Assembly: GCA_963785235.1 (NCBI GenBank)
Contig: CAWAUM010000005.1
Coordinates: 64,001-128,000, forward strand
DNA: 64,000 bases
Direction of reading: 5' to 3'
From: an uncultured delta proteobacterium
GTDB lineage: Bacteria; Desulfobacterota; Desulfomonilia; UBA1062
Shown: positions 1-64,000 of the stretch, one piece after another
How the letters are laid out: every line of letters starts with the position of its first letter
How positions within the stretch are numbered: the first letter of the stretch is position 1
Translations under genes and position numbers: made by a program
The notes under the pieces: model-generated
Databases searched by the model: none
Told to the model about the DNA's origin: nothing
The model's input: the letters and a program-made list of their open reading frames with translations, nothing else

Positions 1-767
1 AACTCATTGATGTAACGAAATGTACGGGATGCAGGGGATGCCAGGTGGCATGTAAGCAGTGGAACGGACTACCTGCAGACAAGACCATCTACACAGGATC
101 TCTGCAAAACCCGAAGGACCTGTCGTATAACACCTGGACCCTCATCAGGTTTGACGAGGTTGAGAAGAAAGGCAAGATGAACTGGCTCATGCGACATGAC
201 GCGTGCATGCACTGTGATTGGCCGGCATGCGTCAAGGCCTGTCCGTCACCCGGCGCGCTGGTAAAGACCGACGAAGGTGCCGTAGTCCACGATCCTAAAT
301 ACTGTATCGGCTGCAAGGCCTGTATTGCTGCCTGCCCCTTCGACATCCCTCGGTATTCCGACGAGCTGCAGAAGATAGCAAAGTGCACCCTCTGTTATGA
401 CCGCATCACCGACGGCAAGCAGCCTGCATGTGTAACCTCGTGCCCCACCGGCTGCCTCACCTTCGGGACCAAGGAAAAAATGCATGAGAAGGCCCTGAAA
501 CGTGCTGAGAAGGTGGGTGGGTTTGTGTATCCGAACAACCCGAAATATGAGACCCATATCCTGTACGTTATGCCCGGCACAGTGAATATTACTGATTTCT
601 CACACGCAAACCCCGATCCGAAAATGCCGCTTTCGGTACTCTTGTGGAAGAACCTTTTCAAACCTTTCGCGCTCATTGGTATCGGTGCTGTAGCCGGCGG
701 TGCTTTCCTGCACTACATCACCAAGGGGCCTCACAAGGTGCACGAGAAAAAAGAAGGGGGTGAGTAG
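1..767 (+). CDS. fdnH: Formate dehydrogenase Fe-S (beta) subunit, 5' truncated by window edge
   Basis: Frame is open from base 3 (LIDVTKCTGCRGCQVACKQW). Four Cys-cluster motifs and a C-terminal TM anchor; followed by a cytochrome b gamma subunit. Confidence 0.85.
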   Translation, partial: LIDVTKCTGCRGCQVACKQWNGLPADKTIYTGSLQNPKDLSYNTWTLIRFDEVEKKGKMNWLMRHDACMHCDWPACVKACPSPGALVKTDEGAVVHDPKYCIGCKACIAACPFDIPRYSDELQKIAKCTLCYDRITDGKQPACVTSCPTGCLTFGTKEKMHEKALKRAEKVGGFVYPNNPKYETHILYVMPGTVNITDFSHANPDPKMPLSVLLWKNLFKPFALIGIGAVAGGAFLHYITKGPHKVHEKKEGGE

Positions 768-1408
768 ATGTCAGCGCATGAAGAAAACATGGTAAGAGTC
801 ACCGATGTGGAAGAGAGGATCGTGCACTGGCTGCTGGCAGGGAGCTGCATCTTCTGTCTGATAACAGGCTCGGCCTGATGTTCCAATCATGGAGCTTCAT
901 CCCCACACTCTTTGGCGGCTATTATGCCACAAAGCTGATGCATATCTTCGCAGGTGTTGTCTTTTCCGGTATGCTCGTGCGTTCCTATTTCATGTGGAAA
1001 AAGGACTGCGAATTTGAGCCGGATGACATGAAGTGGGTCCTCAAGGCCGGAGGATATCTCTGGCCCGTTACAGACCTCCCTCCTGTATACAAGTATAATG
1101 CAGGCCAGAAGGCGTTCTTCTGGTGCCTCATGGTGTTCGGCGCCATCATCGTGGTAACCGGGTACTTCATGTGGCTGTGGAACCCCACAATGGTGCCCCT
1201 GGTGATTGCACGCTGGGCCTATATGCTCCATGCCATGTCCGTAGTGGTCCTCGGGGCATTCATCATGATCCATTTTTACCTGGGAACCATCGGTAATCCA
1301 GGGACAGTCTCAGCCATGATCACCGGTTGGGTGAGCAAGGCATGGTGCGAAACACACTGCCCACGCTGGTTCGCAGAAAGGAACAAGAAACCCGGAGCTG
1401 CTGCATAA
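768..1408 (+). CDS. fdnI: Formate dehydrogenase gamma subunit (cytochrome b556-like), with 1-bp deletion frameshift near 868
   Basis: ATG at 768 gives ERIVHWLLA...ITG and then stops. Adding one C (ggcCtcggcctg) joins it to ORF 878..1408 (KYNAGQK, His heme ligands, GWVSKAWCETHCPRW). Confidence 0.8.
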
Positions 1409-1439
1409 AGCATAAGAAGAAATACAAAAAGAGAATCAC

Positions 1440-1469
1440 AGAGGGCCCTCGCTTGAGGGCCCTTTTTTT
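1440..1469 (+). terminator. Rho-independent terminator
   Basis: agggccctc-gctt-gagggccct hairpin followed by a T-run. Confidence 0.8.
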
Positions 1470-1471
1470 AT

Positions 1472-1689
1472 ACTGGATTATGCGTTTAGGCATAGTAAAA
1501 ACTTGATCCGTCAAAAACCTCAATCTTGCAGCCATGAAGGACCGATAAATTTTTCATTACACCATGGCTGCAAGATTGAGGTTTTTAACGGACCTATTGA
1601 AACAACTCAAATTTCACAATGAATCTCATGCCTAAGACCATAAGAAGTGCAAAAAGCATCTACGGGTACATCCATTTGCAAAATCTGGT
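1472..1689. mobile_element. MITE-like repeat, copy A (internal palindrome 1507-1592)
   Basis: Imperfect terminal IRs (actggattatgc ... gcaaaatctggt). Internal IR arms tccgtcaaaaacctcaatcttgcagcc / ggctgcaagattgaggtttttaacgga around a 32-nt core. Homologous to 46149-46368 and 49622-49770. Confidence 0.7.
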
Positions 1690-1801
1690 TTTACAAGATC
1701 CTTCATAAGGCCTTCCCTTTAACCAATAAAATCCTATTATTTATTCTAAAGGCAGATACAGAACTTACAAACTTGATGAGATTAAGAAAGGAGATGAAAA
1801 A

Positions 1802-2395
1802 ATGATTACACTTCCTGATCTTCCCTACGCCAAGGATGCGCTGGCGCCGGTCATCAGCGCGAATACCCTGGAATTTCATTACGGCAAGCACCACAAGGCA
1901 TATGTGGACAACACGAACAAGCTCATTGCAGGAACGGATCTGGAGAACGAAACACTGGAAAACATACTGAAAAAGGCATCAGGAGATCCCGCAAAGGCAG
2001 GTCTGTTCAACAATGCAGCCCAGATCTGGAATCATTCCTTTTACTGGCAGTGCCTGAAGCCCGGTGGAGGCGGGGCACCCAAAGGGGCAGTTGCTTCGAA
2101 GATCACCTCCACCTGGGGAAGTGCGGACAAGTTCTTTGAAGAACTTAAGAACGCCGGAGTCACCCAGTTTGGCAGCGGATGGGCATGGCTCGTGCTGGAA
2201 AATGGAGAGCTCAAGATAACAAAGACAGCAAATGCAGACACCCCGCTGGTGCACAAACAGACACCGCTCTTGACCATCGATGTCTGGGAGCACGCCTATT
2301 ATCTCGACTACCAGAACCGCAGGCCGGACTACCTTTCGGCAGTTATGGAAAAGCTCATCAACTGGGATTTTGTGAACGCCTGCTTCAGCAAATAA
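1802..2395 (+). CDS. sodB: Fe superoxide dismutase
   Basis: HYGKHH, NNAAQIWNHSFYW and DVWEHAYY motifs. Confidence 0.95.
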   Translation: MITLPDLPYAKDALAPVISANTLEFHYGKHHKAYVDNTNKLIAGTDLENETLENILKKASGDPAKAGLFNNAAQIWNHSFYWQCLKPGGGGAPKGAVASKITSTWGSADKFFEELKNAGVTQFGSGWAWLVLENGELKITKTANADTPLVHKQTPLLTIDVWEHAYYLDYQNRRPDYLSAVMEKLINWDFVNACFSK

Positions 2396-2400
2396 AGCTT

Positions 2401-2430
2401 AAGGGGGCCGGCAGCCTGGGCCCCCTTTTT
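2401..2430 (+). terminator. Rho-independent terminator
   Basis: aagggggcc...ggcccccttttt hairpin plus T-run. Confidence 0.75.
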
Positions 2431-2519
2431 TAAATTTCAATAACACGGTATTGACGCGACCCTTGGTCAGGGCTATTCTGGTATTACTATTACCGGTATT
2501 ACACATACAGGAGGTATGT

Positions 2520-2747
2520 ATGCGGATCACAACTAAGGGCCAGGTAACTATACCCCAGGAAATTCGGGAGAAGATGAACATCAGGCCCGGTGCTGAAGTT
2601 GATTTTGTTGAGCGGGATGGAAACGTCCTGTTGATAAAGAAGAAAACCCCCAAACACACAAAGAGCGGGTTCAGAAAATTCCGCGGGAGTGCAACCGTGA
2701 AGATGAGCACACAGGAGATCATGAAGCTCACGAGATCAATCAAATGA
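2520..2747 (+). CDS. AbrB/MazE/SpoVT-family antitoxin
   Basis: MRITTKGQVTIPQEIRE motif, GGAGG RBS, ATGA overlap with PIN toxin; repeated TATTAC motifs in the promoter (2481-2502). Confidence 0.85.
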   Translation: MRITTKGQVTIPQEIREKMNIRPGAEVDFVERDGNVLLIKKKTPKHTKSGFRKFRGSATVKMSTQEIMKLTRSIK

Positions 2748-3169
2748 GCCGTATCCTGGTGGATTCAAATGTTCTGCTTGATGTATTCGAGGATGATGCC
2801 AACTGGGCAGACTGGTCCGAGTCCATGCTGGACTACTACCGGTCTTCTCATGTCCTTTGCATCAACCCGGTTATCTATGCCGAGATATCCATGGGATTCC
2901 AGAAGATTGAAGAGGTGGAGAAGGTGATCTTTGGGTGTGCCCTTGTCCTGGAGAATATCCCCAGGGAAGCTTTATTTCTTGCCGGAAAGGCATTTTTAAA
3001 ATACCGCAAGCAGAAGGGGAACAAGGTGTCTCCCCTGCCGGATTTTTTTATCGGAGCCCATGCTGCGGTTGCAGGATATCCCATCATTACCCGGGATACC
3101 TCCAGGATCAGTTCTTATTTCCCGACCGTTGAGATCATCTCCCCGGAAAAGAGATCAAGGCAGGAATGA
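2744..3169 (+). CDS. vapC: VapC-family PIN-domain toxin
   Basis: ILVDSNVLLD...YAEIS...LPDFFIGAHA...ITRD PIN motifs. Confidence 0.9.
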   Translation: MSRILVDSNVLLDVFEDDANWADWSESMLDYYRSSHVLCINPVIYAEISMGFQKIEEVEKVIFGCALVLENIPREALFLAGKAFLKYRKQKGNKVSPLPDFFIGAHAAVAGYPIITRDTSRISSYFPTVEIISPEKRSRQE

Positions 3170-3190
3170 AACTTCATTGTAATGAAAAAA

Positions 3191-4459
3191 TTACGCCTTC
3201 ACCCTCGGCAGGTCTTTCCACGACGTGGTGAACTGCGGTGACTTTCTGGTCTGGCGCATCCACCAGGGCCGTTCGAACCCGGAGGCTGCAAAGGCCAGCG
3301 TTCCTCTGCCCCAGCGCCGGTTGATAGTGTCTACGGTCTGCATGAGCCCCAGTTCTTTCTCCCCCTCGCGGCTCTGATGAAAGAGGTTGAGCTGCACCTG
3401 GCCGCGCTGCACGATGCCCGAGAGCATGACGCCGACCTTCCTGTAGGCAGGCCCCTTGTGGTAGATGCGCCGGAGCAGGGCCTTGGCATAGCGGATGAGG
3501 TCGGGAGTGTGGGCCGTGGCAACGGGGATGGCTGCAGAGCAGATGCGGGTCTTGGGGTGGCCGTCGTTGAAAGGGAACTCCATGAGGATCACCTGCATGC
3601 ATGAGGCCGCAGAGCCCTGTTGGCGCAGCTTCTCGGCGGCCCGGGAGACATAGGCCGCCGCCGCTTCCTCCAGTTCTTGGATCCGGTACACCCTCTTACC
3701 GAAGGACCGGGAGCACAGGATCGCCTTTCTGGGCGGCTCGGCCTCATCCAGTGGGATGCAGGAGGTTCCCCTGAGTTCGAGGGCCGTGCGCAGGCCCATG
3801 ACGGTCATGTGCCTCTTCACCCATTCATCCGGCGCGTTCCTCAGGTCGAGTGCGGTAAGGATGCCGTGGCGCCTGAGAAATTTGGCATACTGGCGGCCCA
3901 CGCCCCAGACATCATCCACCTCGATGGTGGAAAGGACCTCTTCTTCGCGGCCCGTGATGTCGAACACGCCTGCGCAGCCCCGGGCCTTCTTGGCCGCCTT
4001 TGCTGCGGCCTTGGCCAGTGTTTTGCTGGGACCGATCCCGATTGAAACAGGGATGCCCACCCACTTTTTCACGGTCTTCCTGATGGTCCTTCCATAAGCG
4101 GTGAGGTCGCCTGCAATGCCCTCAAGGCCCAAGAATGCCTCGTCAATGGAGTAGACCTCCATGTCCGGCGTGAAGGAGGCCAGCGTCTCCATGACCCTGC
4201 GCGACAGGTCCCCGTAGAGGCTGTAGTTGGACGAGAAGACGCGAACGTTTTCTTTGGCCACCAGCTCTTGGCACTGGAAGATGGGTTGGCCCATCTTTAG
4301 CCCCAAGTCCTTGGCTTCATTGGACCGGGAGATGATGCACCCGTCGTTGTTGGACAGCACCACCACGGGCTTGCGCTCCAGGCCGGGGTTGAACACCCGC
4401 TCGCACGAGGCGTAGAAGTTGTTGCAGTCAACGAGGGCAAAGGTTTTATCTACTGCCAT
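3191..4459 (-). CDS. umuC: Y-family DNA polymerase V subunit UmuC
   Basis: ALVDCNNFYASCE and YSIDEAF motifs; C-terminal WWMRQ...SPQFTT. Confidence 0.93.
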   Translation of the reverse strand: MAVDKTFALVDCNNFYASCERVFNPGLERKPVVVLSNNDGCIISRSNEAKDLGLKMGQPIFQCQELVAKENVRVFSSNYSLYGDLSRRVMETLASFTPDMEVYSIDEAFLGLEGIAGDLTAYGRTIRKTVKKWVGIPVSIGIGPSKTLAKAAAKAAKKARGCAGVFDITGREEEVLSTIEVDDVWGVGRQYAKFLRRHGILTALDLRNAPDEWVKRHMTVMGLRTALELRGTSCIPLDEAEPPRKAILCSRSFGKRVYRIQELEEAAAAYVSRAAEKLRQQGSAASCMQVILMEFPFNDGHPKTRICSAAIPVATAHTPDLIRYAKALLRRIYHKGPAYRKVGVMLSGIVQRGQVQLNLFHQSREGEKELGLMQTVDTINRRWGRGTLAFAASGFERPWWMRQTRKSPQFTTSWKDLPRVKA

Positions 4460-4481
4460 AGTTCTGGGGTCTTTCCCTTGG

Positions 4482-4571
4482 CCTCTTCAAATCCAGCATC
4501 TTCCCGGCCGCTGAGCCCTTCATTCAAGGCATATCGCTCGAAAGGCCGGGAAGATGCTGGATTTGAAGAGG
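4482..4571. repeat. Perfect 28-bp inverted repeat with 34-nt spacer between umuD and umuC
   Basis: cctcttcaaatccagcatcttcccggcc (4482-4509) is the exact reverse complement of 4544-4571. Confidence 0.9.
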
Positions 4572-4605
4572 TTAATTTTCTCTTAAGCCGTTTCATCGAC
4601 CTTCC

Positions 4606-5049
4606 TCACACCTTGTGGATCACATAGGTGACCACGCCCCACACCTCCACGCGCATGCCTTCCGTTATCTCGATGGGCTTGAAGCTCGGGTTTTCGGCCA
4701 GCAGGAAACACCGGCCCTCTGTGCGCTGAAATCTCTTCACCATGAACTCGCCTTCGATCACCGCGATGACGATATTGCCGGAACCGGCTTCGAGGGCCTT
4801 GTCCACGATGAGAATGTCACCCGGGTGGATGCCCGCCTCGATCATGGAGGTGCCCTCCGCCCGCACAAAAAAGGTGGCTGACGGGTGAGAGATAAGGAAC
4901 TCGTTCAGGTCAAGCTTCTTGTCGATGAAATCGTCCGCAGGCGAGGGGAACCCGGCGGATACACCTGCCGTGAAGAGGGGTATCTCGAGCTTTTTCCCGG
5001 CCTCGAAGCCCCATATGGCGCTGACGCGTGTTTGGTTGTTTTTGGTCAC
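4606..5049 (-). CDS. umuD: UmuD (S24 peptidase)
   Basis: VSAGFPSPA cleavage site, GTSM catalytic Ser, VKR Lys; upstream of umuC. Confidence 0.92.
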   Translation of the reverse strand: MTKNNQTRVSAIWGFEAGKKLEIPLFTAGVSAGFPSPADDFIDKKLDLNEFLISHPSATFFVRAEGTSMIEAGIHPGDILIVDKALEAGSGNIVIAVIEGEFMVKRFQRTEGRCFLLAENPSFKPIEITEGMRVEVWGVVTYVIHKV

Positions 5050-5094
5050 AGAGGCTTATTCTAGCACTGAGAATGCTCGGTGTAAAGGGAAGCG

Positions 5095-5214
5095 CCCAGG
5101 TTTTGCACGGACCTAGTTTAAAAGCAATACCATGATCATAATGAAGTTTATGCTTAAAGCCCATGAAGTGTCATGAAGTGTATAGAATAGGTATGTTTAA
5201 AAGCAAAACCTGGG
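5095..5214. mobile_element. Deleted MITE-like copy lacking the internal palindrome
   Basis: Perfect 12-bp terminal IR cccaggttttgc/gcaaaacctggg. The interior acggacct...aataccatg...tatgcttaa matches the right half of 46149-46368. Confidence 0.6.
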
Positions 5215-5346
5215 TTTAAGAAAAATGTCTCTAAATATTTTACCCCCCTTTTTCCGAAAAGGAGACTTTAGAGGGGCAGGATCTTGACATGCAATGAACT
5301 GATCCTATAAAGGTATTAATCACTTATTAAAAAAAGAGGGTAACAA

Positions 5347-5748
5347 ATGTTTAATTTGAGATTTCAAGAGGTTATAGGCCTGCTCCTGGGGCCGGATGCC
5401 AGTGAGGAGAGGCTGGGGGTGTGCTATCCCGCCCTTGATGTGTTTGAGAACACCGAAGGATTATGCATCGAGGTAGAGATTCCCGGCGTAAACCCTGATG
5501 ACGTGGATGTCGAGGTGATCGGCAGGACCCTGATAGTCACCGGTATGAAAAAGGATGTACTATCCAATAAAGGTGTGCGTTACATAAGGATGGAACGGGG
5601 CTTTGGAAAATTCTCCCGTGAGCTGGATGTTCCCGAGCGGTTCAACCTGGAGAAGATAGAGGCCAAGTTCATAGACGGGGTCTTAAAGATCAGGATTGCC
5701 AAGGCCGAAGACGGAGTTAAGAAGATCAAGCGAATAGAGATTGCTTAG
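5347..5748 (+). CDS. Hsp20/alpha-crystallin small heat-shock protein
   Basis: ERGFGKFSR and AKFIDGVLKI motifs; upstream of lon. Confidence 0.9.
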   Translation: MFNLRFQEVIGLLLGPDASEERLGVCYPALDVFENTEGLCIEVEIPGVNPDDVDVEVIGRTLIVTGMKKDVLSNKGVRYIRMERGFGKFSRELDVPERFNLEKIEAKFIDGVLKIRIAKAEDGVKKIKRIEIA

Positions 5749-5759
5749 GAGATAAATGA

Positions 5760-8168
5760 ATGGAGAATGAGAAACAGGCAATAGAGATTCCCGAGAACAT
5801 CCCGCTTCTTCCCATCAGGGATGTCGTCATATACCCATACATGATATTACCCCTGTTTGTTGGAAGGGGCCTGTCCATCAAGGCGGTTGATGAGGCGCTC
5901 AACAAAGACAGATACATCTTTTTGGCTGCGCAGAAGGACTCCACCGTCGAGGAACCAAGCGAAGAGCAGATCTTCACTGTGGGCACCGTGGCCATGGTCA
6001 TCAGGATGCTCAAGCTCCCGGACGGCAGGGTGAAGATCCTGGTTCAGGGAGTTGCAAAGGCCCGCATAAAGAGCTTCAACAAGGACGAGAAGGGTTTTTA
6101 CAGCGTTAATATCGAGAAGATCGAGGAGCCCGAGCTCAAGGAGATCACGGTCGAGGTAGAGGCCATGATGCGTGCGGTAAAGGAGCAGTCCGAGAGGATT
6201 CTCCAGCTGCGCGGCATTGTGTCACCCGATGCGCTGTCCATCCTGGAGGCCATAGATGACCCGGGACGCTTGGCAGACCTGGTGGCATCAAACTTAAGGC
6301 TCAAGGTGGAGGAATCCCAGCATGTGCTGGAGATCGTGGAACCCATTGAGCGGCTCCGGCATGTAAACCAGCTTCTTAGTAAGGAAATGGAGCTCTCCGA
6401 GGTCCAGGCAAGGATACAGACCCAGGCAAAGGAAGAGATGAGCAAGACCCAGCGCGAATACTTCCTGCGCGAACAGTTGCGGGCCATCCAGCAGGAGCTG
6501 GGCGAGGTGGACGAAAAGGGTAAGGAGATCGAGGAGTATCAGGAGAAGATCAACACCGGCGGGATGCCCGAAGATGTGAAGAAGGAGGCCACCAAGCAGA
6601 TCGACAGGCTCCGCATGATGCATCAGGACTCGGCCGAGGCCAATATCATCAGGACCTATCTCGACTGGATGACAGATCTGCCCTGGGGCAAGGCCACGCA
6701 GGACAAGCTCGACATCAAGGGTGCTGCAAAGAATCTTGACGAGGATCACTATGGCCTGGAAAAGGTCAAACAGCGTATCCTGGAATATCTGGCAGTGCGC
6801 AAGCTCAACCCTGATAAGAAGGGTGCGATCCTGTGCTTTGTTGGACCCCCGGGCGTGGGCAAGACTTCACTCGGCAGATCCATTGCGCGGGCGCTGGGCA
6901 GGGAGTTCTACCGGCTTTCCATCGGCGGAGTCCGCGATGAGGCTGAAATAAGAGGCCACAGGCGGACATACATCGGCGCCATGCCGGGCCGCATTGTCCA
7001 GGGCATCAAGCAGGCAGGGTCCAACAACCCGGTCTTCATGATCGACGAGGTGGACAAGATCGGACAGGACTATCGGGGCGATCCTTCTTCGGCGCTCCTT
7101 GAGGTGCTTGACCCTGAGCAGAATTTCTCATTCCAGGACCACTATTTGAATGTGCCTTTTGATCTTTCCAAGGTTATGTTCATCACCACGGCCAACCTCA
7201 TAGACCCCATCCCAGGCCCGCTGAAGGACAGGATGGAGATTATCGAGCTGCCGGGTTACACGGACCAGGAAAAACTGCAGATTGCCAAGCGATACCTTGT
7301 GTCCAGGCAGGTGACAGAGAACGGTATGAAGTTTGAAGATATAAAGTTTTCGGATGAGGCGATCCTTGACCTCATCAATCACTATACCAAAGAGGCCGGG
7401 GTAAGAAACCTGGAGCGTGAGATCGGATCCATCTGCAGAAAGGTAGCCCGTGATATTGCCGAAAAGAACGGCAAACGCAGAAAGATCTATCGTATAACCG
7501 CCAACAGCGTGTCCAAATACCTAGGTGTACAGAAATTCCTGCCTGAGCAGGAGCGCATGGAACACGAGGTAGGGGTGTCCACAGGCCTTGCCTGGACGCA
7601 GTTCGGGGGAGAGATCCTTTACATAGAGGCCACAGCCCTGAAATGCCAGGAAGGCAAGGGAGGCAACCTGGTGCTCACCGGCCATCTGGGAGATGTGATG
7701 AAGGAATCCGCCCAGGCCGGGCTGACGTATATCCGCTCTCGGGCAAAGCACCTTGGTATACCTGATACCTTCAATAAAGATAACGACATCCATATACATG
7801 TGCCAGCCGGGGCCATTCCCAAAGACGGCCCGTCCGCAGGCATCACCATGGCAACCGCCGTTATATCGGCACTCACCAACAAACCTGTCCGGAAGGATAT
7901 CGCCATGACAGGCGAGATAACGCTGCGGGGCAAAGTGCTTCCCATTGGAGGGCTCAAGGAAAAGACCTTGGCGGCACACCGCAACAAGATTTTCGAGATC
8001 ATCATCCCCAAGGACAATGAGAAGGACCTTGAGGATATCCCACCGCTGGTCAAGAAGAAGCTGAAATTCTACCCGGTGAACTCCATGGACGATGTGCTCA
8101 AGCACGTATTCGTACAGGAAAAGCCTGCAGGGAAGGCCGTAATCAAGCAGGCCAAGGCAGCGAGCTGA
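5760..8168 (+). CDS. lon: ATP-dependent Lon protease
   Basis: LON N-domain, GPPGVGKT Walker A, PKDGPSAG catalytic Ser. Confidence 0.97.
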
Positions 8169-8189
8169 AATAACCTCATTGAGAATCAG

Positions 8190-8229
8190 TAAAACAGCCC
8201 TGCAGGGATTAACCTTGCAGGGCTGTTTT
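8190..8229. terminator. Bidirectional terminator
   Basis: aaaacagccctgca...tgcagggctgtttt. Confidence 0.75.
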
Positions 8230-8713
8230 CATACGATCAAGTTACCACCCAAAGTTCTTGTCAAATAAACTATGCTATCCAGGTCTTTTTAAGATTGATA
8301 ATTTATTGCGTGAATCTCTGCTTTAGATAACTTGCCTATATCAATATATGAAATGTAATGAGGGTAGCTTTATCTAGTTCACATGGGGACATTATCAAAG
8401 AAAAGGAGGGCTATTGCAGCCCTCCCAAGAGGAGGTTAATCGTGGTGTGAATCTCTGGATGAATATAGGATTTCTAAATAATTGCATAACGTGTGCCAAG
8501 GAAAAGCCTAATGATTTCTATGATAAATCAGATGTGATTGTTGCAATTAAACCACATATTGCCATATAAAGGAAAAGATGATATTGTCTTACTGTAATAC
8601 TTTGGAAATAATAATCTAAACCCACAGCAAGGGCCATTCTCTGTGAATGCGACTCAGTAATGAGGTCCTGTGCATGATAATATGTGGCTCCATAAAAAAA
8701 CGAGGAGGATGTT

Positions 8714-8989
8714 ATGACAAAAACGGATCTGGTTGACGTTATCGCAGGCAAAGTAAAGATATCAAAGGTAGCAGCATTGGAAGCCGTAGATGCCTTCACT
8801 GATTCAATTACCGGCGCTCTTAAGAAAGGCGATAAGGTCACACTGATAGGATTCGGTACCTTTGATGTTGCGAAAAGGGCAGCGAGAGAAGGCGTGAATC
8901 CCCAAACCAGGCAGAAGATAAAGATCAAGGCAAGCAAAGCCCCCAGGTTCAAGGCAGGCAAAGCATTGAAGGAGGCGGTCAATAAATAA
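8714..8989 (+). CDS. hup: HU DNA-binding protein
   Basis: MTKTDLV...GFGTF...GVNPQT...PRFKAGKALKEAV. Confidence 0.95.
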   Translation: MTKTDLVDVIAGKVKISKVAALEAVDAFTDSITGALKKGDKVTLIGFGTFDVAKRAAREGVNPQTRQKIKIKASKAPRFKAGKALKEAVNK

Positions 8990-8994
8990 CGGCC

Positions 8995-9555
8995 ATGAAG
9001 AAGCAACCCAAGAAAAGGGTGCTTACTAAAGCTGTTAAGGAGCAACACAAGATAAAAAAACCTACTGCAGTTGTGAAGAAGGAATCCACGTTAAAAGAGC
9101 CTACTGCAGCTGTGAGGAAGCAACCCAAGATAAAAAAGCCTGCTACAGCTGTGAAGACGCAACCCAAGTTAAAAGAGCCCACAGCAGTTGTGAAGAAGCA
9201 ACCCAGGTTAAAGAAGCTTACTGCTGCTGTAAAGAGCCAACCCCAGCAGAAGAAGATTTCTCCGGAGGATCTTGGGAAACGATACAAGTGCTATAAGTGC
9301 GGCACCAAGTTTTTTGACCTGGGAAGACCACAACCCCTGTGTCCTTCATGCGGTGAAGACCAGAATAATGAAGAGACAAAGAGGATGCTCAAGCGGAAGA
9401 AGAAACGGCGATCAGCCTACACAGGCAAGACAGACCCTAACATTAGTGTGCCGGAAGAGAGGGATGATGTTATCGAGATTGTAAAAGAAGTCGAGGCTGA
9501 TTATGTTCTAGATATGGATGACATCGTCCTTGAGGAGTATGCAGATACAGAATAA
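8995..9555 (+). CDS. FYDLN-acid (TIGR02300-like) Zn-ribbon protein with basic repeat N-terminus
   Basis: DLGKRYKCYKCGTKFFDLGRPQPLCPSCG plus acidic tail; N-terminal 13-aa Lys-rich repeats. Confidence 0.75.
   Translation: MKKQPKKRVLTKAVKEQHKIKKPTAVVKKESTLKEPTAAVRKQPKIKKPATAVKTQPKLKEPTAVVKKQPRLKKLTAAVKSQPQQKKISPEDLGKRYKCYKCGTKFFDLGRPQPLCPSCGEDQNNEETKRMLKRKKKRRSAYTGKTDPNISVPEERDDVIEIVKEVEADYVLDMDDIVLEEYADTE
8998..9231 (+). repeat. Six ~39-bp in-frame tandem repeats (KKQPKIKKPTAVV-like)
   Basis: KKQPKKRVLTKAV/KEQHKIKKPTAVV/KKESTLKEPTAAV/RKQPKIKKPATAV/KTQPKLKEPTAVV/KKQPRLKKLTAAV. Confidence 0.85.
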
Positions 9556-9695
9556 AATTGAGATTGAAGGTAAGGCGAACTTCTAAATAAAACTATAGTT
9601 TCAGACCCTGGTTCAATTTTTTAGTGGGTAGGGTGCAGTGATATCGTTTGTATTCAGCAAACGCTTGGCCCTTATTGCCATATGACTCCTTTGCA

Positions 9696-10361
9696 TTATC
9701 GAAATGTCAGAATCGGCCAATTATTTTCTAATGCCGCCTTTCTGAGCTTGCTGGTTGGCTCCACGGCATGGGCGTGGCCTACGAGTTCAAGCAATGGGAT
9801 GTCAGATTGGTGGTTGCCATAGGCAAATGAGGAGGAAAGGTCCATATCAAGATCATATGCCAATTTATTTGCAAGTTCTCTTTTTCGGTTGTCTGTGCAG
9901 ATTGGACCTAAGGTCCTGCCTGTGAGGATGCCGTCAGGCCCGACTTCCAGATCAGTGCAGATGAGATGGTGAAACCCCAGATCTCTGGCCACCGGCTTAA
10001 GCAGATACCTGAGTCCTGCTGAGATGAGGACCAGGATATGCCCTTTTATTTTATGATCCATGACACGTGCAGTTATATTCGGGGCCAGATGAGGCTTGAT
10101 TACCTGCTCATAGTAGTCTTGCGATCCAGCATCAAACGGTTGAAAAGGCTTGTTACGATAAAAGCTGATGAGGACTCGTGCCATGGCCTCATCCGATACG
10201 AGATGTCTCTGATAGAATACATTGGCTGCCATGACCTTGAGGATATAAGACGCTGAGATGAGCCTGCGCTCCCACAGGTAGCGGATGCCCAGCCTGGGGC
10301 TGTCCACTGTGATGAGTGTCTTGTCAAAGTCAAAGAATGCGCCGATGCGGGGTGGACCCAT
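9696..10361 (-). CDS. HAD-IB family phosphatase (SerB-like)
   Basis: FFDFDKTL motif I, ISAG motif II, YGNHQSDIPLL motif IV. Confidence 0.85.
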   Translation of the reverse strand: MGPPRIGAFFDFDKTLITVDSPRLGIRYLWERRLISASYILKVMAANVFYQRHLVSDEAMARVLISFYRNKPFQPFDAGSQDYYEQVIKPHLAPNITARVMDHKIKGHILVLISAGLRYLLKPVARDLGFHHLICTDLEVGPDGILTGRTLGPICTDNRKRELANKLAYDLDMDLSSSFAYGNHQSDIPLLELVGHAHAVEPTSKLRKAALENNWPILTFR

Positions 10362-10629
10362 GAACTCCTCCTCAAGGACCTATAGCCCTTTGAATAAACA
10401 ATGATCTGCCCATATGCAACAATGAAGTAACCTCCTTTGCCTTATGGTAATCTGTTTAGGCTGAAGATGTGAAAGAAAAGTAAAACCGGTAACATAACTG
10501 TATCTCAAGCTATCAATATGGTACTGGATTTCCATGATGAGATGAACTATATGTAAGTTAGTGGAATTTCAGATGGGTATCATCGTCTTTCGTGTCTGCA
10601 ACAAAAATACATAAGCGAGAGGTATTTCC

Positions 10630-11646
10630 ATGAAGAAATTTCTTGCAGTTGCGGCTGTACTGGTTGTTTTCTCGGCTCTTTCGGTTCCTTGTTCGGCAGA
10701 AGACAAGGTCTACAAAGTCGAAGTCCTCCAGGTGGCCAAGATCGAGGCATTCGATAAGTCATACAATGAATTTCTCGAAACACTCAAGAATGGAGGTATC
10801 GTTAAGGGAAAGAACCTCACCATTCACCGTGTCATTATAGACTACAACATCGAAGGCGGGGGTTTTATGGACAAGGCCGGGCTTTACCTGAAGCTCAGGA
10901 GTGAGGCATCCCGCATTGCCGAGGCAAAGCCTGATCTTGCCGTGACAATCGGCACCCCTGCAACCAAATATTCCAGGGACAAGATCACGTCTGCCGGCAT
11001 CCCTCTGGTCTTTGTGGCAGTGGCCATTCCCCAGGCCGCAGGGTGCAAGTCGCTCACTGATGGAGGCCCGGGGGTTACAGGGGCCACATTGTATATGGAC
11101 ATGAAGAACGCCCTGAAGATCGTGAAGGCTGCATTCCCTACGATCAAGACCATCGGTATGGTGAGCAGCGAGGATGAAAACGGCATTGCCCACATACAGG
11201 AGGCCAAGAAGAATGCCCCGGCATTCGGCATGACCGTGATCTCCAAAGAGGTTGCAAAAAAAGACAGCATTATTCCGGCTCTGAAGGCCCTCAAAGAGCA
11301 GGGAGCAGAGGCTTATGCCATCCCGCTCGACACCTACTACGGCATCAAGAACTATCAGAATGTTAATGACCTCAACGATTACTGCAGGCAGAATAAGATT
11401 CCCATCATCAGCTTTGTCTTTGAACACACGAAAGGGGCACTGCTGTCTGTTGGTACCGACTTTGAGACCGTTGGTGCACTTGGCGGACAGAATGCCCTGA
11501 AGATTCTGAAGGAGGGGAAGAAGCCTGAACAGCTCCCCGTACTCAAACAGGAAGACCTCAAGATCATGGTCGATACGGAACGCATGAAGGCACTGGAAAT
11601 CCAGATCCCCATGGCTATACTCCAGCTTGCAAAACCCGCCAAGTAG
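10630..11646 (+). CDS. ABC transporter substrate-binding protein (ABC_sub_bind/YtfQ-TrpX-like), no adjacent permease
   Basis: Signal peptide; AVTIGTPAT, IPLVFVAV, VTGAT, KKPEQLPV patterns. Confidence 0.75.
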   Translation: MKKFLAVAAVLVVFSALSVPCSAEDKVYKVEVLQVAKIEAFDKSYNEFLETLKNGGIVKGKNLTIHRVIIDYNIEGGGFMDKAGLYLKLRSEASRIAEAKPDLAVTIGTPATKYSRDKITSAGIPLVFVAVAIPQAAGCKSLTDGGPGVTGATLYMDMKNALKIVKAAFPTIKTIGMVSSEDENGIAHIQEAKKNAPAFGMTVISKEVAKKDSIIPALKALKEQGAEAYAIPLDTYYGIKNYQNVNDLNDYCRQNKIPIISFVFEHTKGALLSVGTDFETVGALGGQNALKILKEGKKPEQLPVLKQEDLKIMVDTERMKALEIQIPMAILQLAKPAK

Positions 11647-11705
11647 GGAACGCTCGCGGCGGTTACTTCCTTCACATCTGATTGCTGATTAGTTCGTCTT
11701 ATCAT

Positions 11706-11746
11706 AGGTCCCCGGCACAGAGTCCGGGGACCTTCTCCCTTTTTTT
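11706..11746 (+). terminator. Probable terminator
   Basis: aggtccccgg...ccggggacct hairpin followed by a T-run. Confidence 0.6.
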
Positions 11747-11877
11747 GAATAATCCTGTCTCCGGCCTTTCACTATGGCCTTCGTTGAAATGCACGAAATG
11801 CCTGATAAATAGATGCATTTCTAATTTAATTAATAATGATAGCATATTTTACCGAAAAGGTCAGTGGAGGGCATGTC

Positions 11878-12078
11878 ATGGGCACAGAAAGATCCTCTTA
11901 CAGGATGCTTGGCGGGCTTTCAAAAGGTTTATCCCGAATCATCATCATACTTCGAACAAGAAAGATCTACGGATATAACTCGGTCTTTGAGAGGATCTTT
12001 CGATGCCTTTTTAACACAAGAAGGAATAAAAATCAGTCCGACAGAATCAAGAGGCGCATAGAGATAGAACGCGTCTAG
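11878..12078 (+). CDS. Small conserved peptide (66 aa), copy 1, RTRKIYGYNS motif
   Basis: GGAGG RBS before ATG 11878. 17/23 aa identical to 34759..34947 core, with mostly synonymous codon differences. Confidence 0.7.
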   Translation: MGTERSSYRMLGGLSKGLSRIIIILRTRKIYGYNSVFERIFRCLFNTRRNKNQSDRIKRRIEIERV

Positions 12079-12110
12079 GGGATTACACCCTTTACCACTC
12101 GGATGAAGAG

Positions 12111-13589
12111 ATGGAGCAGATGAGAATGAATACAGGCTGGATGCGCAATCTGGCGTTTCATTATGAAGCAGTGAGGTCGGCATATCCTAATGAGGCGCTC
12201 ATGATCGTCTTCGATATTGACGGCACAATCGTTGATTTGCGCTATATGATACTGTCTGTGTTCAAGGCATATGACCGTGAGAATGGAACACAATATTTCA
12301 ACAACATTCATAGTGATGATATCGCTACACCCTCGTATGACCTTGCGGCCATCCTGCGGGATTTCGCCATACCTGCAGCTATACGGGGTGATATCGCCGG
12401 ATGGTGCAGCGCCAATTTCTGGTCAAAGGCTGCCATTTTAGATTCCCACAAATCCTTCCATGGCGTTCTGGATGTCATCAGGTGGTTTCAGTTACAGCCC
12501 AATACCTATGTAGGCCTGAACACTTCCCGGCCTGAGATGCTTCGCAGCGATACCTTGAGGATCCTCAATACCCTTGGTGAAGAATATCACGTGAAGTTCG
12601 ATGACAAGCTCCTTTTCATGAACAGGGGGGTTCATGTCACACAGGGGAAGAAAAATGGAATCAGACGATTCAAGGATATGGGCTTCCGTATCGTGGCAGT
12701 CATAGATGATGAGAGAGAGAACATCGAATTCATTGAACAGCTTGATCCTGCAGGAGAGATGCTCCTGCTCCATTCCGATGTAATCCTGGATTCATTTCCA
12801 GTGCGAAAAGGCCGTTCGGCCTTACAGGGGAAATTCTTCGACCTGACTGAGCTCATCAGCAAACAGAATCTTCCCCGGCACATGGAATTTGTCTGGCATG
12901 GCGTGGACGATGAGTCTATTCTGCGGCAGTTTCTTGTCTCCTCCGTCCAATGGGCAGAGCTTCATGTACGTAAAGAGAGAAACACTGAAAACCTGATCCT
13001 GCGGAGAAAGCCTTATGCTGAGATGCCACCTTTCCCAGGTGAGAATCCGGTGCGGTTGGATGATTTTCTCTATATCCTGGGTGATGCGGCCAGGGGAGTG
13101 AAGCTTGACCTCAAGGACCCAGGATTGACAGACAGGGTAATCGAGTTACTCAAGGCTTCAGGCTTCACTGATGAAAGGATCTGGTTCACCATCAACATGG
13201 AAGAAATGCGCCGGGGTGGATTGCAGCTCATTGTCAATACCTTTCCAAAGTCCATCAAGCAGTGCCCCGTGGACAGCCTTTACCAGATAATGGTCGCATC
13301 GCCCCAGGAGTCAAAAAAATATCTCGGTATGCTTTCACAGAGCGGGATTGACCGATTTTCTGTCAACTGGAACACGTACGGAAGCAGAAGGATGATCACC
13401 CAGCTTCAGAACTGGGGATTCGATGTCAATATCTATAATGTTCCTGACCTTGAGGCGTTCCTCTCTGCAGCGCTCTTATTGCCCAAATCCATTACCTCAT
13501 TCTTCAATTTTCCCAAGTGGTTCTATACAGGAAGGGTTGATGAAGTGGATCAGCCCGCTTGGACAGGCATGCAGCGCGTTGTAATCTGA
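12111..13589 (+). CDS. HAD-family phosphatase fused to degenerate GDPD-like TIM barrel, copy 1
   Basis: FDIDGT, NTSR and IDDE HAD motifs; C-terminal WHGVDD/WAELHVR/GVKLDLK/VNIYNV; full-length paralog of 33238..34710. Confidence 0.7.
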   Translation: MEQMRMNTGWMRNLAFHYEAVRSAYPNEALMIVFDIDGTIVDLRYMILSVFKAYDRENGTQYFNNIHSDDIATPSYDLAAILRDFAIPAAIRGDIAGWCSANFWSKAAILDSHKSFHGVLDVIRWFQLQPNTYVGLNTSRPEMLRSDTLRILNTLGEEYHVKFDDKLLFMNRGVHVTQGKKNGIRRFKDMGFRIVAVIDDERENIEFIEQLDPAGEMLLLHSDVILDSFPVRKGRSALQGKFFDLTELISKQNLPRHMEFVWHGVDDESILRQFLVSSVQWAELHVRKERNTENLILRRKPYAEMPPFPGENPVRLDDFLYILGDAARGVKLDLKDPGLTDRVIELLKASGFTDERIWFTINMEEMRRGGLQLIVNTFPKSIKQCPVDSLYQIMVASPQESKKYLGMLSQSGIDRFSVNWNTYGSRRMITQLQNWGFDVNIYNVPDLEAFLSAALLLPKSITSFFNFPKWFYTGRVDEVDQPAWTGMQRVVI

Positions 13590-13855
13590 TGGCATAAAGC
13601 ACGTAAAAAAATGAGCCTCATATCTTTGAGGACTGAGTTGATGAACCTTAGGTCACACTGGATTCTCAATATCTCCATTGCACGTAGTTCTCATTCTTGT
13701 CGATAAGTTGCCTGTAAAAATCAGTTTACTATTGTAGTATCGGTAGGCAGACAAAAATGTTGTTTGAGAAGTAGAATATCATTGCCAAATATGCCCTTTT
13801 GGTATAGACAAACATCAACTTTTGAACGACCATCTTAAGACGGAGGGCTGCATGG

Positions 13856-14941
13856 ATGGCGAAGCCGCCCATTGTCCGCTTGCAGGGGGTAACTAAGCGA
13901 TTTGACGACGTACTCGCCGTCGATTCGTTAGATCTGGATATCTATCAAGGGGAGTTCCTTACGCTCCTTGGTCCGTCAGGCTGTGGCAAAACCACAGTAC
14001 TTCGGCTCATCGCCGGTTTAGAGACACTCACTTCGGGAATGATCTCCATGAACGGCTCCCGCCTTGACAACACACCGCCCAACAAGCGCAATGTCAATAC
14101 CGTGTTCCAGAGCTATGCCCTTTTCCCCCACATGAGTATTTTTGACAATATCGCCTTTGGCCTGCGCATGAAGAAGTTTGATAAGCAAGCCACCCATCTC
14201 CAGGTTATGGAGGCCCTTGACATCGTCAAGATGACCGGTCTTGAGATGCGCATGCCGCACCAGCTGTCCGGCGGGCAGCAGCAGCGTGTCGCCATGGCCC
14301 GTGCAATTGTAAACAAGCCTTTAGTGCTCCTGTTGGATGAGCCCTTGAGCGCCCTGGATTATCGCCTGCGCCAGGAAATGGAGATCGAACTCAAGCGTGT
14401 TCACCGCCAGCTCGGCATCACCTTCGTGTTCGTCACCCACGATCAGGAAGAGGCCATAAGCATGTCCGACCGCATTGCGGTCATGAATGAGGGCAGGATA
14501 GAGCAGATCGGCACCCCCATCCAGATATACGAGGAACCCCAGAATATGTTCGTGGCCAAATTCGTTGGTGAGATCAATGTCTTTGAAGGCCAGGTTACCA
14601 CGGTGAACAACGGCAGTGCCCAGGTTGCAATCCACGGCCGGACTTTCCCGGTTCAGAACCGGAAAAATTCAACTGTGGGGCAGGGGGTGAAGGTACTGCT
14701 CCGGCCCGAGGACATCCAGGTTACCATTGATGAGGAGTGGACCAACGATGGGCCGTCCATGACTGGCAGTGTCGAAGAGGTTATATACAAGGGAAAGACC
14801 GTTGATCTGATCATTAAACTCGATGAGGGCGAGACAATCTTCGTTACCCAGTTCTTCAACGAAGACCAGGAGGAGCTTGTCTATCGAGAAGGTGAGCGGG
14901 TCCATGTGAGCTGGCTCTACGGCTGGGAAGTCGTGCTCTAG
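13856..14941 (+). CDS. potA: Spermidine/putrescine ABC ATPase
   Basis: [35 protein letters not shown]; TOBE C-terminus. Confidence 0.92.
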
Positions 14942-14943
14942 CC

Positions 14944-15807
14944 ATGCAGACCCAGAGCCGGTTCAGATACTTTGCCATCGGCTCAACCATGCTCTGGATC
15001 ACTACTTTTGTCGTTGTCCCTTATCTGTTCGTTCTCCTGTTCAGCTTCTTTACGCCCGACCCTGACAGGTTGATCGTCTGGGGCTTCACGCTCATCAATT
15101 ACCGCGATATATTCTCACCGGTATTCCTGGTTGTATGCTGGTATTCCCTGCTGCTGGCGCTTGGCACCACGGTTATTACCCTGTTTACGGCCTATCCCTT
15201 TGCCTTCTTTCTGGCTCGCCTACCCAGAGGAGTTCAGCGGATATTGCTGCTGCTCATGATCATACCCTTCTGGACCTCGTCATTGATACGTACGTATGCA
15301 CTTATCATCCTGTTCAAGGCCAATGGCATCATTAACACACTGCTCCTGTACCTTGGTCTTATCCATGAACCGATCATGATGCTCTACACCCAGAGCGCCG
15401 TGTTTATCGGGCTTGTCTACACCCTGCTGCCCTTCATGGTCCTGCCGATCTTCTCATCCATCCAGAAGCTTGACTGGAGGCTCATCGAGGCAGCCAGGGA
15501 CCTGGGCGCCACTTCAAAAAACATCTTCTTCCACATTATCCTGCCGCTGACCCTGCCCGGCATTGTTGCAGGCAGCACCATGGTGTTCCTGCCGGCGCTG
15601 GGGCTGTTCTACATCCCGGACCTCCTGGGCGGGGCAAGGGTTATGCTTATCGGCAACTTCATCAAGAATCAGTTCCTTGTTTCGGGCAACTGGCCGTTGG
15701 GCTCTGCCGCCAGTGTAATCCTTACCTTCTTCATGTGCCTGTTCCTGTATGTATACTTCCTGAGCTCCCGCAGGGCACACACCGAAGGCATGGGTGGCAT
15801 GGCATGA
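14944..15807 (+). CDS. potB: Spermidine/putrescine ABC permease
   Basis: IPFWTSSLIRTYA, EAARDLGA loop. Confidence 0.9.
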   Translation: MQTQSRFRYFAIGSTMLWITTFVVVPYLFVLLFSFFTPDPDRLIVWGFTLINYRDIFSPVFLVVCWYSLLLALGTTVITLFTAYPFAFFLARLPRGVQRILLLLMIIPFWTSSLIRTYALIILFKANGIINTLLLYLGLIHEPIMMLYTQSAVFIGLVYTLLPFMVLPIFSSIQKLDWRLIEAARDLGATSKNIFFHIILPLTLPGIVAGSTMVFLPALGLFYIPDLLGGARVMLIGNFIKNQFLVSGNWPLGSAASVILTFFMCLFLYVYFLSSRRAHTEGMGGMA

Positions 15808-16571
15808 AAAGGGCGCTTCGGAACATCTATCTCACAAGCGTCTACCTGTTCCTCTACGTCCCCATTCTTATCCTGATTATCTATTCCTTTAATGATTCGA
15901 AATATTCCACCAACTGGCAGGGGTTCACCCTGAAATGGTACACTCAGCTCTTCACGGATTCGCCGTTGAAGGATGCCCTTGTAAACTCCATAATCATAGC
16001 ACTTTCCTCCAGCGTGATCGCAACCATCCTGGGTACTCTTGGCGCCTTGGCCTTCTACCGCTACCGGTTTATCGGCCGGAAGGTCCTGTATACCTTTATC
16101 TACATCGTCATGATGAGCCCTGACATCGTCATGGGTATCTCGCTGCTCATGTTTTTCATCACCATCGGCATGGCCACCGGCCCCTTCACACTGCTGCTTG
16201 CACATATAACCTTCTGCCTGCCGTTCGTTATTGTTACGGTCTATTCCCGTATCAGCGGCTTCGACCGCAACATCATCGACGTGGCAAAAGACCTGGGTGC
16301 CAGCGAACTCCAGATGTTCAGGCACATCATGCTGCCTCTTCTCATGCCCGCCATCATCGCGGGCTGGCTTTTAAGCTTCACCCTGTCGCTCGATGACGTG
16401 GTGGTGAGCTTTTTCACCACAGGGCCGTCCTTTGAGATCCTGCCGCTGAAGATCTATTCCATGGTAAGGCTCGGGATCAAACCGGAGATCAATGCGCTCT
16501 CTGCGATAATGGTACTTCTTTCTCTGGTCACGGTTACCGTTGCACATCTCGTTACAAAGGAGAATCGATAG
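15804..16571 (+). CDS. potC: Spermidine/putrescine ABC permease
   Basis: FLYVPILILIIYSFN, FTLSLDDVVVSFF; ATGA overlap with potB. Confidence 0.9.
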   Translation: MKRALRNIYLTSVYLFLYVPILILIIYSFNDSKYSTNWQGFTLKWYTQLFTDSPLKDALVNSIIIALSSSVIATILGTLGALAFYRYRFIGRKVLYTFIYIVMMSPDIVMGISLLMFFITIGMATGPFTLLLAHITFCLPFVIVTVYSRISGFDRNIIDVAKDLGASELQMFRHIMLPLLMPAIIAGWLLSFTLSLDDVVVSFFTTGPSFEILPLKIYSMVRLGIKPEINALSAIMVLLSLVTVTVAHLVTKENR

Positions 16572-17600
16572 ATGAAAAAATTGTTTGCCATAGTTATGTT
16601 CATGCTCCTGCCTGCCCTTGTCTTTGGTGCAAAGCAGGAGGTCTATGTGTTCAACTGGACCGATTACATCGACCCTGCGGTGATCAAACAGTTTGAAGCC
16701 AAGACAGGGATCAAGGTGCGCTATTCAACCTACGAAAGCAACGAGGCCATGTTCGCCAAACTGAAGATTGTGCAGAAGGCAGGATACGACGTTGCCTTCC
16801 CCTCCACTTATTTTGTGGAGCGTATGCGCCGTCAGAATATGCTTACCGTGCTGGACAAATCCAAGATACCGAATTTCAGGAATATCAATCCCGAGGTCCT
16901 CAACAAGGCCTATGACCCGAACAACACCTGCAGCGTACCTTACATGTGGGGGTCATCCGCCATCGGTGTCAACAGCAAGGTTATTGATCCCAAGACCATC
17001 ACAAGCTGGAACGACCTGTGGAACCCCAAGTACAAGGGCAAGGTGCTGCTCATGGACGACGTCCGGGAGGTGTTTGCCATGTCACTCAGGTCATTGGGAT
17101 ATTCAGGAAACGACCGGGATCCGAACCATATCAAGAAGGCCTATGAAAAGCTCAGACTTTTAAAGCCCAGTGTGAAGGTATTCAACTCCGACTCCCCGCG
17201 CCAGCCTTTCCTGAACAACGAGGTGACCATCGGCCAGATCTGGGGCGGAGAGGTATACCAGGCAAACAAGGAGAACCCGGATATCAAGCTCGTCTACCCC
17301 AAGGAAGGTGCCATCATGTGGGCGGACAACATGGTCATTCCCAAGTCCGCCCGCAACCTGGATGCCGCCTACAAGTTCATAGACTTCATGTGCAGTCCTG
17401 AGATCGCCAAGAAAAATTGCGAGTTCATCGGATATGCAACGGCCAACCTCAAGGCGCAGCAGATGCTTGACCCCAAGACCCGCAACAACAAGGCAGCCTA
17501 CCCGGACGAGGCAGAGGTGAAGAAGGGGGAGTTCCAGGCCGATGTAGGTGATGCCATCATGACATACGAGAAGTACTGGGAGATGCTCAAGACACAATAG
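16572..17600 (+). CDS. potD: Spermidine/putrescine-binding protein
   Basis: FNWTDYI, YESNEAM, PYMWG, PKEGAIMWAD motifs. Confidence 0.9.
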   Translation: MKKLFAIVMFMLLPALVFGAKQEVYVFNWTDYIDPAVIKQFEAKTGIKVRYSTYESNEAMFAKLKIVQKAGYDVAFPSTYFVERMRRQNMLTVLDKSKIPNFRNINPEVLNKAYDPNNTCSVPYMWGSSAIGVNSKVIDPKTITSWNDLWNPKYKGKVLLMDDVREVFAMSLRSLGYSGNDRDPNHIKKAYEKLRLLKPSVKVFNSDSPRQPFLNNEVTIGQIWGGEVYQANKENPDIKLVYPKEGAIMWADNMVIPKSARNLDAAYKFIDFMCSPEIAKKNCEFIGYATANLKAQQMLDPKTRNNKAAYPDEAEVKKGEFQADVGDAIMTYEKYWEMLKTQ

Positions 17601-17618
17601 AGTCAGGGGAAAACATCT

Positions 17619-18062
17619 ATGGAATCAGCAAAGACCGGTGACAAGGTCAGGGTTAACTATACCGGAAGATCGGAAGATGGACAGGTCTTTGAGTCTTCTG
17701 TGGGAATGGTTCCCTTTACCTTCACAATCGGCGCCGGGGAAGTGGTTAAAGGGTTTGAGGATGCCATTGTCGGCATGCAGCCCGGTGAGCGGAAAAAGAT
17801 AACCGTAGAGCCGGAGGACGGCTTTGGCATGTACGATGAAGATCTTGTCTTAGAAGTCCCCAAGTCAGGCCTGCCTTCGGATCTCCAACTTCAGATAGGT
17901 ATAGATTTCGAGATGGAAGACGACGAAGGCAATGTTCTGCCTGCTGTGGTCATTGAGATATTGGATGATTTCATCCTCATTGATGCAAATGCCCCCCTTG
18001 CCGGGAAAAGGGTGATCTATGACATTGAGCTTATTGATATTCTCAAGCGCAGGGGCCCATAA
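17619..18062 (+). CDS. FKBP-type peptidyl-prolyl isomerase (SlyD-like, no His tail)
   Basis: GDKVRVNYTG, GFEDAIVGM, DANAPLAGK. Confidence 0.88.
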   Translation: MESAKTGDKVRVNYTGRSEDGQVFESSVGMVPFTFTIGAGEVVKGFEDAIVGMQPGERKKITVEPEDGFGMYDEDLVLEVPKSGLPSDLQLQIGIDFEMEDDEGNVLPAVVIEILDDFILIDANAPLAGKRVIYDIELIDILKRRGP

Positions 18063-18138
18063 GGAGGAAGTAATAGGGCAGACTTGTTAATTCATCTTCT
18101 CCCAAAGAGCTTCCATAGTGCCAGCCCGGCGCTTTTGT

Positions 18139-18576
18139 CTATCGCTTAACCACCAATACCGGGTGTTTCGACTTTCTCACAACCTTTTCAGAAACCGAGC
18201 CCAGCAGTATCTCCTCGAGGTTGCTTTTCCCATGGGAGCCGACAACGATCACCGATGGATTTTCCTCTTCCGCAACCTTAAGCACCACCCGCAAAGGCAC
18301 ACCCTTTTCAATCCGCTTATTCACATTGAAACCAAGCTGTTTCAACTCGTTCACTACTAACGCAATCTCTTCTGACGAACGTTTTTCAATCTCTTTCTCA
18401 ATGCTGATAAAGTCCTGGATTGTGCTGTAAGAGCTTAAGAGTTCAAGGTTAGACTGGTCAATGACGTGCAGTACGGTTACCTCCACACCGCCAGCCTCCT
18501 TCAGGCGCTTCACGTACTGCAGGGCCTTTGTCGCCACATCAGAAAAATCCGTGGGGAAGAGGATCTTTTTAAACAT
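18139..18576 (-). CDS. Universal stress protein
   Basis: MFKKILFPTDFS...GSHG...LGSVSEKVVR. Confidence 0.92.
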   Translation of the reverse strand: MFKKILFPTDFSDVATKALQYVKRLKEAGGVEVTVLHVIDQSNLELLSSYSTIQDFISIEKEIEKRSSEEIALVVNELKQLGFNVNKRIEKGVPLRVVLKVAEEENPSVIVVGSHGKSNLEEILLGSVSEKVVRKSKHPVLVVKR

Positions 18577-18654
18577 CTGTAGCCTCCTTAATCTTACGGT
18601 AAATTTTAAGAGCTGTTGTGCAAATGTCAATAAGTCTTGCTTATTTATCAATAC

Positions 18655-19332
18655 TCAAATCGGCATGATGCATTCTGCTGAATCGTTTCTGGGGGTGTTA
18701 ACAAGGGTGGATATCCGAAAAATTTCCATCTCCTGGGCGGTATCCGGCTTAAGGCAATTCATCAAGGTGCGCTCCGGAACCTCCTTTTCACTCAACCATA
18801 TCTTGTGATGCTCAGGATTGAGGATTACCGGCATACGGTTGTGGACTTCGGCTATCAAGGTATTGGCAACGGTAGTGATTATCGTGCTGGAAAGGATATT
18901 CTGCCCGGTCTGCTTGTCAGTCCACTTTTCCCACAGCCCGGCAAAACCGAAAGGGGCCCTGCTCTTGAGACGGATAAAGAAGGGTTCCTTGCCCTTGCCG
19001 GCGCCCTTCCACTCATAGAAGCCATCAGAGAGGATAATGCACCTGCGTTTTTGGAACGGGGTCTTGAATGAAGGTTTTGAAAGCAGGGTCTCAGCCCTTG
19101 CATTGATCATTTTGCTGCCCACAGCCCTGTCTTTGGCCCAGAAGGGGATGAGGCCCCAGTGGGTGAGCACAAGCCTCGGGACCTGGGTATTGAGCACGGT
19201 GAGGATGTTCTGGGTCGGTGCGATGTTATAGCGCACCGGGAACTCCGGAAAATCAGCAGCATCCAGCTCAAGATCAATAAAGCCAGCCCTGATCTTCTCG
19301 GGATTAGAGATCTGGATAAATCGGCCGCACAT
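18655..19332 (-). CDS. SRAP/YedK abasic-site processing protein
   Basis: N-terminal MCGRF, RYNIAP, INARAET, HNRMPVIL. Confidence 0.92.
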   Translation of the reverse strand: MCGRFIQISNPEKIRAGFIDLELDAADFPEFPVRYNIAPTQNILTVLNTQVPRLVLTHWGLIPFWAKDRAVGSKMINARAETLLSKPSFKTPFQKRRCIILSDGFYEWKGAGKGKEPFFIRLKSRAPFGFAGLWEKWTDKQTGQNILSSTIITTVANTLIAEVHNRMPVILNPEHHKIWLSEKEVPERTLMNCLKPDTAQEMEIFRISTLVNTPRNDSAECIMPI

Positions 19333-19339
19333 GGTGTAT

Positions 19340-19367
19340 AAGATACAGGATTCAAGATGCAGAATCC
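19340..19367. repeat. Four degenerate heptamer tandem repeats
   Basis: aagatac aggattc aagatgc agaatcc, in the short gap between divergent genes. Confidence 0.45.
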
Positions 19368-19376
19368 ACAAGACAG

Positions 19377-20045
19377 ATGAAAAGGAGTCAAGTTATGATG
19401 AGATCTGCTTGGATTGCGGTGGTGCTGACTGTTTTTTTTGTAGGTATCCTTCACGCTGAAGAACCGTGGACGCTTGCCAAAGAGGCTGAAGGCATAAAGG
19501 TTTTTACCAGGTCTGTGCCCGGCTCTGCAGCCAATGAGTTCAAGGGTATTGCTGAAATCGATGCACCCATTGAGGTGGTCGTGGAGGTCTTCAAGGATAT
19601 CCCTTCATTCACCCAGTGGTACGGCTTCTGTAAGGAGATAAAGCTCCTCAAGCATGACACGGAGAACCACAGGGTAATGTACTTTGTGTTGAAAACCATG
19701 GGCCCTGTAAAAGACCGTGACCTTGTGATGGAGGCTTTTGACAAGTTTGATAAACAAGCAGGCAAGAACACAATTGCCATTAAAGCCCTCAAGGAAGAAC
19801 TCGTTCCCATACAGGACAAGTACGTCCGTATGACGGATCTGAATGCCACTTATTCCATGGACCGTATAGACCAGGACAAGACGCATGTGGTCTACACCGT
19901 CAAGGCCGACCCGGCAGGCTACATACCTGCCTTCATATCGAATATCATCCAGAAAGACCAACCATTCCTCACCTTGAAGGGACTCAGAGAGATGGTCAAG
20001 AAGGACATGTATTACCAGAAGGCCGGGATCGTCCGGAAGAAGTGA
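19377..20045 (+). CDS. Secreted START-domain lipid-binding protein
   Basis: Signal peptide; WTLAKEAEGIKVFTR, PVKDRDLV, DPAGYIPAF. Confidence 0.85.
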   Translation: MKRSQVMMRSAWIAVVLTVFFVGILHAEEPWTLAKEAEGIKVFTRSVPGSAANEFKGIAEIDAPIEVVVEVFKDIPSFTQWYGFCKEIKLLKHDTENHRVMYFVLKTMGPVKDRDLVMEAFDKFDKQAGKNTIAIKALKEELVPIQDKYVRMTDLNATYSMDRIDQDKTHVVYTVKADPAGYIPAFISNIIQKDQPFLTLKGLREMVKKDMYYQKAGIVRKK

Positions 20046-20097
20046 TCGAGCAGAAGAATTACCGCACAAAGTATCGTTTTATGGAGGGCCTTGAGGC

Positions 20098-20643
20098 ATG
20101 GTTGATACTCCCGGACATGCGTCCCCAATGAAAACCTTCCGGTATTGCCCCGGCTGTGGGGCAAAGGGGATAGCCCTCCGGGGCGATCGATCGGTATTAT
20201 GTAAAAAATGCGGCTATCACTTCTATTTTAATATTGCAGCAGCGGTGGCCGGTCTTATAGAAGACGATATGGGCAGACTCCTTCTGACTGTTCGAGCCCA
20301 TGACCCGAAAAAAGGCGCCCTGGATCTGCCAGGCGGATTTGTTGATCGTGATGAAACTGCCGAGGATGCACTGAAAAGGGAGATAAAAGAAGAGCTGAAC
20401 CTCAAGGTAAAGATGTGTTCCTATTTCAAATCATTCCCCAACACCTACACCTATGACAGCATCACCTACAAGACCCTTGATTTCGCCTTTGCCTGCGAAG
20501 TGGAATCTTTCAAGGATCAGAAGCTTTCGGAAGAAATACATGACGTTCAATTTATTAAAACTGCTGATATTGACCTGAACAGCATCGGCTTCGATTCCAT
20601 CAGAAATATCGTTTCATCATATTTACAATTAAAAAAACGATAA
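20098..20643 (+). CDS. NUDIX hydrolase with N-terminal Zn ribbon
   Basis: YCPGCG...CKKCG; Nudix box GGFVDRDETAEDALKREIKEE. Confidence 0.88.
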   Translation: MVDTPGHASPMKTFRYCPGCGAKGIALRGDRSVLCKKCGYHFYFNIAAAVAGLIEDDMGRLLLTVRAHDPKKGALDLPGGFVDRDETAEDALKREIKEELNLKVKMCSYFKSFPNTYTYDSITYKTLDFAFACEVESFKDQKLSEEIHDVQFIKTADIDLNSIGFDSIRNIVSSYLQLKKR

Positions 20644-20685
20644 CCCATCCGCAGCTGCTAAAGCGTGCCGGATGGATGGAAGGAG

Positions 20686-20931
20686 ATGAGGTTGTCAAAA
20701 TTCTTCATCGAAATTTTACCCGAGCACTGCACGGGCTGCCTGAGATGCCAGCTGGCATGCTCTGAACAGTATACCAGAACCTTTAACCCGTCAGCGGCAC
20801 ACATACAGGTTGTCCTTAAAGGACCTGACTGCGAGATTTTCTTCACACCCGAATGCACCGGATGCGGTATCTGCGTAGACCACTGTTTCTATGATGCCCT
20901 GGTGAAGAAAGAACAGATGGTGAAATCATGA
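20686..20931 (+). CDS. Small 4Fe-4S ferredoxin
   Basis: CTGCLRCQLAC and CTGCGICVDHC; overlaps the AOR start. Confidence 0.85.
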   Translation: MRLSKFFIEILPEHCTGCLRCQLACSEQYTRTFNPSAAHIQVVLKGPDCEIFFTPECTGCGICVDHCFYDALVKKEQMVKS

Positions 20932-22826
20932 CCAGGGGAGGGTTTGCGGGCAGAATACTGGTTGTGGACCTGACAGACAAAACTATTCATAAGATCCCGC
21001 TGGATATGGTTATGGCAGAGCATTTCGGTGGCGGGCTGGGCCTGTGTATCAAGCTTGCCTACGACATACTCGATCCCCTATGCCATGCCTTGTCACCTGA
21101 GAATGCCATTGTCTTGGGCGCCGGGCCTCTTGTGGGGACCAGTCTTCCTGCCTCTTCACGGGTTTACGGTGTTACCAGGTTCCCGGGCAGCTCACGGATC
21201 GGCTGGTGCGGTGGAGGAGGCATGGCATTCGGCTGCCTCCTGAAGAATGCGGGATACGACCATATTATTATCAAGGGAAGCTCAAGCACACCCGTATACC
21301 TGAAGATTGTGGACGATGACATTGAGATCCGTGATGCCGCACAGTTGTGGGGAAAGGGCATTGGTGAAACGAACGAGCAGCTCCTGGATCAGCACGGAAG
21401 GCCTGCAGGCGTGATCTCCATCGGACAGGCAGGCGAGAATCGGGTTTCCTTTTCCATGGCCTATATCGACCGGATCTCTACTCTCGGAAGGGGCGGGTTC
21501 GGTGCAGTGATGGGTTCGAAAAACCTCAAGGCCATCGTGGTCAAAGGAACCAGGGGCATCCATGTTGCCGATTCCTCTTCCTACAGGGCCTTGAGCAGGG
21601 ATATCCTCGTGAAGATCCGGGCATATCCATACCTCAAGGAATGGCAGGACCTGGGCCTCCTCAAGTCGCTCCCCGTTGTGCCAAAGGGTGTTTACCATGG
21701 TCTCAAGCTTAGGAGGATTGCCTGTGTATCATGCCCCATCGGAGACAAGGACCTGATAAGGATCGGTGGTGCCGGATCGGAACAATTCATATGCTCAAGT
21801 TCTGCCGTGAATCTCTTCATGCCGCTTGTCTATGGATTCAAAGACCCCCTTGAGGCTGCAAGGTGTATTGCCGCGCTTGATGATTACGGCCTGGACATGT
21901 TCGAGTTCTTCGGCATCATGGCCTTTGCCAGGGTATTGCAGGACCAGGGCATCATACCTTCGGAAGATCTCTTCGACGTGACCTCACTATCATCCATGGG
22001 GACATGGGCAGGCAGGATCAGTAAAAGGGAAGGGCTGGGCCGTGTCCTGGCAGATGGCTTCAACGGCATGTTCAGTCATTTCGGCAGCCTGGCCGAGGGC
22101 CTTGCTCCGTGCACAGCAAAGGGGATGCTCACCTATGTAGGGCCGAACGGGCCGCTGCCATGGAACCTGTTCGGGAGCATGGAACTGGGACAGATCATGG
22201 ACCCGCGCGGTCCGCACGTAGGGGCCGGCGGGTCGCCCACATATTTTGCCAAACGGAGTCTTGATGTCTTCCCCCAGCACTTAAGGCGCATGGGGATGCC
22301 TGAAGAGGCTATCTCGCGCATACTCCCCGGTTCAGCTGCATCGCATAAATCCCAACCCATAACCTTACCGGGTGGACAGGATATGGGTGAGACGACCATT
22401 CCTGAACCTGAACAGGCATTGAAGATCGGCAGATTGCTGAAGTATTCCCACCAGTGGTTTACCATCCTGGGGAGCTTAGGCATATGTGCCAGGGCACAGA
22501 TCAATAGATTCTATGACGCCGGCCTGTGTGCGGAGCTCTATGAGGCGGTGACCGGGATCAAGACCGACCTCGATGCCCTCAGGATAAGGGCCGATCGTGC
22601 CTGGACCTTGTTGCATATGGCCAATGTCCGGGCAGGTTATTCAAGGAAAGACGACATAGTGCCTGAAAAGTGGTTCCAGGCCCCAGGGTTCCTGGAGTAT
22701 GTATCCGGCCGGCCATTGAACCCTGATGACGTGGAACGAATGATGGACGATTATTATGATGAGCAGGGGTGGGACAGTCAAACCGGGATCCCAACTCCGG
22801 AAAGATTGAAGGCGTTAGGGTTGTGA
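20928..22826 (+). CDS. Aldehyde:ferredoxin oxidoreductase family (W/Mo)
   Basis: GRILVVDL, SIGQAGEN, GRGGFGAVMGSKNLKA, YYDEQGWD..GIPT motifs. Confidence 0.9.
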   Translation: MTRGGFAGRILVVDLTDKTIHKIPLDMVMAEHFGGGLGLCIKLAYDILDPLCHALSPENAIVLGAGPLVGTSLPASSRVYGVTRFPGSSRIGWCGGGGMAFGCLLKNAGYDHIIIKGSSSTPVYLKIVDDDIEIRDAAQLWGKGIGETNEQLLDQHGRPAGVISIGQAGENRVSFSMAYIDRISTLGRGGFGAVMGSKNLKAIVVKGTRGIHVADSSSYRALSRDILVKIRAYPYLKEWQDLGLLKSLPVVPKGVYHGLKLRRIACVSCPIGDKDLIRIGGAGSEQFICSSSAVNLFMPLVYGFKDPLEAARCIAALDDYGLDMFEFFGIMAFARVLQDQGIIPSEDLFDVTSLSSMGTWAGRISKREGLGRVLADGFNGMFSHFGSLAEGLAPCTAKGMLTYVGPNGPLPWNLFGSMELGQIMDPRGPHVGAGGSPTYFAKRSLDVFPQHLRRMGMPEEAISRILPGSAASHKSQPITLPGGQDMGETTIPEPEQALKIGRLLKYSHQWFTILGSLGICARAQINRFYDAGLCAELYEAVTGIKTDLDALRIRADRAWTLLHMANVRAGYSRKDDIVPEKWFQAPGFLEYVSGRPLNPDDVERMMDDYYDEQGWDSQTGIPTPERLKALGL

Positions 22827-23026
22827 AATTAACCCTCTGCCTGGCGCCTATTTTCGGATCATTTCATTTGAGGTTATTACAAAACTTGATATAAGCTGTA
22901 ACCTCGTCACCCGCTTCCGTGGAGTTTGAACAGGTCGTAAAGATCCGGCCCCAACGTAGTTACGGTAGTCTTGCAATTGGCTCTTCTGTGAATATAGTAA
23001 CTATATCATGATCGAGGAGGGATAAA

Positions 23027-23608
23027 ATGGGCGATACAGGGTTTGATTTTCAGGGTTTCATGAATGATACAAAAGATGTACTCATATCACCAAAGAATTA
23101 TTTTGCATCGATGCAGAAAACAGGCGGTTTTGTCGACCCCGTCATCCGGGCTGCCATCTATGGATTCATTGCCGGTATATTCATTTTCATGTGGGGATTT
23201 CTGCATTTCAGCGCATTGTGGATGTACGGCGGAGGGATGGGTATAACGTCTTTAATCGTTTTCCCCATTTATGCAGTGATAGGGCTTTTCATCGGGAGTG
23301 TCATACTCCTGATCATATCAGCGATCTGCGGCGGATCAACCGATTTCGAGGCAAATGTCAGAGTAACCGCCTCTCTCATGGCGCTTTACCCTATCCAGGC
23401 ACTCCTAACATTTACCTCAGGCATAAGTATGTATCTCGGTGCTGTCGTAATTCTCCTTGTTTCGCTCTACGGCTTGTGGCTGTGCTTCAACGCCCTGGTG
23501 CAGGCACTATCTGCCAAGGAGTCTACGGCAAAGATCATCATGATAATCTTCGCGGTCTTCCCTCTACTGGGCCTCATCAATACGATCACCTGCCATCATA
23601 TGCCATAG
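23027..23608 (+). CDS. Yip1-family membrane protein
   Basis: VLISPKNYFASM start, ~5 TM segments, GGSTDFEA. Confidence 0.75.
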   Translation: MGDTGFDFQGFMNDTKDVLISPKNYFASMQKTGGFVDPVIRAAIYGFIAGIFIFMWGFLHFSALWMYGGGMGITSLIVFPIYAVIGLFIGSVILLIISAICGGSTDFEANVRVTASLMALYPIQALLTFTSGISMYLGAVVILLVSLYGLWLCFNALVQALSAKESTAKIIMIIFAVFPLLGLINTITCHHMP

Positions 23609-23762
23609 GGCGTCGGCGCCTATTCCTGGGCTTGCCGCGTCCACGGTGAATCCTGGAAACCGCCGGTCTTTTTCTTTGAGCTCCTCTGCGTGATATTCAT
23701 CATATTCTCTTGTTGAAAAATATCAGCCATGTCATTATTCAGTGGCTGCCCCGACAACCCCC

Positions 23763-24284
23763 TTACGGCCTGTTAAACACCGCCAGCATGCCGTCTTTCC
23801 TTTCCAGACTGTACATAAAGTTAATGCCCATAGTTCCCTTCTGCCCGTTCAGGGAACCACCTTTGTCTCCCATCTGCATGATGTCTGTCTTCCAGCCTTT
23901 TTCCTTCAAGGCGCCGGCATAGCCCTTGATGTCATCCCCATTAATATCAGCCAAATAGATATTAAATGTCCATATGCCCCCTTCTTCGTTAGTTTTGACT
24001 ACGCGCTGGATTTTGCCTGCGGTGAATTGCGGGACATCCTTGATCATCTCTGCGGGCCATGTGGCGGTTTCCGCCATCTCGGTCTTGGAACCATTCTCTT
24101 CAATTTGAACTTTTTGAACTTTGCCACCTTGTATTTTCACATCCACGTTTTTGCCGGTGGCAAGCTCTAATGCCTTCTCAGCCATCTTTTCTTCGGAACT
24201 CTTTTGGCTGCAGGCAGTCATCAGAAACAGGCTCAATGTAAAAATGGCCACCATAATCCCGATCCATCTTTTATCTGATGCCAT
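23763..24284 (-). CDS. Hypothetical lipoprotein
   Basis: Lipobox LMTAC after hydrophobic signal; GGAG RBS. Confidence 0.7.
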   Translation of the reverse strand: MASDKRWIGIMVAIFTLSLFLMTACSQKSSEEKMAEKALELATGKNVDVKIQGGKVQKVQIEENGSKTEMAETATWPAEMIKDVPQFTAGKIQRVVKTNEEGGIWTFNIYLADINGDDIKGYAGALKEKGWKTDIMQMGDKGGSLNGQKGTMGINFMYSLERKDGMLAVFNRP

Positions 24285-24506
24285 TTTCCCCCTCCTTTTA
24301 TTTGTATGAAACGAAGTACCTTCCAATCTTGTTGAAGGTTATCAAAGATTCCATGATGTGGTCTTACCGGGTGTAATCTCTTATGTTAATACCACGAGAA
24401 GTGTTCCAAATCTATATCAGAGTAGAGACCCTGCGATAGATCTTCAGTTCTCAATATAACAAAAGACTTATTTTCAACTTCAAAGGTATACTTGAGTATA
24501 ATGCAC

Positions 24507-25166
24507 CTATTTTTCGTTTTTATGGTGCTTGATCACCTGCCCCTTGACCATATAGATCACGTCCTCACAAATGTTGGTGGTGAGGTCTGCAATGCGCTCC
24601 AGGTTGCTTGCAATCTTCATGAGCTGCAGTGCCCGCTCGATGGTTGAGGGGTCTGATGTCATGAAGGTTATAAGCTCCCTGATGATCTGGGTGCGAAGGC
24701 CGTCTACAATGTTGTCCCGCTCGCATACGCTCCGCGCGAGCTCGGCATCCTCGTTGATAAAAGAGGTGATGCTGTCTGCAATCATGGTCTTCACCACATC
24801 CGCCATCCTGGGGATGTCGATGAGCGACTTAACCGGAGGCTGCTCAATGAGGAAGAGCCCGCTCTCGGCTATGGTTACGGCGTGGTCGCCTATCCGTTCC
24901 AGTGTGCTGTTGATGTGAAGGATCATGATGATGGTGCGTAGCGCCTTGCCTGTGGGCTGGTGCTGGGCGATTATTGATACGCTCTTTTCGTCGAGCTCGA
25001 TCTCGTAGGTGTTTGCCCTTGGTTCATCGAGCTGAATCACGTCATGAAGCAGATCCGGCTTCTTCACCTTCAGTCCGGTGATGCTCTGGTCCACCATGGA
25101 CTCCACCAGTGTTGCGAACTCCATGAGCGTCTTTTTCAAATTTATCAGTTTGGTCTCTTCTAACAT
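24507..25166 (-). CDS. phoU: Phosphate signalling protein PhoU
   Basis: LERIGDHA and LERIADLTTNICE repeats; downstream of pstB. Confidence 0.95.
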   Translation of the reverse strand: MLEETKLINLKKTLMEFATLVESMVDQSITGLKVKKPDLLHDVIQLDEPRANTYEIELDEKSVSIIAQHQPTGKALRTIIMILHINSTLERIGDHAVTIAESGLFLIEQPPVKSLIDIPRMADVVKTMIADSITSFINEDAELARSVCERDNIVDGLRTQIIRELITFMTSDPSTIERALQLMKIASNLERIADLTTNICEDVIYMVKGQVIKHHKNEK

Positions 25167-25175
25167 GAATGCTCC

Positions 25176-25937
25176 TTATCCGAATTTTCCGCTTAAATAT
25201 TCTTCTGTCATCCGCTGCCTGGGAACCGTGAAGATCTTTTCGGTACGGTCGTACTCGATGAGCTCGCCTATATACATGAATGCGGTGTAATCTGAAACAC
25301 GGGCCGCCTGCTGCATGTTGTGGGTGACAATCACAATGGTGTAGTCCTTTTTCAGCTCCAGGATCAGCTCCTCTATCTTGCGTGTGGAGATGGGGTCAAG
25401 ACTGGCGCAGGGTTCGTCAAACAGGATCACCTCGGGCTCGACCACCAGGCACCGTGCTATGCAGAGCCTCTGCTGCTGGCCGCCTGAGAGCTTGAGCGCA
25501 CTGTCGTTCAGGCGGTCTTTCACATCGTCATAAAGAGCTGCCTTTTTCAGCGAATCAATAACATGCTGTTCGATAAAGGACTTGTCCCTGATACCGCCGA
25601 TAATGAGTCCATAGGCCATGTTCTCGTAGATGGTCTTGGGGAAAGGATTCGGCTTCTGGAAGACCATGCCTACCCGGCGTCTCAGGTCCACCACATCGGT
25701 TTTCGGGTGGTTGATGTCAAGGCCGTCCATCAAGATCCGGCCTTCCACACGCGTTCCGGGAATGAGGTCGTTCATGCGGTTAATGAGTCTGATGAAGGTG
25801 GATTTGCCGCAGCCTGAAGGCCCGATAAAGGCGGTAACCTGTTTTTCATAGATATCCAGCGATATATCTTTTAATGCCTTGGTCTTTCCGTAGAAGAAAT
25901 TGATGTCGTGTGCGCTGATTTTTGTCTCAGGAGCCAT
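25176..25937 (-). CDS. pstB: Phosphate ABC ATPase
   Basis: [25 protein letters not shown]. Confidence 0.95.
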
Positions 25938-26857
25938 AGGTAATCCTCTGTCTCTGTCTTAAGATAATGGCACATGCCGATATGGCAAGCACCAGTGCCA
26001 GCAGGATTAAGGCGCATCCATATGCGATGGTTGTCTGCACCTCAGGTCTGGTGCCCTCGGTCATGAGTGCATAGATGTGGTAGGGCAGGGCCATAACCTC
26101 GGAAAAAATGGAGTCCGGGTAGCCCCGCGTATAGAAGGTTGCTGCGGTAAACAGGATGGGAGCTGTCTCGCCTGCCACCCTGCCGATGTTTAAGATCACG
26201 CCCGGTGAGGATGCCCGGCAGGGCCGTGGGGAGCACCACCTTTTTGATGGTCTGCCAATGGGTGGCGCCCAGGGCGAGGGAGGCCTCCTTGTAGGACTGT
26301 GGGACGGCCAGGATCGCTTCCTGGGATGCGGAGATGATTCCGGGCAGGGCCATGATGCCAAGAGTCAGGCTGCCCGAGAGGATGCTCACCCCGAATCCGA
26401 ACAACTTCACAAAGACCGCGAATCCGAAAAGGCCGAACACTATGGAGGGGACACCTGCCAGATTGTTGATGGCCAGCCGAATGATATTTACCACAATGCT
26501 GCCGGGGCTGTATTCGCACAGGTAGATAGCGCTGGCCAGCCCAAGGGGCAGGGCAAAGGCAATGGCTCCAAGCGTGAGGTATAATGTACCCACAATGGCC
26601 GGAGCAACTCCGCCTTTAGTCATGGCCCTCCTGGGTACCTCGGTAAGGAACTCCCAGGAGATAACGGTTATTCCCCGTGAGAAGATGAAGTAGATGATGG
26701 AGCCTAAGAAAAACAGCGCCAAAAGGATGCAACCTATGAGGAATATGAATCCGAGGACCTGTGTGATGTCGGAAAGCCTGATGAGCTTTCGTTGTTGAAA
26801 GCTCCTTTCCGGACTTGTGCCTTCGAAGTTATCTGTGATGCCGTTTTGTGTCATCAT
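25927..26857 (-). CDS. pstA: Phosphate ABC permease PstA, with 1-bp insertion near 26202
   Basis: [13 protein letters not shown] in one frame; [15 protein letters not shown] continues in another after an extra G. Confidence 0.88.
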
Positions 26858-27765
26858 CTGCCGAGCCCCAGTTTTAGTCTGTACCTTCTGCTGATGATCT
26901 CTGCAGCGATATTTACACAAAGTGTGATCAGAAAGAGGATGAGTCCGATGGCAAAGAGCGCATTATAATGGAGGCTCCCCATCACGGCCTCGCCCATTTC
27001 TGCTGCTATGGTGGATGTCATGGGGCGAACCGGATCGAACATGCTTTTCGGCACCATGGCCGCGCCACCCGCCACCATGAGCACGGTCATGGTCTCGCCA
27101 ACGGCCCTGCCCATACCGAGGATAATGGCTGTGGAAATACCGGAACCCGCAGCAGGCATGACAACCTTGGTCAGTGTCTGCCACCGGTTGGCGCCGAGCG
27201 CCAGCGACGCCTCCCGGAAACTCCTGGGCACAAAGCTCAAGGCGTCTTCTGCAAGACTCGCCACCGTGGGGGTTGCCATGATTCCCAGCACCAGGCTCGC
27301 AGTGAAGGCGCACAGGCCTGTAGGTATACCGATGAGATCTTGCAGAAACGGGGCCACAATGACCATGCCGAAGAAACCGTACACGATGGAAGGGATGCCT
27401 GCCAGTATCTCGATGACAGGTTTCAGAAAAGCCCGTTGCCTATGGCTAGCAAGTTCATGGATGAACAGAGCTGTCCCTATACCGATGGGAACGCAGACCA
27501 CCATGGCGCCTGCCGTCACTGCGAATGAAGCTGCCACCAGGGGCCATATCCCGAATTCGGGCGGATCAAAGGTTGGATACCAGCTTTGTCCGAACAAGAA
27601 CGAGCCCGGGTTGACATGGGTGAAGATCGGCAATGATTCCCTGAGGAGGGTGAGGATTATGCCTACCAGGAACACGAGGGAAGTCAAGGCAAGAGTGGCA
27701 AAAACCCACTTATACATGCCCTCTTTTAAGGTTCTTAATGTTTTTGAGTTCACGATCAGGTTCAC
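26854..27765 (-). CDS. pstC: Phosphate ABC permease PstC
   Basis: ILAGIPSIVYGFFG, GRAVGETM motifs. Confidence 0.93.
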   Translation of the reverse strand: MNLIVNSKTLRTLKEGMYKWVFATLALTSLVFLVGIILTLLRESLPIFTHVNPGSFLFGQSWYPTFDPPEFGIWPLVAASFAVTAGAMVVCVPIGIGTALFIHELASHRQRAFLKPVIEILAGIPSIVYGFFGMVIVAPFLQDLIGIPTGLCAFTASLVLGIMATPTVASLAEDALSFVPRSFREASLALGANRWQTLTKVVMPAAGSGISTAIILGMGRAVGETMTVLMVAGGAAMVPKSMFDPVRPMTSTIAAEMGEAVMGSLHYNALFAIGLILFLITLCVNIAAEIISRRYRLKLGLGR

Positions 27766-27837
27766 TTTTAAGAGTATAGAGATTGATTGTTAAGTTAGAG
27801 TTAAGATCGGGTGAATTCTTTGTTAATGATTCACAGA

Positions 27838-27871
27838 GCAGGGAGAAAGGGCAAGGAGCCCTTTCTCCCTG
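27838..27871 (-). terminator. Hairpin after pstS
   Basis: agggagaaaggg...ccctttctccct. Confidence 0.6.
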
Positions 27872-27882
27872 TAGTAATATGG

Positions 27883-28721
27883 CTATTTCAGAACATCGAC
27901 AAAACCTTCTTCCTCGACGAGTTTCTGTCCTTCCTTGCTCAGGATGAAATCGATGAACTTCTGGACATTTCCCGCTGGTTTGCCGTTCGTATACACATAC
28001 AGGTATCTGGAAAGGGGATATTTCTCGGACTGGATGGTCTGTTTGGTGCATTCGATCTTGTCCACAGTCACGGCTTTTACCTTCGGGGTCAGATAGCCAT
28101 GTCCCACATAGCCGATGGCGCCCGGTGTCTGTGCCACAATCTGGGCAACAGCCTGGTTGGATGCAGTAGTAAGGGCATCGGGCCGTACCTTTTCCTTATT
28201 CAGTGCAAGGATTTCGAATGCCTCATAGGTGCCGCTCGATGTATCGCGGTTTACGACAACGATCTTTGCATTCTTGCCGCCGAGTTCGGACCAGTTTGAT
28301 ATCTTACCCGTGTAGATATCCTTGATCTGGGCCTTGGTCAGTGCCTTTAACTGAATTGGTCGGGTGAACGATTACCGCAATGCCGTCCAGGGCTATAGCG
28401 ATCTCATTGGGAATAACCCCTGAGGCCTTTGCCCTTTTCGACTTCTTCGGTCTTTATCTTACGGGAGGAGGTGGCGATATCCGTAGTCTTGTCAAGGAGT
28501 GAGGCAATTCCTACACCCGAACCTCCCCCCTGAACCGAGATCTTTATGCCGGGGTTCTTCTCCATGAATACCTCGGAGGCAACTTGTGCTACCGGCAATA
28601 TGGTTGTCGAGCCCTTGATGGTGATCTCACTGCCTGCTGCATGTATTATTGAGGCGGGCATGGCTATGATAAGGGCTGCCATAATAAACCAAAGAGTTTT
28701 TAAGCTGATATTTGTTCTCAT
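27883..28721 (-). CDS. pstS: Phosphate-binding protein PstS, with two 1-bp insertions (~28432, ~28347)
   Basis: KGSTT, GGGSGVG, then ALDGIAVIVHP, RDTSSGT, GAIGYV, YPLSRYLY across frames. Confidence 0.88.
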
Positions 28722-28763
28722 GAAAATCCTCCACTTATTTTTTCTTTATAATAGACATGGATA

Positions 28764-28801
28764 ATCAACGAAGGATGAAGATTATGTTAATTTACTGTGA
28801 A
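28764..28801 (-). promoter_or_regulatory. Pho-box-like 11-bp tandem repeats upstream of pstS
   Basis: atcaa/atgaa/gttaa/gtgaa at 28764, 28775, 28786, 28797 (exact 11-bp period). Confidence 0.75.
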
Positions 28802-28850
28802 GATTGTTCTTTCTTGATGAGCAGGAGTTCCCCATTCAGGTGTGGGTGCT

Positions 28851-29832
28851 TTAACGTACCAGGATATAGGTGACAGCGGATATTGCCGCCGCGGCAGGGA
28901 TGGTGAGGATCCAAGCCCACACGATGCGGCCTGCAACACCCCACTTCACCGCACTCATGCGCCGCAGCGAGCCCACACCCATGATGGAACCGGTGATGGT
29001 GTGGGTTGTACTGACAGGTATTCCCATCATCGTGGAGACGAAGAGGGTAATTGCCGCGCCTGTCTCTGCGCAGAAGCCATCCACCGGCTTGAGCTTGGCG
29101 ATCTTCTGACCCATGGTCTTCACGATACGCCATCCGCCGAACATGGTTCCGAGCGCAATGGCTGCCTGGCAGGAGATGACCACCCAGAACGGGATATAGA
29201 ATTTATCGCCAAGGAGGCCGGCACTGAACAACAGCCCTGCGATGATACCCATGGTCTTCTGTGCGTCATTACCTCCATGGCCCAGGCTGTATAACGCGGC
29301 TGATACGAGCTGGCCTTTACGGAAGATATGATCAACACTGCGGGGTGTAGATCTTCTGAATGCCCAGTAGACGATTACCCCGATTGCAAGACCAAGGCAG
29401 AGTCCCACTGTTGGTGAAATGAAGATGAATGAAATGGTCTTGATGATTCCCGACATGACAAGGGCATCGGGTCCGGCCTTTACCAGTGCCGCACCGACCA
29501 TACCCCCGATGAGGGCGTGGGAGGAACTCGTCGGAAGCCCGATAGTACCATGTAATGATATCCCACATGCATGCGCCTACCAGAGTGGCGAGGATAACGT
29601 TTGAGTCGATGATGCCCACATCAATGATCCCCTTGCCGATGGTGTTGGCCACGTGAAGACCCAGGAAGAGAAAGGCGATAAAGTTAAAGAAGGCAGCCCA
29701 GATGACGGCGTGTCGTGGTGAGAGAACGCGAGTAGAAACGACGGTGGCAATGGAGTTTGCAGAGTCATGAAATCCGTTCAGAAAATCAAACGTCAAGGCA
29801 AGAAGGATCAGGAAGGCTATGTAAAGGGTCAT
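28851..29832 (-). CDS. pit: PiT inorganic phosphate transporter, with 1-bp insertion near 29545
   Basis: NGFHDSANS, GLPTSSSHALIGG, HGGNDAQK, PVSTTH motifs. Confidence 0.88.
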
Positions 29833-29835
29833 TGT

Positions 29836-30462
29836 TTATGCTTGCTTAACGATAATAGATTCAACTATGTGGGCAACGTCCTCACAGATATCAAGCACAT
29901 TCTCAGCGAACTGGTAGATTTCTTTCCACTTTATCAGAGATATGGGGTCAGTTGCGGTCTCGAACAGATTGGTCAGGAATTCGTCCCTCATGGTATCACC
30001 GACATTCTCGAGCCGGTTCACCTCAATGCAGTGTTTAAGTGTTGTCTCAGGGTGCTTGGTGTCCAGCAGGCCTTCCACTGCGCAGGCCAGTGCACGGACA
30101 GATTTCTCGATGATAGTGGAGAACTCCATGAGGTTTGAGTCTCTGTCTATTATCTTGTAAACCCTCATGCGGTTAGAGATGGTGTAGATCATATCAATGA
30201 CATCGTCCAGCGCACAAGCCAGGGAATGAATGTCCTCGCGGTCAAAGGGGGTGATGAAGGTCTTATTGAGGCGGCTCATGATATCATGGGCAACCTCATC
30301 CGCATTGTGTTCGATATCGCGCATCTTATGGACCGTATCAGTGTCAAAGGTCCCTTGTGCAGCCATCTCGGCAAACAGGACTGCGGCATCAACCGCATAT
30401 TGAGCCTGCTTGTTGAACAATACAAAGAAATTAGAATCCTTAGGGAGAAAGCTGAACCCCAT
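29836..30462 (-). CDS. DUF47 Pit accessory/regulator protein
   Basis: TFITPFDREDI, IKWKEIY; upstream of pit. Confidence 0.9.
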   Translation of the reverse strand: MGFSFLPKDSNFFVLFNKQAQYAVDAAVLFAEMAAQGTFDTDTVHKMRDIEHNADEVAHDIMSRLNKTFITPFDREDIHSLACALDDVIDMIYTISNRMRVYKIIDRDSNLMEFSTIIEKSVRALACAVEGLLDTKHPETTLKHCIEVNRLENVGDTMRDEFLTNLFETATDPISLIKWKEIYQFAENVLDICEDVAHIVESIIVKQA

Positions 30463-30608
30463 ATACTCCTCCATACCCTCATGAAAGTCGCTTATGTTGT
30501 GATGGAATTGTTTTATAAGGATTGCCCTGTTCAGTCAAGTATGGATGTCACATGGTAGCAGTTGATTTATCAAGGGTTACTCAGGTAAACCCATAGAGGT
30601 AAGTCTCA

Positions 30609-32321
30609 TTATTTTATAGGGAGAATAACGGTAAAGGTGCTGCCCGTGTATGGGGTGCTTGCCACCACGATAGACCCGGCGTGCAGGGTGGCAATATGTT
30701 TTGCAATGGAAAGTCCGAGCCCGGTGCCGCCCATACTCCTTGATCGTGATTTGTCCACCACGTAGAAACGTTCGAATACCCGTCCCAGGTCTTCTCTTGG
30801 TATCCCTATACCTGTATCTTTTACTGTGATGATGGCATTACGATCCCTTACCTCGGCATCCAGCGATATCTGTCCCTTTTCCGTGTACTTCAGGGCGTTG
30901 TCGATGAGGTTTGTGAGGAGCTGTTCAAGCTTGAATGGGTCCCCCATAATGGTGATGGGGCTGATATCGGCAGTTATATCAAGGCCCTTGGCCCTGATCC
31001 TTGGATCGTAGATAGCCAGCACATTGGCAATAAGCTCCTGCAGGTTTACCTCCTCCATGACGAGTTGCGGTTTTTCTTCAAGCTCGGAAAGGGTAAGCAG
31101 GTCATTCACCATGGCGATAAGCCTGTCCGTATGGCGTTTGATAATTCCGAGATATTCCTTTGACTTGGGATCAGCCTCATCCAGGAGTGTCTCGGTAAAA
31201 CCCTTGATGGCAGTGAGCGGGGTTCTGAGTTCATGTGAGACATTGACTACCAGGTCTTTTTTTACCCGTTCTATCAGCTTGGACTCTGTGATGTCATGCA
31301 GGAGCACGACCTTAGACTTCCTGGATGCAAGGGGTGTGATAATGCACAGGAAGGATTTGTCCGCAAGCTCCACCTCACCTGATATGGACCTTTCAGAACC
31401 CTCCTCAATCAAGGTGTTGAGCCTTGTTGATCTGAGCAGCTCCCAGTAATATCTTCCCAGTATCTTTTCAGCAGGCAGGAGCTTTTGGGCACCTGCATTG
31501 AATAGCCGGACCTTTCCTTCTTCATCGAGCACGAGCAGGCCTGCGGTCATGGATGATATGATACTCTCGAGCTCTTCATTGCGGCCGCTGAGTTCTGCAA
31601 AGGAATGTTCGAGCCTTTGCGTCATCTCGTTAAAGCTGTCGGTGAGGTGTCTCATCTCATCATCTGACTTGGGGGGAACCCTCACGGAGAGATCGCCCGA
31701 GGCAACCCTTCTTGCCGCCTTGCTTAGCTCCCGGATGGGTGTGGACAACAGGTGGGAGATGAGTGCTGCAATGACGAGTGAAATGACAATCACCAGGAGT
31801 GTCAGTTGGAGCACCCTTGTTCTAAGGGTCTTCAGCAGGTCGGTGACGTGTGTCAACGGAGTGCTCAGCCGGAGCACACCAATGATCTTTCCCCCTGTCT
31901 CGACAGGCATGGCCATATAGAGAAGGTCCTGCCAGAGCGTTGTGCTGTAACGGATGCTCCTGCCGACCTTTCCGGCAAGGGCCTGGACCACCTCAGGTCT
32001 GTCCAGGTGGTTTTCAAGGGTTAACGGGTCCTTATCCGAATCAGCCAGCACCTTTCCTGTGGTGTCAATCACCGTCACCCGGAGATCGAGCTCACTTCCG
32101 TACCGCTTTGCAAGGGTATTCAGGGCAGCCGTATTATTCCCTTTCAGAGGGGGTATTATCACCTGCTGCAGCGGTATGGCGATATTCTTCAGATTATCTT
32201 CCGTGGTCTGCTCATAATGCGACTTGACGATCTCATAGGTGAATGTGAGGATAAGGATTGCCATGGCGATCATGATCACCAGGTATCCCATGAGCATCTT
32301 GAAAAAGATGGATTTTCTCAT
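30609..32321 (-). CDS. phoR: Sensor histidine kinase PhoR
   Basis: TM-Cache-HAMP-PAS; NVSHELRTPLT; FERFYVVDKSRSR..GGTGLGL. Confidence 0.9.
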   Translation of the reverse strand: MRKSIFFKMLMGYLVIMIAMAILILTFTYEIVKSHYEQTTEDNLKNIAIPLQQVIIPPLKGNNTAALNTLAKRYGSELDLRVTVIDTTGKVLADSDKDPLTLENHLDRPEVVQALAGKVGRSIRYSTTLWQDLLYMAMPVETGGKIIGVLRLSTPLTHVTDLLKTLRTRVLQLTLLVIVISLVIAALISHLLSTPIRELSKAARRVASGDLSVRVPPKSDDEMRHLTDSFNEMTQRLEHSFAELSGRNEELESIISSMTAGLLVLDEEGKVRLFNAGAQKLLPAEKILGRYYWELLRSTRLNTLIEEGSERSISGEVELADKSFLCIITPLASRKSKVVLLHDITESKLIERVKKDLVVNVSHELRTPLTAIKGFTETLLDEADPKSKEYLGIIKRHTDRLIAMVNDLLTLSELEEKPQLVMEEVNLQELIANVLAIYDPRIRAKGLDITADISPITIMGDPFKLEQLLTNLIDNALKYTEKGQISLDAEVRDRNAIITVKDTGIGIPREDLGRVFERFYVVDKSRSRSMGGTGLGLSIAKHIATLHAGSIVVASTPYTGSTFTVILPIK

Positions 32322-32992
32322 ACCTGAACCTTATACCCCACACCCCGGATATTTTTCACAAGTTCGCCTGAAGTGCCAAGTTTGTCCCTGAGGTTCTTGA
32401 TATGGACATCCACGGTCCTGTCGATCACCGCCTTTTCGTTTCCCCACAGGTGGTCGAGTATGCGCTCTCTTGAAAAGACCTTTCCCGGGTTCTGTGCAAG
32501 CAGGTGGAGGATCTTGAACTCAACAGGGGTAAGGTTCACGGGTTGCTGGTCAATAATAACCTCAAATCTTTCAGGGTCAATGGTTATCTCGCCAATGAAT
32601 AATGTTCCATGCTTGGAGGTGGTGGTTCTCCTGAGAACGGCCTTGACGCGTGCAATGAGTTCCCGGGGTGAAAAAGGCTTTGTCAGGTAGTCGTCGGCGC
32701 CAAGCTCGAGTCCCTTCACCTTGTCAGACTCCTGGCCCTTGGCAGTAAGCATGATGACAGGAATGGAGGAGTATCTTGAATCATTTTTCATCATTTTGCA
32801 TAACTCGAATCCATCGAGATCAGGCAGCATGAGATCGAGGATGACAAGGTCAGGGATGCTTGCGGCAAGAAACTTAAGGAAGGAGGTTCCATTGAGAAAA
32901 CTATCTACGGAAAAACCGGCTTTTTTAAGATGTATGCTCAGCAGGTGGATGATATCAGGTTCGTCATCTACAACAGCTATACGGTTACCCAT
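32318..32992 (-). CDS. phoB: OmpR-family response regulator PhoB
   Basis: Receiver plus RTVDVHIKNLR wHTH; position in pho cluster. Confidence 0.88.
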   Translation of the reverse strand: MGNRIAVVDDEPDIIHLLSIHLKKAGFSVDSFLNGTSFLKFLAASIPDLVILDLMLPDLDGFELCKMMKNDSRYSSIPVIMLTAKGQESDKVKGLELGADDYLTKPFSPRELIARVKAVLRRTTTSKHGTLFIGEITIDPERFEVIIDQQPVNLTPVEFKILHLLAQNPGKVFSRERILDHLWGNEKAVIDRTVDVHIKNLRDKLGTSGELVKNIRGVGYKVQV

Positions 32993-33046
32993 AAACTATC
33001 ATCCTTCCTTCCATGACGATTTAAACTAATAATGATAGAGCGCTAT

Positions 33047-33073
33047 GTCAGATAATTGTTAAGAATCAATGAA
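33047..33073 (-). promoter_or_regulatory. Pho-box-like repeats upstream of phoB
   Basis: gtcag/gttaa/atgaa at 33047, 33058, 33069 (11-bp period). Confidence 0.6.
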
Positions 33074-33237
33074 GAGCGCATTTAAACCTCTATTATATCT
33101 CAGTTGGTTCTGTGCCTAAATGAGCATCAATATCCCTTTTATATCCTTTATTATAGGTTGAGACAATAGATCTGAACTGAATTTATACAGATTTAATCAC
33201 ATCCGGGTTTATTGCCCGCAGCTTGCTGCGGGGTGGT

Positions 33238-34710
33238 TCAAATTATGGAACTGAGCATTATAAAGTTTCTCTTTTTGTCTTCTTCCCAAATGCCTTTATA
33301 GAACCACTTCGGGAAGTTGAAGTACGAGGTGATGGACCGGGGAAGCAGGAGGGCGGCTTGCAGGAATGCCTCCAGGTCGGGGACGTTGTAGATATTGACA
33401 TCATAGCCCCAGTTCTGGAGCTGGGTGATAAGCCGCCTGCATTCGTTCGTGCTCCAGTTCACTGAGAACCGGTTGATGCCGCAGCGAGAGTACATAGAAA
33501 GGTACCTTCTGGCCTCGGTTGGAGATGACATGATCAGGTATGCCAGGGAGTCCACCGGGCACTGTTTGATTGAACCTGGGAAGGCGTCTAGTATTTTCTT
33601 GAATCCGCCAAGGTTCAGCCCGGTAAAGTTCCTGTTGATCCAGATCTGTTCATCGGTAAAGCCCAAATCTTTAAGTATAATGCTCACCCTCTCAAGAAGA
33701 CCGTCTTCCTTGATGTCGAGCTTTACCCCTTTGCCTGCATCCTTGAGAATGGACAGGAAGTATTCTAATTTGATTGGTTTCTCACCCGGGGCCTTTAACA
33801 CTTCAGAGAAGCTCTTTCTGCGGATAATAATTGAATCGTCATGAGGATATAATCGAACATGCATCTCCGCCCAGTTTACATTGGAGACAAGGAACTGGCG
33901 GAGTATGGATTCATCATCCACGCCGTGCCAGACAAACTCTATGTGTTTGGGTAACCCTTTTTTACTGATGAGCTCGGTGATGTCATACCTGCTTCCTGCA
34001 ACTGCACCAAGCGGGATATGGGCAGGTGCGGATTCGAAAATGGTGTCCGCATGCAGAAGGAGGATGTCGTGGGCAAGGTCGGTATCATTGATGGCCTTGA
34101 GGTTTGCCGGTTCATTATCGATCATGGCAACGATGCGGAAGCCCATGTCCTTGAAGGCCTGGAGACCTTCGACCTTTGATCCGGCAATATTGTTCCCGGG
34201 GTTCATGTGGAGCAGGTCAGATGAGAACTCAACTCGGTATTCAGCCCCAAGGGTATTGAGGACTTGAAGGGTTTCATGGCGCATATGTTCTGATCTTCCT
34301 GTGTTAAGACCGATGTAGGTACCGGGTTGAAGCTGGAACCACCTGATCACATCCAGGACCCCGTCGAAAGGGCGGTGTGATTGGAGTATGGCGTCAGGGG
34401 ACCAGAAGTTGAGAATGTACCATTCGATGATGTTCGTCTTGTCCGGCTCCGGTATTCCAAGATCATTCAAGAGATCCTCTATCTCGTTTTCGTGAATATG
34501 GATATCATCAGCGCCTAGAAACCTGAAATGCCTTGTCCTATGCTCTCTGTCATAGGCATGAAGGATCGAAACGATCATATACCGGGTATCGAGTATGGTT
34601 CCATCGATATCAAAAATGATCAGCAGCCTGTCTTCCGGGTAAGCATTGCGCATTGATTCATAGTGGAATGCTAGATCGCGCATCCAGCTTGTTGTTGTCT
34701 TTTTTTCCAT
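33238..34710 (-). CDS. HAD-family phosphatase fused to degenerate GDPD-like domain, copy 2
   Basis: FDIDGT, NTGR, IDNE; WHGVDD/WAEMHVR/GVKLDIK/VNIYNVPDLEAFL; paralog of 12111..13589. Confidence 0.7.
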   Translation of the reverse strand: MEKKTTTSWMRDLAFHYESMRNAYPEDRLLIIFDIDGTILDTRYMIVSILHAYDREHRTRHFRFLGADDIHIHENEIEDLLNDLGIPEPDKTNIIEWYILNFWSPDAILQSHRPFDGVLDVIRWFQLQPGTYIGLNTGRSEHMRHETLQVLNTLGAEYRVEFSSDLLHMNPGNNIAGSKVEGLQAFKDMGFRIVAMIDNEPANLKAINDTDLAHDILLLHADTIFESAPAHIPLGAVAGSRYDITELISKKGLPKHIEFVWHGVDDESILRQFLVSNVNWAEMHVRLYPHDDSIIIRRKSFSEVLKAPGEKPIKLEYFLSILKDAGKGVKLDIKEDGLLERVSIILKDLGFTDEQIWINRNFTGLNLGGFKKILDAFPGSIKQCPVDSLAYLIMSSPTEARRYLSMYSRCGINRFSVNWSTNECRRLITQLQNWGYDVNIYNVPDLEAFLQAALLLPRSITSYFNFPKWFYKGIWEEDKKRNFIMLSSII

Positions 34711-34758
34711 AATAACTCCTGTTCACGCTGTTCTTCTTGCTTAAAGAAGATCAGCAAT

Positions 34759-34947
34759 CTAGTACTGCATGCTGGTCCTTGGATTCCTCAACCCTTGCTG
34801 TCTCCGGCTTCTTGTGAAAAGTTGAAAGATTCTTTCACACAGGGAATTGTAACCATAGATGTTCCTTGTACGGAAAATGAGGATTATCTTAGAGGCGTAA
34901 ATTGATACTGTACTCATTACACAAAGGTTGTTGGAATTCTCTTTCAT
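34759..34947 (-). CDS. Small conserved peptide (62 aa), copy 2, RTRNIYGYNS motif
   Basis: GGAG RBS; core matches 11878..12078; same position upstream of the HAD-GDPD gene. Confidence 0.7.
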   Translation of the reverse strand: MKENSNNLCVMSTVSIYASKIILIFRTRNIYGYNSLCERIFQLFTRSRRQQGLRNPRTSMQY

Positions 34948-34991
34948 CCTTTTTTCTCCATTTTATTTTGCCAGCACTCTACGCCCTGATT

Positions 34992-35029
34992 ATGAATTAC
35001 AGATGAACAAAGGATGAATTTATCGTTAA
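34992..35029 (-). promoter_or_regulatory. Four tandem Pho-box-like half sites
   Basis: atgaa at 34992, 35003, 35014 and gttaa at 35025; same motif and period as upstream of pstS. Confidence 0.75.
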
Positions 35030-35104
35030 GTATCTCTTCATGAAAAATTAACAATTGTCTTGTATGTTGGCTTGAAAACTCTCATTTGCACTGGAGGTGC
35101 CTTC

Positions 35105-35545
35105 ATGGAAAAACCAAGAGTCCTCTTTCTCTGCACAGGGAACTCGGCCCGTAGCCAGATGGCAGAGGCATTCTTACATAAATACGCGTCGCATGCTTTT
35201 GAGGCTTACAGCGCCGGTCTCGAGCCCAAGGGCATACACCCTCTGACCGTTAAGGTGATGGAAGAAATTGGTATCGACATGAGCACACAGCGATCAAAGC
35301 CATTGAGTGAATACATGGGAAGGCTCCTGTTCGGATACCTTGTCACGGTGTGCGGCCATGCAGATGCTAACTGCCCGGCTGTTTTCCCCGGGGTAGGGCA
35401 GAGGCTTCACTGGGATTTCGAAGACCCCGCCGCCTTTGCGGGAACTGATGAAGAAAGGCTCATGAAATTCCGTCAGATCAGGGACCTCATACAGGACAGG
35501 GTCCTTGCATGGATCAGAGAACAGGGTGTTAAGCCCTCTGAGTGA
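35105..35545 (+). CDS. arsC: Arsenate reductase (thioredoxin-type, LMW-PTP fold)
   Basis: LFLCTGNSARSQMAEA, VTVCGHADANCP, HWDFEDP. Confidence 0.9.
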   Translation: MEKPRVLFLCTGNSARSQMAEAFLHKYASHAFEAYSAGLEPKGIHPLTVKVMEEIGIDMSTQRSKPLSEYMGRLLFGYLVTVCGHADANCPAVFPGVGQRLHWDFEDPAAFAGTDEERLMKFRQIRDLIQDRVLAWIREQGVKPSE

Positions 35546-35586
35546 TAGTCTAACCCGGACCTCACAAGCGGTTTCTTCCTTGAGGC

Positions 35587-36210
35587 TTATCCTTTATCGA
35601 GTACCTTCCGTACGGTTTCAGCCAGTAAACTCATTCTGAAGGGCTTCAGGATATAATCACGTATACCGATGCCTAAAGCCTTTTCCTCTGTGAAGGACTT
35701 ATTGTATCCGGTGCACATGATAATCGGGATGTCGTTACGAAGCTCAAGGATTTTTTGTGCCAACTTATCTCCAGGCATGACAGGCATGGTAATATCGGTA
35801 ATCACCAGATCAAATTCATCAGGGGTTTCCTGAAACAACTTAAGGGCCTCTATACTGCTTGTTGTGGCAATCACCTTATATCCTAGTATACTCAACATCT
35901 CTTTTTCCATATTCGCGATTACCTGCTCATCATCGATGACAAGAATCCGCTCGGTTCCGGTGGGGAGAGGTCTCTTCACGGTGAATTCACTTACCTGTGG
36001 CGCGATATTCATATCCGGTAGATATTCATGATCGGTAAAATTCCGGGTTGCAGCACCCGTCAACGTATCATCCGGGCTGGCACACCATTTGACCCAGTGA
36101 CACTTTCTTTTTATACAGGATAGTGGGCGATCACCGAACTCATCTTTCTTATCCTGTGACCTCTCTACCTTTTCTCTTTTGCTTTGCTGATTTGAGCTTG
36201 TATTTATCAT
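35587..36210 (-). CDS. Orphan response-regulator receiver protein with N-terminal extension
   Basis: GTERILVIDDE, ITDITMP, CTGY, LKPF; start uncertain. Confidence 0.75.
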   Translation of the reverse strand: MINTSSNQQSKREKVERSQDKKDEFGDRPLSCIKRKCHWVKWCASPDDTLTGAATRNFTDHEYLPDMNIAPQVSEFTVKRPLPTGTERILVIDDEQVIANMEKEMLSILGYKVIATTSSIEALKLFQETPDEFDLVITDITMPVMPGDKLAQKILELRNDIPIIMCTGYNKSFTEEKALGIGIRDYILKPFRMSLLAETVRKVLDKG

Positions 36211-36560
36211 GCAAGTTCCCCCCTTAAGGTATAGGGACTTCGACCAGTTTGTCCGCTCACCATCAGACGATATAACCTTGTTGATGACTTCTTTTGTTTG
36301 AAGTGCATCTCTGCATGAATCCCCACCCTTAAAAACGGTAGATTGTTTCTTAAGGAGAGTGATTCATAGTGATCCCTGTAATACCATTGCATGGTTTTAA
36401 GAGAGCAATAAATGGGCCAGATTGATATCAGACTATATAATCAGTTAGATACAAGAAGTTTAAGGTTCTATGAGTTAACATTGTTGTACATGGGTCTGCA
36501 TTTTTTGTAACCACATCGACGTATGAGAAAAAGTGGTTGCATACCATAAGGGCCAGGTAT

Positions 36561-37526
36561 CTAAGCGGCAAAATGATCGTACCCCTTTTTTACACCCTGC
36601 CTGCTGCCATCCTTGAGGATAGAGATGCCGGCTTCTTTCGGCAGGATCTCGCCTACAATCGTGAAGTCGGAAAATTCCTTTTGCAGGGCAGGGATATTAC
36701 CCTTTGAAATCGTGAACACCAGCTCAAAGTCCTCACCGCCGTACAGGGCGTATTCATGGGGATCGCCGGATATCATCAGTGCAGCCTCCATGGTGTCCTT
36801 GGAAAGGGGTATCTTCTCCCAGTTGATGCACGCCCCGGTACCGCTCTCCTCGCAGATATGTGTTACCTCGCTTCCCAGCCCGTCGCTCACGTCGATCATG
36901 GCATGGGCGTAACGGGCAATGGCCTTGCCTTCCCATTCCTGCCGGCATTGCGGTTCCAGGTGCCCTTTCAGGTAGCCGTCTCTCCTGTCGTTCAGGAGGA
37001 GCTTGAGACCTGCCTGGCTCTTGCCCAGGGTGCCGGTTACGCATATGAGGTCGCCCGGGACGGCATGTGAACGCAGGCGTACAAGACCCTTATCCACATC
37101 ACCCACAAGCGCCAGGTTGATCACCAGGTCACGGCCGTGGGTGGTGTCGCCGCCCACAAGGGCAACACCGTGTTTCCCGGCGGAATCGTACAGGCCGCGA
37201 TAGAATTCATCCATGAACTCCACATCGGTTGCCTGTGTCAGTGACAGCGATATAAAGGCCCAGCGCGGTGTTCCACCCATGGCAATGATGTCCGACACAT
37301 TCGACTCCATGAGTTTTTTGCCCACCTGGTAGGGCGTGTGCCATGTAAGGGAGAAGTGGTCGTTTTCCACCATCATGTCGACCGTAACCAGGAGGTATTT
37401 GTCAGCAGTATATTCCAGCACCGCACAATCATCTCCCACACCCTTGATAATGGCCGGGTCATTATACGAAAGGCTTGTGAGGCGCCTGATCAATGCGAAC
37501 TCGCCGCCGATATCCGCTATCTTCAT
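36561..37526 (-). CDS. thiL: Thiamine-monophosphate kinase
   Basis: GEFALI, GDDCA, NVSDIIAMGG, GGDT, DVSDG, GGEDFEL. Confidence 0.93.
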   Translation of the reverse strand: MKIADIGGEFALIRRLTSLSYNDPAIIKGVGDDCAVLEYTADKYLLVTVDMMVENDHFSLTWHTPYQVGKKLMESNVSDIIAMGGTPRWAFISLSLTQATDVEFMDEFYRGLYDSAGKHGVALVGGDTTHGRDLVINLALVGDVDKGLVRLRSHAVPGDLICVTGTLGKSQAGLKLLLNDRRDGYLKGHLEPQCRQEWEGKAIARYAHAMIDVSDGLGSEVTHICEESGTGACINWEKIPLSKDTMEAALMISGDPHEYALYGGEDFELVFTISKGNIPALQKEFSDFTIVGEILPKEAGISILKDGSRQGVKKGYDHFAA

Positions 37527-38794
37527 TTGTGGTAGTGCCCCCGGCATTCCTTGTTGATCTTGGCCGAGCAGAAATCGCCGCACATGGTGCAGACGTCTTC
37601 TCCTTCCTTGCCGGTCTCCTTCCTTATGGCGCGTGCCCTTTCCGGGTTCATAGAGATGTTGTACATGCTCTCCCAGTCCAGGTTGCTCCGTGCCCTTGAC
37701 ATGGCGTCGTCACGGTCGCGTGCGCCCGGTATACCGCGTGCGATATCCGCTGCATGTGCAGCGATCTTTGATGCAATCACCCCGTCGATGACATCCTGAA
37801 TGTCCGGGAGCCCCAGGTGCTCCTTGGGCGTGAGGTAGCACAGGAAGTCTGCGCCAAAGTAGGCTGCAAGTGCCCCGCCGATGGCGCCGGTGAGATGGTC
37901 ATACCCGGGCGAGCAGTCGGTCACCAGCGGGCCCAGAACATAGAAGGGTGCGCCGTTGCACAATTTTTTCTGCAGCTCGATGTTCTCTTTGATCATGTGG
38001 AGCGGCACGTGCCCCGGACCCTCGATCATGACCTGCACGCCCTTTGCCTGTGCCCGGGCAGCCAGCTCGCCCAGGGTCTTGAGCTCTGCGATCTGGGCCT
38101 TATCCGTGGCGTCGGCGAGACATCCGGGACGCAGACCGTCGCCGAGGCTGAGGACCACATCATGCTTCTTCGCCATATCAAGGATCTCGTCATAGCGGGT
38201 ATAGAGCGGGTTTTCCTTGTCATGATGGAGCATCCACTTGATGAGAAAGCTTCCCCCGCGTGATACTACGCCCATTATGCGTGATTTCAGCAGGGGAATG
38301 CACGTGTGCGTAATCCCGCAATGCACGGTAATGAAGTCCACACCGTCGGCGATATGCATCCGGATGGAATCCATGAAGTCATCTTCTGTAAGCAAGGCCA
38401 CATCAGGGCAGCGTACGATGGCCTCATATACGGGTACCGTGCCTATGGGCACCTTGGAGGAATTGATGATCATTGTGCGCATGGCATGGATATCACCGCC
38501 AGTGGAAAGGTCCATTACCGTATCTGCCCCGTACTTGACGGAAACAATGAGCTTCTCAAGTTCTTGAGACGGGTCGGCATTGAAGTTGGAAGTGCCGATA
38601 TTGGCGTTGATCTTAATCTTCAGGCCTTTGCCTATGGCAACGGGGACGCAGTCATGGAGCGCGCTCTTGAGGATCACGGTATTTCCGGCTGCAACATTAT
38701 CCCGGATTTCTTCTGCGCTTAACGGTTCATGCTCGGCCACTGAGCGCATCTCCTTGGAGACCTGTCCTTTTTTTGCATATTCAAGTTGTGTCAT
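37523..38794 (-). CDS. thiC: Phosphomethylpyrimidine synthase
   Basis: KINANIG, DTVMDLST, SLGDGLRPG, CTMCG; under TPP riboswitch. Confidence 0.93.
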   Translation of the reverse strand: MTQLEYAKKGQVSKEMRSVAEHEPLSAEEIRDNVAAGNTVILKSALHDCVPVAIGKGLKIKINANIGTSNFNADPSQELEKLIVSVKYGADTVMDLSTGGDIHAMRTMIINSSKVPIGTVPVYEAIVRCPDVALLTEDDFMDSIRMHIADGVDFITVHCGITHTCIPLLKSRIMGVVSRGGSFLIKWMLHHDKENPLYTRYDEILDMAKKHDVVLSLGDGLRPGCLADATDKAQIAELKTLGELAARAQAKGVQVMIEGPGHVPLHMIKENIELQKKLCNGAPFYVLGPLVTDCSPGYDHLTGAIGGALAAYFGADFLCYLTPKEHLGLPDIQDVIDGVIASKIAAHAADIARGIPGARDRDDAMSRARSNLDWESMYNISMNPERARAIRKETGKEGEDVCTMCGDFCSAKINKECRGHYHK

Positions 38795-39402
38795 AATCCG
38801 AACTCCTTTTGGAACTTTAGAATTTCTGCTCTCACATCCGGTTTGGCTACAACCGCGGATATGGCGCATGCCATATCCGCACCCGCCTCAATGACCAGTC
38901 CGATGTTCGAAAGGTCGATACCCCCGATGGCTACGATTGGCAAATCACAGGCATTCCGGATCGCCCTCAATCCTTCTACACCACATGGCTTCCCTGCGTC
39001 CAGTTTGGTGGCGGTAGTAAAGATGGGGCTCACCCCCAGGTAGTCTGCACCCAGGGCTTGGGCGGCTTTTGCCTCTTCAAGGGTATGCACGGTGACCCCG
39101 ATGATCTTGTCCATGCCCAGGAGCCTTCGGGCCACTTGATAAGGCATGTCTTCCTGACCGATGTGGACACCGTGGGCATCCACTGCCAGGGCAATGTCGA
39201 TACGGTCGTTGATGATGAGCCGGGTGGAGGTTCCCATGCAGATATTCTTTATGAGGAGGGCCTCGTCATACAGCGTTCGCGAAGCTGCTTCTTTGTTGCG
39301 GTACTGTATGATTCCCACATTGCAGGCAACCGCCTTTTCACAATCACTCTTCAACCCTGCGGTGCTTAAGCCGGTGTCGGTGATGAAGTAATAGCCCCTC
39401 AT
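38791..39402 (-). CDS. thiE: Thiamine-phosphate synthase
   Basis: QYRNK, IINDRID, GVHIGQED, VAIGGI; ATGA overlaps. Confidence 0.92.
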   Translation of the reverse strand: MRGYYFITDTGLSTAGLKSDCEKAVACNVGIIQYRNKEAASRTLYDEALLIKNICMGTSTRLIINDRIDIALAVDAHGVHIGQEDMPYQVARRLLGMDKIIGVTVHTLEEAKAAQALGADYLGVSPIFTTATKLDAGKPCGVEGLRAIRNACDLPIVAIGGIDLSNIGLVIEAGADMACAISAVVAKPDVRAEILKFQKEFGL

Positions 39403-40192
39403 TGCCCGACCTTCTGCATGGAAACTATGGTCATCTTCTGTCAATGTAAAGCAATAATCCAGGAGGTACTGCTTGAACGAGGCAGGCCCGAGGGCTTTTT
39501 TTGCAGCCAGTTCAGCAGCGATCTCAAAACAGCAAAGACCTGCTGCGGCAGCCGATGTCATGTCGCCGGGCGTTGCACCCACAAAGGTGCCCATGACGGA
39601 AGCGGCCATGCACCCGGTGCCCACCACGTGGGACATCATGTCCACACCGTTGCGGACAATATATGCCCTGTGTGCATCTGCAACGATATCCTCCTTGCCG
39701 GTGATCACCACGGTGCATTGCCTCAATGCAGCAAGTCCTGAGGCAATCCCTTTCAGGTCAGACCCTACGTGCCCGGCATCAACGCCCCTGGTGCACACGT
39801 CCAAACCCGCGATCCGTGCGATCTCCGAGCTGTTCCCTTTAATGACGCTTATGTGCGTATGATCCAGCAGCTCAAGGCATTTTCTTGTCCCTGAACGGGG
39901 TCGCTCCGGCGCCGCATACATCCAGCACTACCGGGATATTGCGGCTGTTTGCCGCACATGCCGCAAGCTTCATGCTCTCCATGAAATCGGCGGTGAGTGT
40001 GCCGATGTTCAGCACCAGGGCTGATGCAATACCTGACATATCTGCGACCTCTTCGGCGGCATGTGCCATGACCGGAGAGGCCCCGAAGGATTTGACCACC
40101 TGTGCGCAGTCATAGATGGTGACCCAGTTTGTAAGATGATGCACCACAGGGCTCTTCCGGCGGACAGCTTCAAGAAAGGAATACACATCCAT
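39399..40192 (-). CDS. thiM: Hydroxyethylthiazole kinase, with indels near 39880 and ~39428
   Basis: [21 protein letters not shown], then [12 protein letters not shown] in a shifted frame. Confidence 0.88.
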
Positions 40193-40257
40193 AAGTCTAT
40201 ACCCCATAATGTATTATAATTTATGCGGGAAGGATATTAGGGAGACTGATTTCTCAT

Positions 40258-40332
40258 ATTGAGTTCCTACGCTGGCATTACCCAGATCAGGTTCAACGGG
40301 TATGATCTCAGGCCCCTTATGGAACCACCCCA
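40258..40332 (-). ncRNA. TPP riboswitch
   Basis: Minus strand reads ggggtg...ctgagatcatacccgttgaacctgatctgggtaatgccagcgtagga; upstream of thiM. Confidence 0.93.
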
Positions 40333-40511
40333 CACGGGCAATACAATACTAGCATTCCGGGAATACCGTCAATAGGAACAACCTGGAGAGAGTTTATTTG
40401 CAGTTATTTCACACACTCATGCCGCATATCCATGGTAGAAAAGGGCATTCATACAATATCAATCATGAATGGAGGACAGTATCTTTGGAAAGCGGCAAGG
40501 GCATTGTACAG

Positions 40512-41166
40512 ATGATCCGGCGATTACGCGACCCCATGAGCGGCCTCACTCACTTTATCGGTGCCCTGCTTGCCGTGGCAGGTCTTGTGGCCCTCATCAT
40601 CAAGGCATCGATCCCGCTGAAGCCCTGGCATCTCACCTCTTACTGTGTCTTCGGTATAGGCATGATCCTCCTCTATACGGCCAGCACCCTCTATCACTGG
40701 CTGCCCCTTTCCCAAGAGGGGACGGACGAAGCTCAGGAAGTTCGACCATATGATGATCTTCGTGCTCATCGCAGCCACGTACACACCCATCTGCCTCGTC
40801 CCGCTCAGGGGTGCCTGGGGTTGGGGCATCTTCGGAACAGTCTGGGCCGTGGCCATCATGGGCATCGTATTCAAGCTCTTCTGGATACACGCCCCCAGGT
40901 GGCTTACATCACTCATTTACATATGCATGGGCTGGATCGCCGTGGTGGGCATTGTACCGCTGGTCCGTACCCTCCAGCCTGGGGCCCTTTTCTGGCTCTT
41001 TGCAGGCGGGGTGCTTTATACTATCGGCGGCATTATCTATGCCCTGAAGAGGCCTGACCCTATCCCCCATTTCTTCGGTTTCCATGAGGTATTCCATATC
41101 TTCGTGATGCTGGGGACCGCTGCGCACTTCTGGACCGTGTACCGGTACGTAAGTGCATTTGCATAG
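40512..41166 (+). CDS. Hemolysin III/PAQR membrane protein, with 1-bp insertion near 40725
   Basis: SGLTH, ASTLYH, then KFDHMMIFVLIAATYTP, GFHEVFH. Confidence 0.85.
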
Positions 41167-41184
41167 CCTGTTACCAAGATATTT

Positions 41185-42072
41185 TCACCCTGCGAGGTGA
41201 TACCTCCCGCCATCCTCATAGACCCTGTCCTGTTCCATGAGCACCTCCAGGTGTTTTCGCATCATCATGCGCTCTGAGACGGACAGGTCCCAGGCTCCCA
41301 GGGCCTTGGGTTTACCGTAGATGATGCAGGCACTCGTTATCTCATCAAGAGTTTTGGGGCCTTTTGCAAGCAGGTCGAGCAGTTTTGCCTCCCGCTCATA
41401 GATGATGTTGAGGTAATCAAGGATAAGCTGGCTCGAGGCATCGAAGACCCCGGCGCCATGGGCGGTGAGGTAGACATCGGCCCTGATGGCGGCGAGCTTC
41501 GTAAGGGAGGAAATGGTATGCTCCAGGCTGGAAATGACATCGCCGTAATATGGGCCGGCCTTGACAAGGTCATAGTCGGCCAGGAAGAGTACACCTTCCT
41601 CCGGAAAGTGGAAGCAGAAGTGGCCGGGTGTATGGCCCGGGGTGTGGATGGCCACGGCATAGGTGTGCCCGAAATCGAGGATGTCGCCATCCTTCAGAAG
41701 CCTCTCCGGTTTCCTCGGCGCATAATGGCACTCGCCAACCAGGAAGTCTTCCCAGAAGAGGGACTCCTCACGAGTGAGCCCATACTGGTCTATAAGGGCG
41801 CTGATATCGCTGAAGGGCAGTGCATCGAGCTGTGGGACCCATAGTTCGGCATCGGGGAATAGAGAGTTGTACATGATGTGGTCTTCGTGGGCATGGCTTG
41901 TAATGATGATATCCACGCTGCGTTGCCGGTGAAAGGCCAGGAGCTTGTCCTTGTCGCTCGCTGCATCCATGAGGGCACGACGCTGATCATCCACCACCAG
42001 TGTATGGCAATGGGGGTAGCGGCCCCCGAGGATGAGCCCGATTGCTCCTTTCTGAAAGTCGAACAATTTCAC
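41185..42072 (-). CDS. MBL-fold metallo-hydrolase
   Basis: SHAHEDH, HTPGHTPGH, LTAHG. Confidence 0.88.
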   Translation of the reverse strand: MKLFDFQKGAIGLILGGRYPHCHTLVVDDQRRALMDAASDKDKLLAFHRQRSVDIIITSHAHEDHIMYNSLFPDAELWVPQLDALPFSDISALIDQYGLTREESLFWEDFLVGECHYAPRKPERLLKDGDILDFGHTYAVAIHTPGHTPGHFCFHFPEEGVLFLADYDLVKAGPYYGDVISSLEHTISSLTKLAAIRADVYLTAHGAGVFDASSQLILDYLNIIYEREAKLLDLLAKGPKTLDEITSACIIYGKPKALGAWDLSVSERMMMRKHLEVLMEQDRVYEDGGRYHLAG

Positions 42073-42345
42073 CTCTTGGAGTTGAAGCTTTGTACTGCTG
42101 TCTCTTCGAGCCTAGATGATTTGGCTGACCAGGGCAATAGGGAGATGTTTTGTGAAAGTTTGGTAAAAAGAGAACACCTGGGTTGCTATCAAGGATCTCA
42201 TGACTAATATAAGAAACTCCTAATAAACCTCCTCATAACATTTGCCCCCTTCGACCTAAAAGAAGAGGGTTTTTTTGTCCGGACAATCCAAAAGATAACA
42301 ATATAATTGTTATAATTATATCTGCTTTGGATTGGCCACCTTATA

Positions 42346-43263
42346 TCATGGAGGGCACTGGGCACAGAATGAGCGGAAGACCTCGGTGGAAAGATAACGG
42401 TCTCCCCGGTCAGGGAAGATGACAACCACGGTAGACCCGCGCGGGAGGTCGCGTGCAACCTGAATCGCACCCCACATGGCTGCGCCCGAACTGAGACCGC
42501 AAAACAAGCCTTCCTGAATGGAAAGGTCGCGTGTAGTCTCAAAGGCATCCTCGTCATTGCAGCTTATGATGCCATCGAGGCGTGCCGGGTCATAGATCTT
42601 GGGCACAATTGCCTCATGCATGTTCTTCAGACCCTGTATGCGATGATCCAGGTTGGGTTCAACGCCTATGATTTTCACGGCTGGCTTTTTTTCCTTGAAG
42701 AACATGGAGCAGCCCATGAGTGTGCCGGTAGTACCCATACCGGCAACAAAGGCATCGACCCCGCCCTTTGTCTGCGCAAAGATCTCAGGACCGGTCGTGT
42801 GGTAGTGTGCAAGGTAGTTCTGGGGATTGTCGAACTGGTTGGGCATGAAATATTGATCCCCCACGGATTCCATGATGTGATGAGCGCGGTTTATAGCCCC
42901 ATCTGTCTTGTCGCATCCGGGAGTCAGCTCGAGTTCCGCTCCAAGGGCCTGGAGAACAGCCCGGCGCTCTGTGCTTACACAGGTGGGCATGGTGAGCTTG
43001 ATCTTGAAGCCCATGGCCGCCGCCACCATGGCCATGCCTATTCCGGTATTGCCGGAGGTGGGTTCCAGGATGATCTTGCCCTTTGTCAGCTTACCTGATG
43101 CAACGGCATCCTTGATCATGAAGAACGCCGGTCTATCTTTGACTGAGCCACCTGGATTGGATCCTTCCAGCTTGGCCATGATCCGCACACCTGTCTTGTC
43201 GGAATCCCAGATATTCTTTACTTCAACAAGCGGTGTATTCCCGATTGCATCCAACACACTCAT
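42346..43263 (-). CDS. cysM: Cysteine synthase (PLP)
   Basis: IGNTPL, NPGGSVKDR, PTSGNTG, GTTGT, PDRGDRYLS. Confidence 0.85.
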   Translation of the reverse strand: MSVLDAIGNTPLVEVKNIWDSDKTGVRIMAKLEGSNPGGSVKDRPAFFMIKDAVASGKLTKGKIILEPTSGNTGIGMAMVAAAMGFKIKLTMPTCVSTERRAVLQALGAELELTPGCDKTDGAINRAHHIMESVGDQYFMPNQFDNPQNYLAHYHTTGPEIFAQTKGGVDAFVAGMGTTGTLMGCSMFFKEKKPAVKIIGVEPNLDHRIQGLKNMHEAIVPKIYDPARLDGIISCNDEDAFETTRDLSIQEGLFCGLSSGAAMWGAIQVARDLPRGSTVVVIFPDRGDRYLSTEVFRSFCAQCPP

Positions 43264-43550
43264 GTGGAACTCTCCTTTGAATCCTTGCCTGATGTTGTAC
43301 AGGGCTATTCATTCACCTGTTTTTCTTTTCGGCTCCTATTCAAGGTTCATTCCTGTATCAGGATCCGTTTGACGAGTCATTTTATAGTACACATAAAACA
43401 TATTTCAAGAAGCGTCTTAAGTATATTCTATTTTTGTATGAATGTCAGAAAAATGGTTGTTAAATTTCCAGTTGCCCGTTGCTCAAACACTGGTTTATGA
43501 AGACAATAGTGCTGTATGCTTTTTAGCGGCCCAATCTTACAGCACTACCG

Positions 43551-44222
43551 ATGGGAGATGGTATGATGCACCCTTTGCCTGATGATGAAACCCTCTATAA
43601 TGCATTGCTTAACAAAGACAGCACCTTTGAAGGCACCTTTGTGGCAGGGGTGAAGACTACCGGCATATTCTGCCGTGCAACCTGTACTGCACGGAAACAG
43701 AAACAGGAGAATGCGGCATTCATTCGACCAACAAGAATCCTTACCCCATTGGGCCCCATGCTGGCAGGGGCCACTGATGCCGGGGTCTGTCTGCTGGAAT
43801 TCATTGACCGGAAGAGGCTGGAAACGCAGTTATCGAGGTTGAAGAGAATGTTGAAAGCGGAATTAGTCCCCGGCTCCAACAGACACTTTGAAGCACTTCA
43901 TCGACAGGTTCAAGAGTACTTTGCCGGGGAGAGAAAGGAATTCCTTCTCCCGCTGGTAATGCAGGGCACCCCTTTCCAGCAGGAAGTATGGAAGGCCTTA
44001 CAGACTATCCCTTACGGTGAAACCCGCTCATACCAGGAACAGGCCGAAATGCTGGGGAAGCCCAGGGCTGTCCGGGCTGTTGCTCAGGCCAACGGCGACA
44101 ACAGGATTTCCATCATCATCCCATGCCACCGGGTAATCGGAAAGGATGGGAAGCTGGTAGGCTATGGCGGAGGGCTATGGCGGAAAAAGTTCCTGCTGGA
44201 TCTCGAATTGAGGGCAAGATAG
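43551..44222 (+). CDS. O6-methylguanine-DNA methyltransferase with truncated Ada N-domain
   Basis: GVKTTGIFC..C Ada start joined directly to an Ogt domain (IPCHRV). Confidence 0.85.
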   Translation: MGDGMMHPLPDDETLYNALLNKDSTFEGTFVAGVKTTGIFCRATCTARKQKQENAAFIRPTRILTPLGPMLAGATDAGVCLLEFIDRKRLETQLSRLKRMLKAELVPGSNRHFEALHRQVQEYFAGERKEFLLPLVMQGTPFQQEVWKALQTIPYGETRSYQEQAEMLGKPRAVRAVAQANGDNRISIIIPCHRVIGKDGKLVGYGGGLWRKKFLLDLELRAR

Positions 44223-44349
44223 GGTATAACCCATAGCAACGTCAATTCCCTCGATTTATCCCCGTCATATGTATGCTATTTGCACCGCTGCGAACAATGT
44301 ACATACACGCTGTACCTTGGAGGGTATCCGAAAAGCAGTCAAATCGCTG

Positions 44350-44995
44350 TCAGCTTTTTTTCCCCAAGATCGACCAGTACAATTTTGCGTTGCAGATTGT
44401 GAAGTATTCGATCTCCTGAATTTTGCAGCCTGAGCCTTCCACAAGGGCAGGGTAGTTCCATACGGGGTGGAAGACTGCCTCGGTGGTTGCGCTGTAGAAC
44501 GATATGGCAAAATACCAGTTAAGCTTCTGGACGATTCCCTGCCATCCGGTTTTCTCCGGCAGGACGAATTCTCCCACAACAAAATACCCGCCAGGTTTAA
44601 CCAGTGTTCCAAGGTGGTTTGCTACTTCGACTACCCTTGTCTCGGAAAAGACATTCAGGAAGAAGTTTGCAATAACCATGTCATACTGTCCGGTTTCCTT
44701 GACATTGAAGATGTCGTCATGGATAACCCGGATCTCGTTTGGCGGGTTCTCTCTTTGCGATGCGCTTGCGGAATTGATTGAGCATGGTCTCCGACAGGTC
44801 GACGGCCGTCACATGAGCACCCAGCCTGCTTGCCTCTACAGCCTCGGTTCCATGACCTACTCCGGCGACAAGCACCTTGTCACCCGGTTTAACATGTTTG
44901 AGCATCGCGGATTTGCACTTGGGTATCCTCCCCAGACTATATAGATTCCCGGTCAGCTCATATTGATACCCAACCAGCCAATACCCGTCTTTCAT
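44350..44995 (-). CDS. Class I SAM-dependent methyltransferase, frameshift near 44750
   Basis: VLVAGVGHG, AVDLS in one frame; YDMVIANFFL, LVKPGG in the next. Confidence 0.75.
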
Positions 44996-45214
44996 AAAAC
45001 GCTCCTTTCATAATAGGTGCAATCATTACATGGAGGCAGAATTCATTATCTGCACTTTTCCAGTGTACTCTTCTTGGTCGCACTATGCAAGCCATTGAGA
45101 TGAATCGATGATTCTTAAGCGCATTCATGTATGGATCAGTCATATTGCCTATAAACGGATTAAGCGAGGATATGGTGCTGATATTTTCCGTACGATGTGG
45201 TTTATTGTGAACAG

Positions 45215-46147
45215 ATGGCTGAAGACCTGAAATATATTTTTTATCGTTCACTCCTCAAGAGTATCAGGGTGTCAGGGACCATCCTTATGATCATGGTCCC
45301 TGTCTCTTTCTGTGTAACCATGCTGCAGTTTACCGGTGTGCTTGAACGTATCGCGTGGGTCCTTTCGCCTGTCATGAAGATTGTCTCCCTGCCACCGGAG
45401 GCATCGTTTGCACTCATTGCAGGGGCGCTCATCAATATCTATGCGGGCATTGCAGTGATGGGCACGCTCAGCCTCACTGCCTGGGACATCAATATCATGG
45501 CCGTGATGATGCTCATCTGTCACAACCTCATTGTGGAGTCAGCCGTGCAATCCAAGACAGGTGTCTCAGGGTTGAAGATGACCCTTTTCAGGATCATAGC
45601 TGCAATTGGAATGGGCATATGCCTGTCTTTTATCCTCCCTGAGGGATTCAAACAGGTGAGTACTACCTTGGGGGGGAAGGTCTTCTCATCTGCACAAGGA
45701 TTTGTCGAGGTGATCGTCTTGTGGGTCAAACAGACATCGATGCTCACGCTCAAGGTCATACTCATCATTGCTGCTATTAACCTCATCATAGATGTAATGC
45801 GTTATCTTAAGGCCTTTGATCCGGTGATAACGCTCTTGAGGCCGCTTACCTTCATGCACGGTCTTCCGAAAAAGGCGTCCTTCATGTGGATGGCAGGCAT
45901 CCTTTTCGGCCTTGCGTATGGTTCAGGGGTTCTGATTGCAGAGGCACAGACTGGCCGCGTGGACAAGGACTCCCTGGTGAGGCTGAATCTGTCCTTAGGG
46001 ATCAGCCACTCACTCATAGAAGATACCCTCCTGTTCGTGGCCATAGGGGCTTCACTCTTCTGGGTACTCATACCGAGAATGGTCGCTGCTGCTGTTATGG
46101 TGTGGATTTATGCCCTTATGAGGTCTTTTTCGGATTCATTACAATAG
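45215..46147 (+). CDS. Nucleoside-recognition (Gate)/SpmAB-like membrane protein
   Basis: LSPVM...NIYAGI, CHNLIVE, GLAYGSG, SHSLIEDT. Confidence 0.75.
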   Translation: MAEDLKYIFYRSLLKSIRVSGTILMIMVPVSFCVTMLQFTGVLERIAWVLSPVMKIVSLPPEASFALIAGALINIYAGIAVMGTLSLTAWDINIMAVMMLICHNLIVESAVQSKTGVSGLKMTLFRIIAAIGMGICLSFILPEGFKQVSTTLGGKVFSSAQGFVEVIVLWVKQTSMLTLKVILIIAAINLIIDVMRYLKAFDPVITLLRPLTFMHGLPKKASFMWMAGILFGLAYGSGVLIAEAQTGRVDKDSLVRLNLSLGISHSLIEDTLLFVAIGASLFWVLIPRMVAAAVMVWIYALMRSFSDSLQ

Positions 46148-46148
46148 A

Positions 46149-46368
46149 GCCAGGTTTTGAGTTTCAGAAAAGTAAAACCTTGATCCGTTCAAAACATCAA
46201 TCTTGCAGCCATTGTGGCACATTGATTCTAGCTGTCTTTCAAGGCTGCAAGATTGATGTTTTGAACGGACCTGATTAAAAAAAATACCATGGTCGCTATA
46301 AGTTTTATGCATAAGGCCACTCAACGTGCATGCTGCAGATATGGGTACAGTAAAAGGCAGATTCTGAG
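46149..46368. mobile_element. MITE-like repeat, copy B (internal palindrome 46184-46269)
   Basis: Perfect 27-bp arms tccgttcaaaacatcaatcttgcagcc and its reverse complement, 32-nt core; flanks align with copy A. Confidence 0.7.
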
Positions 46369-46396
46369 CTATTTGGAAAAGTGAACCGGCAGCTTG

Positions 46397-47140
46397 TCAC
46401 TTGGCTACTTCGAAGCTGTCTTCCAGCAATTCGATCTCTTCCCGCCGGATCTTTCCGGATGTCTTGTAGCTGAGTTTTTTCTCCAGGTATCTGCTGGTTT
46501 GGGTGAGGCCGAAGCAGATGATGAAATAGATCACCGCGATGGTGAAAAAGATCTCTGCCGGGGCATTCATGGTGCGGTTGTTGACCTGGGTGGCCACACG
46601 GGTAAGCTCCTGGACGCCGATGATGAAGGCAAGGGAGGTGTCCTTGGTCAGCGAGACGAACTGGTTTACGAATGAGGGGATCATGTTTCGCAGAGCCTGG
46701 GGAAGGACAACTGATGTCATGCCCTGCATATAGGTAAGCCCTGAGCTGCGGGCAGCCTCCATCTGGCCCTTGGGAATGGACTGGATGCCGGCGCGGACGA
46801 TCTCGGCGACGTAGGCGCCGGTAAACACCGAGAAGGCAGCCAGGGTGCTCCTCGCCTCGGGCATGGGCCTGTGCAGAAGAATGGGGGACAGGAAATAGAA
46901 CCAGAAGATAAGCAGCAGCAAAGGTGTGCCGCGGATGATCTCGATGTATATAATGGAGGGAATTCTTATGTACCACCGTTTAGATAATCTCATGAGGCCG
47001 AAGACAAGGCCGATCCAGGAGGCGAAGAATATCCCGCCGGCGGCCAACGCGATGCTCAGGGCAAGACCTCCCAGGGGGCCATTGGGGAATCGTCCCAGCA
47101 TGAAATATTCCATGTTGTTCCAGACTACATCCCAGTGCAC
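46397..47140 (-). CDS. Polar amino-acid ABC permease
   Basis: IRGTPLL, AEIVRAGIQSIPKGQMEAA, KDTSL. Confidence 0.9.
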   Translation of the reverse strand: MHWDVVWNNMEYFMLGRFPNGPLGGLALSIALAAGGIFFASWIGLVFGLMRLSKRWYIRIPSIIYIEIIRGTPLLLLIFWFYFLSPILLHRPMPEARSTLAAFSVFTGAYVAEIVRAGIQSIPKGQMEAARSSGLTYMQGMTSVVLPQALRNMIPSFVNQFVSLTKDTSLAFIIGVQELTRVATQVNNRTMNAPAEIFFTIAVIYFIICFGLTQTSRYLEKKLSYKTSGKIRREEIELLEDSFEVAK

Positions 47141-47149
47141 CTGTTCCTC

Positions 47150-47851
47150 CTAGTACTTGAGCAAACGCAGATATTTTCTGTTGTATATGGTTATGGCAAA
47201 CGAGACGATAAGCGAGATGGCTATGTAAAGCAGCGTTGCCACGGTGAATGCCTCGAATCCGCGAAAGCTGTATGATTCGATCTGCCTTGTCATATAGGTC
47301 AGATCCATGACCCCGATGGTCATGACCAGCGAGGAGTTCTTGATGAGGTTCAGAAATTGGGAAATCAGCGTGGGAATGACTATCCTGAAGGCCTGGGGAA
47401 GAACCACGTACGACATGGCCTGGATGAAGGAAAGGCCGGTGGCCCGGGATGATTCCATCTGCTCCTTGGGGATGGAGATGATACCCGAGCGGATCTCTTC
47501 TGCAATGAACGCAGCTGTGTAGAGGGTAAGGGAAAAGACCCCGATGGCGAATTCATAATCCTGGGCATAGAGCCACTGGTTGAGTGACTCGGGCAAGATC
47601 ATGGAGGAGCCGAAATACCAGAAAAAGATCTGGATCAACAGCGGGGTATTCCGGAAGAACTCGATATAGGAGAGCGTAATCCATTCGAAGACCCTGATCT
47701 TGGTCATCCGTAAGGTGGTGACGAGCGTTCCCAGCAGAAGAGACAGGACTATGGAGATAGCTGAGATCTTCAGGGTAATGATAAGGCCCTGAATAATCCA
47801 GTCCCGGTATTCACCGGTCAGTACGACCATCCAGTTGAATTCGTAGTTCAC
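47150..47851 (-). CDS. Polar amino-acid ABC permease
   Basis: FRNTPLLIQ, EEIRSGI, KNSSL. Confidence 0.9.
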   Translation of the reverse strand: MNYEFNWMVVLTGEYRDWIIQGLIITLKISAISIVLSLLLGTLVTTLRMTKIRVFEWITLSYIEFFRNTPLLIQIFFWYFGSSMILPESLNQWLYAQDYEFAIGVFSLTLYTAAFIAEEIRSGIISIPKEQMESSRATGLSFIQAMSYVVLPQAFRIVIPTLISQFLNLIKNSSLVMTIGVMDLTYMTRQIESYSFRGFEAFTVATLLYIAISLIVSFAITIYNRKYLRLLKY

Positions 47852-47908
47852 TGCCTTGCTCCGCAAAGGGACGTGCCTCCGTGCAGAGGCACGTCCAACA
47901 GGATAGTC

Positions 47909-48742
47909 TTATTCCGGGATGGTCTCCATCTCCCAGGTCAGCGGCATGTAGAACTTGGTCTGGGGACCGAGCCACTTATCGTAGATTTTCTTGTACGTGC
48001 CGTCGTTCCACATTTCCATGAGCGACTTGTTTACAAAATCGCGCAGGTTGGATTCGTTCTCCCTTATGCCGATGCCGTAGGGTTCCTTGGAGAAGAAGTC
48101 GCCGACGATATCCCATTTTTCCGGATTTTCATCGCTGCCCTTGAGCCCGATGAGGATCACCGAGTCGGTAGTGACAGCGGCAACCTTGCCCTGTTTCAGG
48201 GCCAGGAAAGCCTCGGGATATCCTTCGAAAGACAGCACCGTGCACTTCGGCTGGGCTTTCTTGATGTTTATCTCGCTGGTTGAGCCCTTGGCCGTCCCGA
48301 CCTTCTTGCCTGCGAGGTCCTTAAAGCTTTTAACCTTACCTCCCTTTTTGACGAGCAGTTTCTGTCCGTCCATGAAGTACGTGATGCTGAAGTCGATGAC
48401 ATCCTCCCGGGCGATCTTGCGGGTCATGGTGCAGGCAGCGATATCCACCATGCCTTCGGAGAGCTGGGGAATCCTTGTGGCAGAGGTTACGGGTTTGAGC
48501 TCCAGCTTGACGCCCATCTTGTTTGCGATCTCTCTGCAGATGTCCACATCGAACCCGACGAGCTGCTTTGACTGCTCATCCACATATCCGAAGGGAACTA
48601 CGGCATCCTTGACACCCGCCACAAGTACGCCCTTTGACTTGATGTTCGCCAGGGCATCTGCGGATGCTAAACCAGCCATGCTCAGAACCATGAGTAAAGC
48701 CAGGGCACAGATGACGAAATAAGATGTTCTCCTCATATACAT
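47909..48742 (-). CDS. Polar amino-acid-binding protein (family 3)
   Basis: Signal peptide, GFDVDI, SATRIP, KGSTS, EPYGIG. Confidence 0.9.
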   Translation of the reverse strand: MYMRRTSYFVICALALLMVLSMAGLASADALANIKSKGVLVAGVKDAVVPFGYVDEQSKQLVGFDVDICREIANKMGVKLELKPVTSATRIPQLSEGMVDIAACTMTRKIAREDVIDFSITYFMDGQKLLVKKGGKVKSFKDLAGKKVGTAKGSTSEINIKKAQPKCTVLSFEGYPEAFLALKQGKVAAVTTDSVILIGLKGSDENPEKWDIVGDFFSKEPYGIGIRENESNLRDFVNKSLMEMWNDGTYKKIYDKWLGPQTKFYMPLTWEMETIPE

Positions 48743-48763
48743 ACCTCCTCGAAATAGTGTCTG

Positions 48764-49486
48764 TTACAGGATCTCTTTCAAAAAGAGCTTTGTTCTTTCA
48801 TGCTGGGTGTTCTTGAAGAAATTTTCCGGCGTGCCCTGTTCAAGGATCTTGCCGTAGTCCATGAAGAAGATTCGGTGGGCAACCTCCCGGGCAAATCCCA
48901 TCTCGTGGGTCACGACGATCATGGTCATGCCTTCTTTTGCCAGGTCCTTCATTACGTTCAAGACCTCGTTGATCATCTCGGGGTCAAGTGCTGAGGTGGG
49001 CTCGTCAAAGAGCATGATCTTGGGTTTCATGGCAAGGCCGCGTGCGATTGCCACCCGCTGCTGCTGGCCGCCCGAGAGTTCTGCCGGGTACTTGTGGGCC
49101 TGGTCATGAATGCCGACCTTTTCAAGAAGCCCCAGCGCAAGTTGTTCAGCCTCTTTCTTCGGCATCTTCTTTACCTTGATGGGTGCAAGGGTGACATTTT
49201 TCAAAACCGTGATGTGCGGATAGAGGTTATAGTGCTGAAATACCATTCCGATGTCGGCCCTGAGCGTGTTTATATCGATATGGGGGGTGGTAATGTCTTT
49301 CCCCTCGATAAAGATCTTGCCCTGCTGGACTTCCTCCAGACGGTTGATACATCGGATGAACGTGCTCTTTCCCGACCCTGAAGGACCGCATATGACAACG
49401 ACTTCGCCCTTGTTGATCTGTTCTGAAATACCCTGGAGCACATAAAAATCACCGAACCATTTATGGATATTCTCTATCCTAATCAA
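48764..49486 (-). CDS. Polar amino-acid ABC ATPase (GlnQ-like)
   Basis: [27 protein letters not shown]. Confidence 0.92.
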
Positions 49487-49621
49487 GAGAGACCTCTTTG
49501 AGATGGCGGTTTTATTGTGAATACTTTACGGGTTATGGTCTAAGAGTGTCAAGAAATTAGATTTTGTGTGCACTGTTATGATTCCTTGGTTTGTTTCTGA
49601 GTTAAATTAAAAAATGTTCAA

Positions 49622-49770
49622 CACGGATTTTGCATTTTCGATGCGTAAAAAACCTGATCCGTTAAAAACCTCAATCTTGCAGCCTTTGCTGGATGCTAAT
49701 TATCTCGGTCATTCCAGGCTGCAAGATTGAGGTTTTTAACGGACCTATTAAAAAAAACTATGCTTAAAAA
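49622..49770. mobile_element. MITE-like repeat, copy C (palindrome 49658-49743), right part truncated
   Basis: Perfect 27-bp arms tccgttaaaaacctcaatcttgcagcc, 32-nt core; left end cacggattttgc. Confidence 0.7.
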
Positions 49771-49775
49771 GGATG

Positions 49776-49805
49776 AGGGATGGGGGGTGTGTCCCCCATC
49801 CCTCC
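49776..49805 (-). terminator. Terminator after acyl-CoA dehydrogenase
   Basis: gggatgggg...ccccatccc hairpin next to an A-run. Confidence 0.55.
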
Positions 49806-49833
49806 TTGAGGTTCAATAATGCATGCTCAGGGT

Positions 49834-51663
49834 TTAAGCCAGGAAGGTTGCCTCGGGCACTTCCATGACGGAATTGTCTCCTTCCTTGATGACCCGCAGG
49901 ATCATCCCCACGGTGGGCAGGATGTTGTGGCAGAAGAACTTCGCTGAAGCCACTTTCCCTGCATAGAATGGGTAGTCAAAATGCTCTGCACCCAGTTCAT
50001 CGATCTTCTTCTGGGCTATTATTGCCTGATCGATCAGGAGTTTTGCGCCATAAAGATAACCGGTGGCATGCAGGATGCGGGTTGCATATAATCCGATCAG
50101 GCCGAACTTGCCCTCTCCAAGGTATCCGGCCATGGTCATCTGGATGTCCTTGTAGTTGGTCAGCGCCTCTTCCAGCAGGCCGATCTGCGTGCAGAGTGCT
50201 GCATTGTCCTTGTTGGCGCCTATGAATTTCTCGATCTCGCTGAGCCACGTGGCAAAGACCTGTCCGCCTGCCATCATCCACTTGCGGCCGATGAGGTCCA
50301 TGGACTGGATGTAGTTGGTGCCTTCCCATATGGGGTAGATCCGGCAGTCTCTGAGCTGCTGTGCAATGGGGTACTCTTCGGAGAAGCCGTAGCCGCCGTA
50401 GCACTGCATGGCTTCCGAGATGCTCAAAAACGCCATGTCCGAGCACCATGCCTTGACGATGGGGATATTTACCTCGATATAGCCCTTGGCCATCTTGCGC
50501 TCGTTCTCGTCGGCCGTGTTCTCGGCAATGTCCATGACATAATAGGAATACGCAATCATGGCCCGGGACGCATCGGTCAGCGACTTCTGGTACATGAGCA
50601 TGCGGCGCACGTCTTCATGTTTGATGATGGGCACTCTTCCGGCCTTGGGGTTGGTGAGCTGCCGGCCCTGGACGCGCCCGCTGGCGTACATGCATGCATT
50701 GTTATAGGCCACTGTTGCCGCCGACATTGCGGCCAGGCCGGTTACTGTGCGCTCTTCGTTCATCATCTGGAACATCTGGGCCATGCCATTGCCTTTTCCG
50801 TCAACCGGGGCATCGCCCAGCAGGTAGCCGCGGCACTTGCCTTCTTCGCCGTAGTTCACGATTGCCGTGGCAGAGCCCCTGAGGCCCATCTTGTTCTCGA
50901 TGCCGCCGCAGTTCACGTCGTTGAAGTCGCCCTTCTCGCCGTTTTCGGTGGGCCAGTACTTGGGCACTACAAACAGGGATATGCCCTTGGTGCCGGGGAC
51001 ACAGCCCTCAATGCGGGCCAGTGCCAGGTGGATAATGTTTTCGGTGATATCCTGCTCGCCGCCGGTGATGAAGCATTTGGTGCCCACGATCTTGTATACG
51101 CCGGGCTCATCGGTGGGGAAGGCCTTGGTCGAGATGTCGCCGACGTCGGAGCCGCTGTTGGGTTCGGTAAGGTCCATGGTGCCGGCCCACTGTCCGCAGA
51201 ACATCTTGGGCAGGAATATATTCTTCACCTTGTCGCTGCCGAAATCCCTGATCAGGCCGGCTGAGCCGGTGGTAGCCATGGCATAGGGGCCTAATGCGGC
51301 ATTTGCGGCTGCGAGGTATTCATTGGTAGCACCCATTAAGCACAGCGGCATGGAGCTGGGGTCGGTGTGGTCGCCATTGCTTGAGCCCAGGCCGTTTTCC
51401 TGGACAGCCCAGTAAGCCTTTTTGAAGGATTCGGGGACAGTGACCTTGCCGTCGCTGTATACGGCATGCTTGGTGTCGCCGTCTTCGTTCGTAGGTGCCA
51501 CGACCTCTTTGGCGATCTTCATGGCGTTTTCAAGGATCGAATCGATATCTTCGACGCTGTAACCGCCTTTGAATCGTCCGGCCTCAAAGACCCTTGACAT
51601 GTCGAGCCATTCTTTCAGGATGAATTTCTGTTCACGGGTTGAATAGAGGAAGTTAGCTGCCAT
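49834..51663 (-). CDS. Acyl-CoA dehydrogenase (long, DmdC/FadE-like)
   Basis: GTMDLTEPNSGSDVG, MFQMMNEER, GGYGFSEEYP, IWEGTN. Confidence 0.92.
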   Translation of the reverse strand: MAANFLYSTREQKFILKEWLDMSRVFEAGRFKGGYSVEDIDSILENAMKIAKEVVAPTNEDGDTKHAVYSDGKVTVPESFKKAYWAVQENGLGSSNGDHTDPSSMPLCLMGATNEYLAAANAALGPYAMATTGSAGLIRDFGSDKVKNIFLPKMFCGQWAGTMDLTEPNSGSDVGDISTKAFPTDEPGVYKIVGTKCFITGGEQDITENIIHLALARIEGCVPGTKGISLFVVPKYWPTENGEKGDFNDVNCGGIENKMGLRGSATAIVNYGEEGKCRGYLLGDAPVDGKGNGMAQMFQMMNEERTVTGLAAMSAATVAYNNACMYASGRVQGRQLTNPKAGRVPIIKHEDVRRMLMYQKSLTDASRAMIAYSYYVMDIAENTADENERKMAKGYIEVNIPIVKAWCSDMAFLSISEAMQCYGGYGFSEEYPIAQQLRDCRIYPIWEGTNYIQSMDLIGRKWMMAGGQVFATWLSEIEKFIGANKDNAALCTQIGLLEEALTNYKDIQMTMAGYLGEGKFGLIGLYATRILHATGYLYGAKLLIDQAIIAQKKIDELGAEHFDYPFYAGKVASAKFFCHNILPTVGMILRVIKEGDNSVMEVPEATFLA

Positions 51664-51719
51664 TTTTAAATTCTCCTTCTCGGTTTTTGTGGGGACTTAC
51701 CTAAGAACGTCGACATTAT

Positions 51720-51737
51720 AATGAATTGCCGTTCATT
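51720..51737. promoter_or_regulatory. Palindromic operator candidate (TetR-like) upstream of acyl-CoA dehydrogenase
   Basis: aatgaa-N6-ttcatt; assignment to a TetR/FadR-type repressor is inference. Confidence 0.45.
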
Positions 51738-51836
51738 TTGTCAACAAATGAAAGTGCAGTTTTACTGCACGGCCGGATATAGGTTCCAGTTTACTTTACT
51801 ATCAGATGCATAACAGGCTGGCTGTTCACCAGGCGA

Positions 51837-52052
51837 CTATTTCTCTTGATCCTTATCCGAGCGCTGGCGGGCGGCCTCTATGATGAGGTTGGCCGTGAAT
51901 ACGCCGATGTAAACGAACAGGGCGATACCCCCCTTGAAAACGTTCAGTCCGGGCTGGGCCAAATGAATCATGATTACGATAGCAACAGTGGCCACGAGAG
52001 ACACAACGGCTGTAATGATAATAAGCTGAGCATCGAGTTTAAACAGTCCCAT
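51837..52052 (-). CDS. Small 2-TM membrane protein
   Basis: Two hydrophobic helices; overlaps the thioesterase stop. Confidence 0.55.
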   Translation of the reverse strand: MGLFKLDAQLIIITAVVSLVATVAIVIMIHLAQPGLNVFKGGIALFVYIGVFTANLIIEAARQRSDKDQEK

Positions 52053-52536
52053 CGATAGCCTCTTTATTCAAGGAATTCATCTGTTCAGGCATCATTACAA
52101 CAACCACTTCACCCTGTGCACATAGAGTTCCCCGGGCAGAGACCGTAACGTTCACGATGACTTTGCGCCCTTTCATTTCCGTAACCTTTCCCCTCAAAGC
52201 AAGAGTCACACCCAATGGTGTCGGCTGCAGATAATTCACGTGCAATGACGCAGTCACAAATCTCAGAGGCGGTTCGGTGCCCATGTCACGGCCTTCCTTG
52301 CGGTATGCGGCAGCCGATGCAGTGCCGGTGGCGTGGCAGTCTATGAGCGATGCAATTAACCCGCCGTACACATAACCCGGGATTGCGGTGTGGTAAGGTT
52401 GCGGGGTAAACAGGGCTATGCTCTCATCTCCATCCCAGTAGCTCCTGATATGCAGGCCCTGCTCATTGAGGCGGCCGCATCCATAGCAGTGACTCAGATG
52501 GTCCGGGTAGTATTCTTGGAATGACTTTTCATCCAT
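52039..52536 (-). CDS. PaaI-family thioesterase
   Basis: CYGCG, YGGLIASLIDC, TASLHVNYL hotdog motifs. Confidence 0.85.
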   Translation of the reverse strand: MDEKSFQEYYPDHLSHCYGCGRLNEQGLHIRSYWDGDESIALFTPQPYHTAIPGYVYGGLIASLIDCHATGTASAAAYRKEGRDMGTEPPLRFVTASLHVNYLQPTPLGVTLALRGKVTEMKGRKVIVNVTVSARGTLCAQGEVVVVMMPEQMNSLNKEAIDGTV

Positions 52537-52545
52537 TTCGATATC

Positions 52546-53091
52546 TTAAGCAGCGCCGCCTTTTATCGCGATAAAGCCCTGCGCAGGTGTCCCGGTGTCG
52601 GCCGGTGTCCCGGCAATCTGTGAAAGGTATGCCGGACCAAGCTTGGTTATATGTTCTCCGACATTGTCAAAGTAATTGTAGTGGGTCTGCTCTTCATCAA
52701 TGATGGTCTCAAAGAGCTTCATGCTTGTGCTGTCACCGTTCTCCCTGCATACCAGCACGAACTGATTGTAGATATCGATGGCATCGTCCTCGAGAGCGGC
52801 ATTGAAAGGGAAGATGGCCTCGACCTTCTGCCCCTTCTCAATCTTAGAGACCGGCTCTGCCGTGGGTTCACCCCCGAGTTCCTTGATCCGCTCTGCGAAC
52901 ATCTCGGCATGGCGCATCTCGTCTATTGCAATGAGCTTCACCTTCAATGCCAGATCACCATAATCCATGTTGTCCAGGTTATAGTGCTGGTTCATGTATT
53001 GATAGATAGCCTTGAGTTCCATGGAGCGTGCCTTGTTGAGAACCTCAACAACTTTTTTCTTTTTCGTATCTCTTGAGTCACGTGCCATCAC
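52546..53091 (-). CDS. bfr: Bacterioferritin
   Basis: EL.AI.QY, DEMRHAE (heme Met), DEEQTH ferroxidase motifs. Confidence 0.85.
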   Translation of the reverse strand: MMARDSRDTKKKKVVEVLNKARSMELKAIYQYMNQHYNLDNMDYGDLALKVKLIAIDEMRHAEMFAERIKELGGEPTAEPVSKIEKGQKVEAIFPFNAALEDDAIDIYNQFVLVCRENGDSTSMKLFETIIDEEQTHYNYFDNVGEHITKLGPAYLSQIAGTPADTGTPAQGFIAIKGGAA

Positions 53092-53377
53092 ATACCTCCA
53101 TCATGTAATATCATTTCATTATAAGGATTTGTTAGTAAACTTACAAGACCTCACTGGATGCATGGAAATATTTTGTGCTTGACAGTATCCCGCTTCACGT
53201 TTATTTATATTTCATATCTGAAATATGAATATATCTGACCCGAATCTTGCGTTACGAATGGTACCTTCGGATACACTTCTCAAGCAAAATTCCATTGATG
53301 ATAGATTCTGTTTTCAGAAATACACAAAAACAGACCCAAGGTTTTGCCGAGCTGGGATCTGGATTAAGAGGTAAGCA

Positions 53378-53578
53378 ATGGCACAAGGAACAGTAAAATG
53401 GTTTAACGATTCAAAAGGTTTTGGTTTCATCACAGCAGACGGTGGACAGGATGTATTCGTGCACCATTCATCGATCAATGGGGAAGGGTTTAAATCTCTT
53501 GAAGAGGGTCAGCGTGTAACATTCGACATCGTTGCAGGACCCAAGGGGCCTCAGGCTTCAAACGTAAGCAAAGCCTAA
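53378..53578 (+). CDS. Cold-shock protein
   Basis: [20 protein letters not shown]. Confidence 0.96.
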
Positions 53579-53585
53579 GCAGTTC

Positions 53586-53612
53586 ACAGGGGCAGGTTTA
53601 TCCTGCCCCTTG
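53586..53612 (+). terminator. Terminator after csp
   Basis: aggggcagg-ttta-tcctgcccct. Confidence 0.6.
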
Positions 53613-53847
53613 ATCTTTATGAGCAGCACCCGTTATCAACGGGTTGAGTTATAAATTAATACACGAAGGTATAGTTGTATTTACAGCACTGATTGCTCAC
53701 CGAGGATTAGATCAGAACAAGTCTTACAATCTTTAGAGTTATCCTTTCTCCAGGCAACAATCAATGCGGCGCCCTTGATATGGTGAAATTGGTTGCAAAA
53801 TCAGGGGGTCAATCGGTTTCCTTTTTCCGGACAGATCATCTTCCGCT

Positions 53848-55300
53848 TCAGCACGCCCGCCCTTTAAGATTGAAGAGCAGTCTGAGAATTGACCGGGTCT
53901 TATCCGAGAAAAGTTTCGAGGCAAAGTATTTTCCTGCAGCACGTTTGGAGATCTCGGATAATGTCGGATAGAGGTGAACAGCGCCTGCCATAGTGGCCAG
54001 GCCCACATTGCCGTTTCTGGCGAGAATCCATTCATGTATGAGCTCTCCGGCATGAACCCCGATAATCTGAGCACCCAGCAGCTTGCCACCACCGTCCAGC
54101 AACAGCTTGATCTTGCCCTGTTGCTCTCTCTCGGCTTGGGCACGATCGTTTTCAGAGAAAAACTCTTCCATCACGCTATAGCTGGTGCCTTCCTTTTGAG
54201 CGCGTTTCTCATTGATTCCAATGCTTGCTATTTCAGGAGAGGTATAGGTACACCAGCCTATCCTGGTGTAATCAGCCCTGCGCGGCAGGCGCAGGACAGC
54301 ATTTGAAAGGGCAATACCTCCTTCGTAGCCTGCCACATGGGTGAAGGGCATCACCCCGTTTATATCTCCGCAGGCATAGATGTGGGACATGTTCGTCTTC
54401 ATGCGGTCATTTGTCGGGATGCCTCTGGGCGTGTAATCGATCCCTGCGGCCTCCAGTGAGAGTCCATCCACATTAGGTTTTCTTCCTGCTGCAACGAGCA
54501 GGGCGTCTGCCTCAATGACTTGCTCAAGGCCCTCTCCCCGGGTAGAACCGATGGTGAGAAGGATGTGTCCATTCCCTTTTTCCACCCGCATTGCCTTGGT
54601 ATCGGTATGGATCACCACACCCTCGGACATGAGCTGATTTTTAAGGATTTCAGCCATATCAACGTCTTCAGAGCCAAGGATCTGATCCATGAATTCTATT
54701 ATGGTTACCTTTGATCCGAGACGCGCGAAGGCCTGGGCCATCTCGCAGCCGATGGGTCCGCCTCCGAGCACGATAAGACGCCCCGGGAGCGTTCGGGCAG
54801 AGAACACGGTCTCGTTTGTCAGGTAAGGGACATCTTTCAGGCCATCAATAGTCAGGCAGGGCAGGGGAAGATCCTGTGGCGATGATCCAGCTCCTGGCCG
54901 AAATACGGTTACCGTCCAGGTTTACGACATGATCATCAACAAATTCCGGGTCACCGAACCGGACAAGTGCGCCCAATGAGCAGAAACGTTCAGGCGAGTC
55001 GTGATGCTGGATAGTTTCTATCACCTCAGCCACCCTGTCCATTACTGCGCCGAGGTCTACAGGCGGCAGCGCCAGGCCTGGCAGGCCGAATTCTGCAGAT
55101 CTTCGGGCCAGCGCCCAGACGGATGCCGTACGGATGAGTGTCTTGGAGGGCACACATCCGAAGTGCAGGCAGTCCCCTCCGAGCTTGCCGGACTTTTCCA
55201 TGAGGATGGTCTTTGCACCGAACTGTGCAGCGCCTGCGGCAGCAGTAAGCCCTGCAGCCCCACCGCCGATGATACCGAGATCATAGTCATAGCGAGCCAT
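53848..55300 (-). CDS. Pyridine nucleotide-disulfide oxidoreductase (MerA/Lpd-like), frameshift near 54855
   Basis: GGGAAG, GGDCLHFGCVPSK, then GGGPIG, GDING, HLYPT. Confidence 0.85.
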
Positions 55301-55320
55301 GCGTTTCTCCTCATGGAAGG

Positions 55321-57021
55321 TCAATGAACCTCTTGGATTATCCGGTTAATGGCCGCAGTGATGTCAGGCCCTGAGATATGAAGCCTGATGAGTTGCCTGC
55401 CTGCAGCCTTGAGCGCTTCTCCATCGCCCATGGCCTGGGCCGCTTTCAGGACACCGAATGTCATGGATGAGCTTTCTGATCCTGCCTCGTCGGGGATGGC
55501 CAGGTCAAAGGCATCATCGCATGTTATCTGGATAAACATCCCTTTCCCGGCATCGCCCTTGTGGAGCTGGCCGGTCGAATGCAGAAAACGCGGGCCAAAA
55601 CCGAGTGTGGTCGGGATACGGTACTTATCGAGGAGCCCTAGCCTCAATTCCTGTAAGGCCTGTTCAATCTCACGGGTGGGATTTAGGTAAGCCTGGATCG
55701 AGATGTAGGAGCCTTCCTGTATATGGGAGAAAAAATCCTGCATTACCTGGGTCAGGTCAGAAGAGGGTGAGTCGTAAAACACACAGAGGTCTTTGTCCAC
55801 AAGGGCTGCGGAATGGGTGCACAGGTTCCCCTTCCGGCGGTATTCGTCCATGGCCTTGCGGGAGAGCACCTTGGCAGATTCCACATCAGGCTGGTCAAAG
55901 GGATTGATTCCAAGGACATGACAGGCAACGGCCACGGCAAATTCCCAGAGGAAGAACTGGCCGCCCACGTCGTAGATGTCATCCAGAAAAATCCGTATAA
56001 CCGGGTGGCCTGCATCTGAGAGCCTGCCCAATTCAGGCTCGATGGTATCATCCCCGGGGAGTTTCATGGAGATGAAGACCCTGTCATTACGGTACAGTTC
56101 AGGGCTGTCGGGGGGCTCGCCGATAACCGGGAGTATGCCGTTGCCTTCCTTGCCTGTGCTCTCGGCAATGAGCTGCTCCACCCAGTCTCCGAAAGCGGCA
56201 ATCTTATCAGCAATGAAGAAGGTAAGCTTGTCTCTCCCCGCACAGGCCAGGGCGCCCAGAGCAGCACCGAGTTTAGCGCCGTCATTGCGGCCCGACCATG
56301 AGCAGTCGTTCTGTCCGCAGGCTTCTACAGAGGCAATTGCACGCTCCAGCAGCAGGGGTATGTCCATGCCCATGAGAGATCCCGGGACAAGGCCGAAAAC
56401 GGATAAGGCGGAAAAACGGCCGCCGATTGTAGTGTCCCCGGGAAAAACCTTGCGGAACCCTAATTCTGAGGCAACCTCGTTAAATGAATTTCCCGGGTCC
56501 GTAATGGCTATGAAATGCTCTCCTGCCTTGTCTTTGCCTACGGAGCTTATGGTCCGGTTATAGAAATATTTAAAAAAGGACAGCACCTCGGCAGTAGTAC
56601 CTGATTTGGAAGACACGATGAAAAGGCGCTTTTCAGGATTGACTGCATCTGCAAGGACCGTAACGGCAGCAGGATCGGTGCTGTCGAGCACTGCGAGGTC
56701 AAGGAAACCGTCTTGGACACCGAATATTCTTTTCAGCATGTCCGGGGCCAGTGATGAACCGCCCATGCCCAGCAGGAGTGCATGGGTATAGCCCTCAGAG
56801 CGCACTTCATCGGTAAATGTTTTCAGCTCTGTGACCCGTTGCCTCATGTTCATGGGACTTCTCAGCCACCCGAGCCTGTTGGTGATTTCCTTTGGTTCCA
56901 TCTTCCAGACCGTGTGGTCCATGTCCCAGATCCGCTTGATTGTCCTGTTGCTCTCGATCTTCTTAAAGGCATCCTCCACAGCAACACGGTAAGGGCCGAG
57001 GCTCATTTCAATTTTTACCAT
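55321..57021 (-). CDS. pgi: Glucose-6-phosphate isomerase (Tal-Pgi C-terminal type)
   Basis: GMGGSSL, SSKSGTT, GGRFSAL, QLIAESTGK, PFDQPDVE. Confidence 0.85.
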   Translation of the reverse strand: MVKIEMSLGPYRVAVEDAFKKIESNRTIKRIWDMDHTVWKMEPKEITNRLGWLRSPMNMRQRVTELKTFTDEVRSEGYTHALLLGMGGSSLAPDMLKRIFGVQDGFLDLAVLDSTDPAAVTVLADAVNPEKRLFIVSSKSGTTAEVLSFFKYFYNRTISSVGKDKAGEHFIAITDPGNSFNEVASELGFRKVFPGDTTIGGRFSALSVFGLVPGSLMGMDIPLLLERAIASVEACGQNDCSWSGRNDGAKLGAALGALACAGRDKLTFFIADKIAAFGDWVEQLIAESTGKEGNGILPVIGEPPDSPELYRNDRVFISMKLPGDDTIEPELGRLSDAGHPVIRIFLDDIYDVGGQFFLWEFAVAVACHVLGINPFDQPDVESAKVLSRKAMDEYRRKGNLCTHSAALVDKDLCVFYDSPSSDLTQVMQDFFSHIQEGSYISIQAYLNPTREIEQALQELRLGLLDKYRIPTTLGFGPRFLHSTGQLHKGDAGKGMFIQITCDDAFDLAIPDEAGSESSSMTFGVLKAAQAMGDGEALKAAGRQLIRLHISGPDITAAINRIIQEVH

Positions 57022-57023
57022 GG

Positions 57024-58112
57024 TTACAGCACCTCTTTGCGCTTGGTATCGATACTGTTCAGAAGCGACTCAAAGGATGAGGCAAAGGATCGCACCCCAT
57101 CTTCTTCGAGTTTTTTCGTTATGGCATCCAGGTTCAATCCAAGTTCGGCGAGTTGATCCATCAGGTTTTTCGCATGCTCAAGACCTGCTTCCAAGCTGGG
57201 CGATACCTGTCCATGGTCAAGGAACATCCCTAACGTTGAAGGGGGCAGTGTGTTCACCGTGTGGGGGCCGATAAGCTTGTCTACATACAGGGTGTCGGAA
57301 TATCCGGGGTTCTTGGTCCCGGTGCTGGCCCACAAGACCCGCTGCACATGCGCACCGTTGCCGGCCAGCCTCTCCCAGCGATGTCCTGAAAAGATCGACT
57401 TGAAACGGCCATAGGCGATCTTGGCGTTTGCAATTGCAGCCTTGCCCAGCAGATCCTTATTCCCGATTTTAGCAAGCTCCGCATCCACCGAAGTGTCTAC
57501 CCGGCTTACAAAGAACGAGGCCACAGAGGCGATTTTAGAGATGTCACCACCTGCTGAGAGGTGTTTTTCCAACCCCGAGATGTAGGCTTCGGCAGCCTTG
57601 ACATACTGAGACAGGGAGAAGAGCAGTGTCACATTCACGTTCACCCCGCCGGCAATAAGCGCCTCAACTGCCGGGATGCCGGCATCAGTTGCAGGGACCT
57701 TGATCATGACATTGGGTTTACCCAGCGCCTTGAAAAGCCTTTTCCCCTCCTGAACAGTGTTGTCGGTGTCATAGGCCAGTTTCGGGCTTACCTCCAGGCT
57801 TACGAACCCGTCGAGCCCGCGGGTGTTCACATAAACCGGAAGGAACAGATCAGCTGTCAGCAGGATATCCCGCAGGACGAGCTCCTCATATATCTCTTGA
57901 GTGGATTTTCCGTTTTTTGCGAGCCTCCTCAAGGCATCATCATAATCGTGGCTCCCTGCAATGGCCTTCTCAAAGATAGTAGGATTGCTGGTTACACCCC
58001 GGACGCCCTGATCGATGAGGTTCTGCAACTCGCCCGAGCTTATCAGCGAGCGCTGGATATAATCGAACCATATGGCCTGGCCGAGATCGGCAAGATCGTG
58101 CAGTTTTCCCAT
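57024..58112 (-). CDS. tal: Transaldolase
   Basis: GVTSNPTIF, VSLEVSP, MIKVPAT, WASTGTK. Confidence 0.93.
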   Translation of the reverse strand: MGKLHDLADLGQAIWFDYIQRSLISSGELQNLIDQGVRGVTSNPTIFEKAIAGSHDYDDALRRLAKNGKSTQEIYEELVLRDILLTADLFLPVYVNTRGLDGFVSLEVSPKLAYDTDNTVQEGKRLFKALGKPNVMIKVPATDAGIPAVEALIAGGVNVNVTLLFSLSQYVKAAEAYISGLEKHLSAGGDISKIASVASFFVSRVDTSVDAELAKIGNKDLLGKAAIANAKIAYGRFKSIFSGHRWERLAGNGAHVQRVLWASTGTKNPGYSDTLYVDKLIGPHTVNTLPPSTLGMFLDHGQVSPSLEAGLEHAKNLMDQLAELGLNLDAITKKLEEDGVRSFASSFESLLNSIDTKRKEVL

Positions 58113-58250
58113 GAACGTACTCCTTTGAGTGTTGGATCGTGTGTAATCTTCTATTAACAGGAATAAGGTATGGGACACAAGACGGAAGGGTGAATGCAGT
58201 AGTAACATTTTCACACCCAGATTCTGAGTAAAAGCTTTTTAAAAACCTGA

Positions 58251-58299
58251 ACCGAAAAAAATGTATGAGTTCCGAAGGAACTCATACATTTTTTTCGGT
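58251..58299. repeat. Perfect 23-bp hairpin with GAA triloop inside a MITE-like remnant (58216-58332)
   Basis: accgaaaaaaatgtatgagttcc-gaa-ggaactcatacatttttttcggt; preceded by aaaaacctga, as in the MITE copies. Confidence 0.85.
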
Positions 58300-58410
58300 C
58301 TAAGTTTTTGTGCTCTAGGGCAAAATATGAGGATCAAGCAAGGTAGAACGTCTAAGAGGAAGGCGTACCCAAACAGAAAATCAGGAGATGTGTTGTTGCG
58401 ATCAAAATAA

Positions 58411-58438
58411 ACAGGGCAGGTACGTGGACCTGCCCTGT
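58411..58438 (-). terminator. Hairpin after tkt
   Basis: acagggcaggt...acctgccctgt. Confidence 0.55.
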
Positions 58439-58462
58439 CAGCACTATCTTCTTAGTGATTAA

Positions 58463-60538
58463 TCACTCACTTTTTTTCTTGCCCTTCTTTAACAAACTGC
58501 GTGCAGCATCAACAACAGCCAGAACAGTTATGCCGAACTTTTCATAGAGAACCCCGGCAGGGGCGCTGGCACCGAAACCATCCATGCCGATTATGATGCC
58601 TTCGAGTCCCACATAGTGTTCCCATCCGAGCCGTAAGCCTGCCTCAACTGCCACCCTGGCCTTGACTTCGGGGGGCAGAACACTCATGCGGTACTCAAGA
58701 CATTGCCTGTCAAAGATCTCCCAGCTGGGCATTGAAACAACACGCACCTTGATTTTATCGTTCGACAGGACATATGCGGCATCCAGGGCGAGGCTCAGCT
58801 CGGATCCTGTTGAAATGAGTATAACATCAGGCACCGCCTTGGCGGATTCCCACAAGATGTACCCGCCTTGTTCCAGCCCCTTTGCCTGTGAGCACTTTTT
58901 TCTGTCAATTGCAGGCACGTCCTGCCGGGTGAGGATCAGGGCCGTTGGGCCATCAATCCTGCTTATGGCTGCTTTGAATGCATGGGAGGTCTCCTGGGCG
59001 TCACAAGGACGAATCACTGTCAGGTTCGGAACTCCCCTGAGGCCCATGATCTGTTCTATGGGCTGGTGGGTAGGGCCATCCTCACCGACGCCGATACTAT
59101 CATGGGTGAAAATATAGAGACTGCGGACCCCTGAAAGGCATGCAATGCGGATTGCAGGCCGCATGTAGTCGGAAAACATGAGGAACGTGGATGCATAGGG
59201 GATTATGCCGCCGTGCAGCGCCATGCCGGTGGTGATAGCGGCCATTGCATGCTCGCGAACCCCGAAGTGGATGTTTCTGCCATCGAAACCCCAGCATGTA
59301 CCCACGGATCCCTGGACGTTATCACTGCAGAGTTCGGGGTTCTGGAAATCCCCGCATTCCTTTAGCCAGGTGAGCGTGGATGGATTCAGGTCGGCAGAGC
59401 CGCCTGCCAGGGCGGGAATCTTTTTGGCAAGGTGCTGGAGCACCGTCTCACCTGCCTTTCTCGTGGACATGGCCTTCTTGTCAGGGAAGAGTTCCGCAAT
59501 ACCCGCATCCAAAGCCTTTGGCAGCTCTGAGCTCAAAGAGCCTCTTAATTCTTCCGCCTGTTCGGGGAAAGACCTGCTGTACCGGAAAAAGGCCTGCTGC
59601 CAGTCTGATTCACAAGCCTTGCCTCGCTCTCTGGCCTTGAGAAAATGGTCATGAACGTCATCTGCAACAAAGAACTGCCTTGATTCATTCCAGCCCAGGG
59701 CCTTTTTTGCTTGGCGAAGTTCATCATCCCCAAGCGGAGATCCGTGAACCTTGTATGACCCCTGCTTGTTCGGGGAACCGAAGCCGATTACCGTGTCCAC
59801 AATGATGAGCGAAGGCCGGGTCTTTTCTTCTTTCGCCGTCAGAATAGCCAGGTCAATCGTGGCGAGATCATTGCCGTCATGTACATGCTGGGTGTTCCAC
59901 CCGCAGGCCTCGAAGCGTTTTTCAGTGTCTTCGGTAAAACACAGGTCAGTAGATCCGGCCAGAGATATCCGGTTGCTGTCGTACAATACAATGAGCTTGC
60001 CGAGCCCAAGATGACCTGCAAGCGAGCATGCCTCATAGGCTACACCCTCCATGAGGTCTCCGTCCCCTGCAAGCACATAGGTATAGTGGTCAATTACGGT
60101 ATGGCCGGGTTTGTTGTAGAGTGACGCCAGGTGCGCTTCGGCCATGGCCATGCCGACTGCGCTCGATATCCCCTGACCCAGGGGGCCTGTGGTTATCTCA
60201 ACACCTGGTGTAATGAGGCTTTCAGGGTGCCCTGGCGTCTTGCTGCCCCATTGGCGGAATTTCTGGAGTTCACTGATCGGCAGGTCGTAGCCTGTAAGGT
60301 GCAGCAGCGCATAGAGCAAGGATGACCCATGACCTGCCGAGAGGACGAACCGGTCCCTGTCAACCCACTTGGGATTGGAAGGGTTGTGCTTCATATGTCC
60401 GGTCCAGAGCATATAGGCCATGGGCGCTGCGCCCATGGGCAATCCGGGGTGACCGGAGTTTGCTTTCTGGATGGCATCTGCTGCGAGAAAACGGATGGTA
60501 TTGATGCAGCGTTCGTCAAGCTCCGAGTTTATCGACAT
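58463..60538 (-). CDS. tkt: Transketolase
   Basis: [36 protein letters not shown]. Confidence 0.96.
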
Positions 60539-60824
60539 ATAGTAAGCCTCCTCTTGTTGGCTATTTTCTCTAACAGTCATGTCTTCATACGAGGCACCCA
60601 TGAGGAACCTGTTTTCTTTGATGACATGTATAAGTATATTTTTGCAGTCTCTATTACAATAATCATTTCCGGTAGTCTATAACTTAGGCGTCAGGTGCGG
60701 GTGCGCCTCCTAAAAGATTGCACCTGAAGCCGGGTAGCCAAAGCCTTCTTTGACTTTTTCAGTGGCAAATCTTATTCTTTACATGAGGTATATGTACTGA
60801 ACGAAAGCCTTAGAAGGGGGAATT

Positions 60825-61271
60825 ATGTTGAAATTCAGCAGTGCAATAGTGCTGTGCCTGTTCATGTCATGCTGTTCGGGTACCAGGCCCGCTACGCTCG
60901 GGATCAAGGATGGGAGGCTCTCACCATGTCCGGGAAGCCCTAATTGCGTTTCAACCCAGGCAGTAGGTAACAAGCACAAGATCGATCCGATCCGGTACAC
61001 AGTGACAAAGGAGCAGGCAAAGCAGCTTCTAGTGCAGGTGATAACCTCCATGAAGAGGTCAAAGATCATCGCTGATGAGGGTGATTACCTCCATGCAGAG
61101 TTTACCTCGCTGATCTTCAGGTTCGTAGACGATGTGGAGTTCTCTTTTGATGATGGAAACAAGCTCATCCACTTCCGGTCCGCCTCCCGGCTCGGTTACT
61201 CCGATCTTGGCGCTAACCAGAAACGTATGGAGGCAATCAGGAAGGGCTTTGAAGGGGCATCGGGTCAATAG
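60825..61271 (+). CDS. DUF1499 lipoprotein
   Basis: LSPCPGSPNCVSTQ, FVDDVEF, RSASRLGYSDLGAN. Confidence 0.88.
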   Translation: MLKFSSAIVLCLFMSCCSGTRPATLGIKDGRLSPCPGSPNCVSTQAVGNKHKIDPIRYTVTKEQAKQLLVQVITSMKRSKIIADEGDYLHAEFTSLIFRFVDDVEFSFDDGNKLIHFRSASRLGYSDLGANQKRMEAIRKGFEGASGQ

Positions 61272-61274
61272 AAA

Positions 61275-62678
61275 GTGGCAGGACAAGACACAATCATCCT
61301 GTTCACCCGCTGTCCAGAACCGGGCAAGGTTAAGAAGCGTCTGGTCCCTGTGCTGGGCGAACATGGAGCTGCAAATCTGCAGATTGATATGACCAGACAT
61401 GCACTTGAGATTGCCCGCAACCTCGCAACCACTGATAAAATAGTCCTTGAAGTGAATTATGCAGGTGGTGACAAGCAAAGGATGCAAACCTTGTTCGGGA
61501 GAGATTATGTATATATACATCAGGAAGGTTCTGACCTCGGAGAACGGATGCGGTTCTCCATGCATAAGGCATTTCTGGATGGAGCACAGAGAGTGGTACT
61601 CATTGGTGCGGACTGCCCAGGCATCACAGGGGCCACACTCAGGCAGGCCTTTGCGGCCCTTAGAGGGCATGACTGCGTTTTGGGGCCTGCCCTTGACGGC
61701 GGTTATTACCTCATAGGATTAAGACAGGATCAGCCAGAGATATTTTCATCCATACCTTGGGGTACGGACAAGGTTCTCGAACACACCCTGGGTGCACTAG
61801 TGCGGCTGGGTTTGAAAGCTGCGCTGCTTGAAACCCACGTAGACGTGGATCGGCCTGACGATCTGCACATCTGGGAAAAGATGAAACGTGCATGGTCGGC
61901 ACCCACGATTTCAATCGTCATACCCGCAATCAATGAAGAGGCAACAATCGGCAATGCCATCAAGAAGGCGCTGACCGGGAAGAATGTCGAGGTGATTCTG
62001 GCCGATGGCGGCAGTGAAGACCACACCAGGGATATCTCAGCGAGTTTGGGAGCCCAGGTTGTCACGGCCCAGAAGGGAAGGGCCTTGCAGATGAATGAAG
62101 GCGCCCGTGCAGCATCCGGGGATATCCTGTTGTTCCTTCATTCCGACAGTATTTTGCCGGTTGACTTCGATAATGACATCAGGCGTGCGCTTGCCGATCC
62201 GAGCATGGTTCTTGGGGCATTCGGGCTGTGCTTTGATGCAAATACATCTGCCATGAGAGTAATGGCCCTGGGTGCGAATCTGAGATCAAGACTTTTCAGT
62301 CTGCCCTACGGCGACCAGGCCCTGTTTGCGAGGAAGGCGGACTTCCATGAAGAAGGAGGTTTCCCCCAGATCCCCATAATGGAAGATGTAGCCTTTGTCC
62401 AAGCCATGAAAAAAAGGGGCCGGATAGCGATACTTAGCTCAAGAATCACCACCTCTTCAAGGCGCTATCAGGCCATGGGACCTTTCAGGACCTGGGTAAT
62501 CAACCAGATCGCCATGGCAGGGTTCTTTCTGGGCATACCGCCTGAAGAACTTGCTGTTCTGTACCGGAGCCGGGAGAAGTCACTTGCCCTTTGGATCAGG
62601 CACCTGATGAAGACCGACTGTGGCAGAGGCAGTTGTCATTTCGACCAAAGGGAGAAATCTGCAGATGATCAAGATTAA
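61275..62678 (+). CDS. Fused TIGR04282 + TIGR04283 glycosyltransferases (rSAM/seleno/arsenosugar-associated)
   Basis: PEPGKVKKRL, DLGERM, IGADCP, GPALDGGYYL, DVD; then GT2 ISIVIPAINE, DGGS, FLHSD, YGDQ, MED, TSSRR. Confidence 0.85.
   Translation: MAGQDTIILFTRCPEPGKVKKRLVPVLGEHGAANLQIDMTRHALEIARNLATTDKIVLEVNYAGGDKQRMQTLFGRDYVYIHQEGSDLGERMRFSMHKAFLDGAQRVVLIGADCPGITGATLRQAFAALRGHDCVLGPALDGGYYLIGLRQDQPEIFSSIPWGTDKVLEHTLGALVRLGLKAALLETHVDVDRPDDLHIWEKMKRAWSAPTISIVIPAINEEATIGNAIKKALTGKNVEVILADGGSEDHTRDISASLGAQVVTAQKGRALQMNEGARAASGDILLFLHSDSILPVDFDNDIRRALADPSMVLGAFGLCFDANTSAMRVMALGANLRSRLFSLPYGDQALFARKADFHEEGGFPQIPIMEDVAFVQAMKKRGRIAILSSRITTSSRRYQAMGPFRTWVINQIAMAGFFLGIPPEELAVLYRSREKSLALWIRHLMKTDCGRGSCHFDQREKSADDQD
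62634..62660 (+). repeat. REP-like short palindrome
   Basis: tgtcatttcgaccaaagggagaaatct resembles GTCAT-type REP elements (recalled, not searched). Confidence 0.45.
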
Positions 62679-63414
62679 CAACCATAAGGGCAATATTCAG
62701 AAGCTTGTCATAATCGTCTTTTTCATGGGTGCCTTTGCATACCCTTCTATTTCCAGGTGTGATCAGGTGCTCTTCCGGGAGGAGTTCAATGACCTGTCTG
62801 CCTGGAAAGAGGTATTTTTTCCCAAGATACCTAAGCATACCATTTATAAGACGGAAAAGATCGGCTCCGAATCCTTTCTCGTTGCCGGCAGCAATTCATC
62901 CGCATCACTGCTGGTCTATAAAAAGCCTTTCGATGTGTATGAATATCCGAACATAAGGTGGCGCTGGAAGATATCCAACATTTACAGAAAGGCCGACCCC
63001 AAGGTGAAATCAGGAGATGACTACCCAATAAGGATATATATCGCCTTCGAATATGACCCGCAGAAGGAAGGGTTGATAGACCGAGCCATCTTCAACCTTC
63101 TCAAGCTCATCTATGGCGAGTATCCCCCTTCAGGCTCGCTCAATTATGTATGGTCAAGTAAGGTGCTTTCCGAGAGATCCATGCCAAGCCCGTATACCGA
63201 CCGTAACAGGATGATCTTCCTCCAAAAGGGCAGCCCGCGGGTGGGTCAGTGGGTTGACGAAGAGGTGAACATTATCAAGGATTATGAAGAGACTTTCGGG
63301 AAAAAGCCGCCCCGGCGCGCCACCATCGGCATCATGAATGACTCGGACAACACGGGTGAAAAGGCAACTTCATATGTGGAATATATAGAGGTATTCAAGC
63401 AAGATGGTAAATGA
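62665..63414 (+). CDS. DUF3047 domain protein
   Basis: WRWKI, GDDYPIRIY, LNYVW, IMNDSDNTG. Confidence 0.85.
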   Translation: MIKINNHKGNIQKLVIIVFFMGAFAYPSISRCDQVLFREEFNDLSAWKEVFFPKIPKHTIYKTEKIGSESFLVAGSNSSASLLVYKKPFDVYEYPNIRWRWKISNIYRKADPKVKSGDDYPIRIYIAFEYDPQKEGLIDRAIFNLLKLIYGEYPPSGSLNYVWSSKVLSERSMPSPYTDRNRMIFLQKGSPRVGQWVDEEVNIIKDYEETFGKKPPRRATIGIMNDSDNTGEKATSYVEYIEVFKQDGK

Positions 63415-63524
63415 GAAGATAGTGATGAGGGGGAGGGCAATGGGAAAAATGTAAAGTATGGATACCGATCGGAGAACAATGGCGAAGTGGTTATTTCAGT
63501 ATTTTAAAAACCTTTATAGGATAT

Positions 63525-63959
63525 GTGAGAATCCAAGTGGCTAGGCTAATAGAAGTAGAATTCATTAAGTTCTGCACAGTTGGGTTCTCAGGTTTGTTTG
63601 TTGATATGGGTGTTGTTATAGCATTAAAGACAATCTTCGCTCTTGATACTCGTATATGTGCAATAGTTGGTTTCTCAGCAGCTGTTACAACAAACTATAT
63701 TTTAAACCGTCTATGGACATTTGAGGGTGCCCGGAATACGTCATTAGTAACGAGTTATGCTTGTTATGTTGCAGTTTGTTGTGTGGGGCTCTTAACTCGA
63801 CTCGGAGTGATGCACCTGCTAATAGAATATACAAATCTTGACAAAGGTTATGGTTATATATTCAATAATCTTATTGGAATAGGAGTTGGAACATTTGTTA
63901 ATTTTATTGGTAGTAAGTATTTTGCCTTTTCCCCCTTGCAAAAAGCCTTTAAGAAGTAA
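63525..63959 (+). CDS. GtrA-family membrane protein
   Basis: FIKFCTVG, NYILNRLWTF, NFIGSKYFAF. Confidence 0.85.
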   Translation: MRIQVARLIEVEFIKFCTVGFSGLFVDMGVVIALKTIFALDTRICAIVGFSAAVTTNYILNRLWTFEGARNTSLVTSYACYVAVCCVGLLTRLGVMHLLIEYTNLDKGYGYIFNNLIGIGVGTFVNFIGSKYFAFSPLQKAFKK

Positions 63960-64000
63960 CTGCAGGAAGATGAAGACAGGAAGATGAAGATAATGCTACT

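Follow-up and report, generated by a model that had tools for sequence, protein, structure and literature searches.

Introduction

IF7 and IF17 are small basic proteins that act as inactivating factors of cyanobacterial glutamine synthetase, and the small proteins MgrB and MgtS modulate proteins of signalling or transport when nutrients run short. Proteins of the MgrB/MgtS type are membrane proteins of at most 50 residues with a transmembrane helix. In the leader ORFs SecM, MifM, VemP, TnaC and SpeFL the motif does not lie 12-40 codons before the stop codon, unlike in the small ORF described here. We know of no GDPD or HAD enzyme with a small companion gene of this kind. One report describes the protein YoaI as linking signalling systems in E. 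coli (PMC11429745).

Here, we analysed 64,000 nucleotides of the genome of an uncultured delta proteobacterium of the Desulfomonilia (contig CAWAUM010000005.1, assembly GCA_963785235.1), which we refer to as the window, and in which two small ORFs each precede one of two paralogous genes for a predicted HAD-GDPD fusion enzyme. The encoded proteins resemble IF7 and IF17 in being basic, in having about 65 residues with little stable structure and, under a putative working model, in serving a single enzyme, but there is no sequence relation, and the IF genes are not adjacent to glnA whereas the small gene described here is always directly upstream of that for its presumed partner. With MgrB, MgtS and YoaI they share the character of short stress-linked ORFs that annotation often overlooks, and one of the two copies stands beside phoB and phoR; in contrast to those proteins, the family described here is 54-82 aa long and strongly basic, lacks a hydrophobic span and tracks an enzyme rather than a kinase. 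As in SecM, MifM, VemP, TnaC, SpeFL and ErmBL/ErmCL, the ORF is located directly upstream of another gene and has a short conserved peptide motif between variable flanks, but it differs from these leaders in having conserved protein C-termini and no motif resembling known arrest sequences, and in the absence of an alternative RNA structure, terminator, rut-like tract and signal or membrane segment. The downstream enzyme shares the TIM-barrel fold of the GDPDs GlpQ and UgpQ (PDB 1zcc, 3no3, 3ks5 and 5t9b), has a weak match to the Menorin/FAM151 branch and carries the DxDGT, Lys and Asp motifs of HAD phosphatases; unlike the known enzymes of these groups, the HAD-GDPD fusion is uncharacterised, and all of its Pfam scores fall below the gathering cut-offs.

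Results

Two related small ORFs precede paralogous enzyme genes

A sequence-only reading of the window had drawn attention to two similar small ORFs, and we located both at the positions and on the strands that it had given. Small ORF A (11878..12078, forward strand) encodes 66 aa plus stop with a pI of 11.5 and the core SRIIIILRTRKIYGYNSVFERIF at residues 19-41, and small ORF B (34759..34947, reverse strand) encodes 62 aa plus stop with a pI of 10.6 and the core SKIILIFRTRNIYGYNSLCERIF. A recount returned the reported identity of 17/23 for these stretches, as well as the reported number of about 12 synonymous differences: 12 of the 17 codons for identical residues differ synonymously and the other 5 are the same codon, and nucleotide identity across the 23-residue stretches is 47/69. 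The flanks diverge, again as had been described, with 14 of 54 bases and 2 of 18 residues shared over the 18 codons 5′ of the stretch. BLASTP aligned the two proteins with 20 of 42 residues identical (E = 1e-11).

The ribosome-binding sites proposed for both ORFs are present, GGAGG at 11866..11870 (forward strand), 7 nt 5′ of the ATG at 11878, and GGAG at 34959-34956 ahead of the ATG at 34947, which places the spacing between GGAG(G) and ATG at 7-8 nt in both. The motif, said to end about 110-115 nt before the large gene, ends 110 nt before enzyme gene A (start at 12111) and 114 nt before enzyme gene B (start at 34710); the gap between small ORF and enzyme start is 32 or 48 nt in the two window copies. 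The source genome holds only two copies of the small gene and only two of the enzyme gene. Because the same ORF recurs upstream of 22/22 homologous enzyme genes in relatives, the similarity between A and B is not due to chance. The description of the peptide as unannotated needs one amendment, as public gene calls do list 54 clusters of relatives, all of them 'hypothetical protein' or unnamed.

The small ORFs belong to a protein-coding family

Coding tests were performed on 20 non-redundant loci out of these 22. The core follows the pattern x-T-R-[KND]-x-Y-G-Y-N-S-x3-R-[IF]-x, also written xTRxIYGYNSxxxRIF, in 22/22 loci, and reads QTRKTYRYSSPLTRVL at the most distant one, L015. A start codon is found exactly 26 codons 5′ of the core TR in 22/22 loci, ATG in 21 of them and TTG in L009, where an ATG follows 2 codons further on. 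Because the ATG at this distance is conserved, the start of small ORF A can be regarded as fixed; a GGAG-type site occupies the equivalent position before the start in other family loci. The frame of the small ORF is open in 20/20 loci, whereas stops occur in 18/20 loci for each of the two other sense frames and in 13, 20 and 20 of 20 for the antisense frames.

Within the core (codons 19-42), the summed column entropy amounts to 17.4, 10.6 and 31.6 at codon positions 1, 2 and 3, respectively; residues T27, R28, Y31, Y33, S35 and R39 are invariant and third codon positions are nearly free. Codon periodicity is almost lacking in the N-terminal 17 codons (26.2/22.7/28.2). The ratio dN/dS (Nei-Gojobori), which the sequence-only reading had suggested to compute, ranges from 0.00 to 0.34 for the core, compared with 0.08-0.24 for the enzyme in the same pairs and 0.00-0.98 for the N-terminal 17 codons. 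For the tail, the overall range of 0.18-1.66 comprises values of 0.18-0.37 in those well-diverged pairs that yielded a value, several distant pairs having yielded none, and of 0.51-1.66 in close pairs, which are noisy owing to few changes. Purifying selection along the predicted translation product is hence strong in the core, moderate in the tail in diverged pairs and weaker at the N-terminus. The codon-position entropy and dN/dS of the core together show that selection acts on the peptide and not on the DNA or RNA, as had been proposed from the two window copies, and by these comparative criteria small ORFs A and B are members of a real protein-coding family.

The family is restricted to one clade and linked to a single enzyme

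Among 61 related genomes, the large gene is present in 14, at 22 places, namely in 12/14 other genomes of the same genus and in 1/2 of one further genus; it was not found in the other 26 genera searched. The proposal that the motif should be sought upstream of homologs led to a uniform result in these relatives: the small ORF lies upstream of the enzyme gene on the same strand in 22/22 loci, at a distance of 27-135 nt. The 14 enzyme-bearing genomes all contain as many peptide genes as enzyme genes, and the two-gene module postulated from the window is thus borne out.

We extended the comparison to one genome for each of 185,579 species in GTDB, which yielded 47 loci with relatives of the enzyme. 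The peptide profile matches 20 of these 47, all in MAGs labelled Desulfomonilia, Thermodesulfobacteriota, delta proteobacterium and the like, and with enzymes at least 50% identical to enzyme A. It matches 0/27 loci from Chloroflexota, Actinomycetota, Acidobacteriota, Planctomycetota, Syntrophia-type and other lineages. The motif is thus present at all close homologs but absent from 27/27 distant ones, and absence from homologs in other genomes had been named as an argument against the module; this argument applies to the distant half of the comparison only. Judged from these genomes, the small-protein family does not extend beyond a single Desulfomonilia clade of sulfate-reducer relatives. 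We placed 35 enzymes in a maximum-likelihood tree, in which the 17 with an accompanying peptide gene are monophyletic (support 100/99) and include the A/B split; the tree was rooted at midpoint, and a single origin of the small ORF depends on that root. Protein databases contain 54 clusters of small-protein relatives at 90% identity and 25 credible representatives at 50% identity, all 45-93 aa long and unnamed or 'hypothetical protein'.

The sole exception to the copy-number linkage is genome G014, in which a peptide match occurs without the enzyme. This orphan (L072 3335-3490, on contig G014:C22) has only 51 aa left and contains ...TRNTHGYNS, in which His replaces Tyr31. Because potA follows it, as in L001, L010, L014 and others, the locus is the orthologue of the copy-A locus; the enzyme gene was deleted between the small ORF and potA, and the conserved upstream box described below is intact. 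Position 31 is Tyr in all 21 alignment rows and in the database members examined except P0066, which is near-identical to the G014-type variant. The truncated remnant with its His at position 31 suggests that the small gene seems to lose constraint once the enzyme is gone.

The downstream gene encodes a predicted HAD-GDPD fusion

Enzyme A (12111..13589, forward strand, 492 aa) combines an N-terminal HAD phosphatase domain (DIDGT) with a C-terminal GDPD/Menorin-like TIM barrel, and enzyme B (33238..34710, reverse strand, 490 aa) is its paralog, with 57% identity across 476 residues. The HAD signature FDIDGT is located in the N-terminal half, motif I DxDx(T/V), the conserved Lys and the acidic motif IV are all present, and D35, D37, G38, T39, K180 and D199 are invariant in 16 sequences. 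The Pfam HAD models score under their cut-offs and the Menorin match has an E-value of 0.025. The AF2 model of the enzyme reached a mean pLDDT of 82.1 and a pTM of 0.80, and Foldseek matched its C-terminal domain to PDB entries 1zcc, 2o55, 3no3 and 3ks5 with E-values of 2e-6 to 1.5e-5 and target TM-scores of 0.55-0.61. The HAD signature and the GDPD-type barrel matches make 'HAD-GDPD', the name already used in the sequence-only reading, a fair label for the predicted enzyme at the motif and fold level. Its predicted activity would be that of a cytoplasmic HAD-phosphatase/GDPD-fold phosphodiesterase fusion. The Atlas cluster of the enzyme has 1229 members named 'hypothetical protein', and a literature search on Menorin/HAD enzymes and phosphate starvation returned nothing on this HAD-GDPD fusion among the papers listed.

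A search for clade-specific indels in the peptide-bearing enzymes that a partner might complement revealed only a 3-residue and a 1-residue gap. Single residues do separate the two sets of enzymes. Residue 285 of enzyme A (window positions ~12963-12965), in the GDPD-like domain and two places after the invariant E283, is His in 17/17 peptide-bearing enzymes and Asp in 15/18 enzymes of other phyla; V195/F and E259/Q separate them likewise. The difference at residue 285 may reflect a change of the metal or active site at the point where the small ORF appeared. In the Actinomycetota loci L045, L048, L051-L055 and L069, which have no small ORF, conserved DNA occurs about 60 nt upstream of the enzyme start and the same translated strings recur in different records; this DNA may be a shared operator, and we would guess at GTTCAC-like repeats.

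Copy B heads a candidate phosphate-starvation cluster

The ABC binding-protein gene that precedes small ORF A ends in a strong intrinsic-terminator-like hairpin followed by a T-run (11706..11733, forward strand), so that a new transcription unit begins with small ORF A. When 22 upstream regions were aligned, we found a conserved DNA box, TTAATAATGATAGCATATTTTACCGAAAAG, at 11830..11859 (forward strand), which is present in most family loci about 20-50 nt before the small-ORF start (TTMATAATGAYAGYRTATTYTTCCGAAAAG in the window). This box, which is also kept in the subclade without the 11-bp repeats described next and in the G014 remnant, is a probable promoter or start of the 5′ UTR by its position and conservation. 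The potABCD genes are located downstream of copy A.

Copy B is preceded by four Pho-box-like direct repeats with an 11-bp period (TTAAC-N6-TTCAT-N6-TTCAT-N6-TTCAT; 34992..35029, reverse strand), 45-82 nt 5′ of the ATG of small ORF B, which are the only exact three-repeat match within the 3.9-Mb genome. The same arrangement, TTCAC-N6-TTAAC-N6-TTCAT-N6-TTGAT, is found before the (split) pstS gene (28764..28801, reverse strand). Three or more repeats occur in 9/20 family loci compared with 0/200 control windows, and copy A and its subclade lack them. Immediately after enzyme gene B, with no change of strand, come a gene for a phoB-like response regulator (32318..32992) and one for a PhoR/PnpS-like histidine kinase (30609..32321), the two spanning 30609..32992, and then a PhoU-like TIGR00153 protein, pit, pstS, pstC and pstA. 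Among the B loci, phoBR is nearby at only some. The link to phosphate suggested earlier is consequently supported for copy B, by its pstS-like repeats and its place in the phoB-phoR-pit-pst cluster, but not for copy A, which has no repeats. From the match of the 11-bp repeats to the pstS promoter and from their distribution, control of copy B by PhoB is a reasonable inference, though not a result.

Within this cluster, pstS and pit each appear to be split (27883-28721 and 28851-29832, reverse strand), pstS into ORFs of 105 aa (N-terminal) and 84 aa (C-terminal) and pit into overlapping ORFs of 166 and 216 aa, as a result of frameshifts, pseudogene formation or errors in the assembly. Elsewhere in the window, we noted a TPP riboswitch (40247-40342, reverse strand; Rfam RF00059, 62.9 bits) upstream of a thiamine cluster with thiC (37523..38869) and thiL (36561..37583), and a 186-aa protein (8995-9555, forward strand) in which imperfect repeats (..KKPTAVVKK.. 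/ ..KEPTAAVRKQPKIKKP..) make up the Lys-rich N-terminal half and the C-terminal part matches TIGR02300 (FYDLN_acid).

The small proteins are basic and without a hydrophobic span or recognised relatives

Members of the family have 54-82 residues, a pI of 10.2-12.0 and 10-20 Lys plus Arg. They are probably helical, with an amphipathic segment at residues ~28-46 (hydrophobic moment 0.5-0.65), and they lack a hydrophobic span, an N-terminal signal and a membrane segment, the mean hydrophobicity of 18-residue windows being at most 0.49. The C-termini are kept as protein within groups. In group B, the terminal ...QY is specified by cagtac, caatat or caatac, and all three stop codons (tag, taa and tga) occur after it; other groups end in ...KRRxEIERV, ...RRRMLFDR or ...GKA. 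The core ends at codon 41-42 of 54-82 and thus 12-40 codons before the stop.

Pfam, NCBIfam and PADLOC contain no match for the small protein, and an ESM Atlas search gave a best score of 0.76 and no usable relative. The only Pfam hit across all 21 family members (E = 0.046) and the only hit of a PDB profile search (E = 0.46) were discarded as chance hits. None of 8000 longer candidates scored as a fused or longer form; two long matches of the HMMER scan were rejected as an EGF-repeat protein (P0071) and a tandem-repeat protein (P0072). The peptide is hence neither a member of a family represented in these collections, in agreement with the sequence-only reading, nor a fragment of a known larger protein, which that reading had named as a finding that would count against it. 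In a literature search, the string YGYNS occurred, among the papers covered, only in two unrelated ones on vaccine epitopes. AF2 modelling of the peptide alone gave a pLDDT of 59.9, too low for a fold search, and complex prediction of enzyme and peptide gave scores of 0.01 and 0.00 (mark 0.32), which, as the run had no controls, speak neither for nor against binding.

The intercistronic region shows no features of attenuation

No terminator-like site separates the small ORF from the enzyme gene. RNAalifold, applied to the tail together with the intercistronic region, gave consensus energies of -2.5 (group A) and -3.0 (group B) kcal/mol with 4 and 8 pairs, none of them over the enzyme Shine-Dalgarno site, and single-sequence MFE folds produced different local hairpins at each locus and nothing shared. 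A C-rich, G-poor (rut-like) tract was likewise absent, with C/G ratios of 0.46-1.00 in 20/20 loci, and an Rfam search over the whole window found nothing but the TPP riboswitch mentioned above. The enzyme gene is preceded by its own strong Shine-Dalgarno site. The distance from core to enzyme start is 107-133 nt in 19/20 loci, though stop positions vary.

Twenty public runs contain part of the stretch, each under half of its words. X20, a metatranscriptome, is the only RNA run among them and provided 5 short contigs of a relative, 90-95% alike, over 12049-13358; these contigs exclude 11878-12048 and are uninformative on the 5′ part of small ORF A. One of them bridges the small-ORF tail and the enzyme start, a weak hint of a shared transcript.

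Discussion

Three mechanisms had been put forward for the peptide, and a binding partner of the enzyme, still putative, fits best. In the model we favour, the small ORFs would be true genes that are translated into very basic, probably helical proteins of a lineage-restricted family, and each would be the first gene of a probably co-transcribed two-gene unit whose second gene specifies the predicted HAD-phosphatase/GDPD-fold fusion. Copy B would most likely be transcribed from a PhoB-dependent promoter that heads a phosphate-starvation cluster. The small ORF would have arisen once, in the ancestor of the clade, would have been duplicated together with the enzyme and would decay after loss of the enzyme. 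Rather than a cis-acting attenuator, its product would be an accessory or regulatory subunit acting in trans, which might for instance inhibit or activate the enzyme or direct it to anionic membranes or substrates. Selection on the tail, the conserved C-termini, basicity, the amphipathic segment and the absence of leader features favour a trans-acting protein, and action in trans together with the enzyme, as a putative partner, is our best guess, with a probability of roughly 0.45. Several observations count against it. Conservation is concentrated in a 24-residue core with a weak N-terminus, a pattern that would also suit a nascent-peptide signal; the peptide alone folds with low confidence; no large complementing indel is found in the enzyme; and the repeats are missing in the copy A subclade. 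The near-constant distance from core to enzyme could hint at a positional, cis-acting constraint. Because homologous enzymes in other phyla (27/27 loci) occur without such an ORF, the partner is not intrinsically required by the enzyme.

The spacing and the compact core lead directly to the mechanism that the sequence-only reading had listed first, a cis-acting regulatory leader in which the nascent core stalls or slows the ribosome, perhaps on a metabolite, and ribosome occupancy sets expression of the enzyme. The ORF invariably lies next to the enzyme gene, 27-135 nt 5′ of its start and in the same orientation, as would be expected of such a leader, a 24-residue core has about the length of a nascent chain in the exit tunnel while its flanks are weakly constrained, the core keeps its distance of 107-133 nt from the enzyme start, and the ORF decays once the enzyme gene is lost. 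However, neither a terminator nor a conserved hairpin over the enzyme Shine-Dalgarno site nor a C-rich, G-poor tract exists through which occupancy could be read out, the enzyme gene has a strong Shine-Dalgarno site of its own, and the core ends 12-40 codons ahead of the stop. Moreover, an ORF of 54-82 aa is long for a metabolite-sensing leader, yet it has no signal or membrane segment of the kind found in long secretion monitors. Because terminator, RNA structure and C-rich tract are lacking and because tails and C-termini have kept their protein sequence, we regard a leader of the classical attenuation or arrest type as less likely, and we consider control in cis by the nascent core unlikely overall. 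A non-classical version, in which the core is a new nascent-peptide sensor that pauses mid-ORF, possibly on a phosphate-ester metabolite, and tunes a Pho-linked phosphodiesterase-phosphatase without hairpins or Rho sites, appears more doubtful still; such a sensor would work, for example, through ribosome queuing or mRNA stabilisation.

The accessory subunit that we favour also has to be weighed against a small basic protein that has an independent task within the same stress response and shares no more than a transcript with the enzyme. Such a protein might bind anionic membrane lipids, nucleic acids or polyphosphate, or might modulate PhoR/PhoB as MgrB does PhoQ, and the high pI with 10-20 Lys plus Arg, the amphipathic segment at residues ~28-46, the position of copy B in one string with phoB and phoR and the lack of any need for a partner in enzyme homologs elsewhere would all agree with this. 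The linkage data point the other way: the gene never occurs away from the enzyme gene save for the G014-type remnant, it is kept beside the enzyme at both paralogous loci although phoBR is near only some B loci, and the otherwise invariant Tyr31 was lost after the enzyme deletion. An independent function consequently seems improbable to us.

That the peptide is a substrate or precursor modified or dephosphorylated by the HAD/GDPD enzyme, either RiPP-like or as a phosphopeptide, is very improbable. Four invariant hydroxyl side chains (T27, Y31, Y33 and S35) would be available for modification, but no kinase, protease, transporter or RiPP maturase is consistently adjacent, the peptide has no leader/core architecture and no cleavage motif, and nothing else was found in favour of the earlier suggestion. 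To our knowledge, neither a HAD phosphatase nor a GDPD-fold domain has been described as a peptide maturase. We rejected the RiPP/substrate reading also on its gene context, which consists of potABCD (A) or of phoB/phoR, PhoU-like, pit and pst genes (B) and contains no maturase. Finally, the view that the small ORF is no gene but an incidental frame within a conserved DNA or RNA regulatory element, in whose favour only the absence of any protein-family match can be cited, is already contradicted by codon periodicity, dN/dS and open-frame counts, that is, by three-base periodicity with silent third positions in the core and a frame open in 20/20 loci while others are closed, as well as by the conserved start codon and Shine-Dalgarno site and by the absence of an Rfam match and of conserved structure at the small ORFs, and has next to no standing.

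The small proteins described here are, on well-supported grounds, a new, lineage-restricted family attached to an uncharacterised, probably phosphate-linked enzyme. We regard this as worth an experiment rather than as extraordinary; it amounts to a new family and not to a new principle. Should the nascent-peptide reading prove true, the known arrest motifs would gain a new one. Annotation misses many small proteins, and few of them come with a clear genetic partner, as this small family does. Because of its linkage to a single enzyme, its retention through duplication and its decay after enzyme loss, it offers a clean case in which to study how a new small protein becomes tied to an older enzyme. 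That enzyme is a widespread, uncharacterised HAD-GDPD fusion that appears to be tied to phosphate starvation, and an understanding of the pair could uncover a new step in the way anaerobic bacteria of sediment and peat scavenge phosphate or turn over their membrane lipids.
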